A stretch of DNA of 32,000 nucleotides from Candidatus Micrarchaeota archaeon (GTDB lineage Archaea; B1Sed10-29; JAJSAI01), in NCBI GenBank assembly GCA_964625085.1, contig CAZVAJ010000004.1, positions 28,614 to 60,613 on the forward strand. The letters run 5' to 3'. Within the stretch, counting starts at the first letter, position 1. Every line of letters begins with the position of its first letter. Of this stretch, positions 1 to 32,000 are shown one piece after another. A model generated the notes under the pieces. That model searched no databases. It had not been told where the DNA came from and was given only the letters and a program-made list of their open reading frames with translations. Both the position numbers and the translations under genes were made by a program.

Positions 1-315
1 CTGTGCGACCTGGAGAACCTTAGCCAGCAGGAATCAGCGGAAAAAATGAACATATCACAGCCCACGTTCAACCGGATCCTAAACTCGGCAAAAAACAAGA
101 TCGCTGACGCGATCGTAAACGGCAAAGCCATAAGAATAGAAGGAGGTGTCTATGAAATGGCGTTTGGAAAAGGGCGTGGAAGAGGACCGTACGCAGCAGG
201 CCCTGGAGGAGTATGCAAGTGCCCCAACTGTGGATACGAACAACCACATGCCCCAGGCCAACCTTGCACACAACTGATCTGCCCAAAATGCAAAACAAGG
301 ATGATTAGAGCATGA
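1..315 (+). CDS. DUF134/UPF0251-family putative DNA-binding protein with C-terminal zinc ribbon (5' end outside window)
   Basis: The frame is open from nt 1. [49 protein letters not shown] resembles the sigma-70 region-4-like HTH of DUF134. The C-terminus carries CKCPNCG...CPKCK. The stop overlaps the next ATG (ATGA at 312-315). Confidence 0.75.
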
Positions 316-731
316 ACAGGAAAAAAGAAGCATTATTAAAAGCTGTGAAAAGCATCTGGAACTCTCTGCCAATACTGATAGGCATGGTGCTTTTGATAAG
401 CCTTGCCAAAACATGTATTCCAACCAAAACAATTACATCACTGTTTACAGACAACCAAATCATAGGACCTGTTACCGGAAGTATTCTTGGAAGCATTTTT
501 GCAGGAAACCCTATAACAAGCTACATAGTAGGAGGGGAACTTCTAAAACAAGGGGTGGGCCTCATCACAGTAACAGCTTTCCTTCTTGCGTGGGTGACAG
601 TAGGAATCGTGCAACTGCCTGCAGAAGCCATACTACTGGGAAAAAAGTTCGCTTTCACGCGAAATGCAGTAGCGTTCCTGCTGTCAATAGCAGGAGCGCT
701 GCTTACAGCAGGGCTGGTGAGTGTGATATGA
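312..731 (+). CDS. Predicted permease, N-terminal half of a split DUF318/ArsP-like permease
   Basis: 139 aa with about 4 hydrophobic helices. ATGA overlaps link it to both neighbours. It sits in the recurrent DUF134 / permease / NifX-like gene context. Confidence 0.65.
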
Positions 732-1231
732 CAAGCGAAAAAAGCCGGGCAGGATGGTACTTTCTTATTACAGTAGTTTTACTGTACTTGCTGGTGTTCA
801 CATTCTCTCCAGAAACTGGCTCGAACGCGGTTTTGTTCACTGGCAGTATATTCGTACAGCTGATTCCAATGATCCTGCTGATAATAGGCCTGACTGCCCT
901 GATGAACTACTACGTGAAACCAAAAACTCTCGTAAACCACATGGGCAAAGGCTCTGGTATAAAAGGGTGGATTATAGCAACAGCATCAGGAATTATTTCA
1001 ACAGGACCCATTTACATGTGGTATCCTCTGCTTAGCGAACTAAAAAACCATGGTGTCAGGAACGCGTTAATCGCAAGCTTCCTGTACAACAGAGCAGTAA
1101 AAATCCCTTTACTACCCCTGCTTGTGTTCTACTTCGGCGTGAAGTATGCCATGGTACTGACTATAGTAACCGTCTCATTGTCAATTATCGCAGGCTGGCT
1201 AACCGAAAAAATAATAGAGGTGATAAAATGA
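728..1231 (+). CDS. Predicted permease, C-terminal half of the split permease
   Basis: The in-frame ATG at 728 ([17 protein letters not shown]...) overlaps the upstream stop (ATGA). The product is hydrophobic, about 167 aa. The track ORF 413..1231 extends upstream only as an out-of-frame read through the previous gene. Confidence 0.65.
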   Translation: MTSEKSRAGWYFLITVVLLYLLVFTFSPETGSNAVLFTGSIFVQLIPMILLIIGLTALMNYYVKPKTLVNHMGKGSGIKGWIIATASGIISTGPIYMWYPLLSELKNHGVRNALIASFLYNRAVKIPLLPLLVFYFGVKYAMVLTIVTVSLSIIAGWLTEKIIEVIK

Positions 1232-1536
1232 AAATTGCAGTAGCGTCAGAAGGCCCTGACGAAAATGCAGACGTGTGCCCAACAGCAGGACGCGCGCCAT
1301 GGTACCTCATATTCGAGGACAAAAAACTCGTGAAAAGCATGCGGAACCCGTTTGCAAGAGGGAGTGGCGGCGCTGGCTTTGGAGTGGCGCAGATGCTTGC
1401 AAATGAGGGGGTAACAAAAGTAATAAGCGGAAAATTCGGACAGAACATGATACAAGCGATGCAGGAAAAGGGAATGGAGTACACTGAAATCAAAGGAAGT
1501 ACTGTAAAGCAAGCAATTGAGGAGGTAACCAAATGA
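1228..1536 (+). CDS. NifX/NifB-C-terminal-like (dinitrogenase Fe-Mo cofactor biosynthesis domain) protein
   Basis: MKIAVASEG...GRAPWYLIF...GVTKVISGKFGQNMIQAMQEKGM matches the typical PF02579-type pattern. GAGGTGAT SD lies upstream, and the start forms an ATGA overlap. Confidence 0.8.
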   Translation: MKIAVASEGPDENADVCPTAGRAPWYLIFEDKKLVKSMRNPFARGSGGAGFGVAQMLANEGVTKVISGKFGQNMIQAMQEKGMEYTEIKGSTVKQAIEEVTK

Positions 1537-1865
1537 AAATCGCAATACCCATAAACGGGAAAAAATCAGAAGAACTGGCAGAACATTTCGGCAGGTGCCC
1601 TGCATACGCAGTACTAAACGAAAAGGGAGAACTAACAGGAACCATAGATAATACAAGCGAACACGCTGGAGGAACTGGGCTTCCTCCAGAACTGCTGAAA
1701 AAACAGGGTATAACAATACTCATATGCAAAGGCATAGGGCCCAAAGCCATAAACGCATGCAAGGAAGATGGGATAACAGTTTACACAACAACCGCACAAA
1801 CAATAAATCAAGCATTCAAAGAATGGGAAAACAACGAATTAAAATCAGCAACGCCGTGCAAATGA
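1533..1865 (+). CDS. NifX/NifB-C-terminal-like protein (second paralogue)
   Basis: MKIAIPINGKKSEELAEHFGRCPAYAVLN...GITILICKGIGPKAINACKEDGI contains the HFGR motif typical of the family. GAGGAGGT SD lies upstream, and the start forms an ATGA overlap. Confidence 0.8.
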   Translation: MKIAIPINGKKSEELAEHFGRCPAYAVLNEKGELTGTIDNTSEHAGGTGLPPELLKKQGITILICKGIGPKAINACKEDGITVYTTTAQTINQAFKEWENNELKSATPCK

Positions 1866-1878
1866 AAAAGCAACAAGA

Positions 1879-2286
1879 TCACACAATACTAAAAGAACCC
1901 TCAACCAGCATAGAATACCTTTCGTACAATTTTTTCACCTGCCTTTCCCCAACACGCACCTTGCCAAAACACCTGTGGGGCACAAGGGCTCCTGAAAAAG
2001 TTTTAGGAATGTGCAAGAGCTCGTGAATCAAGGTCTTGTCTTTCTCAGGCTCAGGTAGTTTATCATACCTTTCTGAAATCACTTCTATCACATAGTGGGG
2101 GTCAAGAACAAGCGCAAGCTGCCAAACCTTGGGAAGCTCCCATATCCTCGCAATAGCATTAGTACGTGTCTTGTAACTCCGGATAGCAGTCACCTTAGTG
2201 GCATCAATGTGCCCGAACTCTTCTTCAAGAACTTTGACTATCAAATGAATCTTGTCCTGAACATCTGGAGCAAGTTCTATTTTCAT
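1879..2286 (-). CDS. Predicted zinc metallopeptidase (HExxH; small archaeal COG4900-like family)
   Basis: 135 aa with an HELLH motif followed by IPKTFSG. It is translationally coupled (ATGA at 2283-2286) to the upstream S2P protease gene. Confidence 0.6.
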   Translation of the reverse strand: MKIELAPDVQDKIHLIVKVLEEEFGHIDATKVTAIRSYKTRTNAIARIWELPKVWQLALVLDPHYVIEVISERYDKLPEPEKDKTLIHELLHIPKTFSGALVPHRCFGKVRVGERQVKKLYERYSMLVEGSFSIV

Positions 2287-3353
2287 ATTCCCAACTCCGC
2301 AAGCCTGACCAAACGGTCTAGTGAAAGCTTGTCAACAACCCCTATTATTTTCCTGTTGTGGACAACCGGAATAATCGTGACATTGTACTTGTTCATTCTT
2401 TTCAGGATCGTGTCAAGACTGCTTGCCGGAGAAGCAGGAGGAACATAAACTGAGACCTTCCGCGCGGGAGTATTTGGCCATTCAGTTTTAGGCACTTCTG
2501 AAACGTGCGCCAGCCCTGTCACCCTCACACCCCTGCCTTTAGCATGAACCAGCGCAGAAGTTGCGTTATACCTCATCATCTTTCTGACAAGTTCCAAAAC
2601 AGGCTCTTCTGAATCAACAACAAGAAACATGTTAGTAACAAAATCTCCTGCCTTGTACCGCCTAAGAAGCTTGAGTACTGAAAGTGACTGGTACTCGGCA
2701 GAAGCCCCAAGCATTACAAAAATGCCTATAATTATCAGCCAGATGTTTCCAGCAATAAAGCCCACAATTACCATCAGCATTGAAAGGAATATGCTTATGT
2801 TTCTTGCAATCCTTGTAGCCCGCAAAACCCCTACCTTCATAGCAAGAACCGCGCGAAGCACCCTCCCCCCATCAAGGGGAAAAGCAGGTATGACCAAATT
2901 AAAGAAGCCTAGTATAAAGTTTGCCCAAAAGGCGTAGAACACAGTGAACTCGATCAGGCTAAGATCAGGCACACTGCCTGAAAAAAAGGAATCAAGCCAC
3001 TGCATCAGAGGCATCCCGGACGCAGCCGCTATAACGTAAAACAACGCCATCATCACAAAATTAAAAGCAGGGCCTGCAACAGCCATCACGAACTCGTCCT
3101 TGGGGTTTATGTCCGTGATGTCCATCACAGCCATCCCGCCTATTGGAAGCAGGATTATCTTTTTTACGCTGATCCCTCTTCTTACCGCAACAAGAGAGTG
3201 AGAAAACTCGTGAAGAGTAACAAAAAGGAACACGAACAAAAGCAAGAGCATAAAAGACCAGTCAAGAAGAAGAATCATCAGCAAGAATAACACGAACGAC
3301 CAGTGCAGTTCAAGGTCTATTCCAAACAGCGAAAACAATTTATAGTTTCTCAA
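2283..3353 (-). CDS. Site-2 protease family (M50) intramembrane metalloprotease with C-terminal CBS pair
   Basis: HEFSHSLV (HExxH) lies in a TM helix, and FPLDGGR supplies the third ligand region. The core is polytopic and the tail is CBS-like. Only a TTG start (3351-3353) keeps the conserved N-terminus, because an in-frame stop lies just upstream. Confidence 0.9.
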   Translation of the reverse strand: MRNYKLFSLFGIDLELHWSFVLFLLMILLLDWSFMLLLLFVFLFVTLHEFSHSLVAVRRGISVKKIILLPIGGMAVMDITDINPKDEFVMAVAGPAFNFVMMALFYVIAAASGMPLMQWLDSFFSGSVPDLSLIEFTVFYAFWANFILGFFNLVIPAFPLDGGRVLRAVLAMKVGVLRATRIARNISIFLSMLMVIVGFIAGNIWLIIIGIFVMLGASAEYQSLSVLKLLRRYKAGDFVTNMFLVVDSEEPVLELVRKMMRYNATSALVHAKGRGVRVTGLAHVSEVPKTEWPNTPARKVSVYVPPASPASSLDTILKRMNKYNVTIIPVVHNRKIIGVVDKLSLDRLVRLAELGI

Positions 3354-3366
3354 CCCTCATTCCTCC

Positions 3367-3543
3367 ATGACCGACGTTATGGGCACGTGCGATATATGTG
3401 GTAAACCCAGCAGAACTTTATATACCTGCTGGAAATGTGGCAGGAAAGTGTGCCCAGAGCATCATGATCCTGAAACAGGACTGTGCATAGTATGTGCATC
3501 ACAGCTTAAAAAAGGGGGGCCTGCACCTTGGACAAAGAAATAA
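3367..3543 (+). CDS. Small (58 aa) cysteine-rich zinc-finger protein
   Basis: This ORF is not in the supplied track. It reads MTDVMGTCDICGKPSRTLYTCWKCGRKVCPEHHDPETGLCIVCASQLKKGGPAPWTKK. The spacing CxxC-x8-CxxC-x4-C-x2-HH-x7-CxxC suggests a cross-brace two-zinc module. The gene starts 13 nt from the divergent S2P start. Confidence 0.5.
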   Translation: MTDVMGTCDICGKPSRTLYTCWKCGRKVCPEHHDPETGLCIVCASQLKKGGPAPWTKK

Positions 3544-4664
3544 GGAGCATAAGCTTGCTTTCAGGGTGCTCTCCAGAACGGATAAGATCACTCCTAGAAA
3601 AAGGAGTGTTGCAAAGGGTGGGCATGGATCCTGTTTATTACAGATTCAGACACAGACACAGAAAAATAGAAAAAGGCACAGTTATTTTTCCAGAAGAAAA
3701 AGAGATCATAAAAGGGTACCCGAAAATAAGAAGATTGTACACGCTCGAAAAAGGCCTTGGGAAATACTTTCCTAACAGGTTCTATGCAGAGGAAAAGCTT
3801 GATGGTTACAATGTAAGGGTTGCTCTTGTTGGGAATGAAAAGTACGCGCTTACAAGAGGAGGTGTAATCTGCCCGTACACGACTGAAAGGATAAAAAGAC
3901 AGGAAAAACAGGTGGCAGAATTCCTGGAAGAAAACCCTGAAAAAGTGTTGTGCGGAGAAGTGATAGGACTGGAAAACCCCTACCAGGAAAAAAGTTATCC
4001 TGAAGCAAGAGAATTCGGGTACTACATTTTTGACGTTAGGGACAAGAAAACCAACAAACCCCTTCCGGTAGAGAAGCGCAGGCGCGTGCTAGAAGAACAC
4101 AAGGTGAAACAGGTTCCTTTGCTTGGTTTGTTCAGACCGCGTGACTGGAAAAAACTGCTGACAGAAGTTAGAATGCTAGGAAACCAGGGCAGGGAAGGAG
4201 TAGTACTAAAATCTCCTGACATGAAAACAGTGATAAAGTACACAAGCAACCAGAACACGAACAGGGACCTTGAGTACGCTTTCAGATTCTACTCTGACTA
4301 CGGGCAGGCTTTCTTCTTCAGGAGAATAGTCAGAGAAGCTTTCCAGGCGTGGGAAACAGGCCTGGAAGGAAAAGCACTTGAGCAGGAAGCAGCCAGGCTG
4401 GGCAAAAGCATCATGTTTCCAATGGTGCAGACAATTCGGGAGATCGCTAACGGGAAAGAGGTTACAGAAGACTTTACGATAACCATGCCCTCCCGCAAGT
4501 TAGGGGAAGAATTTATCCAGCACCTTGAGCACCTCGGGATAGTCATAAGGGTGAACAAGATAGAAAAAACAAAAGAAGGCTACAAGTTCTGGATAAGCAG
4601 AAGGTACCAGAGCACGAATGACAAAACCAAACATTACATAGACGGAGGGCTTAGCGAGGAATGA
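3528..4664 (+). CDS. ATP-dependent RNA ligase, archaeal Rnl3 (Pab1020-like) family
   Basis: The nucleotidyl-transferase motif I is EEKLDGYNVRV (the KxDG lysine). LTRGGVICPYTTERI and the N-terminal domain are colinear with my recollection of Pyrococcus Pab1020. The start is either TTG 3528 or the in-frame TTG 3555, which is preceded by AAGGAG. Confidence 0.88.
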   Translation: MDKEIRSISLLSGCSPERIRSLLEKGVLQRVGMDPVYYRFRHRHRKIEKGTVIFPEEKEIIKGYPKIRRLYTLEKGLGKYFPNRFYAEEKLDGYNVRVALVGNEKYALTRGGVICPYTTERIKRQEKQVAEFLEENPEKVLCGEVIGLENPYQEKSYPEAREFGYYIFDVRDKKTNKPLPVEKRRRVLEEHKVKQVPLLGLFRPRDWKKLLTEVRMLGNQGREGVVLKSPDMKTVIKYTSNQNTNRDLEYAFRFYSDYGQAFFFRRIVREAFQAWETGLEGKALEQEAARLGKSIMFPMVQTIREIANGKEVTEDFTITMPSRKLGEEFIQHLEHLGIVIRVNKIEKTKEGYKFWISRRYQSTNDKTKHYIDGGLSEE

Positions 4665-4901
4665 GGATCATGCCAAACTAATAAAAAACCCGGAGTCCTT
4701 CTTATCTGGCATGAACTCAAGACTTTCTTGCTAACACTCGAATCCCTAACAGGAAAAAGTAACTGTGTTATATGCGATCAGAAGTCAACCTAAAAAAGAG
4801 CGCGTGCTAAAAATAAAAACAGGCGGCTTCTGACTCTCAAATTTCCTTCGGCATCGTTGCACTAAAATTTTGTCCTGTGGGGAGCATAACAGCGATTATA
4901 T

Positions 4902-5387
4902 TCAATTTCCTCCATGGCGCTTCTTATATTCATCCTGAATAAATTTTGGTGCATATGATAAATATTTCTTTTGTAAAATTGGGGGTAATGTGAAAAAATC
5001 ACCTTCAACGATTCCTATACAATTTTTACTTCCACACTTACATTTCATTTTCCAGCCTTCATCCAATGCACTTATACGATAGTCCGTGGTTATCTCTTCA
5101 CCTTTCTTAATGGATTTTAGAGCATAAGCAGATTTTCCTTTAAAAATTGTATTTGGATCACAAGAATGATTAATGAAACATTCAGGAGATCGTTGCACTT
5201 CAAAGACTCCTTTTTCAATTTGATTGATGTGTTCTTGTTCTTCTGGTGGAAGTTTAGGAAAATCTTTTGATTTTATAATTTTACCTTTTCTGCTTCTAAA
5301 AATAAATTCTCCTTTCTTGAAATTTTTTAATGCAAAAACTCCTTTGCCCTTTTCTTTTGTTTCTTTAACTATTACGTCTTTGATCAT
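4902..5387 (-). CDS. SET-domain protein lysine methyltransferase
   Basis: Motifs present: GKGVFA, FINHSCDPN (the NHSCxPN motif), EEITTDY, and a post-SET-like CKCGSKNC. The gene is markedly AT-rich and is flanked by 237-bp and 209-bp spacers. Confidence 0.88.
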   Translation of the reverse strand: MIKDVIVKETKEKGKGVFALKNFKKGEFIFRSRKGKIIKSKDFPKLPPEEQEHINQIEKGVFEVQRSPECFINHSCDPNTIFKGKSAYALKSIKKGEEITTDYRISALDEGWKMKCKCGSKNCIGIVEGDFFTLPPILQKKYLSYAPKFIQDEYKKRHGGN

Positions 5388-5596
5388 ATTTTAGAGTTAT
5401 AATCTGTTTATTTATAATTTCATCGGAGTCAGCCCATGAACTTTTGAGGCACTCACTTTGTTGCGCTCCTCGACCACACTTCACTCGTCAGGAAGCACGG
5501 ATTGACTCAACTCTCATGCAAAACAAAAAAGTTACTGCATAATAAATGTTTTGAACATAAAAACCAATAAAAAGAACGAACGAGTTTATTGACACC

Positions 5597-6517
5597 ATGT
5601 ACTCAAAACTGGTTACTGCAGCAGGCCTTGTGTGGGATCGCATGGACCTCAAGCCAGAAGAATCTTTTCTCGTGCTCACTGATCACTCTGCTGACAAGAA
5701 CGTGGCTGATGCCTTGTTCAAAGCAGGAAGAATGATATCAGAAAAAGGATTTTTCGTGAACATGCCTCCGACAGGAGAGCATGGAAAAGAACCTGGCGCC
5801 GGGATCACAAAACTTATGAGAGAATGCAGTGCAGTTGTGTGCCCGACAACATTCTCGCTCACTCACACGAAAGCTAGGAAAAAAGCCGCAGAACACGGGG
5901 CAAGAGTGGCAACAATGCCAGGCATAACGTCAGAGATTTTCACGAGGGCTCTGGACGTGGACTATAAGAGCATGACCGACCTCGGTAACAGGATAAAAAG
6001 ACTGCTGGAAAAAGAAGGCAAGATCAAGGTGACAACACCCACAGGAACCAACATTGTATTCAAGATAAAACAGGCCATAGTAGATGACGGGAACATTTCT
6101 TCCCCTGGAGCGTACGGAAACCTGCCTGCAGGGGAAGTATTCGGAATCCCTGTGGACGCGAACGGAGTAATAGTAATTGACCACTTTCCCCACGCTAAAC
6201 CAAGGACAAAACTGTACGTTAAGAACAGCAGTGTAAGAGAAATTGAAGGAGATCCAGAGTTCTGGAATAAAATCAAGCGCGTGAAAAACGCAACACACTT
6301 AGCAGAGTTCGGGATAGGCCTGAATCCTAGCGCAAGGCTCAGTGGAAGAATTCTTGAGGAAGAAAAGATGTTAGGAACAGTGCACTTCGCGATAGGCTCA
6401 GACCATTACTTCGGTGGAAAAGTCAAAGCAGGCCTGCACTGGGACATGATCCTGCTCAAGCCCACTGTTCAGGCAGGAAAAACAGACGTGATGATAGAAG
6501 GAGAAATGATCCTATGA
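5597..6517 (+). CDS. Aminopeptidase, M29/aminopeptidase-T-like (COG2309-type)
   Basis: 306 aa. NLPAGEVF, AEFGIGLNP, EEEKMLGTVHFAIG and HWDM are characteristic of thermophilic metalloaminopeptidase-like proteins. Confidence 0.75.
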   Translation: MYSKLVTAAGLVWDRMDLKPEESFLVLTDHSADKNVADALFKAGRMISEKGFFVNMPPTGEHGKEPGAGITKLMRECSAVVCPTTFSLTHTKARKKAAEHGARVATMPGITSEIFTRALDVDYKSMTDLGNRIKRLLEKEGKIKVTTPTGTNIVFKIKQAIVDDGNISSPGAYGNLPAGEVFGIPVDANGVIVIDHFPHAKPRTKLYVKNSSVREIEGDPEFWNKIKRVKNATHLAEFGIGLNPSARLSGRILEEEKMLGTVHFAIGSDHYFGGKVKAGLHWDMILLKPTVQAGKTDVMIEGEMIL

Positions 6518-7449
6518 TGCTCGCGTATGGAGAAGGATGGTGCCAGTACTACACAGGAGTTAGAGTCAGCGGATACGTTCTGATCAAGAAAAACGAAACA
6601 GTGCTCTTCACAAAAGAGCCGCGCCTGAAAACAAAAAGCCGCATTCTCAACACAGCGCCGGAAGAATACCTGAAGAAAACTAAAAAACTGGGCATAGTGT
6701 ACGAGGGGTTCCCGTTACCAGAATACAACAAATTGAAAAAAACAGGATTAAAAATTTATGATTCCTCTGAAAAAGCCTGGGAAAAAAGAAAGGTAAAACA
6801 AAAGGAAGAGATCAGAAAACTGAAAAAAGCAGTTGCCTGGACTGCTAAAGTTTTCCAAGAGACCCTACCTGAAGTCACGCCAGGGATGACTGAAAAACAC
6901 GTAGCTGCAGTAATAGCAGGAAAACTGCTGGAAAAAGCAGAAGCACTTTCCTTCCCACTCATAGTTGCAAGCGGGCCTAACACCGAACATATTCACTGGT
7001 ACCCGACCAACCGTAAGATAAAAAGAGGGGACCTTGTGATAATAGACGCTGGAGTCATCATGAACGGGTATTGTTCTGACATGACCAGGACTCTCCTGCT
7101 GGGAAACGATAAAAAGAAAAAGGAGTTAATTGAAGCGTGCAAGCAAGCACACATCTCGCTGCAGGATCACGCTCCCAGAACCCTAGAAGACACTGTTAGC
7201 GTCATAGAACAAGCGCTGGGAGAAAAGAAGAGGTTAACAAAATACGCGTACGGGCATGGAATAGGCATTGACGTGCACGAGCCTCCAGTACTACGAAAAA
7301 ACGAAACAGGCCTGCTGAAAAAAGGAATGGTGCTCGCGATCGAACCAGGGCTGCATGTTAAAGGCCTTGGGGGTGCGAGAATAGAAGACGACTACTATTA
7401 TGATGGAAAAAAGTGGGAGATGCTGGCAAAATGCGAGAGGAGGTTCTAA
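6514..7449 (+). CDS. M24 family Xaa-Pro peptidase
   Basis: The pita-bread metal ligand set is present: VIIDAG, CSDMTRT, GHGIGIDVHEPP, LAIEPG, ARIEDD. The start forms an ATGA overlap with the upstream gene. Confidence 0.88.
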   Translation: MMLAYGEGWCQYYTGVRVSGYVLIKKNETVLFTKEPRLKTKSRILNTAPEEYLKKTKKLGIVYEGFPLPEYNKLKKTGLKIYDSSEKAWEKRKVKQKEEIRKLKKAVAWTAKVFQETLPEVTPGMTEKHVAAVIAGKLLEKAEALSFPLIVASGPNTEHIHWYPTNRKIKRGDLVIIDAGVIMNGYCSDMTRTLLLGNDKKKKELIEACKQAHISLQDHAPRTLEDTVSVIEQALGEKKRLTKYAYGHGIGIDVHEPPVLRKNETGLLKKGMVLAIEPGLHVKGLGGARIEDDYYYDGKKWEMLAKCERRF

Positions 7450-7982
7450 GGATACTGAAAAAACAGGCTCCTGTACTCTTCATAGTAATCATAATCACAG
7501 CATTGTGCTTTCCCCTGGACGAGCCTGTAGAGAATATCGTGAAAGATTACAGAAACCCGCAAACTGTAAAGGTGGCAGAAGCCCTCACCGTAATAGGCAA
7601 CGTGTACTACGGGATTCCGGCACTACTTGGGATCCTGTTCTTTGTCAGAAGAAAAGACTTTGGCAGGACCCTGCTGGCCGTGATCATGGCAATGACCGCT
7701 GTGTTCATAATAAAGGAAATTGTGAACAGGCCAAGGCCTGTTCCTGCAGGAAAGTTTGACGCATACCCTTCAGGGCATACTGCCGCATCATTTTCGTTCT
7801 TTGGAGTACTATCAGAAACCACGAAAACAAAACTGTTTCTTGCAGTGCCTTTCATGATTGGAGCAAGCAGAATAATCCTCGGCAGACACTACCTTAGCGA
7901 TGTGGTTATGGGAGCAGGAATAGGGGTTATAATGGCAATGGCTTCAGGAGATGTTCTGGAACTTATTCGGTCTCGAGCTTGA
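7413..7982 (+). CDS. PAP2-superfamily membrane phosphatase
   Basis: The acid-phosphatase motifs are present: KEIVNRPRP, PSGH, SRIILGRHYLSDV. There are several TM helices. An alternative start at ATG 7431 is possible. Confidence 0.85.
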   Translation: MGDAGKMREEVLRILKKQAPVLFIVIIITALCFPLDEPVENIVKDYRNPQTVKVAEALTVIGNVYYGIPALLGILFFVRRKDFGRTLLAVIMAMTAVFIIKEIVNRPRPVPAGKFDAYPSGHTAASFSFFGVLSETTKTKLFLAVPFMIGASRIILGRHYLSDVVMGAGIGVIMAMASGDVLELIRSRA

Positions 7983-8184
7983 ATATTACTGTGCTGCCTT
8001 TGAGAGTCTCGTAAACCTTATCCGCGAGAGCCACTGCATCCTCAACTGTTGCAGCCTTGTTCCAGTCATACACGTAGTCATAATTCCCGTGAATAGGCCG
8101 GAATCCCATTGACATAAGCCTTTGAGTAACATTACTCGTCCGGTCCCCTTGAGTATTAAACCAAAGAGTGAGGTATGATTTCAT
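7963..8184 (-). CDS. Small conserved hypothetical protein (73 aa), paralogue A
   Basis: It matches the neighbouring 73-aa ORF at 36 of 73 positions in an ungapped alignment, sharing MKxYxTLWFN, GNYD..YDW, ATVE and FKLET. Confidence 0.7.
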   Translation of the reverse strand: MKSYLTLWFNTQGDRTSNVTQRLMSMGFRPIHGNYDYVYDWNKAATVEDAVALADKVYETLKGSTVIFKLETE

Positions 8185-8190
8185 AACGCA

Positions 8191-8412
8191 TCACACTGTT
8201 TCAAGCTTGAAAAGAACAGCTGCTTCCTTAAGCAGGGCTTGTATCCGGTCTCCAAGGTCAAGAACTTCTTCAACAGTAGCTGGCCTTCCCCAGTCATACT
8301 CCATGTCATAGTTTCCTTTCACTGGCTTGAACCCTATGTCCTCAAGCTTCTGCACTATCTGGGACGGTGGAATGCCTTCACTGTTAAACCAAAGCGTGAT
8401 ATACGTTTTCAT
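8191..8412 (-). CDS. Small conserved hypothetical protein (73 aa), paralogue B
   Basis: It is a tandem paralogue of 7963..8184 with the same length and motifs, separated by a 6-nt spacer. Confidence 0.7.
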   Translation of the reverse strand: MKTYITLWFNSEGIPPSQIVQKLEDIGFKPVKGNYDMEYDWGRPATVEEVLDLGDRIQALLKEAAVLFKLETV

Positions 8413-8536
8413 GAAACATATTCCTGCTTAAGAGGTATAAAAAAGTTGTCTTCAGCGCAGGCATGTTTTTAAAGATCAAAACGTCTGACACGGTGCTAAA
8501 ATCCAGGATACTCATTTAAAGCAGGTTTCTGGAAAC

Positions 8537-9109
8537 ATGATGATGGTGTACTCTCCTGCTGAGGACTCGTGGCTGCTTGCAGAAAATATTCCTGAGCCAT
8601 TTGGATCAAAAGAATTCCTTGACATAGGATGCGGGACAGGAATCATAGGAATCAATGCTGCTAGGAAAGGATGGCATGTCACGTGCACAGACATTGATCC
8701 CCTCGCGGTAAAAACCGCGCGAAGGAACTTTGAGAAAGAAGACCTTTCTGGAGAATTTTTGGTAGGAGATCTTTTTGAGCCTGTTAAAGGAAGAAAATTT
8801 GACGTGATAGCATTCAACACACCCTACCTTCCAACAGGGCAAGAAGACCAGGATGCTGAAAACAGAATAGTGTGGGACGGTGGAAAAGAGGGAATAAACC
8901 ATGCAGTATCAACGATTAAACAAGCAGGCGGGTTCTTGTCAGAGGAGGGAGAAATCATCATACTTGTCTCAAGCCTGGGTAACATTAAGAAACTGTTCAG
9001 GATAGCCCGCGAGCAAGGATACAATGTTAGCATTATAGCGTGCAAGAAACTTTTCTTTGAAGAACTTCTTGTACTATCTTTCAAAAAATCGTCAGCAGAA
9101 AACGCGTGA
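8537..9109 (+). CDS. HemK/Mtq2-like N5-glutamine (release factor) methyltransferase
   Basis: YSPAEDSWLL, the SAM motif I LDIGCGTGIIG, and the catalytic tetrapeptide position reading NTPY (the canonical form is NPPY). About 190 aa, as in archaeal Mtq2. Confidence 0.75.
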   Translation: MMMVYSPAEDSWLLAENIPEPFGSKEFLDIGCGTGIIGINAARKGWHVTCTDIDPLAVKTARRNFEKEDLSGEFLVGDLFEPVKGRKFDVIAFNTPYLPTGQEDQDAENRIVWDGGKEGINHAVSTIKQAGGFLSEEGEIIILVSSLGNIKKLFRIAREQGYNVSIIACKKLFFEELLVLSFKKSSAENA

Positions 9110-9146
9110 GAAACTGTTATATAATCGTTCCAACAGAAAAGGTCTG

Positions 9147-11213
9147 ATGACTGAAGCGCCTGTTTCCAAGGAAGCTGTTTTCGAAGATTTCTTTAACACA
9201 CCCAAGTACAAGAAAGCACTTAATGAGCTGGCGCTAAAGTACCCTAAAAAAATGAGTCTGGAAGTCGACTACAAAGACCTTGATGAGTTCAGCATAGAAC
9301 TTGCAGACGAACTTCTCGAAAGACCTCATGAAGTAATAAAAGCAGCTGAAAAAGCAGTAGAAAACATGGGGATCCTGTCGGTACAAGGAGAACTTCTAAA
9401 ACCAAACGTAAGATTTCATTCTCTTCCTGAATCCAACCAGGTGCTGATAAGGGACCTGAACTCAAGCTGGATAAACAAAATGCTCAGTCTTGAAGGGGTA
9501 ATAACCAAGATAACCACAGTGAAACCGAAAATAAGAACTGCTGTTTTCCAATGCAACAGCTGCGAAAGAGTCTACAGAATCGAGCAGGATGAACAAAATG
9601 ACGTGCTTTCACAACCTTTCCAGTGCGCGTGCGGAAAAAAATCGTTTACACTGCTCGTGGAAGACTCAGACTTTGTTGACGTGCAGAGAGCAGAAATACA
9701 AGAGCCTCTAGAGTACATGAGAGGCGGAGAACAGGCCAAGAGCATAACAGTAAGACTATCATCTGACCTGACCAACAAGTTTGTTGCAGGAGACAGAATA
9801 GAAATTTCAGGAACCCTAAAACTCGACACAGGAAAGAAAAAAAGTTCGATATACAACATCTTTATCGACGCTAATCACATAAAAAAACTAGAACAAGAAT
9901 TTGAAGAAATAGAGCTCAGTGAAGAAGACGAAAACTGGATAAAAGAAACAAGCAAGGATCCAAAAATATACGAAAAGATCGTTGCATCAATAGCCCCGAG
10001 TATTTACGGGCACAAGGAAATTAAAGAAGCAATAGCCCTACAACTGTTCAGCGGAACACACGGAAAGATAAAACCAGACAAAATGAAGATAAGATCTGAC
10101 ATGCACATACTGCTCATAGGAGATCCTGGAACTGCCAAAACACAACTTCTAAGATACGTTAAAGACCTTGCGCCAAAAGGGATTTATGTTTCGGGAAAAT
10201 CATCATCTGGAGCAGGCCTGACCGCAACAGCTGAAAAAGACGATTTTGCGGAAGGAGGATGGACTCTGAAGGCAGGAGCACTCGTGCTGGCTGCAGGCGG
10301 CATCGCGCTGATTGATGAGTTTGACAAGATGGGAGACGAAGACAGGAGCAGCATGCACGAAGCCATGGAAAGCCAAACGATCTCTGTCGCAAAAGCAGGG
10401 ATAGTCACCACGTTCAGGGCGAACGCGAGCATACTCGCAGCAGCAAACCCCAAATACGGCAGGTATGATCCGTACGATCCTCCTGCAGAACAGTTCAACA
10501 TTCCTCCAACCATCCTCTCAAGGTTTGACTTAATCTTCCCAATTCGGGACGTGCTTAATCCTCAAAGGGACGGAGAAATGGCTGACCATATCCTGCTCAC
10601 GCACAAGCTTGCTGCAGAACACGCTAAAAACCTGACAGAAGAAGAGAAACAGAGCGTTCTCCCCGTAATAGACCCTGAAAAAATGAGAAAGTACATAGCG
10701 TACGCTAGAAAAAACTGCAATCCCATCCTATCAGAAGAAGCTATAGAAAAAATCAAAAGGTTTTACATTGACATGAGAAAACTGGGAGAAGCTCAAAAGT
10801 CTGTGCCCATAACCGCCAGGTACCTAGAAGCCATAGTCAGGCTTGCTGAAGCAAGCGCCAAAGTCAGACTCAGTGACACAGTAGAGATACAGGACGCTGA
10901 AAGAGCCATAAGACTACTGCAGTTCTCGCTAAGAGAAATTGGAGTAGATCCTGAAACAGGCCAGTTTGACATTGATATCATTGCAACAGGCACTCCAAAA
11001 TCAAAAGCAGACAAGATAAAGACAGTGCGCAGGATCATAAAGGAGATCTCCGCAGAAAAAGGAGAAGCATCGCATGCAGAAGTGCTGGAAGAAGCAAAGG
11101 CAAAGGGAATCAACCCTGAAGACCTGGAAGAACTGCTTAACACTCTTAAAAGAGAAGGAGATATATATTCTCCAAAGCATGGTCTGTACAAGCCAGCTGA
11201 AAAAAGAGAGTGA
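9147..11213 (+). CDS. mcm: MCM replicative helicase
   Basis: Zn motif CNSC...CACG, Walker A GDPGTAKTQ, Walker B LIDEFDKM, sensor 1 AAANP, arginine finger SRFDL, and a C-terminal winged-helix-like tail. ATG 9147 lies after the upstream stop. Confidence 0.97.
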   Translation: MTEAPVSKEAVFEDFFNTPKYKKALNELALKYPKKMSLEVDYKDLDEFSIELADELLERPHEVIKAAEKAVENMGILSVQGELLKPNVRFHSLPESNQVLIRDLNSSWINKMLSLEGVITKITTVKPKIRTAVFQCNSCERVYRIEQDEQNDVLSQPFQCACGKKSFTLLVEDSDFVDVQRAEIQEPLEYMRGGEQAKSITVRLSSDLTNKFVAGDRIEISGTLKLDTGKKKSSIYNIFIDANHIKKLEQEFEEIELSEEDENWIKETSKDPKIYEKIVASIAPSIYGHKEIKEAIALQLFSGTHGKIKPDKMKIRSDMHILLIGDPGTAKTQLLRYVKDLAPKGIYVSGKSSSGAGLTATAEKDDFAEGGWTLKAGALVLAAGGIALIDEFDKMGDEDRSSMHEAMESQTISVAKAGIVTTFRANASILAAANPKYGRYDPYDPPAEQFNIPPTILSRFDLIFPIRDVLNPQRDGEMADHILLTHKLAAEHAKNLTEEEKQSVLPVIDPEKMRKYIAYARKNCNPILSEEAIEKIKRFYIDMRKLGEAQKSVPITARYLEAIVRLAEASAKVRLSDTVEIQDAERAIRLLQFSLREIGVDPETGQFDIDIIATGTPKSKADKIKTVRRIIKEISAEKGEASHAEVLEEAKAKGINPEDLEELLNTLKREGDIYSPKHGLYKPAEKRE

Positions 11214-11220
11214 GTAAATA

Positions 11221-12081
11221 ATGCAGGGCCTGAAAGCAGTACTGTTCGCGCTGATTCTGTTCATGCTAGTTCAAGGGATCGGGCTCGCCACAGCAGATAA
11301 GTTCAACAGGCTTGTGAGCGCAGGAGAAATAGAACCCGCGTTCGAAAACCCTGATAACCCGTATAACTCTGTTTTTCTAATAGCTTACCTGCTTGTTGTC
11401 ACGGGCATAATCCTGCTAATAATACGATTCAAAAAAAAGCTTTTGCTGGCCGTGGAAGCGCTTGCAGTATTCCTCGCGTCTGACATCGTTTTCGAACTGC
11501 TTATTCCAATAGCAATTTTCGGAGTGCCTATAGGGATCGTGCTTGCGCTCTTGCTAACATTCTGGAAGATGAAATACCCAAGCATACTAAGCCAGAACAC
11601 CGCGCTCGTATTCTCAGTATCCGGAGCAGGAGCTATAGTGGGAGCATCCTTGGGCGTGCTGCCTGTTCTGCTCTTGATGCTGGGCCTTGCGGTATACGAT
11701 TTCTTGTCAGTGTTCCTGACAAAGCATATGGTGTACATGGCCAAAGCCATAACAGAAAGGCCTACTGCGTTCACTGCATCAATCCCCTACAAATTCAAGA
11801 AACCAGTGAAAGTAAGATCTCTTAAAACAGGAAAAACAGAAAAAAAGAGAGCACATGTGTTCCAGCTTGGGGGCGGAGACTTTGCAATCCCCCTTATTTT
11901 CACCAGCAGCGTGCTCACCCATCTCTCTGCAGTGCAAGCAGCAATAACTGCTTCAGGAGCAGTGCTCGCGCTGATCCTGTTATTCCTGTATGTTTCAAGA
12001 AAACCAGGACAGCCCCTTCCAGCCCTGCCTCCTCTGTGCGCAGGAGCAAGTATCGCGTTCGCGCTTTCATTTCTCGCATGA
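11221..12081 (+). CDS. Presenilin/signal-peptide-peptidase homologue (A22 GxGD intramembrane aspartyl protease)
   Basis: Polytopic protein with a YD motif (LAVYDFLSV), a GxGD motif (LGGGDFAIP) and a PAL motif (PLPALPP), in the canonical order. Confidence 0.85.
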   Translation: MQGLKAVLFALILFMLVQGIGLATADKFNRLVSAGEIEPAFENPDNPYNSVFLIAYLLVVTGIILLIIRFKKKLLLAVEALAVFLASDIVFELLIPIAIFGVPIGIVLALLLTFWKMKYPSILSQNTALVFSVSGAGAIVGASLGVLPVLLLMLGLAVYDFLSVFLTKHMVYMAKAITERPTAFTASIPYKFKKPVKVRSLKTGKTEKKRAHVFQLGGGDFAIPLIFTSSVLTHLSAVQAAITASGAVLALILLFLYVSRKPGQPLPALPPLCAGASIAFALSFLA

Positions 12082-12116
12082 GAAGGTATTAAAATAACTA
12101 CCTCGTAACATACCTG

Positions 12117-12416
12117 ATGATCAGCTGGATAAAACCAGAACAGATGAGCACCCTGCGAGAAGGAGAAAGGTTCCTGACCGCCGGAAAAGTAACGTCAGTA
12201 AAAAGATCAGATGGAAGGACACTGCTAAGCCTTGGAACGCAAAAAGCCATAGCATTCAAAGAACTGGACGTAAAAGAAAATGACACAATACGGATGCTGG
12301 GAAAAAAAGGACGGGAACTTCCAGTAGTAGAAGCAGTGAAAAAAGTTCCAGAAGAATACCTAAAACTCTGGGAAAACAAGCCCCAGCTAGTAGAAGACCT
12401 TGGAGAGGTAGAATAA
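12117..12416 (+). CDS. Hypothetical small protein, possibly an OB-fold nucleic-acid-binding protein
   Basis: 99 aa with a beta-rich pattern (FLTAGKVTSVKRSDGRTLLSLG) and an acidic tail. A TATA-like ATTAAAAT lies about 25 nt upstream. The function is not established. Confidence 0.45.
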   Translation: MISWIKPEQMSTLREGERFLTAGKVTSVKRSDGRTLLSLGTQKAIAFKELDVKENDTIRMLGKKGRELPVVEAVKKVPEEYLKLWENKPQLVEDLGEVE

Positions 12417-12418
12417 GA

Positions 12419-12826
12419 ATGGAAGACTACGAAAAACTGTTAGAATCAGCATACAATGCCCTGCCTAAAGATAAAGGCAGTGGAAAAAGATTTGAAATCC
12501 CAAAGTTCAAAGGGTTCGTGGAAGGAAAAACAACAGTGATAACCAACTTCAAAGAAGTGTCAGAAAGCCTAAGAAGAGACGCTGCTCACATAATAAAATT
12601 CCTAACCAAAGAACTCGCCACGCCAATCAACTACGATGGCAAAAGAGCAATACTACAAGGAAAGTTTAGGCTAGACCAGCTTAACTCAAGACTGGAAGCA
12701 TACGCAAAAGAGTACGTCCTCTGCAACGAGTGCGGCAAACCAGACACGAGCATAATCACCTTTGAGGGAGTGAAGTACAAAAGATGCGAAGCATGCGGAG
12801 CAAAAGCACCCGTGAAACAACTTTAG
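12419..12826 (+). CDS. eif2b: Translation initiation factor aIF-2 beta subunit
   Basis: 135 aa with a C-terminal zinc ribbon CNECGKPDT...CEACGA and a conserved central region (ITNF, HIIKFL..ELAT). Confidence 0.95.
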   Translation: MEDYEKLLESAYNALPKDKGSGKRFEIPKFKGFVEGKTTVITNFKEVSESLRRDAAHIIKFLTKELATPINYDGKRAILQGKFRLDQLNSRLEAYAKEYVLCNECGKPDTSIITFEGVKYKRCEACGAKAPVKQL

Positions 12827-13104
12827 GATTCTACCTGAAGTTTCACGGAGACACTCTCGCGTTATGCGATCAAGAACTCCTGGGAGAAGTAATAGAAGAG
12901 AAAGGGCTGGTTTTAAATATTTCAAGACAATTCTATGAAGATAGAGTAGTGGAAGAACAAGAAGCCGTGCAGATGATAAAAAAAAGCAGAAACGGAGTAG
13001 TTACCGGAAACAGGGCTGTCAAGCTGGCGCTTGGCAACAACCTACTAAAAGAGTATAACACCGTGAATAACACGATGTATGCTGTTTACACGAGGATTGA
13101 TTAA
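12784..13104 (+). CDS. DUF424-family archaeal protein
   Basis: FYLKFHGDTLALCDQELLGEVIEEKGLVLNISRQFYEDRVVEEQEAVQMI matches the DUF424 pattern. The only in-frame starts are ATG 12784 and 12793, both of which overlap the aIF-2beta 3' end. Confidence 0.75.
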   Translation: MRSMRSKSTRETTLGFYLKFHGDTLALCDQELLGEVIEEKGLVLNISRQFYEDRVVEEQEAVQMIKKSRNGVVTGNRAVKLALGNNLLKEYNTVNNTMYAVYTRID

Positions 13105-13440
13105 ATGTACAAAAAAAGACCACAAAGATACAAAAGCAAGAGAAAAAGCCAAACAGGCGGCCAAGAAGTAGTTAGAGTAAAGCTTCCAAAAGAGAACCAG
13201 GTGTTTGGAAGGATAGAAAGCCTTCTCGGCGGCAAGCGCATGAGAGTAAAGTGCAGCGACGCAAAAATCAGGATCTGCCGCGTTCCAGGAAGAGTAAGGC
13301 TGCCAAGGCTCAGGGAAGATGACTATGTTCTAGTAGAACCCTGGGAAGTTGGAGGAGAAACCAGGGGAGACGTGATACTAAAGTATTCTCCAACAGAAGT
13401 CAACTGGCTCATGAAAAAAGGGTACCTTGAAGAACTGTAA
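13105..13440 (+). CDS. eif1a: Translation initiation factor aIF-1A
   Basis: S1/OB core: VFGRIESLLGGKRMRVKCSDAKIRICRVPGRVR...DDYVLVEPWE...GDVILKY. Confidence 0.95.
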   Translation: MYKKRPQRYKSKRKSQTGGQEVVRVKLPKENQVFGRIESLLGGKRMRVKCSDAKIRICRVPGRVRLPRLREDDYVLVEPWEVGGETRGDVILKYSPTEVNWLMKKGYLEEL

Positions 13441-13446
13441 AAAAAG

Positions 13447-13632
13447 TCAAAACGGAAGATAACCGAACGCAGCAAGGAACCCAACAACCCCTGCTAGTAC
13501 TATGACCCGCCAGTCCCTAGTAACCATCCTCGCTATCATCATGAACAACAACACAATCCCCAAGTTAAAGAACATTTTAAGCTCAGGATAGTGAGGAATG
13601 ACAGTCTCAAGCAACATGTCAGTCAAAGACAT
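13447..13632 (-). CDS. Hypothetical small membrane protein (about 61 aa, 2 TM)
   Basis: I shortened the track ORF 13447..13770 to start at the internal Met (MSLTDMLLETV...). The longer form collides with an SD-led plus-strand gene. The evidence for this gene is weak. Confidence 0.3.
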   Translation of the reverse strand: MSLTDMLLETVIPHYPELKMFFNLGIVLLFMMIARMVTRDWRVIVLAGVVGFLAAFGYLPF

Positions 13633-13694
13633 GAGTATAATAATCCAAAAACTCTTTAAAAACAAAACGATTATACTATCAAGGAGGAAGAAAC

Positions 13695-13907
13695 ATGAGC
13701 CACCCAAGAAGACACAGAGCAATCTGGAGGACAGGAGACAGCCCAATATACAAAAAAGGAGAGACCACACAGCCAGAGCTCGCGAAGCAGAAAAAGGGAG
13801 CGAAGAAAATTAAAAAAGAAGAGGTCTGGAGCAGGTTCAGCTTCAGAGAACTCCTGGAACGGGCAAAAAGAGCCATAAGACTCAAAAAAACGATATACGA
13901 GGAGTAG
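13695..13907 (+). CDS. Hypothetical basic 70-aa protein
   Basis: A strong SD (AAGGAGG at 13680-13686) lies 8 nt before the ATG. The stop is 3 nt before the next gene's ATG. The protein is Lys/Arg-rich with no family recognised. Confidence 0.5.
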   Translation: MSHPRRHRAIWRTGDSPIYKKGETTQPELAKQKKGAKKIKKEEVWSRFSFRELLERAKRAIRLKKTIYEE

Positions 13908-13910
13908 GCC

Positions 13911-14894
13911 ATGCTTGATAATATTCCAATAGACCTCGGAAGAGACAGAAGCTACTCATGCAGCATGAGGGCTCTTGCAGCATTTCACGGGAAGAACTAT
14001 CCAAGATGGTACTCTTCCACAATAGCTGCTTTTCACACAAACTTCTACTACTACGAGTGGGAAAAAGGATTCAGCTACTTTTTCTCAACTCCTGCAGAAG
14101 CAACAGAGGGAACAGTCAACGGCCTGAACAGCCTCGGCTTTGAAACAAAACACATTTATGGCCTTGACTGGCTCGAAAGCTGGGAAGTCCTAAAAACCGC
14201 AGTAGAAAAAAGAGCCCCTGTCATGATAGGCCCATTAAACGCTGCTGAGCTAGGATGCTCTGAACAACCATTTGACCACTACTGCGTAATCTCAGGGATC
14301 ACTGGAAAAGAAGTAGTACTCAAAGACCCTGCCGGCACAAACAACCTAAAGCTAGACACGGAAACATTCAGGAAAGCATGGGAAGGAAAAATCCCATACG
14401 ATAAAAAGAAACACAAGTACAGCATGATAATATCAAAAAGAAGAACACAGCCAAAATCTGGAGAAAAAGAAACATGCATGCAAGCGCTGAAGAAAGTAAG
14501 AGAAAGATATTACTCTCAGCAGGAAATACAGACAGAAGAAGGAATTTTATTATCCGGGCGCAGGGCCATTGAGGCCCTAGCAGAAAAGGTCTCAAGCAAG
14601 AAAAAGGCAGCACAAAACCTTCTGCCGTCTGTTTCCTGGAACGAAAACGCAGGGAATGTAACCCGGTTCGAGACAGCTTTGTTCGCAGCATACGCGAGAA
14701 AATTCTGGGACACAGAAAAAATGAAAGAGCTTAACCAAGAGCTTAACATACTCTCAGAAGCATGGCTTGAAGCAGAAACTGCGCTTAAACAAGCAAGCGG
14801 CAGAAAAGCAGGACAAAATGCCGCAGACCTTCTGCTAGAAGTAGCAGACAAAGAAGACAAGGTCAAAGAAAAGCTGCTTAAACTAACCTTTTAA
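13911..14894 (+). CDS. Papain-fold (BtrH_N / peptidase C39-like) Cys-His protein with helical C-terminal domain
   Basis: The N-terminal SYSCSMRALAAFHG holds the candidate nucleophile Cys, followed by an aromatic-rich segment. FDHYCVISG holds the candidate His. The C-terminal roughly 150 aa are predicted helical. Confidence 0.55.
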   Translation: MLDNIPIDLGRDRSYSCSMRALAAFHGKNYPRWYSSTIAAFHTNFYYYEWEKGFSYFFSTPAEATEGTVNGLNSLGFETKHIYGLDWLESWEVLKTAVEKRAPVMIGPLNAAELGCSEQPFDHYCVISGITGKEVVLKDPAGTNNLKLDTETFRKAWEGKIPYDKKKHKYSMIISKRRTQPKSGEKETCMQALKKVRERYYSQQEIQTEEGILLSGRRAIEALAEKVSSKKKAAQNLLPSVSWNENAGNVTRFETALFAAYARKFWDTEKMKELNQELNILSEAWLEAETALKQASGRKAGQNAADLLLEVADKEDKVKEKLLKLTF

Positions 14895-14907
14895 AACCAG
14901 ATTCAGA

Positions 14908-16233
14908 TCATAGTACACTAAAATAATTTTTTATTTCGTAATCTGTCACAGCCCTGTTAAAGTTGTTACACTCAATTTTTTTGTTTTCTATAAACTTCTG
15001 GTAAACGTGCTCGGGCAGTGTCTTTTTTACCAGCTCACTCTTCTCAAAAAATTCCAACGCCTTTTCTAAGGAAGGGGAAAGCTCTTCTATGCCCAGTTCC
15101 TTTCTTTCTGACTCAGATAAATGAAAAACGTCAACTTCAACTGGTTTTGGAGGTTCTAATTCTTCTTTGATTCCTTGTATGCCTGCAGCGTGAATCAGGC
15201 TTATTGCAAGATAAGGATTGCAAGCAGGATCCAGGTTCCTTATCTCGATTCTGGTTGCAGATTCTTTTCCTTTCTGGTATTCTGGAACCCTTATGTACGC
15301 TGACCTGTTCCTTGTTCCCCAAACAAGATATGTTGGAGCTTCATAACCAGGATAAAGCCTCTTATATGAGTTTACCCACTGGTTCAAAGCAGCCTGGATC
15401 TCTTTTCCATATTTTATTAATCCAGCGATATACGATCTTGCAATATCACTTAGCCCTTGCTTTTCTTTATCAAAAAACAGGTTCTTGCCATCTTTCCACA
15501 ATGAAAGATGCACGTGCATGCCATTCCCGTTTATTCCCGCGATCGGTTTAGGCATAAAAGAAGCATAAATCCCATACCTTTTTGCAATCTTTTTTACAAC
15601 ATACTTTGTTAAAATTATCCTGTCAGCCATTTTTAGTGCATCAGAATACGTTAGATCTATCTCGTGCTGACTTTGAGCAACTTCATGATGATCAAATTCT
15701 GTTTTTATTCCCATCTCGCTAAGGGCAAGTTGCGCTTCTTTCCTCACTTCTCCGTACAACCCTGACCTGAAGTATCCTCCTCCATCCGTGTGAACAGGGC
15801 TTTTTTCATTATCAAAAATAAAGAATTCTATTTCAGCACCACACTTTAATGTGCCGATATCCTCATATTTTTCTATTATATTTTTCAGTAAATTTCTTGT
15901 GTCCCCCTCATACTCTTTTCCATTTGAGTCAATTATGCGTCCAAAGATTACCGCCTCTTTCCAGGACCTTTCAATGCCCTTGTACTCCCAAGGCAAAATT
16001 GTCAGAGTATCAGTATCAGGAATAAATTTCAAGTCACTTTCTTCAGTTCTTGCGAAGCCTTCTACAGAAGAGCCGTCAAACCCCTTTCCATCTCTGACCA
16101 TCTGTTCAAACTCGCTTATAGGAGCTGTGAAGTCAAGCATTCTGCCAAGAATATCAACAAAAAAGGGCCTGATAAACTTTACATTTCCCTCTTCGAATTT
16201 TTTCAGCACGTTCATATAACCCGTTTTAAACAT
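14908..16233 (-). CDS. glnA: Glutamine synthetase type I
   Basis: 441 aa. N-terminal beta-grasp FVDILGR...FDGSS, EIEFF, NGNGMHVHLSLW, and the RVP/ATRIEIR region. Confidence 0.96.
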   Translation of the reverse strand: MFKTGYMNVLKKFEEGNVKFIRPFFVDILGRMLDFTAPISEFEQMVRDGKGFDGSSVEGFARTEESDLKFIPDTDTLTILPWEYKGIERSWKEAVIFGRIIDSNGKEYEGDTRNLLKNIIEKYEDIGTLKCGAEIEFFIFDNEKSPVHTDGGGYFRSGLYGEVRKEAQLALSEMGIKTEFDHHEVAQSQHEIDLTYSDALKMADRIILTKYVVKKIAKRYGIYASFMPKPIAGINGNGMHVHLSLWKDGKNLFFDKEKQGLSDIARSYIAGLIKYGKEIQAALNQWVNSYKRLYPGYEAPTYLVWGTRNRSAYIRVPEYQKGKESATRIEIRNLDPACNPYLAISLIHAAGIQGIKEELEPPKPVEVDVFHLSESERKELGIEELSPSLEKALEFFEKSELVKKTLPEHVYQKFIENKKIECNNFNRAVTDYEIKNYFSVL

Positions 16234-16379
16234 TTAAAAGTTTTCTTTTTATCCTCGCTGCCTGCAATTGAATACAACAAGTGTCCACTGACCAGATAAA
16301 ACAAAATCCCTGGTTTTTATTCACCGTTTACAAAACCGTAGAACCTAAAACTTTTATACCCCTCCTCCTTTTTATCATC

Positions 16380-17243
16380 ATGAGTCTCAGGAGCGTCAGA
16401 AAAACCGCTGAAAACATAAAAAAGCTCGAGATCCAAGGCGCTAAAAACATAGCCTTGGCAGCAGTCAGATCCCTAAAAAAGGTAAAAGAAAAAGAGTATG
16501 ATCAGGCTGTTTCTCTGCTCAAGGCAAGCAGGCCTACTGAGCCCATGATGCGGAACATTCTGGACTACATAACACACAAAAAGGATGAAGGCTACTCTTT
16601 AAAAGAAGCCATTTCTTTTGCTGAAAAGCTGGCTGAAGACTCTGGAAAAGAGGTAGTAGAAGTTGGAAAAGAAAAGATATTCAACAACTACAAGATCCTG
16701 ACCCACTGCCACTCTAGCACTGTGATGAACATACTGAAAAAAGCCTGGGCAGAAGGCAAGCGGTTTGAAGTGTACGCGTGCGAAGCCAGGCCAAGATACC
16801 AGGGAAGGATAACCGCAAAAGAACTGGCCAAAACAGGAATTCCGGTAACTTTGATAGTAGATTCTGCTGCAAGGTACTACATGAACTATTTTGACATAGT
16901 GCTTGTCGGAGGAGACGCGTTCACGGCCGAAGGATATCTAATAAACAAAGTGGGTACAGGGACTATTGCTCTTGCAGCACATGAAGCAAAAACAGACTTT
17001 GCCGTAGCAATAGAACTCTTAAAGTATGATCCGGCAACAGGTTCAGGAAAACCTGAACCAATAGAAGAAAGAAATCCTAAAGAGGTCTGGGAAAAGCCTC
17101 CTAAAAACGTAAAGATAAAAAACCCTGCCTTTGATGTTACACCCCCAGAGTACATAGACCTCGTAATAACAAACAAAGGAATCACTAACCCGTACAGCAT
17201 ACAACAAATGGCTAAAGAGCACTATCCGTGGCTGGTGAAATAA
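16380..17243 (+). CDS. Ribose-1,5-bisphosphate isomerase (eIF-2B alpha/beta/delta-like family)
   Basis: ILTHCHSSTV (catalytic Cys region), RPRYQGRITAKELAKTGIPVTLIVDSAA, and VGGDAFTAEGYLINKVGT. The gene is colinear with my recollection of the Thermococcus R15P isomerase and lies beside AMP phosphorylase. ATG 16380 lies 22 nt after a TTTTATA box. Confidence 0.82.
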   Translation: MSLRSVRKTAENIKKLEIQGAKNIALAAVRSLKKVKEKEYDQAVSLLKASRPTEPMMRNILDYITHKKDEGYSLKEAISFAEKLAEDSGKEVVEVGKEKIFNNYKILTHCHSSTVMNILKKAWAEGKRFEVYACEARPRYQGRITAKELAKTGIPVTLIVDSAARYYMNYFDIVLVGGDAFTAEGYLINKVGTGTIALAAHEAKTDFAVAIELLKYDPATGSGKPEPIEERNPKEVWEKPPKNVKIKNPAFDVTPPEYIDLVITNKGITNPYSIQQMAKEHYPWLVK

Positions 17244-17244
17244 A

Positions 17245-17532
17245 ATGGAAACAGAGATAATAGAGACCAAAAACGGGGCCGCGCTCGGCATAAAAATAAA
17301 GCTGAGAACAACACCCTTACTATTAATAAAAGCTGAAAAAGGGTACTTGGCTTGCGGGTACTTTAATCCCAACACCATAGAACTCATAGGAGACAGGGCA
17401 GTAATAATCCCAAAGGTATCCTCATTTTCAGAAATGCTGAACAAAAAGCCTGTGTTTGTAAGCAAGGAAGCAAGAAAATTAGGGGCCAGGCTAAACATGA
17501 CCGGGAGGGAGATTCTTGAAATATTCACATGA
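17245..17532 (+). CDS. DUF1805 (YunC-like) protein
   Basis: 95 aa. The pattern PLLLIKAEKGYLACGYFNPNTIELIGDRAVIIPKVSSFSEML...VSKEARKLG is typical of DUF1805. It starts 2 nt after the isomerase stop. Confidence 0.7.
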   Translation: METEIIETKNGAALGIKIKLRTTPLLLIKAEKGYLACGYFNPNTIELIGDRAVIIPKVSSFSEMLNKKPVFVSKEARKLGARLNMTGREILEIFT

Positions 17533-17545
17533 AGACAGCCTGAAA

Positions 17546-19096
17546 ATGGAGCTTACAGCAAAAAGAATGGACCTTCTCTCCGGTGGAAAAAAGATAATCG
17601 TATTGAACAACAAAGACGCGGAATTCTTTGACCTAAAACCAGTGGACAGGGTTAGAATATGGCATGATCACAAAAGCGTGATAGCAATAATAGACATTTC
17701 AGAAAAGTTTGTGAAAAAAGGAACTGCAGGCTGTTTTGAAGAAGTGTTCAAAAGCCTTGGGCTGAAAGAAAAGGACAAAATAAGGGTAGAGCCCGTGCCA
17801 AAACCAGAAACAGTAAACCTGATAAAAGCAAAAATGCAGGGCAGGACCCTCACAAGCCAGGAGATAGACAAGATAATAAAAGATGTTATGGAAGAAAAGC
17901 TTTCTGACATAGAACTGACCGCTTTCATGACAAGCGTCTACATCAGAGGGTTTAACGACGCGGAAACAGTAAGCCTGACAAAAAGCATAGTTAACTCCGG
18001 CACCACCCTAAAGCTGAACAAGGACATAATCTTAGACAAACACTGCATAGGAGGAGTGCCAGGAAACAGGACAACAATGCTGTTAGTACCAATAATAGCG
18101 GGATACGGCATGACAATCCCTAAAACAAGCAGCAGGGCAATCACAAGCCCTGCTGGAACTGCAGACGTGATGGAAGTACTGGCCCCTGTGTCACTAAAAG
18201 AAGAGGAAATAGAAGAAGTGGTGAAAAAAGCCAACGGGTGCATTACATGGGGCGGGGCAGTGAACCTGGCTGCTGCTGACGACAAGCTGATAAGAGTAAG
18301 AGTACCGCTAGGCCTTGATCCTCCTGGAGTACTCCTAGCATCAATAATGGCCAAGAAAAAAGCAGTTGGCGCAACGCATGTGTTAATAGACATACCCATA
18401 GGCAGGGGCGCGAAAATACCTGATGAAGAAAAAGCAAAAGAACTGGCCAGAGACTTCATGGAAATAGGAAGCCAGCTTGACATGAGCATCCACTGCATAA
18501 TAACACCAGGATATGACCCAGTAGGCTTTGCAGTAGGCCCGGCAATAGAAGCAAGAGAAATACTAAGGATACTAGAAGGAAAAAGAGTAAGCACTGACCT
18601 TAGAGATAAAGCAGTAATAATGAGCGGGAAACTCCTAAAAATGAGCGGCAAAACAAGTCAAGAAGAAGGGGAAAAAGCAGCTGAACATCTCATAAGCTCT
18701 GGGAAAGCGCTTGAGAAACTGAAAGAGATTATTGAACTTCAGGGAGGAGACCCAAAAGTCACATCAGACGATGTGCAGGTGGGAGATAAGCAGGTTACTG
18801 TAAAAGCGCATAAGAAAGGGAGGATACAGTACATTAACACAAGATCCATAACAGCTATAGCAAGAGCTGCTGGAGCTCCAAAATCAAAAGGGGCTGGAGT
18901 GTACATGCATGTTGAGAAAGGAGACAAGCTGAAAAGAGGACAGCCCTTGTTCACCATATACGCTGAAAGCGAACAAAAGATTGACGTGGCTCTTGATGTG
19001 ATGAACAGAATGCCGCCAGTAGAATTTGAAAAAGTAATACTAGAAGAACTGTCAACAGAGGAAGAACTGAAACCGTACATGCTTGAATTCCACTAA
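17546..19096 (+). CDS. deoA: AMP phosphorylase (archaeal thymidine-phosphorylase-family enzyme with N-terminal extension)
   Basis: About 516 aa. It has the N-terminal roughly 85-aa domain specific to AMPpase, then DKHCIGGVPGNRTT, SSRAITSPAGTAD, and a C-terminal pyrimidine-nucleoside-phosphorylase domain. ATG 17546 follows the DUF1805 stop. Confidence 0.9.
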   Translation: MELTAKRMDLLSGGKKIIVLNNKDAEFFDLKPVDRVRIWHDHKSVIAIIDISEKFVKKGTAGCFEEVFKSLGLKEKDKIRVEPVPKPETVNLIKAKMQGRTLTSQEIDKIIKDVMEEKLSDIELTAFMTSVYIRGFNDAETVSLTKSIVNSGTTLKLNKDIILDKHCIGGVPGNRTTMLLVPIIAGYGMTIPKTSSRAITSPAGTADVMEVLAPVSLKEEEIEEVVKKANGCITWGGAVNLAAADDKLIRVRVPLGLDPPGVLLASIMAKKKAVGATHVLIDIPIGRGAKIPDEEKAKELARDFMEIGSQLDMSIHCIITPGYDPVGFAVGPAIEAREILRILEGKRVSTDLRDKAVIMSGKLLKMSGKTSQEEGEKAAEHLISSGKALEKLKEIIELQGGDPKVTSDDVQVGDKQVTVKAHKKGRIQYINTRSITAIARAAGAPKSKGAGVYMHVEKGDKLKRGQPLFTIYAESEQKIDVALDVMNRMPPVEFEKVILEELSTEEELKPYMLEFH

Positions 19097-20190
19097 AAGA
19101 TTAGCTGTCCTTCTACCATTACATGAGAAACTTTTCTGTCCCCGAAAACAAGCTCCTTCAAGCCAGCTGCTTCTGACATGACCAAATCAGCATGCCAGCC
19201 CGGCTTAATCTTACCTGTCAGGGGAATCAGTCCAGGGGCACACAGCATTTCAAAAACCCTGCTAGTGCCATTGTTCTTTATTTTGTGAAGAAATCTTGCT
19301 TCTGCATGCAGGCTGACAGACTCGTTTATCACAGGCTCATCAGTACCCACAGCCAGCCTCTTGTTTTTTCCTTCTATACGTTCAATCAGGTGAATCGGAG
19401 GAGTCCTTGACCTAACGTTCTGGTTTGCTACAGGGCATACTGTAATCCACGATCTTCTGTCGCGAAGAGTGTACACGTCTCGCGCGGTAGTGTACGTGCA
19501 GTGCACTGCGATAGTCTTCTCTGAGAACACGCCCAAGTTGTCCAGGAATAAAACGCTGGTTCCCTTAAAACTGTTTTCAGATGCCGGAGCTTCTGCAACA
19601 TGAACTTGTATGCCTGCTTCTTTCTTTTCTGCCAGGCTGACGATCCTTCTTATTAGTTCCTCGCTTGTTTCTCTTTCATTAGCTATGCCAAAATCAGGAA
19701 CCGCCCTTGAGCCTTTCCCCAGAATCCTGAAAAGACGCTCATTCTCCCTCAGAGTACGGCGGTTCTTGACCGCGATCGCAAGTCTTGCCCTCATTCCTGA
19801 ATCCAAGTATCCTCTTGCTACAGGTTTTGCGTCAAGGCTCATGTTGCACGCTCTTATCACGCCTTCGCGCAGCATCATGCCGGCCATGCGGCGAACGTTA
19901 TTGTACAACTCTCTTCTGGTGATCTGTTTTTCAAGCAGGAACAACTGCCTGAAGTAGTCAGGATATTTCTTCCCTATGCCCAGCCCCATAAAGGAGTACA
20001 TGTGCGCATGAACGTGCGCATTACAAAAACCGGGAAAAACAGCCTTGGCAACGTGTCTTTCGTACCCGGCTGGGAAGGATCTTTTCTTTATCACGTCTGT
20101 TATAATCCCGTTCTCCACCAGAACAGTGCCCTTAAACGGCTTTTCGCCTGGAGAGTAGATCCTGCCGTACACAGCGTGTTCTTCCAGCAT
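19093..20190 (-). CDS. Amidohydrolase-superfamily enzyme (ATZ/TRZ-MtaD-like deaminase/chlorohydrolase)
   Basis: N-terminal metal motif PGFCNAHVHAH, internal HVAE, and C-terminal GTDE. The substrate cannot be assigned. Confidence 0.75.
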   Translation of the reverse strand: MLEEHAVYGRIYSPGEKPFKGTVLVENGIITDVIKKRSFPAGYERHVAKAVFPGFCNAHVHAHMYSFMGLGIGKKYPDYFRQLFLLEKQITRRELYNNVRRMAGMMLREGVIRACNMSLDAKPVARGYLDSGMRARLAIAVKNRRTLRENERLFRILGKGSRAVPDFGIANERETSEELIRRIVSLAEKKEAGIQVHVAEAPASENSFKGTSVLFLDNLGVFSEKTIAVHCTYTTARDVYTLRDRRSWITVCPVANQNVRSRTPPIHLIERIEGKNKRLAVGTDEPVINESVSLHAEARFLHKIKNNGTSRVFEMLCAPGLIPLTGKIKPGWHADLVMSEAAGLKELVFGDRKVSHVMVEGQLIF

Positions 20191-20196
20191 TCTAGC

Positions 20197-20787
20197 TCAC
20201 TTCTTGGATAATTCTTTCAGTAGTTCTGGAAAGCTCTCTGCATGAATGAACCTGATTCCCCACTTGTCAGCCCATTCCATTATTCCCTTGTCCCTGGAAA
20301 CAACTCCTGCGTCAAGCTCTTTTGCAAGAAATAGCACATCAAGATCCTCTTTAGAGTCTACGATTCCCTGCCGCATTATTATCTTGAAATTCTGCCTAAG
20401 CTCTCTAAGCACGATGTCATCAGGCCTGTTTTCCCCCTTCTTGAAAACTGCTTTCTCTGCTTCACGCAGGGCCTTGTTCATCCGGTCCCTTATTTCTGAA
20501 ATGTACTCGTAAACGAACTCGGCAGGAACCATCAGCTCCCTTCTAGAAGGGGACTTCTGAACCAACCGCGCGTCAAGCGTTTTTATGAGCTTTTCAGTGT
20601 ACCCTGACCTCTCGAGCATGCCTTTAAGTTCGTTCCATACTGCCGGGGGAGTGTAACAAGTTATGCTGTGCTTTCTAGCATTGCCCAATAATTTTACCAT
20701 CAGCTTAACGTGCTTCAAGTCAGCTTTTTTTGATTCTCCGACTCCTATAAAAGCACTGGTGTCAATAACAAACCTCTGCCGTTTCAT
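20197..20787 (-). CDS. HARP-type protein-only RNase P (PIN-like; formerly annotated as RNA ligase partner MJ_0950/UPF0278 family)
   Basis: 196 aa. N-terminal FVIDTSAF, then VPAEFVYEYISEIRDRMNKALREAE and RQGIVDSKEDLDVLFLAKELDAGVVSRDKGIMEWADKWGIRFI. These align closely with my recollection of Aquifex aeolicus Aq_880. Confidence 0.82.
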   Translation of the reverse strand: MKRQRFVIDTSAFIGVGESKKADLKHVKLMVKLLGNARKHSITCYTPPAVWNELKGMLERSGYTEKLIKTLDARLVQKSPSRRELMVPAEFVYEYISEIRDRMNKALREAEKAVFKKGENRPDDIVLRELRQNFKIIMRQGIVDSKEDLDVLFLAKELDAGVVSRDKGIMEWADKWGIRFIHAESFPELLKELSKK

Positions 20788-20863
20788 AAGAGAAAAAAAG
20801 GAAACAATGTATTAAAAACGTTCCAGTCAGAAGCCCTGCACCATAAGAAGAACAGAGGGTAAT

Positions 20864-20873
20864 GTTTTTAAAC
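20864..20873 (+). promoter_or_regulatory. TATA-like box (GTTTTTAAAC) for the 5S rRNA gene
   Basis: The box is centred about 27 nt upstream of the inferred 5S 5' end. The same GTTTTTAA core occurs upstream of the divergent HARP gene (20811-20819 on the minus strand) and at 8463-8472. Confidence 0.5.
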
Positions 20874-20894
20874 CATCTGGTGCAGAATATTCTT

Positions 20895-21014
20895 TGCTCG
20901 GCGGCCACAGCGGGCGGGAAACACCCGGTCTCTTTCCGAACCCGGAAGTTAAGCCGTCCAGCGATCTTGTGTGTACTGCCCTCTTGGGCGGGAAAGCAAG
21001 GACGCTGCCGAGCA
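20895..21014 (+). rRNA. 5S ribosomal RNA (archaeal type)
   Basis: The terminal helix pairs GCUCGGCGG with CUGCCGAGC. The conserved CCGAACCCGGAAGUUAAGC and GUACUGCC elements are present. About 120 nt. The ends are approximate to +/-2 nt. Confidence 0.95.
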
Positions 21015-21015
21015 C

Positions 21016-21020
21016 TTTTT
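21016..21020 (+). terminator. Oligo-T tract directly after the 5S rRNA (archaeal intrinsic terminator signal)
   Basis: A TTTTT run begins 2 nt after the 3' strand of the 5S terminal helix. Confidence 0.4.
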
Positions 21021-21023
21021 GCT

Positions 21024-21854
21024 TTACACCCCGTACTTTTTTTTCACTTGCTTCCAATCTGGAATAAGCTTAAGCCTGTCTTTCCTCAGCTTTTTGTACT
21101 CTTCCACAGTCAGCCCTGCTGCCTCTGCCCTTTTAGTGACAGCACGCGTAATTGCTTCAGGAGGTTCAAAAAATTCTTTTGCGTACTCTCTTATGCCCTT
21201 GTCCCAGTATTTTTTGGGGTTTTTCGTCTTTGCTATCTCCTGGACCAACTCTTTTTTGAGCTTTTCAAGCGCAGGGTTTTCAAGGGGACTGTACCCTGCA
21301 AACAGTTCGGAAAGCTCTTCCCCGACCACCTGTTCTTTCACTTGGGCATGAAGCTCCTCTGAACTTATGATGGCAGGCCCGTGAGAAGCAAAAGAACCGC
21401 CGCCCTCCTGGTTTTTTTCCTTCAGGAAATGGTCTGAAAGGCGTCTTACGCCGCTGGCCTTTTTTTCAGGCAGGCGTTTTTTAGTGATTATAATATAGTC
21501 AACATCGCTTTCTGGATGAGCGTAACCTCCTGCTCTGCTTCCACTAACAACAATCCCAATAAAATCTGGACCGAGCTCCTGCTTAAGCTTCTCGTGTAAT
21601 TCAGGAAGATCTTTTAGCATAAGTTTTATTGTCCGGCCTTTATCCCTGCTGAGGATTATAGGAAACTTTCTTGTTCTTCTTATCTCTAATTCGCTTTCAG
21701 CCCGCAGTTCATCTATCTTTTTTCGCACATCGTAGTACTCTTCAGGATTCTTGTACTTTCCAAGAGCAAGGTCTTTTTTGGCCTTGTTCTCGAGCAAGTC
21801 CAGTAAATGCTCCCGTACTTTCATCCCGAACGATTTTCTGGTTTTTTTACGCAT
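21024..21854 (-). CDS. Pol-beta-superfamily (minimal) nucleotidyltransferase-domain protein with helical extensions
   Basis: GIVVSGSRAGGYAHPESDVDYIIIT carries the GS...DxD signature. The start is placed at ATG 21854 (or 21824). The K/R-rich extension to 21962 is the alternative-frame reading of the upstream gene's Glu-rich tail. Confidence 0.65.
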   Translation of the reverse strand: MRKKTRKSFGMKVREHLLDLLENKAKKDLALGKYKNPEEYYDVRKKIDELRAESELEIRRTRKFPIILSRDKGRTIKLMLKDLPELHEKLKQELGPDFIGIVVSGSRAGGYAHPESDVDYIIITKKRLPEKKASGVRRLSDHFLKEKNQEGGGSFASHGPAIISSEELHAQVKEQVVGEELSELFAGYSPLENPALEKLKKELVQEIAKTKNPKKYWDKGIREYAKEFFEPPEAITRAVTKRAEAAGLTVEEYKKLRKDRLKLIPDWKQVKKKYGV

Positions 21855-21903
21855 AACCTCACGCGAACCATGCTCCCAAAAGAAGGAAGATTGGAAGGGG
21901 TTT

Positions 21904-23265
21904 TCAGAAGGGCTTGTATTCTTCCTCTTCTGGTGTTTCCTCTTCCTCTTCAGGCATTTCAAGCTCTTCAGGCTTTTTTCTCAAAAGCTTGAGAGAAGCT
22001 ATCAAAAGAACCAACACTACTACAACTATTCCTGCATACAGCAGCGTGTTGTCTGCTTTCGGAACTTCCTCTTCTTCTTCCCCTGTTTCATTAGGCTTGC
22101 TCAAAAGAAGCTCTGTCTTGCTGGCTTTGGGGTTCTCTGCTAGCACGCTCAGGTTGTATAACACTTTTTCTCCTGTTCTTAAGGCAATAGCCTGAGAGCT
22201 AAGCACTTCAGACAACTGCTTGGCATTGGCGTCCTTTATCAGATCATAACAGGCCTTCGCGTTTAGCAAAGTGTCTGCTGCTTCTGAGCCTGTTAGTGAA
22301 AGCGAGGCAGTAACATACTCTTTCGCGCACTTGTAGTACGCATCTTCCCGGATTTTTTTTCCGCTTTCTGTTTTATCCCTGTACATACAGTCTCCTGCGC
22401 TCTTGTATGCTGCACCTGCGTCCTCATACTTTCCAACCTGCTCGTAGATGTTTGCTGCTGCTGCATAGTGTTCCCAGCACTTTTGCATTTCAAGCGTTGT
22501 TTTAGGAGTCTTGTAGCAGCTTCCTGCTCCTGCAGAGTAGTCTGCTATTCTGCTTCCGCTTGTAACATCTATTGCTTTGCCAAAAGCCTGGTCGCATTTT
22601 TCAGGATCTCTTGAATAATCCCTGTAGCAGATTCCTGCTTTTGAATAGTTTTCAGCAGCTTGCGCAGGATATGTTTCTTTTATCAGGTCGCCTAGCGCTT
22701 CGTATACAGGACAAAGTTCCTTTCCGACCCTTCCAGCTTCTCCGTACGCTATTGCATGGTTATAGTACTCTAATGCTGTTGAAGGTTCATTGTTCTGCTC
22801 TGCCTCAACTGCTGCACCAAGAGCTGCTTTAAACGCGTTATCCTCATCTCCTGCGTCCCGGTAGCACTGAAAGGAAACAGAGTATGCTGAAACAGCATCA
22901 TTATGCATGGAAAGTCCTTTGTATAACTCTGCCGCGCTTAAAGCTTCATCGCCGCAGGACCTTGGCTTGTCAGCCCGGTAATACTGTGCTGCAAGCAGGT
23001 AATCCTGAGCAGCCTGCTCTTGCTCTCCTGCGTTAATCAGGTTCTCTGCTGCAAGAGAATAGTACTGCGCTGCTTGCGTGCTCTTACCATCATCCGCGTA
23101 GCATTCTGCAGCCTGCTCGTACGCTGCTGCTGCACTAGAGTAGTCTCCGACCGCGAGCGCGCTCTCTGCACTGTCTATATACTGAGAACATGCTGAAGCA
23201 GCAAAAGAAGCAGTCATGAACACTGCAATTAACAATGTGAAAGCGAGTGGGATTTTTCCTTTCAT
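21904..23265 (-). CDS. Cys-rich SNAP/TPR-like repeat surface protein (signal peptide, C-terminal TM anchor, acidic tail)
   Basis: N-terminal MKGKIPLAFTLLIAVFMTASFAASAC looks like a signal peptide, possibly with a lipobox Cys. Repeated A-x2-Y-x2-AA-x-CY-x-D-x-G helical hairpin motifs follow. There are 12 Cys. The C-terminus has a TM segment (LLYAGIVVVVLVLLIASL) and an EEEEE-rich tail. GGTGG SD precedes the start. Confidence 0.7.
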   Translation of the reverse strand: MKGKIPLAFTLLIAVFMTASFAASACSQYIDSAESALAVGDYSSAAAAYEQAAECYADDGKSTQAAQYYSLAAENLINAGEQEQAAQDYLLAAQYYRADKPRSCGDEALSAAELYKGLSMHNDAVSAYSVSFQCYRDAGDEDNAFKAALGAAVEAEQNNEPSTALEYYNHAIAYGEAGRVGKELCPVYEALGDLIKETYPAQAAENYSKAGICYRDYSRDPEKCDQAFGKAIDVTSGSRIADYSAGAGSCYKTPKTTLEMQKCWEHYAAAANIYEQVGKYEDAGAAYKSAGDCMYRDKTESGKKIREDAYYKCAKEYVTASLSLTGSEAADTLLNAKACYDLIKDANAKQLSEVLSSQAIALRTGEKVLYNLSVLAENPKASKTELLLSKPNETGEEEEEVPKADNTLLYAGIVVVVLVLLIASLKLLRKKPEELEMPEEEEETPEEEEYKPF

Positions 23266-23330
23266 TTTATACCACCGTACAGTAATTAAATCAACTCACG
23301 CAATGTTTTAAAAGGTTTCGCTGGATGAGA

Positions 23331-24191
23331 CTAGTAGTACGCTGACCTTATTGTGGAATAGATGTGCACACTGGAAAATAACAGGAACATCACTGCAGTA
23401 TATGGTGAGAACACCCCTCCTCCAAGCACTTCATAGTACATGTGAGGATCTTGTAGGATAAACCCGCTAACAGCAAGAAAAGACGCCAGAGTAACTGTTG
23501 ACAGCAGAACTACCCCTAGCAAAAACCGGTAGCAGTTTGACATAGGATGCTTATTCAAAGAAGCAGTTATAACTGCGGCAGAGAACAGTACAAAAAGCAG
23601 GGAGGTCACAATATTTTGGCCAAGCACCCTCCCGGACGCCGCGAATAGCATGTTTGCAACCGCGGACGCCATAACAGCCAGTAAGATAGCTCTTGCTAGA
23701 TTGCTAAAACCTTTAAAGAACAAGACCGAGCCCACTGCCGCAAACACAAACATGCCTGAAGTAAGCATGCCATAACCCAGCAGATCATAACCTAAGTACC
23801 CAAACAGGAACAGGATCAGGGACAGGGACAATAACAATCCTGCCAAAAAAACTTCCGTGTTCAGGGATAATGCTCCCTTCTCTTTTGTCCTTTGGGATAA
23901 CACTCCTGCTGCATTATACAAGTAGTATGAACAGACAACTCCTGCCAAGCCTGACAGAAACAGAAAGAACAGCAAGGCATGCGTCTCCGAGTATACTCCT
24001 CCAGAAAGAAGTATCAACGATGAACTTGAAACAGTCACTCCAAGAAGACTAACTGAAACCGCGGCCCATGCGCTGCTTTTCCCTATAATTGACCCCTTGA
24101 CTTGGAGGTAGAACATCAAAAAGAATATTGAAGTCGCAAGGATCATTCCAGACCCGAAAAGCCAAAGCAGTAATGCAGCAATATATTTCAT
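23331..24191 (-). CDS. Polytopic membrane protein (about 8 TM), unknown function
   Basis: 286 aa, almost entirely hydrophobic helices. GAGGTG SD is present, and only 3 nt separate it from the upstream stop. Confidence 0.7.
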   Translation of the reverse strand: MKYIAALLLWLFGSGMILATSIFFLMFYLQVKGSIIGKSSAWAAVSVSLLGVTVSSSSLILLSGGVYSETHALLFFLFLSGLAGVVCSYYLYNAAGVLSQRTKEKGALSLNTEVFLAGLLLSLSLILFLFGYLGYDLLGYGMLTSGMFVFAAVGSVLFFKGFSNLARAILLAVMASAVANMLFAASGRVLGQNIVTSLLFVLFSAAVITASLNKHPMSNCYRFLLGVVLLSTVTLASFLAVSGFILQDPHMYYEVLGGGVFSPYTAVMFLLFSSVHIYSTIRSAYY

Positions 24192-24194
24192 TTC

Positions 24195-24836
24195 CTACAC
24201 CTCAAAAATTTTATCCGCCATGCTCATCAAAAAATTTTTGATTCTTCCGCTCCCTGCAACAGGAACTGACAAAAGTATAACTATCGCTCCTTTCTTCCGG
24301 GTGTTTGACAAAAGCCGGTGTAAAAACTTCATTGTATCTTGTTCTGAGTTGTACACTGGGAGAACTGCGACAGAGTCAAACAACGCAATCACTCCTTTAT
24401 CCAGACTTCCGGAGATCTTCATCATAAGCTCATTCAAACTGGCAGGAGACTTTACCATGACAACATTCCTTCCAGGAGATTCCTTTGAACTGCTAAGCCC
24501 GGAAGCAGCATCAATAACCTTGAAGTTCTCCAGTATTTGGGGGTCTATAGAGGATGAGGGCCTTGAAAGGGAAACCAAAATTTTCTTAGCCTTTTTTTCT
24601 AGGAGGGTTGAAAGGACACTATTAAACGCAGAATTGTACTTGCCTATATCATTAATCACTACGAGTGCCACAAATCCTGGACGCGCATCTTGCAGCAGTC
24701 CGCTTGCAGAAAACTTTTCAACAGAAGATCTGAGGAAGTTCCCAACAACTTCTTCCTGACTCTGCATGCTCATTGTATCTGTAGGCACAAGCAAAAAAAG
24801 TGCAGAAAGTATAAAAAAGGTTCTGTTCTCTTTCAT
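24195..24836 (-). CDS. Membrane-anchored or secreted P-loop-less RecA/KaiC-like (DUF835-like) domain protein
   Basis: The start at ATG 24836 forms an ATGA overlap with the upstream gene. The N-terminal hydrophobic segment is FFILSALFLLVP. The body follows the KaiC-like strand/helix pattern (ILVSLSRP, VIDAAS, VMVKSPASLNEL, IALFDSVAVL, KFLHRL, AIVILLSVP) but has no GxxxxGK[ST]. Confidence 0.55.
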   Translation of the reverse strand: MKENRTFFILSALFLLVPTDTMSMQSQEEVVGNFLRSSVEKFSASGLLQDARPGFVALVVINDIGKYNSAFNSVLSTLLEKKAKKILVSLSRPSSSIDPQILENFKVIDAASGLSSSKESPGRNVVMVKSPASLNELMMKISGSLDKGVIALFDSVAVLPVYNSEQDTMKFLHRLLSNTRKKGAIVILLSVPVAGSGRIKNFLMSMADKIFEV

Positions 24837-25075
24837 TTCTTGCTTTTTTTGCCGGGCTTTATGAAAACGTCTGCAACTATCTTGGCAACCAGCACCAAAA
24901 TAAGAAGGTACATGGGATACCACCACAGGTCAGTTTTAGGCGGAATTGTGTTTGTTATTGCCAGCGTGTACCACTGTCCTGCAACAAACATGAACAGGGT
25001 GTACCCCACAAAAAACAGCAGCATGTCTTTTATTGCAACCCACACGTCCTTTACTTCTGGTCCGATTATTGCCAT
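24833..25075 (-). CDS. Small membrane protein (80 aa, 2 TM, basic C-terminus)
   Basis: It is the first gene of the minus-strand cluster. A TATA-like ATTATAAT lies about 30 nt upstream, and the stop overlaps the next start. Confidence 0.55.
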   Translation of the reverse strand: MAIIGPEVKDVWVAIKDMLLFFVGYTLFMFVAGQWYTLAITNTIPPKTDLWWYPMYLLILVLVAKIVADVFIKPGKKSKK

Positions 25076-25140
25076 GGTACTATTTTGAGGTTTGGGGGAT
25101 TATAATTGTTTCGAAACAGCTTTTAAGCCCTTCATGCCCT

Positions 25141-25734
25141 TTAGTCCTTTTCCAGCACCCAGAACACCTTTTCTTCACGCGTTCCAGGCATAAAAACATG
25201 CGTGCTCTTCTTAAACCCTGCTTTTTTGAACGCGCGTTCCACTATCCTGGTTTCTTCTTTTGTTTTAGGATAGAACTGGACCACTGCAACCCCCTTCTTT
25301 TTTAGTACTCTGTAAAATTCTGACGCGGTTTTCTGATAGTTTGCTATAATTTCCTCTCTTGATTTTCCGGTTATCCACTGTAAGGCAGAAATGCATACTA
25401 TGGCGCTGAAGCTTTCGTCAGGAAAAGGAATGCTTCGCATGTCTGCTTTTTTTACTTGCAGTCCTTTTGCTTTTGCTATGTCAAGCATGGGCTGGGAAAC
25501 GTCTATTCCTACGACAGAGTATCCTTTTTCTTTCAGGACTTCTGTAGAGAATCCTGTTCCGCAACCAACATCAAGTACACGGCCTTTTGATATTCTTCTG
25601 GACTTCAGCAGCTTTGCCGCGAACGCTGTCATCTCCTGCTGTACCTGCTTCATTCTCCTGCTTTTCTCATAGTTTTCAGCGGTCTCTTTGGAGAAGTATA
25701 CTTCAGGATAGTAATAACGCAGTTCCCAGGGCAT
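25141..25734 (-). CDS. Bud23/WBSCR22-like class I SAM methyltransferase (candidate SSU rRNA m7G methyltransferase)
   Basis: YPEVYFSKETAENYEKSRRMKQVQQEMTAFAAKLL, VLDVGCGTGFS, VVGIDVSQPML, IPFPDESFSAIVCISALQWI and VVQFYPKTKEE...KAGF are colinear with my recollection of yeast Bud23 and human WBSCR22. It lacks their basic C-terminal extension. Confidence 0.75.
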   Translation of the reverse strand: MPWELRYYYPEVYFSKETAENYEKSRRMKQVQQEMTAFAAKLLKSRRISKGRVLDVGCGTGFSTEVLKEKGYSVVGIDVSQPMLDIAKAKGLQVKKADMRSIPFPDESFSAIVCISALQWITGKSREEIIANYQKTASEFYRVLKKKGVAVVQFYPKTKEETRIVERAFKKAGFKKSTHVFMPGTREEKVFWVLEKD

Positions 25735-25741
25735 TATCCTT

Positions 25742-26107
25742 TCATTCCTTCAGTTGCTGGAGTTCCTGCTTAAGCTCGTCTAAAGCCCTCTGCAGCTCAT
25801 TAATCCTTCTGCTTATGCTTTCAACACTGCTGTCCACGTTCTTTTCCTGCACTACCGCCACTGTTGAAGCAGCAGAGGGAACCATCTGCTGTTCTTCTTC
25901 AATTGGTTTGGCGTCCCAAACGCTCTTAGGCGGCTTCATGCTCGGAGGTATCACAACAAGTTTTCTTTCTTTCGCTGCTCCGGCAGGGGGCTTCCAGAAA
26001 AGTTCCTCTCTTTCCCTCTGTTTTTGTTTGTTTTTCTCCTGAACTTCTTTTATTCTCTGCTGCGCTTCATGCTCATACTTTGAGATTATGTCAGACATGA
26101 GGGACAT
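25742..26107 (-). CDS. Hypothetical coiled-coil protein
   Basis: 121 aa. Heptad-like charged helices sit at both ends (QQRIKEVQEKNKQKQREREE; INELQRALDELKQELQQLKE), with a Pro-rich middle. It lies between the zinc-ribbon gene and the methyltransferase. Confidence 0.55.
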   Translation of the reverse strand: MSLMSDIISKYEHEAQQRIKEVQEKNKQKQREREELFWKPPAGAAKERKLVVIPPSMKPPKSVWDAKPIEEEQQMVPSAASTVAVVQEKNVDSSVESISRRINELQRALDELKQELQQLKE

Positions 26108-26130
26108 GGTTTAGGAAAGGAAAAAATAGT

Positions 26131-26490
26131 TTATAAATCTTTCGCGGAAGACGCTATTTTTTGGTTAAGAGTATACATGTCCCCTGATTTTTCTATAACC
26201 TTCATTTTTTCAAGCTCTGGGAGGTCCTTTTCAGATTCTTTCCCGGACAAGAAAGTAAGCTCAGAGTAAGTTCTGTCTTTCACCGCCAGCATCTTCAGTG
26301 CTTTTCTGGCTGCAGGCGAAAGTTTTTTCCACAGGCCAGGAAAAGAAAGAACCTTAAGCTCCCCGTAGCTGTCTAGAGAAATGAACGACGGAGTGCTGCA
26401 CTGTCTGCATATCACCCAGTCAAAAAACGTTTCGTCAGAAAGGAATGCCTTCAGGGTCGTGCTACATTCAGGACACTTCGCAATTATCAT
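26131..26490 (-). CDS. Zinc-ribbon plus winged-helix-like small protein
   Basis: The N-terminal CPEC-x18-CRQC forms a zinc ribbon. The C-terminal LKMLAVKDRTYSELTFLSGK...LEKMKVIEKSGDMYTL is wHTH-like. Confidence 0.55.
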   Translation of the reverse strand: MIIAKCPECSTTLKAFLSDETFFDWVICRQCSTPSFISLDSYGELKVLSFPGLWKKLSPAARKALKMLAVKDRTYSELTFLSGKESEKDLPELEKMKVIEKSGDMYTLNQKIASSAKDL

Positions 26491-26534
26491 ACATTGAAAA
26501 GGCTTTTATTTTATTTAAACCATAAGGTTAGCTG

Positions 26535-27008
26535 ATGATAACGAACAGAAAGGTCTATGAGTCATGGAAGCCGGTTCAATACGCTAAGTATGAAAGCATG
26601 TTTCAAAAGATAAGAGATAGAATAAGGAAGGGAAGCTTGTTTGACTATGGAATAGGCCCTGGCTGGCTGGAAATGTTTTTTGACGAGAAAGGGGTCAGGT
26701 TTGACAGGATAGTCGGGTTTGACCCTGAACCGAAAATGACCGAACCAAAACTCGCAAACGTTGAGTACGTGCACTCCGGACCTCTGGAAGAAGAGTTTGA
26801 TAACGTGTTCTGCATTGACACCGCGCACCTGTTAAAAGAACCAGAAGAAGAACTTCCTCATCTTGTCAGAAAGGGAGGACTTCTTGTAGTCAGTGTTCCA
26901 ATGAGGTTCATGAACAAGATGCCTGAATTCAAGAGCATGCGGGTTCTTGAAAAGGGAATAGTAGGAAGCGCGGAGAAAGACTTTTTCTGGGCCTGGGAAA
27001 AGGTTTAA
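26535..27008 (+). CDS. Small Rossmann-fold SAM-methyltransferase-like protein (degenerate motif I)
   Basis: LFDYGIGPGW (motif I-like), IVGFDPEP, VFCIDTAHLL, LVRKGGLLVVSVP. 157 aa. Confidence 0.5.
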   Translation: MITNRKVYESWKPVQYAKYESMFQKIRDRIRKGSLFDYGIGPGWLEMFFDEKGVRFDRIVGFDPEPKMTEPKLANVEYVHSGPLEEEFDNVFCIDTAHLLKEPEEELPHLVRKGGLLVVSVPMRFMNKMPEFKSMRVLEKGIVGSAEKDFFWAWEKV

Positions 27009-27035
27009 AACCCTTCTGAGGCTAAGTGAAAGAGT

Positions 27036-27581
27036 ATGATAGACGCGCTAGCATTGTCCAGAGCTGTTGAAATAGGCTCTCTGGTTTTCCTGTTGCTCGT
27101 GTTACTCAGGGGCTGGATCAGGAAACACAATAATCCCAAGGCAGTACTCATAATCTTCTTGTCTCTTTCAGTAATCCTGCTGTCATTAAAATACCTGTCC
27201 ATTCCAGCGCCCAGCCACTCTAAGCTTGGGCTGCTAGGGCCTGCTGCTGCATTCACTGCAATAGCTGCATTGTACGACAAAAAGGTTAACAAGTGGTCTG
27301 TGACCGCTTATTCGCTAATCGTCTTGGTAGTACTTCTAATCCCCTACGTGTGGGTACTTTCTGTTATCTCAGTCCTGCTTGCACTAGGCAGTATTGCACT
27401 CGCAGGCTGGGCATACCATAACACGAAAAACAAAGGGCTTGTTTTCTTTATTCTGGGGATACTTGTATTCACAGGGCTGGGCATCACTGCCAGGCTGGGC
27501 CTGCTGCCCCATCAGACAAACATGTTGGGGCTCACTGCCGGAGTAATACTCTGGAGCATTCCGTTCCTGAAAAGAGTGTGA
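27036..27581 (+). CDS. Hypothetical polytopic membrane protein
   Basis: 181 aa with 5-6 hydrophobic helices. No motif recognised. Confidence 0.6.
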   Translation: MIDALALSRAVEIGSLVFLLLVLLRGWIRKHNNPKAVLIIFLSLSVILLSLKYLSIPAPSHSKLGLLGPAAAFTAIAALYDKKVNKWSVTAYSLIVLVVLLIPYVWVLSVISVLLALGSIALAGWAYHNTKNKGLVFFILGILVFTGLGITARLGLLPHQTNMLGLTAGVILWSIPFLKRV

Positions 27582-27584
27582 AAC

Positions 27585-29063
27585 ATGACCAACAAAACAA
27601 AGTATGATAAAATAATGGAAAAAATGCTCAAACGAGCTTTCTTTTACCCCAGTTCTGAAATCTACGGAGGATTCTCAGGCTTGTACGATTACGGGTCAAC
27701 AGGCACCAGGATAAAACTAAAGTGGGAAGATTACTGGCGGAAACATTTCCTTGGGCTTGGGGATTCTTTTTACGAGATCCAGCCCGCGAACATCATGCCA
27801 GAACCGGTATTCGAGGCTTCAGGCCATCTTAAGGAATTCGTGGACCCTCTTGTACAGTGCTCGAAATGCGGGTACTACGAAAGAGCAGACACAATTCTTG
27901 AAGACCAGCTTAAGCAGACGTTTGAAGGAATAACCCCTGAAGAGCTTGACCAGCTCATAAAAAAGAACAAGATCACCTGCCCGAAATGCAAGGGTAGGCT
28001 GAAAGAAGTAACAGTGCTTAATCTGATGTTCAATTTTGACGTTGGAATATTCCATTCTGTGACAAAAGGGTATCTGAGGCCTGAAACTGCACAGGGAGCA
28101 TACGTGTGCTTCAGAAGAGAATACAAAGCAAACAGGGAAAGAATGCCGTTAGGCCTTGCGGTTATTGGGAAAGCGTACCGGAACGAGATATCTCCCCGGC
28201 AGGGACTGTTTAGAATGAGGGAGTTCACGCAGGCAGAACTGCAGATCTTTTTTGATCCTGACAAGATAAACGAGCACCCGCGGTTTGAGGAAGTGAAAGA
28301 CAAAAAGCTCAGGATAGTTCCTGCAAACGAGAGGGACAAGGGCGAGCAACTGCTCTCGTGCCAGGAGCTCGTGGAAAAAGGGTATCCTAAGTTCGCTGTG
28401 CACTATATGGCCAGAGTCCAAGAGTTTTACGAGTCTTTGAAAGTGCCCTTGGAAAAGTTCCGGTTCTACGAGAAGAACGAGCAGGAAAGAGCGTTCTATA
28501 ACCTGCTTCACTTTGATGTTGAAGTTTTTCTTGATTCATTCGGGAAGTACACGGAGCTGGCTGGATTCCACTACAGAGGAGATCATGACCTGAAAGGCCA
28601 TCAGAAGGTTTCAGGAGAGGACATGAGTGTTGTAAAGGAAGGTAAAAGGTTCATTCCGCACGTGCTAGAACTCAGTTTTGGGGTGGACCGGAACGTGTTC
28701 GCCCTCTTTGACATAGGATACAAGGAAGAAGGGAAAAGACAGTGGTTCTCTCTGCCTGCATTTGTTTCCCCGTGGACCGCTGGCATCTACCCGCTGGTTA
28801 AAAGGGACGGGCTTGACAAAAAAGCAAAAGAAATCAAGAACCTGCTTTTAAGAGAAGGTATTGACGTGTTCTATGACGAAAGAGGGTCTGTTGGAAAAAG
28901 GTATGCCCGGGCTGATGAAATAGGCGTAGCGTACGGGATAACGATAGACTATGACACAATGCAGGACGATACTGTGACAATTAGGTTCAGGGACTCAACA
29001 GAACAAGAAAGGGTGAACGTGGCAGAACTTGCTGAAAGAATAAAAAAACTACAAGGCATGTGA
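27585..29063 (+). CDS. glyS: Glycine--tRNA ligase (archaeal/eukaryotic alpha2 type)
   Basis: FFYPSSEIYGG, YLRPETAQG, GKAYRNEISPRQGLFRMREFTQAE (class II motif 2), SFGVDR (motif 3), and a C-terminal anticodon-binding domain. Confidence 0.95.
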   Translation: MTNKTKYDKIMEKMLKRAFFYPSSEIYGGFSGLYDYGSTGTRIKLKWEDYWRKHFLGLGDSFYEIQPANIMPEPVFEASGHLKEFVDPLVQCSKCGYYERADTILEDQLKQTFEGITPEELDQLIKKNKITCPKCKGRLKEVTVLNLMFNFDVGIFHSVTKGYLRPETAQGAYVCFRREYKANRERMPLGLAVIGKAYRNEISPRQGLFRMREFTQAELQIFFDPDKINEHPRFEEVKDKKLRIVPANERDKGEQLLSCQELVEKGYPKFAVHYMARVQEFYESLKVPLEKFRFYEKNEQERAFYNLLHFDVEVFLDSFGKYTELAGFHYRGDHDLKGHQKVSGEDMSVVKEGKRFIPHVLELSFGVDRNVFALFDIGYKEEGKRQWFSLPAFVSPWTAGIYPLVKRDGLDKKAKEIKNLLLREGIDVFYDERGSVGKRYARADEIGVAYGITIDYDTMQDDTVTIRFRDSTEQERVNVAELAERIKKLQGM

Positions 29064-29792
29064 TTCTTCCTGTTCCTTAAGCGCGGTAAGCAGGTCAATT
29101 ATTTCTATTCCTCTGCAGGTTATCTCATAAGGGAACCACTTCAGAGGATGAGACTGGTTAGCCATCCGTGTTATCCTGAGCTTGTGCTTTGCGCCCGAGT
29201 TCATGATCTCTAATGCACTATCACACAAGTAGGAGAGAGTAGTTTCCACCTCATCAGAGTGAACCCCTTCTTCCAAAATGAACAAAGATACTGTATTATG
29301 TTCTTTCAGGACCCCTGTAAACACCTGCATAAACTTGAAAAACCTGCCAGTATCCTCTGATGACTGCAAGAGCACGTCAGTCAGCGAGTCGAACACAACC
29401 CTCCCAGGCTTCTTGCTCCCGAACCCTGCTTCTGAAAGCGCGGTCTTCACAACGTCCGTGATCTCGTTAAAATTGGAAAGGCTGGAGATCTTCAGCATGC
29501 TTTTTGTCCTGCTGGTCCTCCAGGAGTACGCGTCAACAAACACAATCCTTTCCAAGTCCTCTTCCGTGATCTTAAGATCAAAATTCAACAGGGCCTGTTT
29601 ACACTGCTCAAACTTTTCTCCAGTGGAAACAAAAACAACCTTCTCTCCCCTGCGCAAACCCTCTGCCAAAAACTGCCTTGCAAACGTTGTTTTCCCGCAA
29701 CCCGGAGGCCCTACCAAAAGAACTGAAGACGGCAGCATAAAACCTCCTGCAAGAATCTCATCTAACCTTCGGATGCCCGTGGAAATCCTCAA
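29049..29792 (-). CDS. KaiC/RadA-like single-domain ATPase
   Basis: STGIRRLDEILAGG, Walker A GPPGCGKTT, Walker B VVFDSL. The TTG start overlaps the upstream stop (TTGA). The 3' end overlaps glyS by 15 nt, convergently. Confidence 0.82.
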   Translation of the reverse strand: MRISTGIRRLDEILAGGFMLPSSVLLVGPPGCGKTTFARQFLAEGLRRGEKVVFVSTGEKFEQCKQALLNFDLKITEEDLERIVFVDAYSWRTSRTKSMLKISSLSNFNEITDVVKTALSEAGFGSKKPGRVVFDSLTDVLLQSSEDTGRFFKFMQVFTGVLKEHNTVSLFILEEGVHSDEVETTLSYLCDSALEIMNSGAKHKLRITRMANQSHPLKWFPYEITCRGIEIIDLLTALKEQEESHAL

Positions 29793-30445
29793 TCTATCAC
29801 GTCCAAAAGCTTAAGTCTTCTTCCATCATATTCTCCCATGAAAATGCGCCTGGCCTTGTTAGGCAGTCCTGCTTTTATGATAATCTTTTCTTCTGCCCTC
29901 CTGAACAAAATCTCCCCATCTGCTTTCTTCCTGAGAACAGGACTGCCTGGCCCTGTCCTTACCACAAAGACACAAGAAGAACCAAACTCCTTGGCTGTTC
30001 TAGAAAGCCTTGAAACAAACCAAGAAACACTGGTCTTAGAGTAGCTGTTCGTAATCCGGTTAAAAGAATCCATAACAAGAAGCGCTGGAGGAACATCTGC
30101 AGCCTTGAATTCTCTGGCAACCTGGTAGTATAATTCTTTCAGCGTAAGATCCTTCTCCTCAAAATCATACTCGTACAAGTCAAAAAACCGGGCTGTTTCT
30201 TTTTCAAGCAAACTAGCCAAGGCCTTTCTTCCAATAAGCTGCGTGAACATCGGGATCATGTCCGAACTTGGCCTGTCAAGACTAACAAACAGTGCAGGAT
30301 TGCCTCTTCTCACGTTTGACGCGAACATCTTGCTAGAAAAGTATGTTTTCCCAGTATGCTTAGGCCCTGACACCAAAAGAGAAGTTCTAGAAGGAATTCC
30401 TCCAATAGCCCTGTCAATCACCTTGAACCCTGTCCAAAGCCTCAT
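29789..30445 (-). CDS. KaiC/RadA-like single-domain ATPase, divergent paralogue
   Basis: TGFKVIDRAIGG, Walker A SGPKHTGKT, Walker B-like LLVMDSF. It is the first gene of the pair. Confidence 0.72.
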   Translation of the reverse strand: MRLWTGFKVIDRAIGGIPSRTSLLVSGPKHTGKTYFSSKMFASNVRRGNPALFVSLDRPSSDMIPMFTQLIGRKALASLLEKETARFFDLYEYDFEEKDLTLKELYYQVAREFKAADVPPALLVMDSFNRITNSYSKTSVSWFVSRLSRTAKEFGSSCVFVVRTGPGSPVLRKKADGEILFRRAEEKIIIKAGLPNKARRIFMGEYDGRRLKLLDVID

Positions 30446-30560
30446 GCAACCATAAAAGAAAAAGAGTTTAAAAAGGATTTTGTCCTACACGACAAAAAAA
30501 ACCGCAAAATAAAGGAAGAACAATAAAAAAGTAAACCTTTTCCCGGTTCATTCCGGTTGC

Positions 30561-30575
30561 AAAAACCTTATATAC
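30561..30575 (+). promoter_or_regulatory. BRE/TATA-like element (AAAAACCTTATATAC)
   Basis: It lies about 40 nt upstream of ATG 30613 and about 25 nt upstream of the AAAGGAGGTG SD, consistent with a short-leader transcript beginning with the 29-codon ORF. Confidence 0.4.
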
Positions 30576-30612
30576 TTGTTCTGCTAGTTTTAGTTCCAAA
30601 GGAGGTGGCAGT

Positions 30613-30702
30613 ATGAACACAAAAATCTTGGAAAAATACTCTAAGAAAATCAAAATAATAATAGATGCAATGATAAATTGGTCTTGCGGAGATGAGGAAT
30701 AA
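30613..30702 (+). CDS. Candidate 29-aa peptide (MNTKILEKYSKKIKIIIDAMINWSCGDEE)
   Basis: This ORF is not in the supplied track. AAAGGAGGTG (30598-30607) lies 5 nt before the ATG. The stop is 2 nt before the methyltransferase ATG. Whether it is translated is unproven. Confidence 0.3.
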   Translation: MNTKILEKYSKKIKIIIDAMINWSCGDEE

Positions 30703-30704
30703 AC

Positions 30705-31319
30705 ATGAAGAGACTGTACCGCGAGGGTGCAAGGTACTATGAGGACAACCAGCCCAACCCCACGAAAGTATACGAGAACTGGTTGGAGCTCCTGAAGAAG
30801 ACGGATTACACGAGCGTGCTTGACATAGGGTGCGGGCTGGGGGACTTTACTCAAATGCTGCAGGACGAAGGATACGAAGCAGTAGGCATAGACAGCTCAG
30901 AGCAAATGATCCGGGCTGCCAGGAAAAAGCACCCTGAATGCAAGTTCGTGCAAGCGAACGCCGTGGATTACAAGCCCGCGCAAGAAGTAGGGATAATGGC
31001 ATTCACTGTCCTGCCCCACCTTTCCCAAAAAGAGCTTGGAACCCTGTTCAAAAGAATGGGACAAGAAGACTACACCAAAGCATTATGGTTCGACTACCCA
31101 AAGTACGTTAAACAACTGCTGGACAGGGTCACGAGCATGCCAGGAATAGACTTTGTCTTCCACCCCGAGGGCAAGATAGAATACCTCGTGGGAGAATACA
31201 GGGAAGAACTGTGGCTAGTCACTCCCTCCCTCGTGGAAGCCTTAGCAGAAGCCTGCGGGCTCGGTACCCGGATCCTGAAAGAAGGGAGAATAAGGTACTA
31301 CCAGGAGTGTAAAATATGA
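30705..31319 (+). CDS. Class I SAM-dependent methyltransferase
   Basis: Motif I is VLDIGCGLGDF, followed by AVGIDSSEQMI. 204 aa. The gene is noticeably more GC-rich than both neighbours. Confidence 0.85.
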   Translation: MKRLYREGARYYEDNQPNPTKVYENWLELLKKTDYTSVLDIGCGLGDFTQMLQDEGYEAVGIDSSEQMIRAARKKHPECKFVQANAVDYKPAQEVGIMAFTVLPHLSQKELGTLFKRMGQEDYTKALWFDYPKYVKQLLDRVTSMPGIDFVFHPEGKIEYLVGEYREELWLVTPSLVEALAEACGLGTRILKEGRIRYYQECKI

Positions 31320-32000
31320 TACTGGATATTGCGATAACTAGCACATGTAACCTAAACTGTAAACATTGTTACCAGGGAAAACAAGTAAAGCAGGAGAGAT
31401 TTGTCCTGCCTTATTACAAGATAGAAGAAATTGTCCTTGACGTCATGAATGAATTCAAAAATAACAAGATAATAATCACGGGAGGAGAACCATTCACTCA
31501 CCCTGAAATAAACAAAATTCTTGAGTTTCTCAAAAAACGCCCAGAAGCCAAAATTGTAGTTATGACCAACGGAACAAAGTTGCCTGAAAAGGCTTTTGAG
31601 CTTCAGAACGTAGAGTACTCCATATCTCTGGATGGCCCTAAAGAAGTTCATGAAAAGATAAGAGGAAAAGGCACGTATGAAAAAACTTTGAAGAACATCC
31701 AGAAAATAAAAGAAAAGACTGGGGCTAAAGTAGAAGTGAAAACTATAATCACCCCCGAACTAGAAAAGGACGCTGTTCTAGAAAAGTTCTTATCTGATCT
31801 TGTAAAAGTAGGCGTGGACGAACTTGTGTTCAATAATGTGTTCTACCAAGGCAATGCGACAAACTTGAAATGGGTGGCAGAAACCAAACAACCCTTACAA
31901 AAGCAAAGAAAACCATACTGCCATGCTGGGGAAGATAGAGTGGCTGTAAACTTTGATGGAGTAGTGTACCCTTGCCACTTTTTCAGAAGCATTAATATGC
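31316..32000 (+). CDS. Radical SAM enzyme, probably SPASM/twitch subfamily (3' end outside window)
   Basis: The frame is open from ATG 31316 (an ATGA overlap) to the window end; I read it by hand and found no stop. CNLNCKHC (CxxxCxxC) sits at residues 11-18, followed by IIITGGEP and SISLDG. A Cys-rich auxiliary region (PYCHAGE...VYPCHFF) begins at the edge. Confidence 0.85.
   Translation, partial: MILDIAITSTCNLNCKHCYQGKQVKQERFVLPYYKIEEIVLDVMNEFKNNKIIITGGEPFTHPEINKILEFLKKRPEAKIVVMTNGTKLPEKAFELQNVEYSISLDGPKEVHEKIRGKGTYEKTLKNIQKIKEKTGAKVEVKTIITPELEKDAVLEKFLSDLVKVGVDELVFNNVFYQGNATNLKWVAETKQPLQKQRKPYCHAGEDRVAVNFDGVVYPCHFFRSINM

Follow-up and report, generated by a model that had tools for sequence, protein, structure and literature searches.

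What role is left for HARP, the protein-only RNase P, in an archaeon that also possesses a ribozyme-based enzyme? Knockouts in two model archaea have been silent on this question: loss of HARP from Haloferax or Methanosarcina gave no growth phenotype, and the ribonucleoprotein (RNP) form of RNase P is essential there (PMC10941002, PMC12153264). The question is raised again by a 32,000-nucleotide stretch of archaeal DNA, hereafter the window, which carries an intact 196-aa ORF at 20197-20787 on the minus strand. A sequence-only reading had assigned this PIN-like protein to the Aq_880/HARP family and had asked whether the RNP enzyme still survives in so reduced a genome. The source genome (G000) is an assembly of 784,936 bp in 27 contigs, estimated to be 95.6% complete, with a single HARP copy. 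Our main reading, to which we give a probability of roughly 0.88, is that the ORF encodes a bona fide HARP, present as a second RNase P-type nuclease beside a complete RNP enzyme and tied to an Rnl3-type RNA ligase, and not a replacement for the RNP enzyme.

Family membership was tested under the labels PF08745 (PIN_5), TIGR03875 and COG1458. The PIN_5 profile scored 188 bits (cut-off 27), pairing residues 5-193 of the protein with profile positions 1-203 of 205, and the NCBIfam model TIGR03875, named 'RNA ligase partner', matched at 183.3 bits against a cut-off of 95.3. The HARP profiles were therefore matched near end to end and far above their cut-offs. The best sequence matches in the PDB were all deposited as 'RNA-free ribonuclease P', led by 7e8j and 7e8k (E ~3e-34) and by Aq880 (8kd9 and 7f3e; E ~1e-28), with further solved relatives from Hydrogenobacter (8ssf, 8kda) and Halorhodospira (7og5).

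The residues on which catalysis depends are likewise in place. The C-terminal half of the protein aligns gap-free with Aq880, and D9, D144, D148 and D166 correspond, again without gaps, to Aq880 D7, D138, D142 and D160, the four essential aspartates of that enzyme (PMC8405995), the last of which is numbered D161 in PMC8266387. D144, D148 and D166 lie within a C-terminal VDSKEDLD...VSRD block, so that the DSKED motif first picked out from the letters is real and none of the catalytic acidic residues is missing from the alignment. A basic patch formed by R100, R102, K105, R108, R131, K135 and R139 matches Aq880 R94, R96, K99, R102, R125, R129 and R133, which have been proposed to bind the tRNA elbow (PMC8405995). 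In an alignment of 26 HARPs, drawn from the source lineage and from distant archaea, the four catalytic aspartates are invariant, as are T10, S145, R131 and R139. An AlphaFold2 model of the monomer, built on the same alignment (pLDDT 87, pTM 0.80), shows a PIN core into which two long helices are inserted, one spanning residues 89-116 and the other 123-139; the diagnostic helical insert that had been recognised from the letters, spanning approximately residues 89-139, is thus borne out by the predicted fold. In Foldseek comparisons the model superposed on the solved HARPs 7e8o, 8kda, 8kd9 and 7f3e with TM scores of 0.79-0.84.

A different reading of the same domain would make the ORF the VapC-like toxin of a toxin-antitoxin module, or else a PIN ribonuclease of generic type, and not an RNase P-type enzyme at all. 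HARPs do fall structurally in the VapC-like PIN_5 cluster, the generic PIN model PF01850 gave a weak, sub-threshold match to the ORF (17 bits), and a toxin-antitoxin arrangement with Rnl3 as the antidote has been discussed (PMC12153264). Against this, profile searches returned PIN_5 and TIGR03875 and not a VapC toxin family, and VapC-type PIN proteins superposed on the model with a TM score of only ~0.42, compared with 0.8 for HARPs. Both the insert and the basic patch for the tRNA elbow have been conserved, and the gene is single-copy and holds a fixed chromosomal position across the order, unlike mobile toxin-antitoxin cassettes. No small antitoxin ORF adjoins it, since a 109-bp promoter region and a 5S rRNA gene lie upstream and a 365-aa amidohydrolase gene downstream, and the putative antidote Rnl3 is 15.5 kb away. 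We therefore regard a toxin as extremely unlikely. Taken together, the profile HMMs, the catalytic residues, the helical insert, the predicted fold and the lack of an antitoxin-like partner gene identify the ORF as a bona fide HARP on every criterion of membership that can be computed.

In its general build the protein resembles Aq880 (7f3e, 8kd9), the Thermococcus celer enzyme 7e8j and the Planctomycetes bacterium enzyme 7e8k/7e8o, to which it is 34-37% identical: it has 196 aa compared with 189-211 aa, a PIN_5 domain with an inserted two-helix domain, the four catalytic aspartates and the Arg/Lys elbow patch. HARP activity requires a homo-oligomer, from tetramer to dodecamer. In the solved structures the insert makes dimers and the dimers stack into dodecamers, in which the tRNA elbow is held by the insert patch of one dimer and the 5' leader is removed at the four-aspartate site of an adjacent subunit. 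By analogy, the window HARP would be a PIN-like, metal-dependent endoribonuclease whose two-helix insert mediates dimerisation, whose dimers would stack into dodecamers as in its homologs, and in which the insert patch of one dimer would hold the tRNA elbow for removal of the 5' leader by the four-aspartate site next to it. Sequence alone is no guarantee of RNase P activity, since four bacterial HARPs formed oligomers yet were inactive on pre-tRNA (PMC12153264).

The source genome encodes both kinds of RNase P, so the question asked of this reduced genome can be answered with yes. A covariance search placed the RNase P RNA (RF00373) at C10:771-1034, with the whole Rfam model matched at 142 bits against a gathering score of 84. 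A parallel search for the protein subunits recovered Rpp29 (77 bits), Rpp21 (63.5 bits), Pop5 (59 bits) and Rpp30, and L7Ae is also encoded; all four RNase P proteins and L7Ae are intact ORFs. Rpp30 is short, a 157-aa protein at G000:C4:19095-19565 (= L008:1354-1824) that scores 36.1 bits as a protein against PF01876, for which the cut-off is 35, the match being confined to the C-terminal half of the profile. It directly precedes Pop5 in the order PF01877 protein, Rpp30, Pop5 and proteasome subunit alpha (PsmA), which is the canonical operon; the 157-aa protein may be a minimised subunit. In gene content the RNP enzyme is complete, and given the short Rpp30 its full function is assumed from the genes. 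Since the RNA, the four proteins and L7Ae are all encoded, HARP is not the sole RNase P of the source genome, which is the usual archaeal situation, and an Aquifex-type replacement leaving HARP alone was rejected.

RNase P activity is clearly needed in this organism, because tandem tRNA genes are separated by just 3-15 nt (ARAGORN; C1:100-1000 and C8:4923-5090). Nanoarchaeum, by comparison, has leaderless tRNA genes. ARAGORN called 23 tRNA genes and overlooked at least two tRNA-like 3' ends, which can be seen directly upstream of tRNAs that it did call; with only 23 called, the genome probably has intron-containing or unusual tRNAs that the program did not recognise. CCA is encoded in 13 of the 23 detected genes.

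It could nevertheless be argued that HARP does most or all of the RNase P work, as in Aquifex, and that the RNA-based enzyme is decaying or a minor relic. The genome is small (785 kb), Rpp30 is truncated and barely clears its cut-off, and some HARP-bearing relatives have no RNase P RNA match, including one that is 90% complete (G002). Yet the RNA of the source genome fits its full model well above the gathering score and the protein subunits and L7Ae are intact. Of the 16 HARP carriers in the order (the source genome included), 12 gave a match to the RNase P RNA, all the misses being incomplete MAGs, and the RNA is kept by a relative that has no HARP (G011). Furthermore, the RNP form is essential in the archaea that have been tested (PMC10941002), and the encoded CCA common among these tRNA genes has been reported to slow one HARP ~10-fold (PMC12153264). 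A HARP-dominated RNase P is accordingly very unlikely here.

The misses deserve a closer description. No credible RNase P RNA match was obtained at E up to 1 in G002, G006, G013, G017 and G021, which are 62-90% complete. The first four belong to the same order as the source genome and carry HARP and Rnl3 with the RNA unmatched; because they are only 62-90% complete, an assembly gap is the probable cause, and a HARP-only state may exist in some relatives of the order.

The coexistence of HARP with a complete RNP enzyme sets our genome apart from Aquifex, which lacks an RNA-based RNase P and in which Aq880 is therefore essential. The nearer parallels are Haloferax volcanii and Methanosarcina mazei, each of which likewise holds both RNase P types in one archaeal genome (PMC10941002, PMC12153264), a coexistence that implies an auxiliary or as yet unknown role for HARP in vivo. 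These are large-genome Euryarchaeota, however, whereas the present host is a vent archaeon of DPANN type with a 0.79-Mb genome, in which a redundant enzyme is less expected. That HARP persists beside a complete RNP RNase P under such strong genome reduction argues against simple redundancy.

We then asked how HARP is distributed among the relatives of the source genome. The authors of a same-genus MAG (G001), which was recovered at the Southwest Indian Ridge from active vent chimneys, placed it in the Iainarchaeota, order B1Sed10-29 (PMC9769843 supplement), and the source lineage is thus a DPANN lineage. In a protein atlas the match to HARP had pointed to Microcaldota and that to MCM was uninformative, and we preferred the published placement of the MAG. 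The phylum was represented by 31 species-level genomes, the class- and phylum-level searches giving the same 31. Within the order, 16 of 18 genomes (17 relatives and the source genome) yielded a HARP, one of these copies being cut off at a contig end (G016). An unrooted maximum-likelihood tree unites all HARPs of the order in a single clade (99/100 support), a result compatible with retention by vertical descent. The HARPs of another family of the same phylum (f10) group in the same unrooted tree with a different, distant archaeal type (100/99 support), which points to two lineages of HARP in this one small phylum, or to its having acquired HARP twice. These f10 proteins (L035-L037; G019, G021 and G027) are only 31-32% identical to the window HARP, and their genes are directly convergent with Rnl3.

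One relative without HARP, G011, is particularly informative, being 91% complete in 10 contigs with the syntenic site contiguous. There HARP is absent while its usual neighbours, the 5S gene and AMP phosphorylase, have both been retained, and between them, at the position of HARP, lies an unrelated 176-aa ORF (L042:3509-6545; ORF at 4184-4714, plus strand) for which we found neither a Pfam match nor similarity to the HARP profile.

A 2019 survey found HARP absent from all DPANN genomes examined (PMC6380272). The 2025 genome-mining study lists mainly Euryarchaeota, and we found no DPANN name in the available text of its tables (PMC12153264). Set against the HARP-free DPANN of the 2019 survey, and against the text of the 2025 tables, a canonical HARP conserved across a DPANN order represents a modest extension of the known range.

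The window also contains a gene for an Rnl3-type ATP-dependent RNA ligase of the Pab1020 family, at 3528-4664 on the plus strand. The sequence-only reading had recognised this ligase and noted that it lies 16 kb from HARP; matches to both PF09414 and PF18330 confirm the identification, and the distance is ~15.5 kb, so the two genes are not co-localised. The ligase is nonetheless more relevant to HARP than was then held, because the two genes co-occur almost perfectly in the lineage. Counting a genome as HARP-positive when its match reached E 1e-20 or better (the G016 match alone fell short of full length), and treating the figures as counts over related genomes with no statistical test applied, we found Rnl3 (PF18330) in 28 of 29 HARP-positive and in 0 of 32 HARP-negative genomes among the 61 searched. 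The one HARP-positive genome without the ligase is a MAG of 67% completeness in which a contig end truncates HARP. In G011, the relative that lacks HARP, a PF18330 search did not find Rnl3 either. The physical distance between the genes varies: they are adjacent and convergent in G031 and in the three f10 genomes (G019, G021, G027), and ~4.5-5.2 kb apart in three genomes of the order (G007, G002, G009).

This pattern agrees with the association described by Seshadri and Gopalan (mBio 2025), who found the ligase in 89% of HARP genomes and HARP in all ligase genomes (PMC12153264): Rnl3 is present in our genome too, and the co-occurrence is reproduced across the 61 genomes, in a lineage that their paper does not discuss. 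The window pair differs from the co-localised pairs of that study, defined by a spacing of < 5 kb, in being 15.5 kb apart. The near-perfect tracking of Rnl3, together with a relative that has neither gene, gives independent support to the ligase-partner hypothesis put forward in 2025, although the two genes could also occur together because vent habitats select for both, with no joint pathway behind the pattern. Among the substrates proposed for a HARP-plus-ligase pathway are C/D-box sRNAs, and since fibrillarin as well as L7Ae is present in the source genome, such substrates are plausible here.

Returning to the reading of HARP as a second nuclease tied to the ligase, the RNA-based enzyme would most likely carry out the bulk of tRNA 5' maturation, and HARP would not be the housekeeping RNase P. 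HARP appears to have been kept by vertical descent across the order and to be gained and lost together with Rnl3; it therefore probably serves in a specialised or back-up step of RNA 5'-end processing linked to the ligase. A more specific proposal can be made, which we regard as tentative and would back at somewhat less than even odds: that HARP and Rnl3 in these streamlined, RNP-keeping DPANN genomes constitute a two-enzyme RNA-processing module, inherited and lost as a unit, with a function distinct from housekeeping tRNA 5' maturation, for example the trimming and circularising of C/D-box or other small RNAs. If this is true, the retention of the pair in genomes of 0.6-0.9 Mb would be strong evidence for a non-redundant role of HARP, and the lineage would be a natural setting in which the HARP question could be tested cleanly. 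Neither a new type of enzyme nor a new mechanism is revealed by the present analysis; what it adds is phylogenetic, in the DPANN occurrence, and comparative, in the retention of HARP by reduced genomes and its joint gain and loss with Rnl3.

The immediate neighbours of HARP could also hold clues to its function. Downstream, a 365-aa amidohydrolase of the TRZ/ATZ or nucleoside-deaminase-like kind (PF01979; 19093-20190, minus strand) begins 6 bp after the HARP stop codon on the same strand. The two genes had been described as co-transcribed, and the short gap and shared strand stand; the coupling itself is limited to one genus. Only in the source genome and its same-genus MAG (G000 and G001) is the amidohydrolase wedged between AMP phosphorylase and HARP, so that co-transcription is possible but genus-specific. 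A conserved HARP-amidohydrolase operon was rejected, as elsewhere HARP is directly convergent with AMP phosphorylase. As a nucleobase- or nucleoside-deaminase-like enzyme, the amidohydrolase would in our view fit the AMP-salvage genes better than HARP. These salvage genes, encoding ribose-1,5-bisphosphate isomerase (IF-2B family), a DUF1805 protein and AMP phosphorylase (16281-19096, plus strand), converge on HARP and form its conserved syntenic anchor across the order; in 11 of the 16 HARP loci examined in relatives, HARP is directly convergent with the cluster or close to it. DUF1805 always lies between the isomerase and AMP phosphorylase across the order, and may be an unrecognised component of the pathway.

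Upstream, HARP is divergent from a 5S rRNA gene, as had been read from the letters; it lies at 20897-21013 on the plus strand (RF00001, 82.8 bits), with a spacer of 109 bp. This spacer holds two TATA-like boxes. The first, TTTTTAAT (20811-20818, minus strand), lies 24-31 nt upstream of the HARP ATG and is likely to be HARP's own promoter, giving a leaderless or short-leader mRNA. The second, TTTTTAAA (20865-20872, plus strand), lies 25-32 nt upstream of the 5S rRNA 5' end and is likely to be the 5S promoter, leaving little or no 5' leader. Their placement suggests that the HARP and 5S promoters stand back-to-back. A scan for sigma-70-type promoters and terminators gave counts at shuffle level and says little about an archaeon.

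Such an arrangement might suggest that HARP is functionally tied to the 5S gene, for instance in processing the 5S precursor. Indeed, of the 16 genomes of the order that carry HARP (the source genome included), 7, drawn from four families, have a 5S gene ~70-1000 bp from the HARP 5' end, divergent or co-directional. However, G011 keeps its 5S gene at the same site although HARP has given way to the unrelated 176-aa ORF, and the adjacency therefore belongs to the locus and not to HARP. The position of the TATA-like box would leave no obvious leader on the 5S transcript to be cut, and HARP loci outside the order have no 5S neighbour. We consequently rejected a functional coupling between HARP and the 5S gene, which we consider highly unlikely. 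On the far side of the 5S gene, two further proteins are encoded in the window at 21024-23265. One, of 312 aa, matches the nucleotidyltransferase domain PF01909 weakly, and its gene converges on the 5S gene. The other, encoded beside it, is a SNAP/TPR-like protein of 453 aa that is rich in Ala and Tyr and has a membrane anchor at its C-terminus as well as an acidic tail; it is conserved in the same-genus MAG (G001) and weakly so in G005.

What the first reader, a model, noticed from the sequence alone, without database searches (positions are those of the whole stretch)
21024..25075. Five-gene same-strand cluster of uncharacterised membrane, surface and nucleotidyltransferase proteins
All five genes are on the minus strand, in this order: an 80-aa 2-TM protein; a membrane-anchored P-loop-less KaiC/RecA-like domain (ATGA overlap); an 8-TM protein (3-nt gap, GAGGTG SD); after 65 nt, a 453-aa Cys-rich SNAP/TPR-like ectodomain protein with a TM anchor and poly-Glu tail; and a Pol-beta-type minimal nucleotidyltransferase. 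None maps to a pathway I recognise. The combination is an envelope-exposed repeat protein, a polytopic membrane partner, a degenerate ATPase-like scaffold and a cytoplasmic nucleotidyltransferase. That looks like a dedicated envelope or signalling module rather than a chance arrangement. In a putative small-genome symbiotic archaeon, such cell-surface modules are candidates for host interaction.
Basis: inference. Interest (0 to 1): 0.7.

Follow-up and report, generated by a model that had tools for sequence, protein, structure and literature searches.

The report
Mosaic gene run, not one module
The five neighbouring genes are real, but relatives of this uncultured DPANN archaeon (phylum Iainarchaeota) show they are not one unit: an old pairing of a tiny membrane protein with a disulfide-stapled surface repeat protein has had a two-gene pair and a lone nucleotidyltransferase inserted into it.

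Summary
All five minus-strand ORFs exist at the stated coordinates, and most of the descriptions hold.

- **g5 (nucleotidyltransferase):** absent from the closest relative (g4 63% identical). There g4 is followed directly by a convergent 5S rRNA gene. In the window g5 sits between g4 and that 5S gene.
- **g2-g3 (degenerate KaiC-like protein plus 8-9-TM protein):** found only in the window lineage and that one relative. They are translationally coupled in both. They are missing from three other lineages that keep g1 and g4.
- **g1 (80-aa, 2-TM) and g4:** they co-occur in five lineages. They are adjacent in two, together with an upstream coiled-coil gene.
- **Promoters:** g1 and g4 each have a conserved TATA-like box of their own.
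- **g4 itself:** it founds a small family, with seven further members found here. Each complete member has a signal peptide, about nine TPR/SNAP-like hairpins, six hairpin disulfides, a C-terminal TM helix and an acidic tail. The disulfides are supported by paired cysteine loss.
- **g2 membrane anchor:** not supported.

Function is still inferred. g4 is most likely a membrane-tethered protein-binding scaffold on the outer face of the membrane, possibly working with g1. Nothing found here points to a role in host contact. Interest is modest.

The parts
24833..25075 (-). g1: 80-aa protein with two TM helices and a Trp/Tyr-rich outer loop (GQWYTL...DLWWYP). It is the most conserved gene of the run.
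   Evidence: ORF; TM helices. It is 80% and 74% identical in L003 and L005. Distant homologs of 67 aa in L009 and 71 aa in L012 were found by tblastn and HMM. No Pfam, NCBIfam, PADLOC or PHROGs hit.
25100..25112 (-). TATA-like box GAAACAATTATAA, 24 nt upstream of the g1 ATG. This is a putative g1 promoter giving a leaderless or short-leader transcript.
   Evidence: Sequence. The same 13-mer lies at the same distance in L005, and a TTAAAAA box is in register in L003. It occurs once in the window. Function is inferred, not shown.
24195..24836 (-). g2: cytoplasmic, Walker-A-less KaiC/RecA-like (iKaiC, DUF7504/DUF835-like) protein. The likely true start is the ATG at 24773, giving 192 aa.
   Evidence: Pfam DUF7504 E = 1.4e-4 and DUF835 E = 1.2e-3, both below cutoff. 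The ortholog carries the same precomputed hits. The ortholog starts at the M22 equivalent, and a TATA-like box follows the g1 stop in both genomes. The AlphaFold2 model is an alpha/beta fold (pLDDT 73.7). Its best TM-scores are to PH0250 (0.57) and to FlaH (0.50), which I know to be KaiC-like; no match has E < 1e-3.
23331..24191 (-). g3: orphan polytopic membrane protein with 8-9 TM helices, translationally coupled to g2.
   Evidence: TM segments. There is a 3-nt gap with GAGGTG in the window and a 4-nt overlap in L003. It is 41% identical in L003. No family hit apart from DUF5883 at E = 0.06. No homolog in any other locus.
23306..23314 (-). TATA-like box CTTTTAAAA upstream of g4, followed by a GGTGGT Shine-Dalgarno sequence. 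This is a putative g4 promoter.
   Evidence: The box and GGTGGT are conserved in register in the window and L003 (both after g3) and in L005 (after g1). L009 has TATTTATAAA plus GGAGGT. The motif count in the window alone is not above chance, so the evidence is positional conservation.
21904..23265 (-). g4: type-I membrane protein. It has a signal peptide, about nine TPR/SNAP-like helical hairpins with six hairpin disulfides, the motif LAENP, a Glu-rich stalk, a TM helix and an acidic cytoplasmic tail ending in an aromatic residue.
   Evidence: AlphaFold2 pLDDT 85.9, with 17 helices between residues 26 and 364 and a TM helix at 407-428. Foldseek matches generic TPR solenoids, with gamma-SNAP at TMt 0.58. 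The family profile matches consensus TPR at 1e-24 and gamma-SNAP at 5e-8. Eight Cys are invariant in 8 members, and the pairs C104/C134 and C263/C293 are lost together.
21024..21854 (-). g5: 276-aa nucleotidyltransferase of the Pol-beta/NTP_transf_2 superfamily. It is a lineage-specific insertion between g4 and the 5S rRNA gene.
   Evidence: Pfam NTP_transf_2 at 25.3 bits, above the cutoff of 21. The motif GSRAGGYAHPESDVDY is visible. No homolog in L003, L005, L009 or L012. In L003 and L009 the 5S gene follows g4 directly. No plasmid, viral or PHROGs relatives.
20897..21013 (+). 5S rRNA gene, convergent with the gene run. It marks the ancestral downstream boundary of g4.
   Evidence: Rfam RF00001 at 82.8 bits. 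It has the same convergent position after g4 homologs in L003, L009 and L012.
25742..26107 (-). cc121: 121-aa protein with an N-terminal helix, a Pro-rich linker and a C-terminal coiled coil. It lies outside the finding but is syntenic with g1 and g4 in every lineage that has g1.
   Evidence: Homologs lie upstream of g1 in L003, L005, L009 and L012. Only weak coiled-coil matches were found.
26131..26490 (-). zn119: 119-aa protein with a four-Cys zinc-ribbon-like N-terminus (CPEC...C..C) and a possible winged-helix C-terminus. It lies upstream of cc121.
   Evidence: Homologs in L003 and L012, with the 4 Cys invariant. Only weak Pfam and PDB hints.
25141..25734 (-). Class I SAM-dependent methyltransferase between cc121 and g1. 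It is a variable insert, not part of the conserved block.
   Evidence: Pfam Methyltransf_11 E = 2e-22. It is present in L003 but absent between cc and g1 in L005 and L009.

Best explanation
The five genes are a mosaic of three independently acquired and independently promoted units on a housekeeping stretch of an Iainarchaeota (DPANN) chromosome.

1. **Ancestral block.** This lineage-restricted syntenic block reads zn119, cc121, g1, g4, convergent 5S rRNA. g4 is a type-I membrane protein. Its ectodomain is a TPR/SNAP-like superhelix of about nine hairpins, stapled by six intra-hairpin disulfides. A short Glu-rich stalk and one TM helix hold it near the membrane, and an acidic tail faces the cytoplasm. 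I infer that it acts as a protein- or peptide-binding scaffold on the outer face of the membrane. I also infer that the highly conserved 2-TM protein g1 is its most likely membrane partner.
2. **g2-g3 pair.** This is a translationally coupled pair made of an inactivated KaiC-like cytoplasmic domain and an 8-9-TM protein. It was inserted between g1 and g4 in one sublineage. By analogy with DUF835/iKaiC domains in archaeal signalling proteins, I infer a self-contained membrane sensor or scaffold unit.
3. **g5.** This solo Pol-beta-superfamily nucleotidyltransferase was inserted between g4 and the 5S rRNA gene in the window's lineage only. It is probably unrelated to the rest.

Shown here: gene content, variable composition, fold class, the cysteine pattern and the conserved promoter-like boxes. 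Inferred: all functions and the g1-g4 partnership.
For: **Variable composition**
- L003 (g4 63% identical) has g1, g2, g3 and g4 but no g5. Its 5S rRNA gene lies 53 nt after g4, followed by a nitroreductase gene.
- L005 (g4 42% identical) has cc, then g1, then g4 directly, with 51 nt between g1 and g4.
- L009 (g4 27%, g1 33% identical) has cc, g1, g4 and 5S adjacent.
- L012 has zn, cc, g1, g4 and 5S in the same order, but seven unrelated genes lie between g1 and g4.
- g2, g3 and g5 homologs are absent from L005, L009, L010, L012 and L014.

**Separate promoters**
- TATA-like boxes are conserved in register upstream of g1 and of g4, whatever gene precedes them.
- A TATA-like box follows the g1 stop, ahead of g2, in both genomes that have g2.

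**g2-g3 coupling**
- The gap is 3 nt with a Shine-Dalgarno sequence in the window, and the genes overlap by 4 nt in L003.

**g4 topology and fold**
- The model is confident (pLDDT 85.9) and matches TPR/SNAP solenoids.
- Each of the 12 Cys sits near the start or the end of one of two consecutive helices.
- The pairs C104/C134 and C263/C293 are lost together in family members.
- The TM helix is followed by RKK and then an acidic tail.

**g2 as an inactivated KaiC domain**
- Sub-threshold DUF7504 and DUF835 hits in both orthologs.
- The Walker A site reads INDIGKYN in the window and NNVSEYS in L003.
- The best structural matches by TM-score are PH0250 and FlaH.
- DUF835 is listed as iKaiC in PMC5847659.
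Against: - The four genes g1-g4 are kept together in the two genomes that have all of them. A lineage-specific four-gene complex is therefore not excluded. The whole 20-kb region is syntenic between those genomes, so this says little either way.
- The g1-g4 association could be inherited synteny alone. The functionally unrelated 5S rRNA gene is retained next to g4 just as faithfully. In L012, g1 and g4 are 2.8 kb apart. In L010 and L014 no g1 homolog lies within the locus.
- Promoter boxes were identified by eye and by conservation, not by transcript data. The CTTTTAAAW count in the window is at the chance level.
- Only seven or eight genomic contexts could be examined, and the taxonomy of L009-L014 was not established.
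- The g2 fold search gave no hit with E < 1e-3.
Confidence: 0.6

Rival explanations
1. One reading: all five genes form one dedicated envelope or signalling module, co-expressed and co-functional, possibly mediating host interaction in a symbiotic archaeon.
For: - All five genes are on the same strand with short gaps.
- Four of the five proteins are membrane or envelope proteins, or could plausibly associate with the membrane.
- The organism is DPANN-related.
Against: - g5 is absent from the nearest relative.
- g2 and g3 are absent from three lineages that keep g1 and g4.
- Promoter-like boxes lie inside the run.
- The same-strand run extends to ten genes, including a methyltransferase, a PIN_5 nuclease and an amidohydrolase.
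- There is no adhesin-like or host-interaction domain.
Confidence: 0.07
2. A lineage-specific four-gene membrane complex in order B1Sed1-29. The g2-g3 pair was recruited to the older g1/g4 pair, and all four now work together. In one version g3 is a polytopic partner of the g4 anchor and g2 is a cytoplasmic scaffold for the g4 acidic tail.
For: - g1, g2, g3 and g4 are retained in the same order in the window and in L003, despite 41-80% protein identity.
- The insertion lies exactly between the two conserved membrane genes.
- g2 is net basic (+6) and the g4 tail is strongly acidic.
Against: - Only two genomes carry the arrangement, and their whole region is syntenic, so retention is uninformative.
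- g4 keeps its own promoter box whether g3 or g1 precedes it.
- The g1-to-g4 interval and the g4-to-5S interval both accept unrelated insertions in other lineages.
Confidence: 0.2
3. There are no functional links at all. Every adjacency, including g1 with g4, is residual synteny in slowly rearranging small genomes, and each gene acts alone.
For: - The 5S rRNA gene, PIN_5 and the AMP-phosphorylase/R15P-isomerase genes are also syntenic with g4 across lineages.
- g1 and g4 are separated by seven genes in L012.
- g4 homologs in L010 and L014 have no g1 nearby.
- g1 and g4 have separate promoters.
Against: - cc, g1 and g4 remain directly adjacent in L009 at only 27-33% identity, while the upstream flank is different.
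- g2 and g3 are translationally coupled in both genomes, which is hard to explain without co-function.
Confidence: 0.13

Closest known systems
TPR superfamily solenoids, including alpha/gamma-SNAP (Sec17; Pfam PF14938)
   Same: g4 passes the Pfam SNAP cutoff (35.6 bits against 25). The family profile matches consensus TPR proteins (1e-24), gamma-SNAP (5e-8) and Sec17 (1e-7). The model is a right-handed stack of helical hairpins, and its best TM-score (TMt 0.58) is to gamma-SNAP.
   Different: From my own knowledge, SNAPs are cytosolic eukaryotic adaptors for NSF and SNARE complexes, without signal peptide, disulfides or TM anchor. g4 has a signal peptide, 12 conserved Cys, a C-terminal TM anchor and an extracytoplasmic location. 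The overall TM-scores are low (0.3-0.58), so this is fold-class similarity only.
Helicobacter cysteine-rich proteins (HcpA/B/C), which are secreted Sel1-like-repeat proteins
   Same: Both are extracytoplasmic alpha/alpha-repeat solenoids in which each hairpin is cross-linked by a disulfide. The HcpB description is from my own knowledge.
   Different: There was no Sel1 (PF08238) hit among the Pfam results at E <= 1. g4 is membrane-anchored, has an acidic cytoplasmic tail, and is archaeal. The resemblance is analogous rather than homologous.
Inactivated KaiC (iKaiC) domains of archaeal signalling proteins: DUF835 (PF05763), DUF7504 (PF24336), MEDS
   Same: g2 and its ortholog give DUF7504 and DUF835 hits. 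They lack a Walker A motif but keep an hhhhD Walker-B-like strand. The predicted fold is alpha/beta, closest by TM-score to PH0250 and to FlaH, which I know to be KaiC-like. DUF835 is catalogued as an iKaiC output domain of archaeal response regulators (PMC5847659).
   Different: The hits are below the Pfam cutoffs. g2 is a stand-alone protein coupled to a separate polytopic membrane protein, not fused to REC or PAS domains. It shows no detectable similarity to the two KaiC-like ATPases elsewhere in the window.
Minimal nucleotidyltransferases (MNT/MntA) of HEPN-MNT toxin-antitoxin systems, and ANT-type aminoglycoside nucleotidyltransferases
   Same: g5 has the NTP_transf_2 core with the G-S...D-x-D motif. 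It has weak matches to MntA, ANT(9) and PADLOC PDC-S09 over the core only.
   Different: g5 is 276 aa, with helical N- and C-terminal extensions of about 80 and 110 aa. No HEPN partner is adjacent, because the next feature is the 5S rRNA gene. All family-specific scores are far below their cutoffs.

Membership tests
Conserved five-gene module (operon-like unit) | The five families co-occur as neighbours in other genomes. | tested here: not met
   g5 is absent from L003. g2, g3 and g5 are absent from L005, L009, L012, L010 and L014.
Conserved five-gene module (operon-like unit) | A single transcription unit with no internal promoters. | tested here: inconclusive
   Conserved TATA-like boxes upstream of g1 and g4, and a box after the g1 stop ahead of g2, argue against one unit. 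No transcript data are available.
g1-g4 conserved pair (with cc121) | Co-occurrence in the same neighbourhood across divergent genomes. | tested here: met
   They are adjacent in L005 and L009, separated by g2-g3 in the window and L003, and 2.8 kb apart in L012. No g1 lies nearby in L010 or L014. The 5S rRNA gene is equally syntenic, so co-function is not proven.
SNAP (PF14938) / TPR superfamily | Profile match above the curated cutoff and a helical-hairpin solenoid fold. | tested here: met
   Pfam SNAP at 35.6 bits against a cutoff of 25. PDB profile hits to consensus TPR, gamma-SNAP and Sec17. AlphaFold2 model plus Foldseek matches.
SNAP (functional family: NSF/SNARE adaptor) | A cytosolic location. 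That SNAPs act with NSF-type ATPases and SNAREs is from my own knowledge. | tested here: not met
   g4 has a signal peptide, a C-terminal TM anchor and six covarying Cys pairs, which place the domain outside the cell. Whether NSF or SNARE partners are present was not examined.
Sel1-like repeat / Hcp cysteine-rich proteins | A match to the Sel1 repeat profile (PF08238). | tested here: not met
   No Sel1 hit among the Pfam results at E <= 1, and none among the PDB profile hits.
Sel1-like repeat / Hcp cysteine-rich proteins | A disulfide staple within each alpha/alpha hairpin. | tested here: met
   The Cys pairs are spaced 26-30 residues apart, one Cys near the start or end of each of two consecutive helices. 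The pairs 104/134 and 263/293 are lost together. The disulfides were not shown chemically.
iKaiC (DUF835 / DUF7504) | Profile match above the curated cutoff. | tested here: not met
   DUF7504 at 22.8 bits against 27, and DUF835 at 19 bits against 33.1. The ortholog has weak or faint precomputed hits.
iKaiC (DUF835 / DUF7504) | A RecA/KaiC-like alpha/beta fold with a degenerate Walker A motif. | tested here: inconclusive
   The model has pLDDT 73.7. Its best TM-scores are to PH0250 (0.57) and FlaH (0.50), with RecA, Rho and KaiC also in the list, but no match has E < 1e-3. The Walker A motif is not conserved between the orthologs.
NTP_transf_2 / Pol-beta nucleotidyltransferase superfamily | Profile match above the cutoff, and the catalytic hG[GS]...D-x-[DE] motif. 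| tested here: met
   25.3 bits against a cutoff of 21. The motif GSRAGGYAHPESDVDY is present.
HEPN-MNT toxin-antitoxin pair | An adjacent HEPN-domain partner gene. | tested here: not met
   The neighbours of g5 are g4 and the 5S rRNA gene. The MntA model scores 16.1 bits against a cutoff of 60.

The most novel reading that the evidence does not exclude
cc121, g1 and g4 form a surface complex specific to Iainarchaeota that has not been described. A disulfide-stapled TPR receptor is held at the membrane by a conserved 2-TM partner. Its acidic, aromatic-ended cytoplasmic tail couples it to a coiled-coil protein. The complex is used for cell-cell (host) contact or as a new kind of archaeal chaperone acting outside the cytoplasm. 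In one order it acquired an iKaiC-plus-polytopic signalling pair.
Probability: 0.15. Interest if true: 0.55.

Novelty: new member of a known kind. Interest (0 to 1): 0.28.

Why it matters
The practical result is negative. Same-strand adjacency in a compact archaeal genome was read as a module, and a handful of related contigs shows that it is a patchwork. That saves follow-up effort on a five-protein complex that probably does not exist.

What remains is modest:
- a small, lineage-restricted family of disulfide-stapled, membrane-anchored TPR-like ectodomain proteins;
- a very conserved 2-TM neighbour of that protein;
- a translationally coupled pair of an inactivated KaiC-like protein and a polytopic membrane protein.

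DPANN surface biology is poorly understood. These are reasonable targets for complex prediction or proteomics, but nothing here points to a specific new mechanism.

Tried and rejected
**Database searches that found little**
- Word-indexed homolog searches for g4, g1 and g2 returned only 2-3 clusters each.
- Genome and metagenome pattern scans with g1 returned only the same loci.
g3 was therefore never searched at full sensitivity.

**Defence or mobile-element origin**
- PADLOC gave only a weak hit on the g5 core, PDC-S09 at 5e-6.
- PHROGs gave nothing.
- Plasmid tblastn for g5 gave nothing.
- Viral-contig scans for g5 and g3 gave nothing. The g4 family alignment was too divergent to scan.

**Other sequence comparisons**
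- g2 shows no significant similarity to the window's two KaiC-like ATPases.
- PDB sequence searches for g5, g2, cc121 and zn119 gave nothing informative.

**Functional hints from neighbours of distant g4 relatives**
- I looked for hints of export or quality-control roles. One relative is followed by a Band_7 gene (L010), and one by LemA and a Peptidase_M48 gene (L014).
- For a shorter cousin family, one context shows SecF-SecD (L015) and two show TGT (L019, L022).
- The pattern does not recur, so I did not build on it.

**Rejected readings**
- I considered g2 plus g3 as a split DUF835-type membrane protein. This could not be tested, because no g3 homologs were available.
- I rejected a lipobox in g4: the sequences ASAC and ASVC before the first Cys do not fit the canonical lipobox pattern.

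Full report
**1. What is in the window**

Region 21024-25075 holds five minus-strand ORFs at the stated coordinates.
- g1: 24833-25075, 80 aa.
- g2: 24195-24836, 213 aa from the ATG that overlaps the g1 stop.
- g3: 23331-24191, 286 aa.
- g4: 21904-23265, 453 aa.
- g5: 21024-21854, 276 aa. This is the start used by public gene calls; the longest ORF reaches 21962.

Hydropathy gives two TM helices in g1 and eight clear helices plus a possible ninth in g3. In g4 it gives a signal-like N-terminal helix and one C-terminal TM helix. It gives none in g2 or g5.

Pfam results:
- g4: SNAP at 35.6 bits (cutoff 25).
- g5: NTP_transf_2 at 25.3 bits (cutoff 21).
- g2: sub-threshold DUF7504 (E = 1.4e-4) and DUF835 (E = 1.2e-3).
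- g1: no hit. g3: only DUF5883 at E = 0.06.

NCBIfam, PADLOC and PHROGs add nothing specific.

Two things were missed. First, the same-strand run covers ten protein genes from 26490 to 19093. They are a Zn-ribbon protein, a coiled-coil protein, a methyltransferase, g1-g5, a PIN_5 nuclease and an amidohydrolase. Second, a 5S rRNA gene lies on the opposite strand at 20897-21013, 10 nt from the g5 stop.

**2. Source organism**

The window is part of a 61-kb metagenomic contig. It carries archaeal housekeeping genes: MCM, eIF-1A, eIF-2 beta, ProRS, GlnA, AMP phosphorylase and ribose-1,5-bisphosphate isomerase.

The only close relative among GTDB species representatives is MAG Dive96_bin4.413, from a Southwest Indian Ridge hydrothermal vent. 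Its authors classify it as Iainarchaeota, order B1Sed1-29 (PMC9769843 supplement). NCBI places that phylum in the kingdom Nanobdellati, and the paper found (PMC10936187) treats it as part of the DPANN archaea.

**3. Test of neighbourhood conservation**

| Locus | g4 identity | Arrangement |
|---|---|---|
| L003 (Dive96_bin4.413) | 63% | g1 (80%), g2 (51%), g3 (41%), g4, then 5S rRNA 53 nt after g4 on the opposite strand, then a nitroreductase. No g5. |
| L005 (2.2-kb contig) | 42% | Coiled-coil gene, g1 (74%), then g4 after 51 nt. No methyltransferase, g2 or g3. |
| L009 | 27% (g1 33%) | Coiled-coil gene, a 67-aa g1, g4, then convergent 5S rRNA 18 nt later. The upstream flank is different (FEN1, SpoU). 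|
| L012 | 26% | Zn-ribbon gene, coiled-coil gene, g1, g4 and 5S in the same order, then PIN_5 and AMP phosphorylase. Seven unrelated genes (TrmB, HicA and others) lie between g1 and g4, and an 82-aa ORF lies between g4 and 5S. |
| L010 | 29% | g4 is followed by a Band_7 gene. No g1 or coiled-coil gene in the locus. |
| L014 | 27% | g4 is followed by LemA and a Peptidase_M48 gene. No g1 or coiled-coil gene in the locus. |

Three conclusions follow.
- g5 is an insertion between g4 and the 5S gene, specific to the window's lineage.
- g2-g3 is an insertion between g1 and g4, shared by only two genomes.
- The old, lineage-restricted block is (zn119)-cc121-g1-g4-5S. The g1-to-g4 and g4-to-5S intervals repeatedly accept foreign genes.

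**4. Transcription signals**

Upstream of g4, a CTTTTAAA(A/T) box lies about 40-48 nt before the start codon and a GGTGGT Shine-Dalgarno sequence about 10 nt before it. Both are conserved in register in the window and L003, where g3 precedes g4. They are also conserved in L005, where g1 precedes g4. L009 has a TATTTATAAA box and GGAGGT.

Upstream of g1, GAAACAATTATAA lies 24 nt before the ATG in the window and in L005. L003 has TTAAAAA in register.

Directly after the g1 stop, both g2-bearing genomes have a T-rich TATA-like box ahead of the ATG that corresponds to M22 of the window ORF.

These are inferences from conservation. The motif count in the window alone is at the chance level. They indicate at least three promoters inside the 'cluster'.

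**5. Start and anchor of g2**

The ortholog begins at the residue aligned with M22. Its upstream in-frame sequence is not hydrophobic. The window's extra 21 residues contain only an 11-12-residue hydrophobic stretch, which fails a TM threshold. g2 is therefore most likely a soluble protein of 192 aa, and the ATGA overlap with g1 is probably an artefact of choosing the longest ORF.

By contrast, g2 and g3 are tightly coupled in both genomes, with a 3-nt gap in the window and a 4-nt overlap in L003.

**6. g4**

The AlphaFold2 model from a two-sequence alignment is confident (mean pLDDT 85.9, above 90 over most of residues 30-380). It shows 17 helices between residues 26 and 364, a disordered Glu-rich stalk, a TM helix at 407-428 and a disordered tail.

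Foldseek finds only generic TPR solenoids: LGN, SPY, kinesin light chain and gamma-SNAP (TMt up to 0.58). The family profile matches consensus TPR proteins (1e-24), gamma-SNAP (5e-8) and Sec17 (1e-7).

A full HMMER scan of 1.84 billion representatives found five further full-length relatives (E from 1e-32 to 5e-17, 24-28% identical). Every complete member has a signal peptide, a C-terminal TM helix and a charged, mostly acidic tail. The tail often ends in W or F.

Eight cysteines are invariant in eight sequences. The other four form two pairs that are lost together: C104/C134 in two members, and C263/C293 in one. Each of the 12 Cys sits near the start or the end of one of two consecutive helices.

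From this I infer six intra-hairpin disulfides and hence an extracytoplasmic ectodomain. The design is analogous to the Helicobacter Hcp proteins (my own knowledge), but there is no Sel1 profile match.

**7. g2, g3 and g5**

- **g2:** The model is an alpha/beta fold of moderate confidence (pLDDT 73.7). Its best TM-scores are to P. horikoshii PH0250 (0.57) and to FlaH (0.50), which I know to be KaiC-like. Other P-loop NTPases follow, but no match has E < 1e-3. The Walker A position is not conserved between the orthologs, while the hhhhD strand is. DUF835 is catalogued as an inactivated KaiC output domain in archaeal signalling (PMC5847659).
- **g3:** It remains an orphan. I could not search it at full sensitivity.
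- **g5:** It has the G-S...D-x-D nucleotidyltransferase core with long helical extensions. It has no HEPN neighbour and no relatives in the plasmid or viral collections.

**8. Interpretation**

The best-supported reading is a mosaic of three units.
- An ancestral g1/g4 pair, with cc121 and zn119 upstream.
- An inserted, self-contained g2-g3 pair.
- An unrelated solo nucleotidyltransferase.

For g4 I propose a membrane-tethered protein- or peptide-binding scaffold on the outer face of the membrane, with g1 as its most plausible membrane partner. That rests on fold class, topology and co-occurrence only. The equally faithful synteny of the 5S rRNA gene warns that adjacency here may reflect slow genome rearrangement rather than co-function.

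Neighbourhood hints towards membrane-protein biogenesis or quality control did not recur. They were Band_7, LemA with M48, and SecDF next to a shorter cousin family. No evidence bears on host interaction.

**9. Verdict**

- The five-gene-module interpretation is not supported as stated.
- The individual proteins are uncharacterised, lineage-restricted members of known superfamilies.
- Interest is modest (0.28).

Noticed in passing
window 20897-21013 (+); L003 8122-8238; L009 5819-5932; L012 9665-9781: No 16S or 23S rRNA gene was detected near the 5S rRNA gene in any locus scanned. It lies convergent to, and just downstream of, the g4-family gene in four divergent lineages. The spacer between them has accepted different insertions: the nucleotidyltransferase in the window and an 82-aa ORF in L012.
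   Followed up: partly
window 25742-26107 (-) and 26131-26490 (-): Two small genes stay syntenic upstream of g1 across lineages. One encodes a coiled-coil protein with the conserved motifs M.LM..I..KYE.EAQQ and LFWKPP...KPPKS.WDAKP. The other encodes a four-Cys zinc-ribbon protein. No family could be assigned to either.
   Followed up: partly
window 29049-29792 (-) and 29789-30445 (-): Two tandem KaiC-like ATPase genes (PF06745; one also hits DUF7504) overlap by 4 nt, about 4 kb from g2. They show no detectable pairwise similarity to g2.
   Followed up: partly
window 3528-4664 (+) and 20197-20787 (-): A Pab1020-type RNA ligase gene (RNA_ligase plus Lig_C) and the 'RNA ligase partner protein' gene (PIN_5, TIGR03875) are both present, but they are about 16 kb apart and not adjacent.
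   Followed up: no
window 1879-2286 (-), next to 2283-3353 (-): A 135-aa ORF matches the 'putative phage metallopeptidase' family (PF18894, E = 7e-19). It overlaps by 4 nt the start of an M50 site-2-protease-like gene with CBS domains.
   Followed up: no
proteins P0023, P0026, P0027, P0032, P0035-P0037, P0040; loci L015, L019, L022: A shorter cousin family (232-276 aa) is found in other archaeal contigs. Its members have a signal peptide, the motif C..Y...AE..PPYPNYFGAAGEY.HAA.CY, about four SNAP-like hairpins, a TM helix and a basic tail ending KEKLAKKLREKYxPK. The family sits next to TGT (two contexts) or SecF-SecD (one context).
   Followed up: partly
L010 7140-7946; L014 9342-10946: The two most distant g4-family genes are each followed within 40 nt by genes for membrane-organisation or quality-control proteins: Band_7 (SPFH) in one case, and LemA plus a Peptidase_M48 in the other. 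With only one observation each, this was not used as evidence.
   Followed up: no
window 21904-21990 (C-terminus of g4) and family members: The cytoplasmic tail of g4 is nearly identical between the window and L003 (RKKPEE(E)LEMPEEEE.T..EEEY.PF). In five of the seven complete family members the tail ends in an aromatic residue (F or W). This suggests a docking peptide for an unknown cytoplasmic partner.
   Followed up: no

Follow-up and report, generated by a model that had tools for sequence, protein, structure and literature searches.

Does an archaeon of the Micrarchaeota encode a true counterpart of Bud23, the methyltransferase that places m7G in eukaryotic 18S rRNA, and does it do so together with a zinc-binding partner of the Trm112 kind? 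These questions arise from a 32,000-nucleotide stretch of Candidatus Micrarchaeota archaeon DNA (here referred to as the window), in which the original prediction described a three-gene minus-strand operon beginning with a zinc-ribbon protein and ending with a Bud23/WBSCR22-type methyltransferase. All three open reading frames (ORFs) were found on the minus strand: the methyltransferase gene (25141..25734, 197 aa), a gene for a 121-aa product here named protein B (25742..26107), and the gene for the 119-aa zinc-ribbon product, here named protein A (26131..26490), with intergenic gaps of 7 and 23 nt. However, the methyltransferase gene is not clearly the last of its cluster, and the cluster is bigger than proposed, since the conserved neighborhood also includes two further genes. 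The first of them, overlooked in the original prediction, is divergently oriented, starts 44 bp from the operon and encodes a 157-aa minimal class I methyltransferase of an uncharacterized family, here named MT2 (26535..27008, plus strand). The second, on the minus strand (24833..25075), encodes an 80-aa membrane protein whose homologues are conserved downstream neighbors of the Bud23-like gene at L081, L082, L084, and most of the L093-L101 loci; its membership in a functional module is uncertain. The surroundings in the window are archaeal, with genes for an MCM protein with an archaeal winged helix, aIF2beta, aIF1A, and GlyRS.

We compared the 197-aa product with known structures by phmmer against the PDB. 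The five best matches were all Bud23 proteins (yeast, human, and fungal), aligned over residues 9-194 with E-values of 1e-22 to 1e-23 and scores of 81-87 bits, whereas the best generic methyltransferase reached only 58 bits (E = 9e-15). Identity to Bud23 was 29-32% over about 190 residues, and the alignment took in both the helices preceding motif I and the ISALQW segment, so that the proposed colinearity with Bud23 holds. In the family alignment, motif I (L54-D55-x-G57-C58-G59-T60-G61) and D78 at the end of beta2 are invariant. More specifically, eight residues distinguish the family, Q32, S116, Q119, W120, Q153, Y155, P156, and F174, among them the pre-motif-I Q and the residues of the SxxQW loop of motif IV and the QxYP loop of motif VI. 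These residues are conserved in at least 82% of eukaryotic and at least 93% of archaeal-type sequences but in only 0-20% of generic methyltransferases, and the window protein has all eight.

An exhaustive profile search returned about 65 short archaeal-type matches followed by longer proteins, of which eight of the nine tested carry the Pfam WBS_methylT domain. The family is discrete, with a drop from 101 to 67 bits to other methyltransferases in a search of 5.8 billion proteins. As judged by these sequence comparisons, the nearest relatives of the archaeal family are the eukaryotic Bud23 proteins that have a WBS_methylT tail. The archaeal-type members are all about 185-220 aa long, and the window protein stops at residue 197, straight after the last beta-strand, without a match to PF12589, confirming that the basic tail is missing and that the protein consists of the catalytic domain only. 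The WBS_methylT tail also lies outside the crystallized Bud23 catalytic domain (4QTT_B, 208 aa). We considered whether protein B could supply the basic tail in trans; when it was compared with 16 eukaryotic tails by hhalign, the probability was 0.1%, and this idea was rejected.

The AlphaFold2 model of the Bud23-like protein (pLDDT 92.8) showed a Rossmann-type fold with helices at residues 16-45 ahead of motif I. When this model was used in Foldseek, ranks 1-8 were all Bud23/WBSCR22 structures (TM 0.78-0.90, rmsd 1.9-2.5 A, 178-195 columns), while the first match outside Bud23 had a TM of about 0.6. The fold is thus the same as that of yeast Bud23 and human WBSCR22/BUD23, the 18S rRNA m7G1575 and m7G1639 methyltransferases, respectively (4QTT/4QTU, 6G4W), with which the window enzyme also has in common the N-terminal helices before motif I, the motif I glycines, the beta2 aspartate, and the SxxQW and QxYP residues. 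It differs from them in its archaeal host, in the missing tail, in a more charged beta3 edge (Lys95 in the archaeal enzyme, at a position that is 98% hydrophobic in eukaryotes), the edge through which eukaryotic Bud23 pairs with Trm112 as an obligate heterodimer, and in its genomic company, as no canonical Trm112 was detected in the window or in the 140 kb of related loci examined and the gene is instead linked to MT2, with which it is fused in one lineage.

The sequence comparisons, the signature residues, and the fold all identify the enzyme as one of the Bud23/WBSCR22 type, as originally predicted, and not as a generic methyltransferase of the UbiE/SmtA kind; a phylogenetic tree recovers the same grouping with low support. 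Two observations could nevertheless suggest a class I enzyme acting on a small molecule or another substrate and merely resembling Bud23: Pfam and NCBIfam assigned only generic methyltransferase models (Methyltransf_11 at 2e-22, with BioC and UbiE far under their cut-offs), and in a neighbor-joining (NJ) tree the split between Bud23-like sequences, eukaryotic and archaeal together, and generic methyltransferases received a bootstrap of only 53/100. The catalytic domain of Bud23 itself, however, is also Methyltransf_11 in Pfam, and the family-specific residues, the fold ranking, and the best-match ranking all favor Bud23. The same tree argues against a recent acquisition from a eukaryote. The eukaryotic sequences form a monophyletic clade (93/100) with the archaeal ones outside, and the short sequences within it are only truncated eukaryotic gene models and a truncated yeast control; the branching order of the archaeal groups is not settled by the tree. 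Moreover, more than 25 independent contigs carry a Bud23-like gene in an archaeal setting. Recent eukaryote-to-archaeon transfer or contamination was ruled out by this combination of gene context and tree topology, and we regard the whole reading of the enzyme as generic or recently transferred as very improbable and already largely ruled out.

The archaeal family is broad and deeply diverged. Its members come mostly from DPANN archaea, the source names of the relatives being Micrarchaeota, Diapherotrites, and DPANN, with one Asgard-labeled member. A scan of a genome collection with the family alignment was swamped by the generic motif I pattern and gave only L001 as a true member; loci were subsequently obtained by contig look-ups with exact proteins. 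At seven Bud23-like loci (L001 and L087-L092), protein A, protein B, and MT2 are all missing within 4-5 kb, showing that the module is not universal and that the enzyme is evidently able to work without linked partners.

On the basis of family membership and of the conserved active-site loops, the predicted target of the enzyme would be the N7 of a universally conserved guanine of small subunit (SSU) rRNA, corresponding to yeast G1575 (G1338 in E. coli), beside the P-site tRNA; the window itself contains no 16S rRNA. In passages of two reviews from 2017-2018 (PMC6144793, PMC5372719), archaea are described as being without Bud23, and no m7G is reported at that rRNA position in the archaea analyzed so far; these passages name no DPANN archaeon.

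We then asked what protein A could contribute. The AlphaFold2 model (pLDDT 91.9) shows a ribbon of five strands and, after it, a domain resembling a winged helix, bearing out the predicted architecture, with the CPxC...CxxC zinc ribbon at residues 1-49 and the winged helix at residues 50-118. A search with the single sequence returned protein A alone, and the alignment was made from locus-derived homologues instead. Its four cysteines, C6, C9, C28, and C31 (CPEC-x18-CRQC), are invariant among 16 homologues, and family members are 119-139 aa long. The family is small and clade-restricted; among the 13 lineage contexts in which Bud23-like genes were examined, 8 lack it, including L086, where protein B and MT2 are kept.

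The original prediction had compared this zinc ribbon to Trm112, a comparison that did not stand up to profile or structural searches. By hhalign, the probability of a relationship was 8.7% when bacterial Trm112 was used and 11% when archaeal and bacterial Trm112 were combined, with only the generic knuckles aligning. Relaxing the threshold to E<=10 brought up no match of a Trm112 HMM to protein A, although genuine Trm112 controls gave 1e-23 to 1e-25; at the same threshold, the Pfam model Trm112p (PF03966) matched no member of the 16-protein family. Trm112 chains were not among the 50 best Foldseek matches of protein A, and the (Y/F)PIxDGIP strand by which Trm112, a protein of 60-80 aa, docks on methyltransferases was not found in it; nor does it contain DG(I/V)P, the core of the more general form (Y/F)P(I/V)xDG(I/V)P of that strand. 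Protein A does resemble Trm112 (COG2835/PF03966; short archaeal forms 6ZXW_H and 6F5Z_C), the zinc-knuckle activator of Bud23, Mtq2, Trm9, Trm11, and METTL5, in being small, in having a CPxC...CxxC zinc site of similar spacing, and in being encoded beside class I methyltransferases. In contrast to Trm112, it has no N-terminal helix and no docking strand, has an added winged helix, is twice as long as archaeal Trm112, and is confined to a few lineages. Homology of protein A to Trm112 was thus not supported by any available test. The window does encode a relative of another Trm112 client: as predicted, the product of 8537-9109 is Mtq2/HemK2-like by its PDB and Pfam matches, aligning over residues 4-185 at 6e-9 with human N6AMT1 and at 5.5e-7 with the Mtq2 of E. 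cuniculi, matching Pfam MTS at 2e-19, and carrying the NPPY-type catalytic motif N-T-P-Y.

Protein A could still do the work of Trm112, perhaps without being homologous to it: its ribbon beta-sheet would dock on the exposed beta3 edge of the Bud23-like enzyme, and perhaps of MT2, and would stabilize and activate it as a holoenzyme. The linkage of the protein A gene to MT2 and the Bud23-like gene in four lineages would be compatible with such binding. It shares a transcription unit with the Bud23-like gene in two clades and lies head-to-head with a Bud23-like::MT2 fusion in a third, and a canonical Trm112 was not found in the 140 kb examined. In addition, a review attributes more weight in the Trm112 interface to main-chain beta-zipper contacts than to conserved residues. 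The short archaeal Trm112 signature, given as [C/D]PX[C/D]X19-36CX2C in a passage of PMC5372719, is nearly fitted by CPEC-x18-CRQC, in which the x18 spacing is one residue under the published range. Set against these points are the negative searches, the absence of the docking strand, the extra winged-helix domain, the patchy co-occurrence of protein A with Bud23-like genes, and the charged beta3 edge of the archaeal enzymes. Furthermore, at two loci (L106 and L107) protein A and MT2 are kept as a pair with no Bud23-like gene nearby, suggesting that the two may act independently of Bud23. We consider a Trm112-like role of protein A unlikely.

The steadiest neighbor of protein A is MT2 or a gene containing MT2, with which it is arranged head-to-head in all four lineages having protein A. 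In the window, the spacer between them (26491..26534) has a central A/T box, ttttattttatttaaa, some 25-27 nt away from either start codon, and the same arrangement, with a spacer of 43-50 bp and a TTTATTTAAA box, was found at L081 and at nine listed loci of the L082/L084 type. From standard archaeal promoter geometry, we infer that the 44-bp spacer is a bidirectional promoter region common to the operon and to MT2, from which leaderless transcripts would be made. A scan with sigma-70 promoter and terminator models, which are not suited to an archaeon, gave chance-level results.

A further reading would make protein A a small transcription factor (zinc ribbon plus winged helix-turn-helix) governing the promoter that it has in common with MT2, in which case the linkage would be regulatory and not physical. 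A divergent pair over a short spacer is the classic arrangement of a regulator and its target, protein A is monocistronic in L108, and the best structural matches of its C-terminal half are DNA-binding winged helices of the MarR/ArsR type. However, these matches are non-significant (E>=0.05), with a TM of about 0.4-0.47 over 65-78 columns, and winged helices bind RNA and protein too; the Foldseek matches, which included MarR, ArsR, and ScpB winged helices, also contained methyltransferase dimerization domains. The N-terminal ribbon superposes on LysW zinc ribbons (TM to target 0.53-0.62), again non-significantly (E about 0.1). As no solved protein joins a ribbon and a winged helix as protein A does, and all matches are at E>=0.05, no function could be transferred from them. 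The TATA-like box, moreover, fills nearly the whole of the 43-50-bp spacer and leaves no clear operator, and one would not normally expect a reduced genome of the DPANN type to devote a regulator to RNA methyltransferases of a housekeeping kind. A purely regulatory protein A appears to us a minority possibility, although a more plausible one than a counterpart of Trm112. In the mechanism that we favor, protein A would be an accessory of restricted phylogenetic range, serving the two methyltransferases as an adaptor that binds RNA or protein, or else acting as a small regulator on the common promoter.

The other candidate for a partner of the Bud23-like enzyme is MT2. Its motif I (D37-x-G39-x-G41) and residues D95 and H98 are invariant, suggesting that MT2 is probably an active enzyme; matches in the PDB and Pfam were to generic methyltransferases only and gave no functional clue. 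A first MT2 alignment was too diverse for a metagenome scan, and a narrower one worked. The adjacency of MT2 is conserved in the window, at L081, on 11 contigs of the L082/L084 type, and at L086. In L108 (P0140), MT2 is fused to a Bud23-like domain in one continuous ORF, with the protein A gene head-to-head with the fusion. Protein B, with a conserved N-terminal helix and a C-terminal coiled coil, belongs to no known family, its searches against Pfam and the PDB giving only coiled-coil noise; its gene immediately precedes the Bud23-like gene in the window, at L081, at the L082/L084-type loci, and at L086, where its ORF overlaps the methyltransferase start. The E. coli protein RlmKL is a fused dual rRNA methyltransferase responsible for m7G2069 and m2G2445 of 23S rRNA. 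As in RlmKL, two class I domains, one of them of the m7G type, form a single polypeptide in P0140/L108, while in other lineages they are encoded by separate neighboring genes, which by analogy suggests that they may act on one RNA substrate. The Bud23-like and MT2 domains are unrelated to RlmK and RlmL, however, and MT2 is a minimal enzyme of 157 aa. Of all the neighbors, MT2 is the best-supported functional partner of the Bud23-like enzyme.

In summary, we consider it likely that the window encodes a Bud23-family enzyme reduced to its catalytic domain, with a probable m7G target in SSU rRNA, working in a module in which MT2 is the partner and protein A is not Trm112. The module, conserved in a DPANN lineage of the Micrarchaeota kind, would have the genes of the Bud23-like enzyme and of proteins A and B on one strand and that of MT2 on the other, expressed from a single 44-bp bidirectional promoter, and the pair of enzymes, one polypeptide in another lineage, would be akin to fused dual rRNA methyltransferases. 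A more far-reaching scenario, which we find improbable, would make Bud23 an archaeal invention: a DPANN holoenzyme with MT2 and with protein A as an unrelated, Trm112-like stabilizer would place m7G, possibly along with another methyl mark, close to the P site in 16S rRNA. Eukaryotes would then have inherited the enzyme, with Trm112 taking over from the earlier partner and the basic tail as a later addition.

Bud23 is among the few SSU base-modifying enzymes treated as eukaryote-specific, and an archaeal family that is its nearest relative alters this picture. Whether m7G lies beside the P site in these archaea, whether a Bud23-like enzyme can be independent of Trm112, and whether eukaryotes inherited Bud23 from archaea are now testable questions. 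Finally, the conserved pairing with MT2, which in one lineage is a fusion, points to an RNA-modification module of two enzymes that had so far escaped notice.

Three closely packed ORFs lie on the minus strand at 25141-26490, as stated in the original prediction of a three-gene operon: a zinc-ribbon protein, here named A (26131-26490, 119 aa), a coiled-coil protein, here named B (25742-26107, 121 aa), and the Bud23-like methyltransferase (25141-25734, 197 aa), with gaps of 23 nt between A and B and 7 nt between B and the methyltransferase. That prediction had overlooked a divergent gene encoding a methyltransferase-like protein, MT2 (26535-27008, plus strand, 157 aa), which starts on the opposite strand, 44 bp upstream of A. 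Downstream of the methyltransferase, an 80-aa membrane protein (24833-25075, minus strand) and a DUF7504 protein (24195-24926, minus strand) are both kept in the related locus L081. The 243-aa ORF of the latter begins with GTG, and its true start is probably a later Met because the GTG-start version overlaps the 80-aa gene. The window is archaeal DNA, carrying an MCM with an archaeal winged helix, a Pab1020-type RNA ligase, aIF2beta, aIF1A, an archaeal/eukaryotic-type GlyRS and a 5S rRNA. The 5S rRNA gene stands alone at 20897-21013 (plus strand; Rfam, 82.8 bits), and no 16S rRNA, 23S rRNA or tRNA genes were found anywhere within the 32 kb. Named sources of relatives of the methyltransferase were Micrarchaeota, Diapherotrites, "DPANN group" and one Helarchaeota assembly.

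The methyltransferase had been proposed to be of the Bud23/WBSCR22 type and not a generic enzyme, and we are highly confident of its membership in the Bud23 family. Pfam and NCBIfam gave generic class I models and nothing more specific, which is uninformative since the catalytic domain of Bud23 itself is Methyltransf_11. The best 5 PDB sequence matches were all Bud23/WBSCR22 (fungus, yeast and human; E = 1e-22 to 1e-23, residues 9-194), while the best generic enzyme reached E = 9e-15. In a collection of 5.8 billion proteins, members of its family scored at least 101 bits and the next match 67 bits, indicating a discrete family, and several members are labelled "18S rRNA (guanine1575-N7)-methyltransferase" by the JGI pipeline. 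A profile run against 1.84 billion representatives returned 183 matches at E <= 1e-30; the first ~65 were 182-239 aa long and were followed by proteins of 250-420 aa, in which Pfam detected WBS_methylT, the tail specific to Bud23, in 8 of 9 tested. Eight columns (Q32, S116, Q119, W120, Q153, Y155, P156 and F174) are kept in eukaryotic Bud23 and in the short archaeal-type proteins and essentially missing in generic methyltransferases, and the window protein has all eight. These residues sit in the loops of motifs IV and VI, which line the substrate pocket in class I enzymes, a position that would argue for the same chemistry as Bud23. Consistent with this family assignment, the best 8 PDB structural matches of the AlphaFold2 model (pLDDT 92.8) were Bud23/WBSCR22 (TM 0.78-0.90, rmsd 1.9-2.5 A), followed by generic enzymes at TM ~0.6. 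Unlike eukaryotic Bud23, the 197-aa protein has no basic WBS_methylT tail at its C-terminus by Pfam, in agreement with the prediction. The best match of the exhaustive profile search, P0137 (412 aa, not in the window), carries two tandem Bud23-like domains joined by a lysine-rich linker, and resembles an internally duplicated enzyme.

A neighbor-joining tree of 172 domain sequences placed the eukaryotic and archaeal-type proteins together and separated them from 25 generic enzymes, with a bootstrap of 53/100. The method and its simple distance correction are crude, and the deep branches should be read with caution. The eukaryotic Bud23 clade was supported at 93/100, and the short sequences inside it were only truncated gene models and the truncated yeast control. 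Archaeal-type sequences formed four deep groups outside this clade, whose branching order the method did not resolve. A recent eukaryote-to-archaeon transfer is excluded by this tree, and eukaryotic Bud23 may or may not have originated from within archaeal diversity.

A had been proposed as a counterpart of Trm112, the zinc-binding partner of eukaryotic Bud23. Its description as a zinc ribbon with a winged helix holds: none of 16 aligned homologues varies at C6, C9, C28 or C31, and in the AlphaFold2 model (pLDDT 91.9) residues 2-49 form a ribbon of five strands, after which comes a winged-helix-like domain. Its CPEC-x18-CRQC pattern comes close to the short archaeal Trm112 signature, given in a published review as [C/D]PX[C/D]X19-36CX2C (PMC5372719), and for this reason homology to Trm112 was tested carefully, with authentic reference sequences recovered from PDB alignments. 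The A family aligned with Trm112 by hhalign at probabilities of 8.7% (bacterial) and 11% (archaeal and bacterial), through the generic knuckles alone. None of the 16 members matched Pfam Trm112p even at E <= 10, their matches being generic zinc-ribbon models only, and a Trm112 HMM found no match in 140 kb of archaeal DNA including the A genes, with true Trm112 controls at 1e-23 to 1e-25. The Foldseek matches of A were MarR/ArsR/ScpB winged helices and LysW ribbons, none of them significant, and the top 50 included no Trm112. A lacks the DG(I/V)P strand through which Trm112 docks. Thus A is not homologous to Trm112, the analogy failing every available homology test, and a role as a Trm112-like docking partner is very unlikely. 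No canonical Trm112 was found within the window. On the enzyme side, Trm112 docks on Bud23 at the beta3 edge, where archaeal-type proteins differ: position 95 is Lys in the window protein, charged in 46% of archaeal-type proteins and hydrophobic in 98% of eukaryotes, and position 100 is Gly in 95% of eukaryotic sequences and Arg/Thr/Lys in archaea. This gives a weak hint that the interface may not be conserved in archaeal-type enzymes. A further small zinc-ribbon protein of the CPxCG type, in which CKCPNCG...CPKC comes after an HTH-like N-terminal part, is cut by the window start (1-312, plus strand).

Contig look-ups and one metagenome scan showed that a module of A, B, the Bud23-like gene and MT2 is conserved in one DPANN clade. 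All four genes, with MT2 divergent and adjacent, occur in the window, in L081 (methyltransferases 66% identical) and in the clade of L082 and L084, represented by 11 contigs with differing outer flanks. In L086 (48% identical) A is missing, B overlaps the methyltransferase start and MT2 lies 2 kb away. In L108, which lacks B, the Bud23-like and MT2 domains are fused in a single uninterrupted 382-aa ORF (P0140), head-to-head across 69 bp with an A homologue (E = 2.4e-32 against the A-family profile). L106 and L107 have A head-to-head with MT2, no B and no Bud23-like gene within 4.5 kb, while seven loci (L001, L087-L092) have the Bud23-like gene and none of the other three. The constant partner of A is always an MT2-containing gene, and not Bud23 specifically. 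Because of the repeated adjacency and the Rosetta-stone fusion, MT2 is the best-supported associate of the Bud23-like enzyme, and a functional link between them is likely. MT2 matches only generic Pfam and PDB entries, representing an uncharacterised family of minimal class I methyltransferases; it is probably an active enzyme, since motif I (D37-x-G39-x-G41) is intact, beta2 ends in an acidic residue, and D95 and H98, at the place of motif IV, are invariant. In two clades the spacer between A and MT2 measures 43-50 bp and centres on one TTTATTTAAA box ~25-27 nt from either start codon, a geometry that suggests back-to-back promoters and leaderless transcripts. A may serve either as an accessory adaptor or in regulating the promoter; we consider it unlikely to be a transcription factor. 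B had no known match in Pfam or PDB, and the idea that it supplies the missing Bud23 tail in trans was ruled out by hhalign (0.1%). In L106 (4439-4966, minus strand) and L107 (2857-3450, minus strand) the A-like zinc-ribbon/winged-helix proteins are distant and end in a long, basic C-terminal tail; the genes that follow downstream encode a membrane protein of 263 aa and a Glu/Lys-rich coiled-coil protein of 570-580 aa with a CxxC...HxxxxH zinc-finger motif.

Elsewhere in the window, this small archaeal genome encodes a 161-aa SET-domain protein (4902-5387, minus strand; Pfam SET, 2e-14); lysine methyltransferases with this domain occur sporadically among archaea. A ribose-1,5-bisphosphate isomerase-like gene of the IF-2B family (16281-17243, plus strand) adjoins an AMP-phosphorylase-like gene (17516-19096, plus strand; Glycos_transf_3 and PYNP_C), two activities with which archaeal AMP salvage begins, and this pair recurs close to the Bud23-like gene of L090. 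Between the M50 peptidase and RNA ligase genes lies a small ORF rich in cysteine, CDICGKPSRTLYTCWKCGRKVCPEHHDPETGLCIVC (3388-3495, plus strand, within a 65-aa ORF segment), whose pattern resembles that of a cross-brace or HIT-like zinc finger. The gene at 8537-9109 (plus strand) was correctly recognized as Mtq2/HemK2-like, but it adds little because Mtq2 orthologues are general in archaea, according to the Trm112 review (PMC5372719). It shares ~50 nt with the MCM ORF (9057-11213, plus strand) as listed, with a TTG start, and the true MCM start is for this reason probably further downstream.

The Bud23-like enzyme would form m7G on the 16S guanine that corresponds to yeast G1575, which we take to be E. 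coli G1338; we slightly favor such a small-subunit rRNA function. MT2 may act on the same substrate or form a complex with the Bud23-like enzyme, an arrangement that could be likened to RlmKL, a fused E. coli enzyme. A 2017 Trm112 review (PMC5372719) and a 2018 Haloferax Trm112 paper (PMC6144793) both state that no protein significantly similar to Bud23 could be found in archaea and that m7G is not known from the matching 16S position. Full-text searches for Bud23/WBSCR22 in DPANN, Asgard and Micrarchaeota found no report, and later papers mentioning Bud23 and archaea reported no homologue. Since the JGI labels exist, the archaeal family is known to automated annotation and, as far as we could find, absent from the literature. 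In summary, the original observation is confirmed and its interpretation holds in part. The methyltransferase adds a new member to a known enzyme family, from a domain of life in which specialists had called Bud23 absent, and its conserved tie to a second small methyltransferase is unexpected.

What the first reader, a model, noticed from the sequence alone, without database searches (positions are those of the whole stretch)
30561..32000. SD-led 29-codon ORF, methyltransferase and radical SAM/SPASM-type enzyme: candidate peptide-modification (RiPP-like) cassette
A BRE/TATA-like box (30561-30575) and one of the strongest SD motifs in the window (AAAGGAGGTG) precede a 29-codon ORF, MNTKILEKYSKKIKIIIDAMINWSCGDEE. 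That ORF ends 2 nt before a SAM methyltransferase. The methyltransferase stop overlaps (ATGA) the start of a radical SAM enzyme with CxxxCxxC and the beginning of a C-terminal Cys-rich auxiliary-cluster region. The peptide has an amphipathic leader-like N-terminal part and a short C-terminal W-S-C-G-D-E-E. Its single Cys lies four residues before a Glu, the same Cys-x3-acidic spacing used by thioether-forming SPASM maturases of the ranthipeptide type. There are three caveats. The radical SAM motif starts at residue 11, so no N-terminal RRE/PqqD-like domain is visible. Short ORFs arise easily in AT-rich DNA. SPASM enzymes also perform non-RiPP chemistry, and the rest of the locus lies beyond the window.
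Basis: partly seen in the sequence, partly recalled or inferred. Interest (0 to 1): 0.75.

Follow-up and report, generated by a model that had tools for sequence, protein, structure and literature searches.

The report
Archaeal peptide-modifying radical SAM cassette
A tiny 29-codon gene, a methyltransferase and an iron-sulfur "radical SAM" enzyme form one operon in a DPANN archaeon, and relatives of the enzyme almost always sit beside similar tiny cysteine-ending peptide genes, so this is very probably a cassette that makes a chemically modified peptide of an undescribed family.

Summary
An SD-led 29-codon ORF (30613-30702) ends 2 nt before a class I SAM methyltransferase (30705-31319), whose stop overlaps (ATGA) a radical SAM gene (31316 onward).

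Extending the contig gives a 302-aa radical SAM protein. It has no N-terminal RRE. Its SPASM domain is degenerate: only the three Aux I cysteines remain, and the CxxCx5C block and the last Cys are lost.

The enzyme belongs to a discrete, unnamed clade of about 41 clusters (at least 248 bits in the database search, next hit about 200). No member reaches any NCBIfam cut-off.

In at least 9 distinct lineages of this clade, a 16-60-aa ORF with a Cys near its end lies beside the enzyme. It is conserved within subclades with synonymous changes.

The window peptide shares two rare features with them:
- the leader pentamer YSKK[IL], found in 0 of 8144 control small ORFs;
- the tail [IVLM]N-x(1-3)-C, found in about 0.5% of control ORFs.

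The methyltransferase is orthologous to ones adjacent to the enzyme in three other lineages and resembles the one fused to it in a fourth.

The RiPP reading is therefore supported. The specific Cys-x3-acid (ranthipeptide) idea is not conserved; an upstream Asn...Cys (NxxC here) is the commoner theme. The chemistry remains inferred.

This is a new variant of a known kind.

The parts
30532..30566 (+). 35-nt promoter-proximal element TAAACCTTTTCCCGGTTCATTCCGGTTGCAAAAAC. It contains the direct repeat CCGGTT-N5-CCGGTT. A second copy lies just after the radical SAM stop, outside the window.
   Evidence: Read directly. Pattern search gives 1 copy in the window (0 expected) and 2 copies per extended contig. 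A regulatory role is inferred only.
30568..30574 (+). TATA-like box TTATATA with an A-rich BRE-like stretch just upstream. It lies about 40 nt before the peptide ATG.
   Evidence: Sequence read. The spacing fits an archaeal promoter with a short SD-containing leader. This rests on established knowledge of archaeal promoters and was not tested.
30601..30607 (+). Shine-Dalgarno GGAGGTG, 5 nt upstream of the ATG.
30613..30702 (+). 29-codon precursor-peptide gene MNTKILEKYSKKIKIIIDAMINWSCGDEE. The leader carries YSKKI. The C-terminal core carries I-N-W-S-C followed by GDEE.
   Evidence: Gene callers called it on three contigs. An HMM built from 12 peptides of other loci ranks it 3rd of 1346 six-frame segments. 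The leader pentamer Y[SA]KK[LIVM] occurs in 0 of 8144 control small ORFs. The tail rule [IVLM]N-x1-3-C-x0-4-end occurs in 0.4-0.7% of control ORFs.
30705..31319 (+). Class I SAM-dependent methyltransferase, 204 aa. Accessory tailoring enzyme.
   Evidence: Pfam Methyltransf_25 5e-14. No NCBIfam family reaches its cut-off. It is 29% identical over residues 4-185, including the non-SAM-binding half, to the methyltransferase overlapping the homologous radical SAM gene in L003. It is 35% identical over 71 aa to the methyltransferase domain fused to the radical SAM in L014.
31316..32000 (+). Radical SAM peptide-maturase-like enzyme. Residues 1-228 of 302 are in the window; the gene ends at window-equivalent 32224. 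It has CxxxCxxC at residues 11-18, no RRE, and an Aux-I-only twitch-like C-terminal domain.

Best explanation
This is a three-gene operon of a DPANN archaeon that makes a ribosomally synthesised, post-translationally modified peptide.

**Precursor.** The 29-aa product is the precursor. Its Lys-rich N-terminal part (around E-K-Y-S-K-K-I) serves as the recognition or leader segment. The last roughly 10-15 residues (IIIDAMINWSCGDEE) are the core.

**Radical SAM step.** The enzyme has no RRE domain and keeps only one auxiliary Fe-S cluster, Aux I, with three Cys ligands and probably one open site. It binds the peptide directly. The proposed sequence of events is:

1. The single Cys25 thiol coordinates the open iron of Aux I.
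2. The 5'-deoxyadenosyl radical abstracts a hydrogen from a nearby residue. The best candidate is Asn22 of the N-W-S-C (NxxC) motif. The alternative is Glu29, four residues after the Cys.
3. The carbon radical is captured by the sulfur, giving an intramolecular thioether ring (-2 Da).

**Methyltransferase step.** The methyltransferase then adds one or more methyl groups (+14 Da each). The site is unknown; the acidic C-terminal tail or carboxylate is a guess.

**What is shown and what is inferred.** Shown: gene order, domain content, loss of Aux II, membership of a discrete peptide-associated enzyme clade, the shared peptide features, and linkage or fusion of the methyltransferase to the enzyme. 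Inferred: that the peptide is modified, the thioether chemistry, the acceptor residue, the methylation site, and the biological role of the product.
For: **Operon.** The peptide stop lies 2 nt before the methyltransferase ATG. The methyltransferase and radical SAM genes overlap by ATGA. SD-like motifs precede all three genes.

**Enzyme clade.** The profile search gives about 41 clusters at 248 bits or more, then a gap to about 200 bits. The local HMM puts the family at 274 bits or more, against 193 or less for other SPASM enzymes.

**Peptides beside clade members.**
- L007...DIKILVDCNITGGGVCGCD*.
- L014...SKLNNC*.
- L096/L097: two peptides flanking the enzyme...VNTKCNGGGCDEDIDEWI* and ...INTKVNGDEGYCKDLMF*, followed by an MFS transporter.
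- L098...KLNTKMNGC*.
- L100/L015...MNMGDCSCEPTPEI*.
- L003, L116 and L114: MVIVGFTSTINTASCD*, MVIVTFTSTINASDCD* and MVVVYFTSTVNAASCE*. DNA conservation is confined to the 16 codons, with synonymous third-position changes.
- L118-L121 and L104...EEYSKKL...VNKNFSTSTC* and similar.
- L123...YTSFTTSSCC....

**Window peptide versus controls.**
- Ranks 3 of 1346 against an HMM built from the other peptides.
- Leader pentamer in 0 of 8144 control ORFs, or 3e-6 per residue.
- Tail rule in about 0.5% of control ORFs.
- 6 of 16 family loci have a tail-rule ORF within 250 nt, against 5 of 77 control loci.

**Methyltransferase link.** Adjacent in the window, L003, L114 and L116. Fused in L014.

**Enzyme type.**
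- The PDB profile search puts SkfB first, then CteB and anSME.
- The AF2 model (pLDDT 88.9) matches CteB, SuiB and SkfB best.
- Alignments A1 and A5 show an 18-residue deletion removing CxxCx5C, and Glu in place of the last Cys. The retained Cys align with the C-x12-G-x4-C and final CX3C cysteines. In anSME these are Aux I ligands (Goldman et al. 2013, from my own knowledge).
- A 49%-identical fragment, L101, shows the same loss, so it is not a one-off lesion.

**Chemistry precedents.** NxxcB makes a Cys-to-Asn beta-thioether in NxxC motifs, with the thiol bound to an auxiliary cluster (PMC9389541). SkfB makes a thioether with a single auxiliary cluster (from my own knowledge).
Against: - There is no experimental or transcript evidence.
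- The window-type peptide exists only in one near-clonal population, so purifying selection on it cannot be measured.
- HMM-level similarity of the window peptide to the others is weak: 5.9 bits, and 77 of 2000 composition-preserving shuffles do as well. An HMM of the five most similar-looking peptides gives no signal.
- The rare-motif tests used patterns noticed after looking at the data.
- Peptide cores differ widely between subclades, so one shared chemistry is an assumption. The Asn-Cys spacing varies from 1 to 7 residues.
- No protease, exporter or immunity gene was recognised in the 2.8 kb after the enzyme (only the two large reverse-strand ORFs were run against Pfam).
- Loss of Aux II could mean altered or reduced activity.
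- No ortholog from the assembly carrying the 82%-identical GlyRS appeared in the radical SAM search, and its contig ends before the syntenic position.
- Four of 16 representative clade loci (L099, L102, L103, L117) showed no convincing peptide within 250-500 nt.
Confidence: 0.72

Rival explanations
1. The peptide is a genuine substrate, but the radical SAM enzyme does not make a thioether ring. It might instead epimerise a residue (as EpeE/YydG does), oxidise the Cys to formylglycine or another carbonyl (anSME-like), form a C-C or C-O crosslink, or process the C-terminus as MftC does in mycofactocin. The product could be a cofactor or signal rather than an antimicrobial.
For: The structural neighbours include the epimerase EpeE, anSME and SuiB as well as CteB and SkfB, at similar E-values. 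Mycofactocin MftC and heme or PQQ enzymes score as well as PapB in NCBIfam, and all are far below their cut-offs. In most relatives the conserved residue lies at or near the very C-terminus, as in MftA and PqqA-type cofactor precursors (from my own knowledge). The window locus has no exporter or protease.
Against: The one residue present in every peptide is Cys. In this enzyme Aux I is left with three Cys ligands, the arrangement that thiol-binding thioether synthases use (CteB and NxxcB; PMC9389541, and my own knowledge). The two best sequence-profile matches in the PDB, SkfB and CteB, are both thioether formers. One relative has an MFS transporter overlapping the second peptide gene, which points to export.
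Confidence: 0.2
2. The 29-codon ORF is a chance ORF, or a purely regulatory upstream ORF. The methyltransferase and radical SAM enzyme would then act together on a non-peptide substrate such as a lipid, cofactor, nucleoside or sugar.
For: Short ORFs are frequent in this 42-47% GC DNA: there are 431 ORFs of 14-60 aa in the window. GGAGGTG occurs at chance frequency. SPASM and twitch enzymes do include non-peptide enzymes such as BtrN, MoaA, AhbC/D, BlsE and GDGT-MAS, which appear lower. The methyltransferase's only PDB or NCBIfam similarities are generic small-molecule methyltransferases. Four clade loci lack an obvious peptide.
Against: Peptide ORFs recur next to clade members on either strand and on either side. 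This excludes a cis-acting upstream ORF: they are divergent in L003, L114 and L116, and downstream in L096 and L100. They show codon-level conservation. The window ORF carries two independently rare family features. It was the pre-specified candidate and ranks 3 of 1346.
Confidence: 0.08

Closest known systems
Ranthipeptide / SCIFF maturases (CteB, PapB; radical SAM/SPASM thioether synthases)
   Same: Radical SAM core with a C-terminal auxiliary-cluster domain. CteB is the best structural match and second in the PDB profile search. PapB is the best NCBIfam model. A small Cys-containing precursor is encoded beside the enzyme. Aux I has three protein Cys ligands, as in CteB (from my own knowledge).
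   Different: The PapB HMM scores 84 bits against a cut-off of 340. There is no N-terminal RRE: the matches begin at residue 92-94 of CteB. Aux II is absent in the window enzyme. The peptide has one Cys rather than six, and the Cys-x3-acid spacing is not conserved in the family.
SkfB (sporulation killing factor maturase; radical SAM with a twitch domain)
   Same: Top PDB sequence-profile match and a high structural match. It makes a thioether with a single auxiliary cluster (from my own knowledge), which shows that an Aux-II-less enzyme can do this chemistry.
   Different: SkfB has an N-terminal RRE-type domain (the match starts at residue 113-114). Its NCBIfam model is far from being reached. 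The precursors are unrelated. The window enzyme's twitch-like state arose by a recent deletion within a full-SPASM clade.
NxxcB / NxxcA (streptococcal RaS-RiPP; Cys-to-Asn beta-thioether in NxxC motifs)
   Same: The window peptide has N22-W-S-C25, an exact NxxC. An Asn 1-5 residues upstream of the Cys recurs in most relatives' peptides. The mechanism, with the thiol bound to an auxiliary cluster, fits the three-Cys Aux I (PMC9389541).
   Different: No sequence relationship to NxxcB was demonstrated here. The Asn-Cys spacing is variable, and the FSTSTC-type peptides lack a nearby Asn. The host is archaeal, there is no Rgg/SHP context, and a methyltransferase is present.
Mycofactocin system (MftA/MftB/MftC)
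   Same: Very short precursor with the reactive residues at the extreme C-terminus. Radical SAM/SPASM maturase. Methyltransferase present in some clusters (from my own knowledge). MftC models give scores similar to the peptide-crosslinking models.
   Different: The MftC HMM is not reached (about 60-85 bits against a cut-off of 265). There are no MftB, D, E or F homologues. The peptide ends in Cys and acidic residues, not Gly-Val-Tyr.

Membership tests
RiPP biosynthetic cassette (generic definition) | A small precursor-peptide gene is encoded next to its modifying enzyme(s). | tested here: met
   Window 30613-30702 directly precedes the methyltransferase and radical SAM genes. Analogous ORFs lie beside clade members in at least 9 lineages.
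RiPP biosynthetic cassette (generic definition) | The precursor is conserved as a coding sequence, with leader and core organisation. | tested here: inconclusive
   Codon-level conservation is shown for the L003, L116 and L114 peptides. A shared leader motif Y[SA]KK[LI] and a Cys tail are shared with the window peptide. However, the window peptide's own copies are identical, and its HMM similarity is weak.
RiPP biosynthetic cassette (generic definition) | Leader protease and/or exporter in the cluster. | tested here: not met
   None was recognised in the 2.8 kb downstream on L013 or upstream in the window. Only the two large reverse-strand ORFs there were run against Pfam: one has no Pfam hit and the other carries a FIST domain. 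An MFS transporter is present in the relative L096. This feature is not obligatory for RiPPs.
RiPP biosynthetic cassette (generic definition) | The peptide is actually modified. | not testable with these tools
   This needs co-expression and mass spectrometry.
Radical SAM superfamily | CxxxCxxC cluster motif, GGE SAM-binding motif and a partial TIM-barrel fold. | tested here: met
   C11, C15 and C18, plus G56-G57-E58. Pfam PF04055 2e-24. The AF2 model has pLDDT 88.9 and radical SAM structural neighbours.
SPASM-domain radical SAM (two auxiliary clusters) | Seven-Cys motif C-x9-15-G-x4-C ... C-x2-C-x5-C-x3-C ... C. | tested here: not met
   Only C202-x12-G-x4-C220 and C263 remain. An 18-residue deletion removes CxxCx5C, and the last Cys is Glu. 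Pfam SPASM matches positions 1-46 of 67 only. Relatives P0125 and P0003-P0007 have the full motif.
Twitch-domain radical SAM | Truncated SPASM binding a single auxiliary cluster. | tested here: inconclusive
   The Cys pattern fits one cluster with three protein ligands. The NCBIfam N_Twi_rSAM model scores 65 bits against a cut-off of 170. Cluster content needs spectroscopy.
Ranthipeptide maturase (PapB/CteB) | Family HMM above the curated cut-off. | tested here: not met
   NF047865 PapB scores 83.8 bits against a cut-off of 340. Relatives score 61-96 bits.
Ranthipeptide maturase (PapB/CteB) | N-terminal RRE (PqqD-like) leader-binding domain. | tested here: not met
   The radical SAM motif starts at residue 11. 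Alignments to CteB and SkfB begin at their residues 92-114. No PqqD Pfam hit.
Ranthipeptide maturase (PapB/CteB) | Precursor with multiple Cys in Cys-x3-Asp/Glu or SCIFF-type motifs. | tested here: not met
   The peptide has a single Cys. C25-x3-E29 exists in the window peptide but is absent in relatives ending CD*, C* or CE*.
NxxC-type beta-thioether RaS-RiPP | NxxC motif in the precursor. | tested here: met
   N22-W-S-C25. The spacing is variable in relatives.
NxxC-type beta-thioether RaS-RiPP | Enzyme homologous to NxxcB, with a Cys-Asn C-beta thioether product. | not tested
   No NxxcB model appeared among the 25 best NCBIfam families shown. There is no solved structure. The product is unknown.
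Cofactor or heme maturation radical SAMs (AhbC/D, NirJ, MoaA, PqqE, MftC) and sulfatase maturase | Family HMM above the curated cut-off. | tested here: not met
   All score 60-85 bits against cut-offs of 265-650.

The most novel reading that the evidence does not exclude
The window holds a minimal member of a previously undescribed RiPP class that spans DPANN and other archaea as well as bacteria. The class is defined by an RRE-less radical SAM clade and ultra-short precursors (16-60 aa, some with essentially no leader) whose reactive Cys sits at or near the C-terminus. In this lineage the enzyme has discarded Aux II and works with one auxiliary cluster and a partner methyltransferase. The product would be a methylated, thioether-bridged (Cys-Asn) peptide, and the first radical-SAM RiPP chemistry from a DPANN archaeon.
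Probability: 0.35. Interest if true: 0.7.

Novelty: new variant of a known kind. Interest (0 to 1): 0.6.

Why it matters
Radical SAM RiPP clusters are predicted in archaea, including DPANN lineages, but according to a 2025 survey (PMC12144867) the few archaeal RiPP products characterised so far are lanthipeptides.

This locus and its relatives define a compact, testable system of three genes. Some relatives have 16-aa precursors, and the enzymes lack an RRE. A natural series runs from full SPASM to Aux-I-only enzymes, and a natural enzyme-methyltransferase fusion exists.

The system could show:
- how leader-independent or RRE-independent substrate recognition works;
- what Aux II contributes to thioether-type chemistry;
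- what modified peptides do for host-dependent, genome-reduced archaea.

It is not a new principle. It extends a known kind of system into an uncurated enzyme clade and peptide family.

Tried and rejected
1. **Family assignment by curated HMMs.** No NCBIfam or Pfam family beyond the generic Radical_SAM, SPASM and methyltransferase domains was found for the enzyme, the methyltransferase or any peptide.

2. **Selection test on the window peptide.** This was impossible. L001, L002 and L013 are 99.8-100% identical to the window.

3. **Synteny in the sister genome.** The contig L122 carrying the 82%-identical GlyRS (P0222, GCA_024274695.1) stops inside the KaiC-like gene, before the cassette position.

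4. **HMM of the five peptides that looked most like the window peptide (group A).** It gave no signal: rank 214 of 1346, with 928 of 2000 shuffles doing as well. I report it as a failed exploratory test. The 12-peptide HMM gives rank 3 of 1346 but only p of about 0.04 against composition-preserving shuffles.

5. **L096 versus L097 for Ka/Ks.** They are too similar (95-98% identity). The peptide ORFs have 1 change in 132 nt and 2 changes in 126 nt, against about 15% divergence in part of the upstream spacer.

6. **P0015 as a possible closer relative.** Rejected. It has only generic N-terminal radical SAM similarity.

7. **P0149 / L117 (520 aa, 60% GC).** It has a long N-terminal extension and no convincing peptide.

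8. **Methyltransferase substrate from PDB similarity.** Only the generic SAM-binding region matches.

9. **Cis-regulatory upstream ORF.** Rejected because the peptides are divergent or downstream in several relatives.

10. **First script run for the shuffle test.** It failed silently because of incompatible hmmsearch options and was repeated correctly.
Full report
**1. Observation**

- A TTATATA box lies at 30568-30574, behind an A-rich stretch.
- GGAGGTG lies at 30601-30607, 5 nt before an ATG at 30613.
- That ATG opens a 29-codon ORF, MNTKILEKYSKKIKIIIDAMINWSCGDEE, with its stop at 30700-30702.
- Two bases later a 204-aa class I SAM methyltransferase begins (30705-31319; Pfam Methyltransf_25 5e-14).
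- Its TGA overlaps, as ATGA, the start of a radical SAM gene (31316 onward; PF04055 1e-24), which has C11-x3-C15-x2-C18.
- The exact 7-mer GGAGGTG occurs three times in the window, which is the chance expectation. The SD alone is therefore not evidence. SD-like purine runs also precede the other two genes, which fits a polycistronic unit.

**2. Extending the locus**

The methyltransferase sequence is found on three public contigs from the same population. They are 99.8-99.97% identical to the window.

- L001 and L013 complete the radical SAM gene at 302 aa. Its stop is at window-equivalent 32224.
- L013 adds 2.8 kb beyond the gene.
- Gene callers called the 29-aa ORF on all three contigs.
- Downstream there is no recognisable protease, transporter or RRE protein. 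What follows is an odd A+C-rich stretch and two reverse-strand genes, one with no Pfam hit and one with a FIST domain. Only those two large ORFs were run against Pfam.
- The host is a DPANN archaeon. The neighbouring GlyRS has its best named relatives in Micrarchaeota and Aenigmarchaeota MAGs, at 57-59% identity.

**3. The enzyme**

The full protein matches Pfam SPASM only over model positions 1-46 of 67. It reaches no NCBIfam cut-off. The best model is PapB at 84 bits against a cut-off of 340. Heme, NirJ, MoaA and sulfatase-type models are equally far below their cut-offs.

Its relatives are rare:
- one at 42% identity (P0002/P0125);
- one at 39% (P0003);
- three at 34-35%;
- beyond these, only generic SPASM proteins.

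A profile of 14 members recovers about 41 clusters at 248 bits or more, followed by a gap to about 200 bits. A local HMM separates the family (274 bits or more) from 77 other SPASM loci (193 bits or less). None of the members carries a name.

Alignment shows that relatives have the full seven-Cys SPASM motif. The window protein has an 18-residue deletion that removes CxxCx5C, and it has Glu in place of the final Cys. It keeps C202-x12-G-x4-C220 and C263. C263 aligns with the last Cys of CX3C. By the anSME structure (Goldman et al. 2013, from my own knowledge) these are the Aux I ligands. The enzyme should therefore carry one auxiliary cluster with three protein ligands, which is a twitch-like state.

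A 49%-identical fragment from another metagenome (L101) shows the same loss. The invariant catalytic residues are intact, and the AF2 model is confident (pLDDT 88.9). The gene therefore looks functional.

The nearest solved structures are peptide maturases:
- SkfB and CteB by sequence profile;
- CteB, SuiB and SkfB, then BlsE, EpeE and anSME, by fold.

Those matches start at residues 92-114 of SkfB and CteB. The N-terminal RRE domain of those enzymes has no counterpart here or elsewhere in the clade.

**4. Is the small ORF a gene?**

The window copies are identical, so the test has to come from relatives. Small ORFs with a Cys at or near the C-terminus lie beside clade enzymes in at least nine distinct lineages.

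| Locus | Position relative to the enzyme | Peptide |
|---|---|---|
| L007 (AT-rich archaeon, 42% enzyme) | Upstream | MGTKKKNLLNKGEFITKINRLNQQNDIKILVDCNITGGGVCGCD |
| L014 (Ca. Nanoarchaeia) | Upstream | MKKSKQPANQANIDVEEINEEEKSEGITSKLNNC |
| L096/L097 | One on each side | ...DVEINTKVNGDEGYCKDLMF and ...VEVNTKCNGGGCDEDIDEWI; the second overlaps an MFS transporter gene |
| L098 | Upstream | MKKRKQKSRKIRIKLNTKMNGC |
| L100/L015 | Downstream | ...HVSWTMNMGDCSCEPTPEI |
| L118-L120, L121, L104 | Upstream | MEKKISKEEYSKKLLNAIEKKNKNKKAIVNKNFSTSTC and two variants |
| L123 | Upstream | ...STYLNDLVKALEKAGSKVTMYTSFTTSSCC... |
| L003, L116, L114 (three diverged archaeal loci) | Divergently transcribed, upstream | MVIVGFTSTINTASCD, MVIVTFTSTINASDCD, MVVVYFTSTVNAASCE |

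In the DNA alignment of the last group, conservation is confined to the 16 codons. The variation there is largely synonymous third-position change (GTG/GTA/GTT, ACT/ACG, TCT/TCC, ATT/ATA, AAC/AAT). The flanks do not align. That is a coding signature.

The peptide genes occur upstream, downstream and on the opposite strand, so a cis-acting regulatory upstream ORF is excluded for the family.

**5. Does the window ORF belong to this peptide family?**

- *HMM test.* An HMM built from the 12 other peptides ranks the pre-specified ORF 3rd among 1346 six-frame segments of the window. The score is only 5.9 bits, and 77 of 2000 composition-preserving shuffles equal it. A second HMM, from the five most similar-looking peptides, gave nothing.
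- *Tail feature.* The tail [IVLM]-N-x(1-3)-C-x(0-4)-end is seen in L003, L116, L114, L098 and L014, and here as I-N-W-S-C-GDEE. It occurs in 0.4-0.7% of random 14-60-aa ORFs. Within 250 nt of the enzyme it occurs in 6 of 16 family loci, against 5 of 77 control SPASM loci.
- *Leader feature.* The leader pentamer Y-[SA]-K-K-[LIVM] reads YSKKL, YAKKL and YAKKL in L118, L121 and L104, and YSKKI here. It occurs in 0 of 8144 control small ORFs, and in 4 of 1.25 million six-frame residues. In the window it occurs once, in the candidate.

Both patterns were noticed after looking at the data, so the nominal probabilities are optimistic. Even so, they are independent of each other and of the ORF's operon position. 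I conclude that the ORF is very probably a real member of the family.

**6. The methyltransferase**

- It is 29% identical over almost its whole length, including the half outside the SAM-binding fold, to the methyltransferase that overlaps the radical SAM gene in L003.
- The same pair, in the order radical SAM then methyltransferase, occurs in L114 and L116.
- In Ca. Nanoarchaeia L014 the two are fused in one 591-aa protein: Radical_SAM at residues 71-206, SPASM at 270-331 and Methyltransf_25 at 414-496.
- Other members (L007, L096, L098 and the bacterial multi-radical-SAM clusters) lack it.

It is therefore a functionally linked but optional tailoring enzyme. Its substrate atom cannot be read from sequence, because only generic matches appear.

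**7. Mechanism (inferred)**

The only residue common to all the peptides is Cys. The window enzyme retains precisely a three-Cys Aux I.

In NxxcB, and by structure in CteB, the substrate thiol binds an auxiliary cluster. The 5'-deoxyadenosyl radical abstracts a hydrogen from the acceptor residue, and the carbon radical attacks the sulfur (PMC9389541; CteB from my own knowledge). SkfB shows that one auxiliary cluster suffices (from my own knowledge).

The window peptide has an exact NxxC (N22-W-S-C25), and most relatives have an Asn 1-5 residues before the Cys. I therefore favour a Cys25-Asn22 thioether.

It is possible for this peptide, but it is not conserved: relatives end CD*, CE* and C*.

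Other chemistries, such as epimerisation, Cys oxidation or C-terminal processing, are not excluded.

**8. Comparison with known systems and novelty**

The system works like a ranthipeptide, sactipeptide or NxxC-type radical SAM RiPP system. It fails the membership tests of each named family: the HMM cut-offs, the RRE, the two-cluster SPASM domain and the multi-Cys precursor.

Radical-SAM RiPP clusters have been predicted bioinformatically in archaea, including DPANN. According to PMC12144867, the few archaeal RiPP products characterised so far are lanthipeptides. Literature searches for DPANN, RiPP and radical SAM found no description of this clade.

I rate it a new variant of a known kind, for four reasons:
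- an uncurated enzyme clade with its own precursor family;
- no RRE;
- very short precursors;
- in this lineage, loss of Aux II and a partner methyltransferase.

**9. Limits**

- There is no expression or product evidence.
- The window-type peptide is known from one population only.
- The contig carrying the 82%-identical GlyRS ends before the syntenic site, and no ortholog from that assembly appeared in the radical SAM search. The cassette therefore looks accessory.
- Four clade loci showed no obvious peptide.

Noticed in passing
window 30532-30566; second copy at L001 11521-11555 and L013 8259-8293 (window-equivalent 32225-32259): A 35-nt element, TAAACCTTTTCCCGGTT[C/T]ATTCCGGTTGCAAAAAC, containing the direct repeat CCGGTT-N5-CCGGTT. 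It sits immediately upstream of a TATA-like box at two promoters: the cassette's own, and that of the next downstream region. No other copy occurs in the window or in any fetched locus. It may be a shared transcription-factor site.
   Followed up: partly
L013 8325-9022 and L001 11587-12076 (just beyond the window end): A strongly A+C-rich plus-strand stretch. The ATG opens only MLTKKTFS*. After an A7 run, the -1 frame reads a signal-peptide-like KNLLLTLTLLLTLLLNTGLAQEPWW..., and a later frame ends in a hydrophobic tail ...LLGTLLINMLMMLILFA*. The same A7 is present in two assemblies. This could be a pseudogene, slippage on the poly-A run, or several small ORFs.
   Followed up: partly
L014 3806-5581 (Ca. 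Nanoarchaeia STB_88, JAQTVM010000005.1): A natural fusion of a clade radical SAM/SPASM enzyme with a C-terminal class I methyltransferase (591 aa). A 34-aa ORF ending ...SKLNNC* lies 11 nt upstream.
   Followed up: yes
L118-L121, L102-L104, L123: Bacterial-type clusters in which a ...F(S/T)(S/T)(S/T)..C peptide gene is followed by two tandem paralogues of the clade enzyme. In L118-L121 a third, larger radical SAM enzyme follows them. A GNAT acetyltransferase lies downstream in L118-L121 and L123. Some clusters also have an adenosine-deaminase-like gene.
   Followed up: partly
L003 5852-5902 (-), L116 768-818 (-), L114 about 798-848 (-): 16-codon peptide genes (MVIVxFTSTINxxxC[DE]) with essentially no leader, divergently transcribed from radical SAM-methyltransferase operons. 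They were not called by the gene callers used for these contigs.
   Followed up: yes
window 20897-21013 (+): A 5S rRNA gene (Rfam RF00001, 82.8 bits), overlapped by a mechanical 166-aa ORF at 20862-21362. No tRNA genes occur in the window.
   Followed up: no
window 29049-30445 (-): Two tandem KaiC/RecA-like P-loop ATPase genes (247 and 218 aa) are divergent from the cassette. The same GlyRS-KaiC arrangement is kept in the sister genome contig L122, so they belong to the conserved backbone rather than to the cassette.
   Followed up: partly
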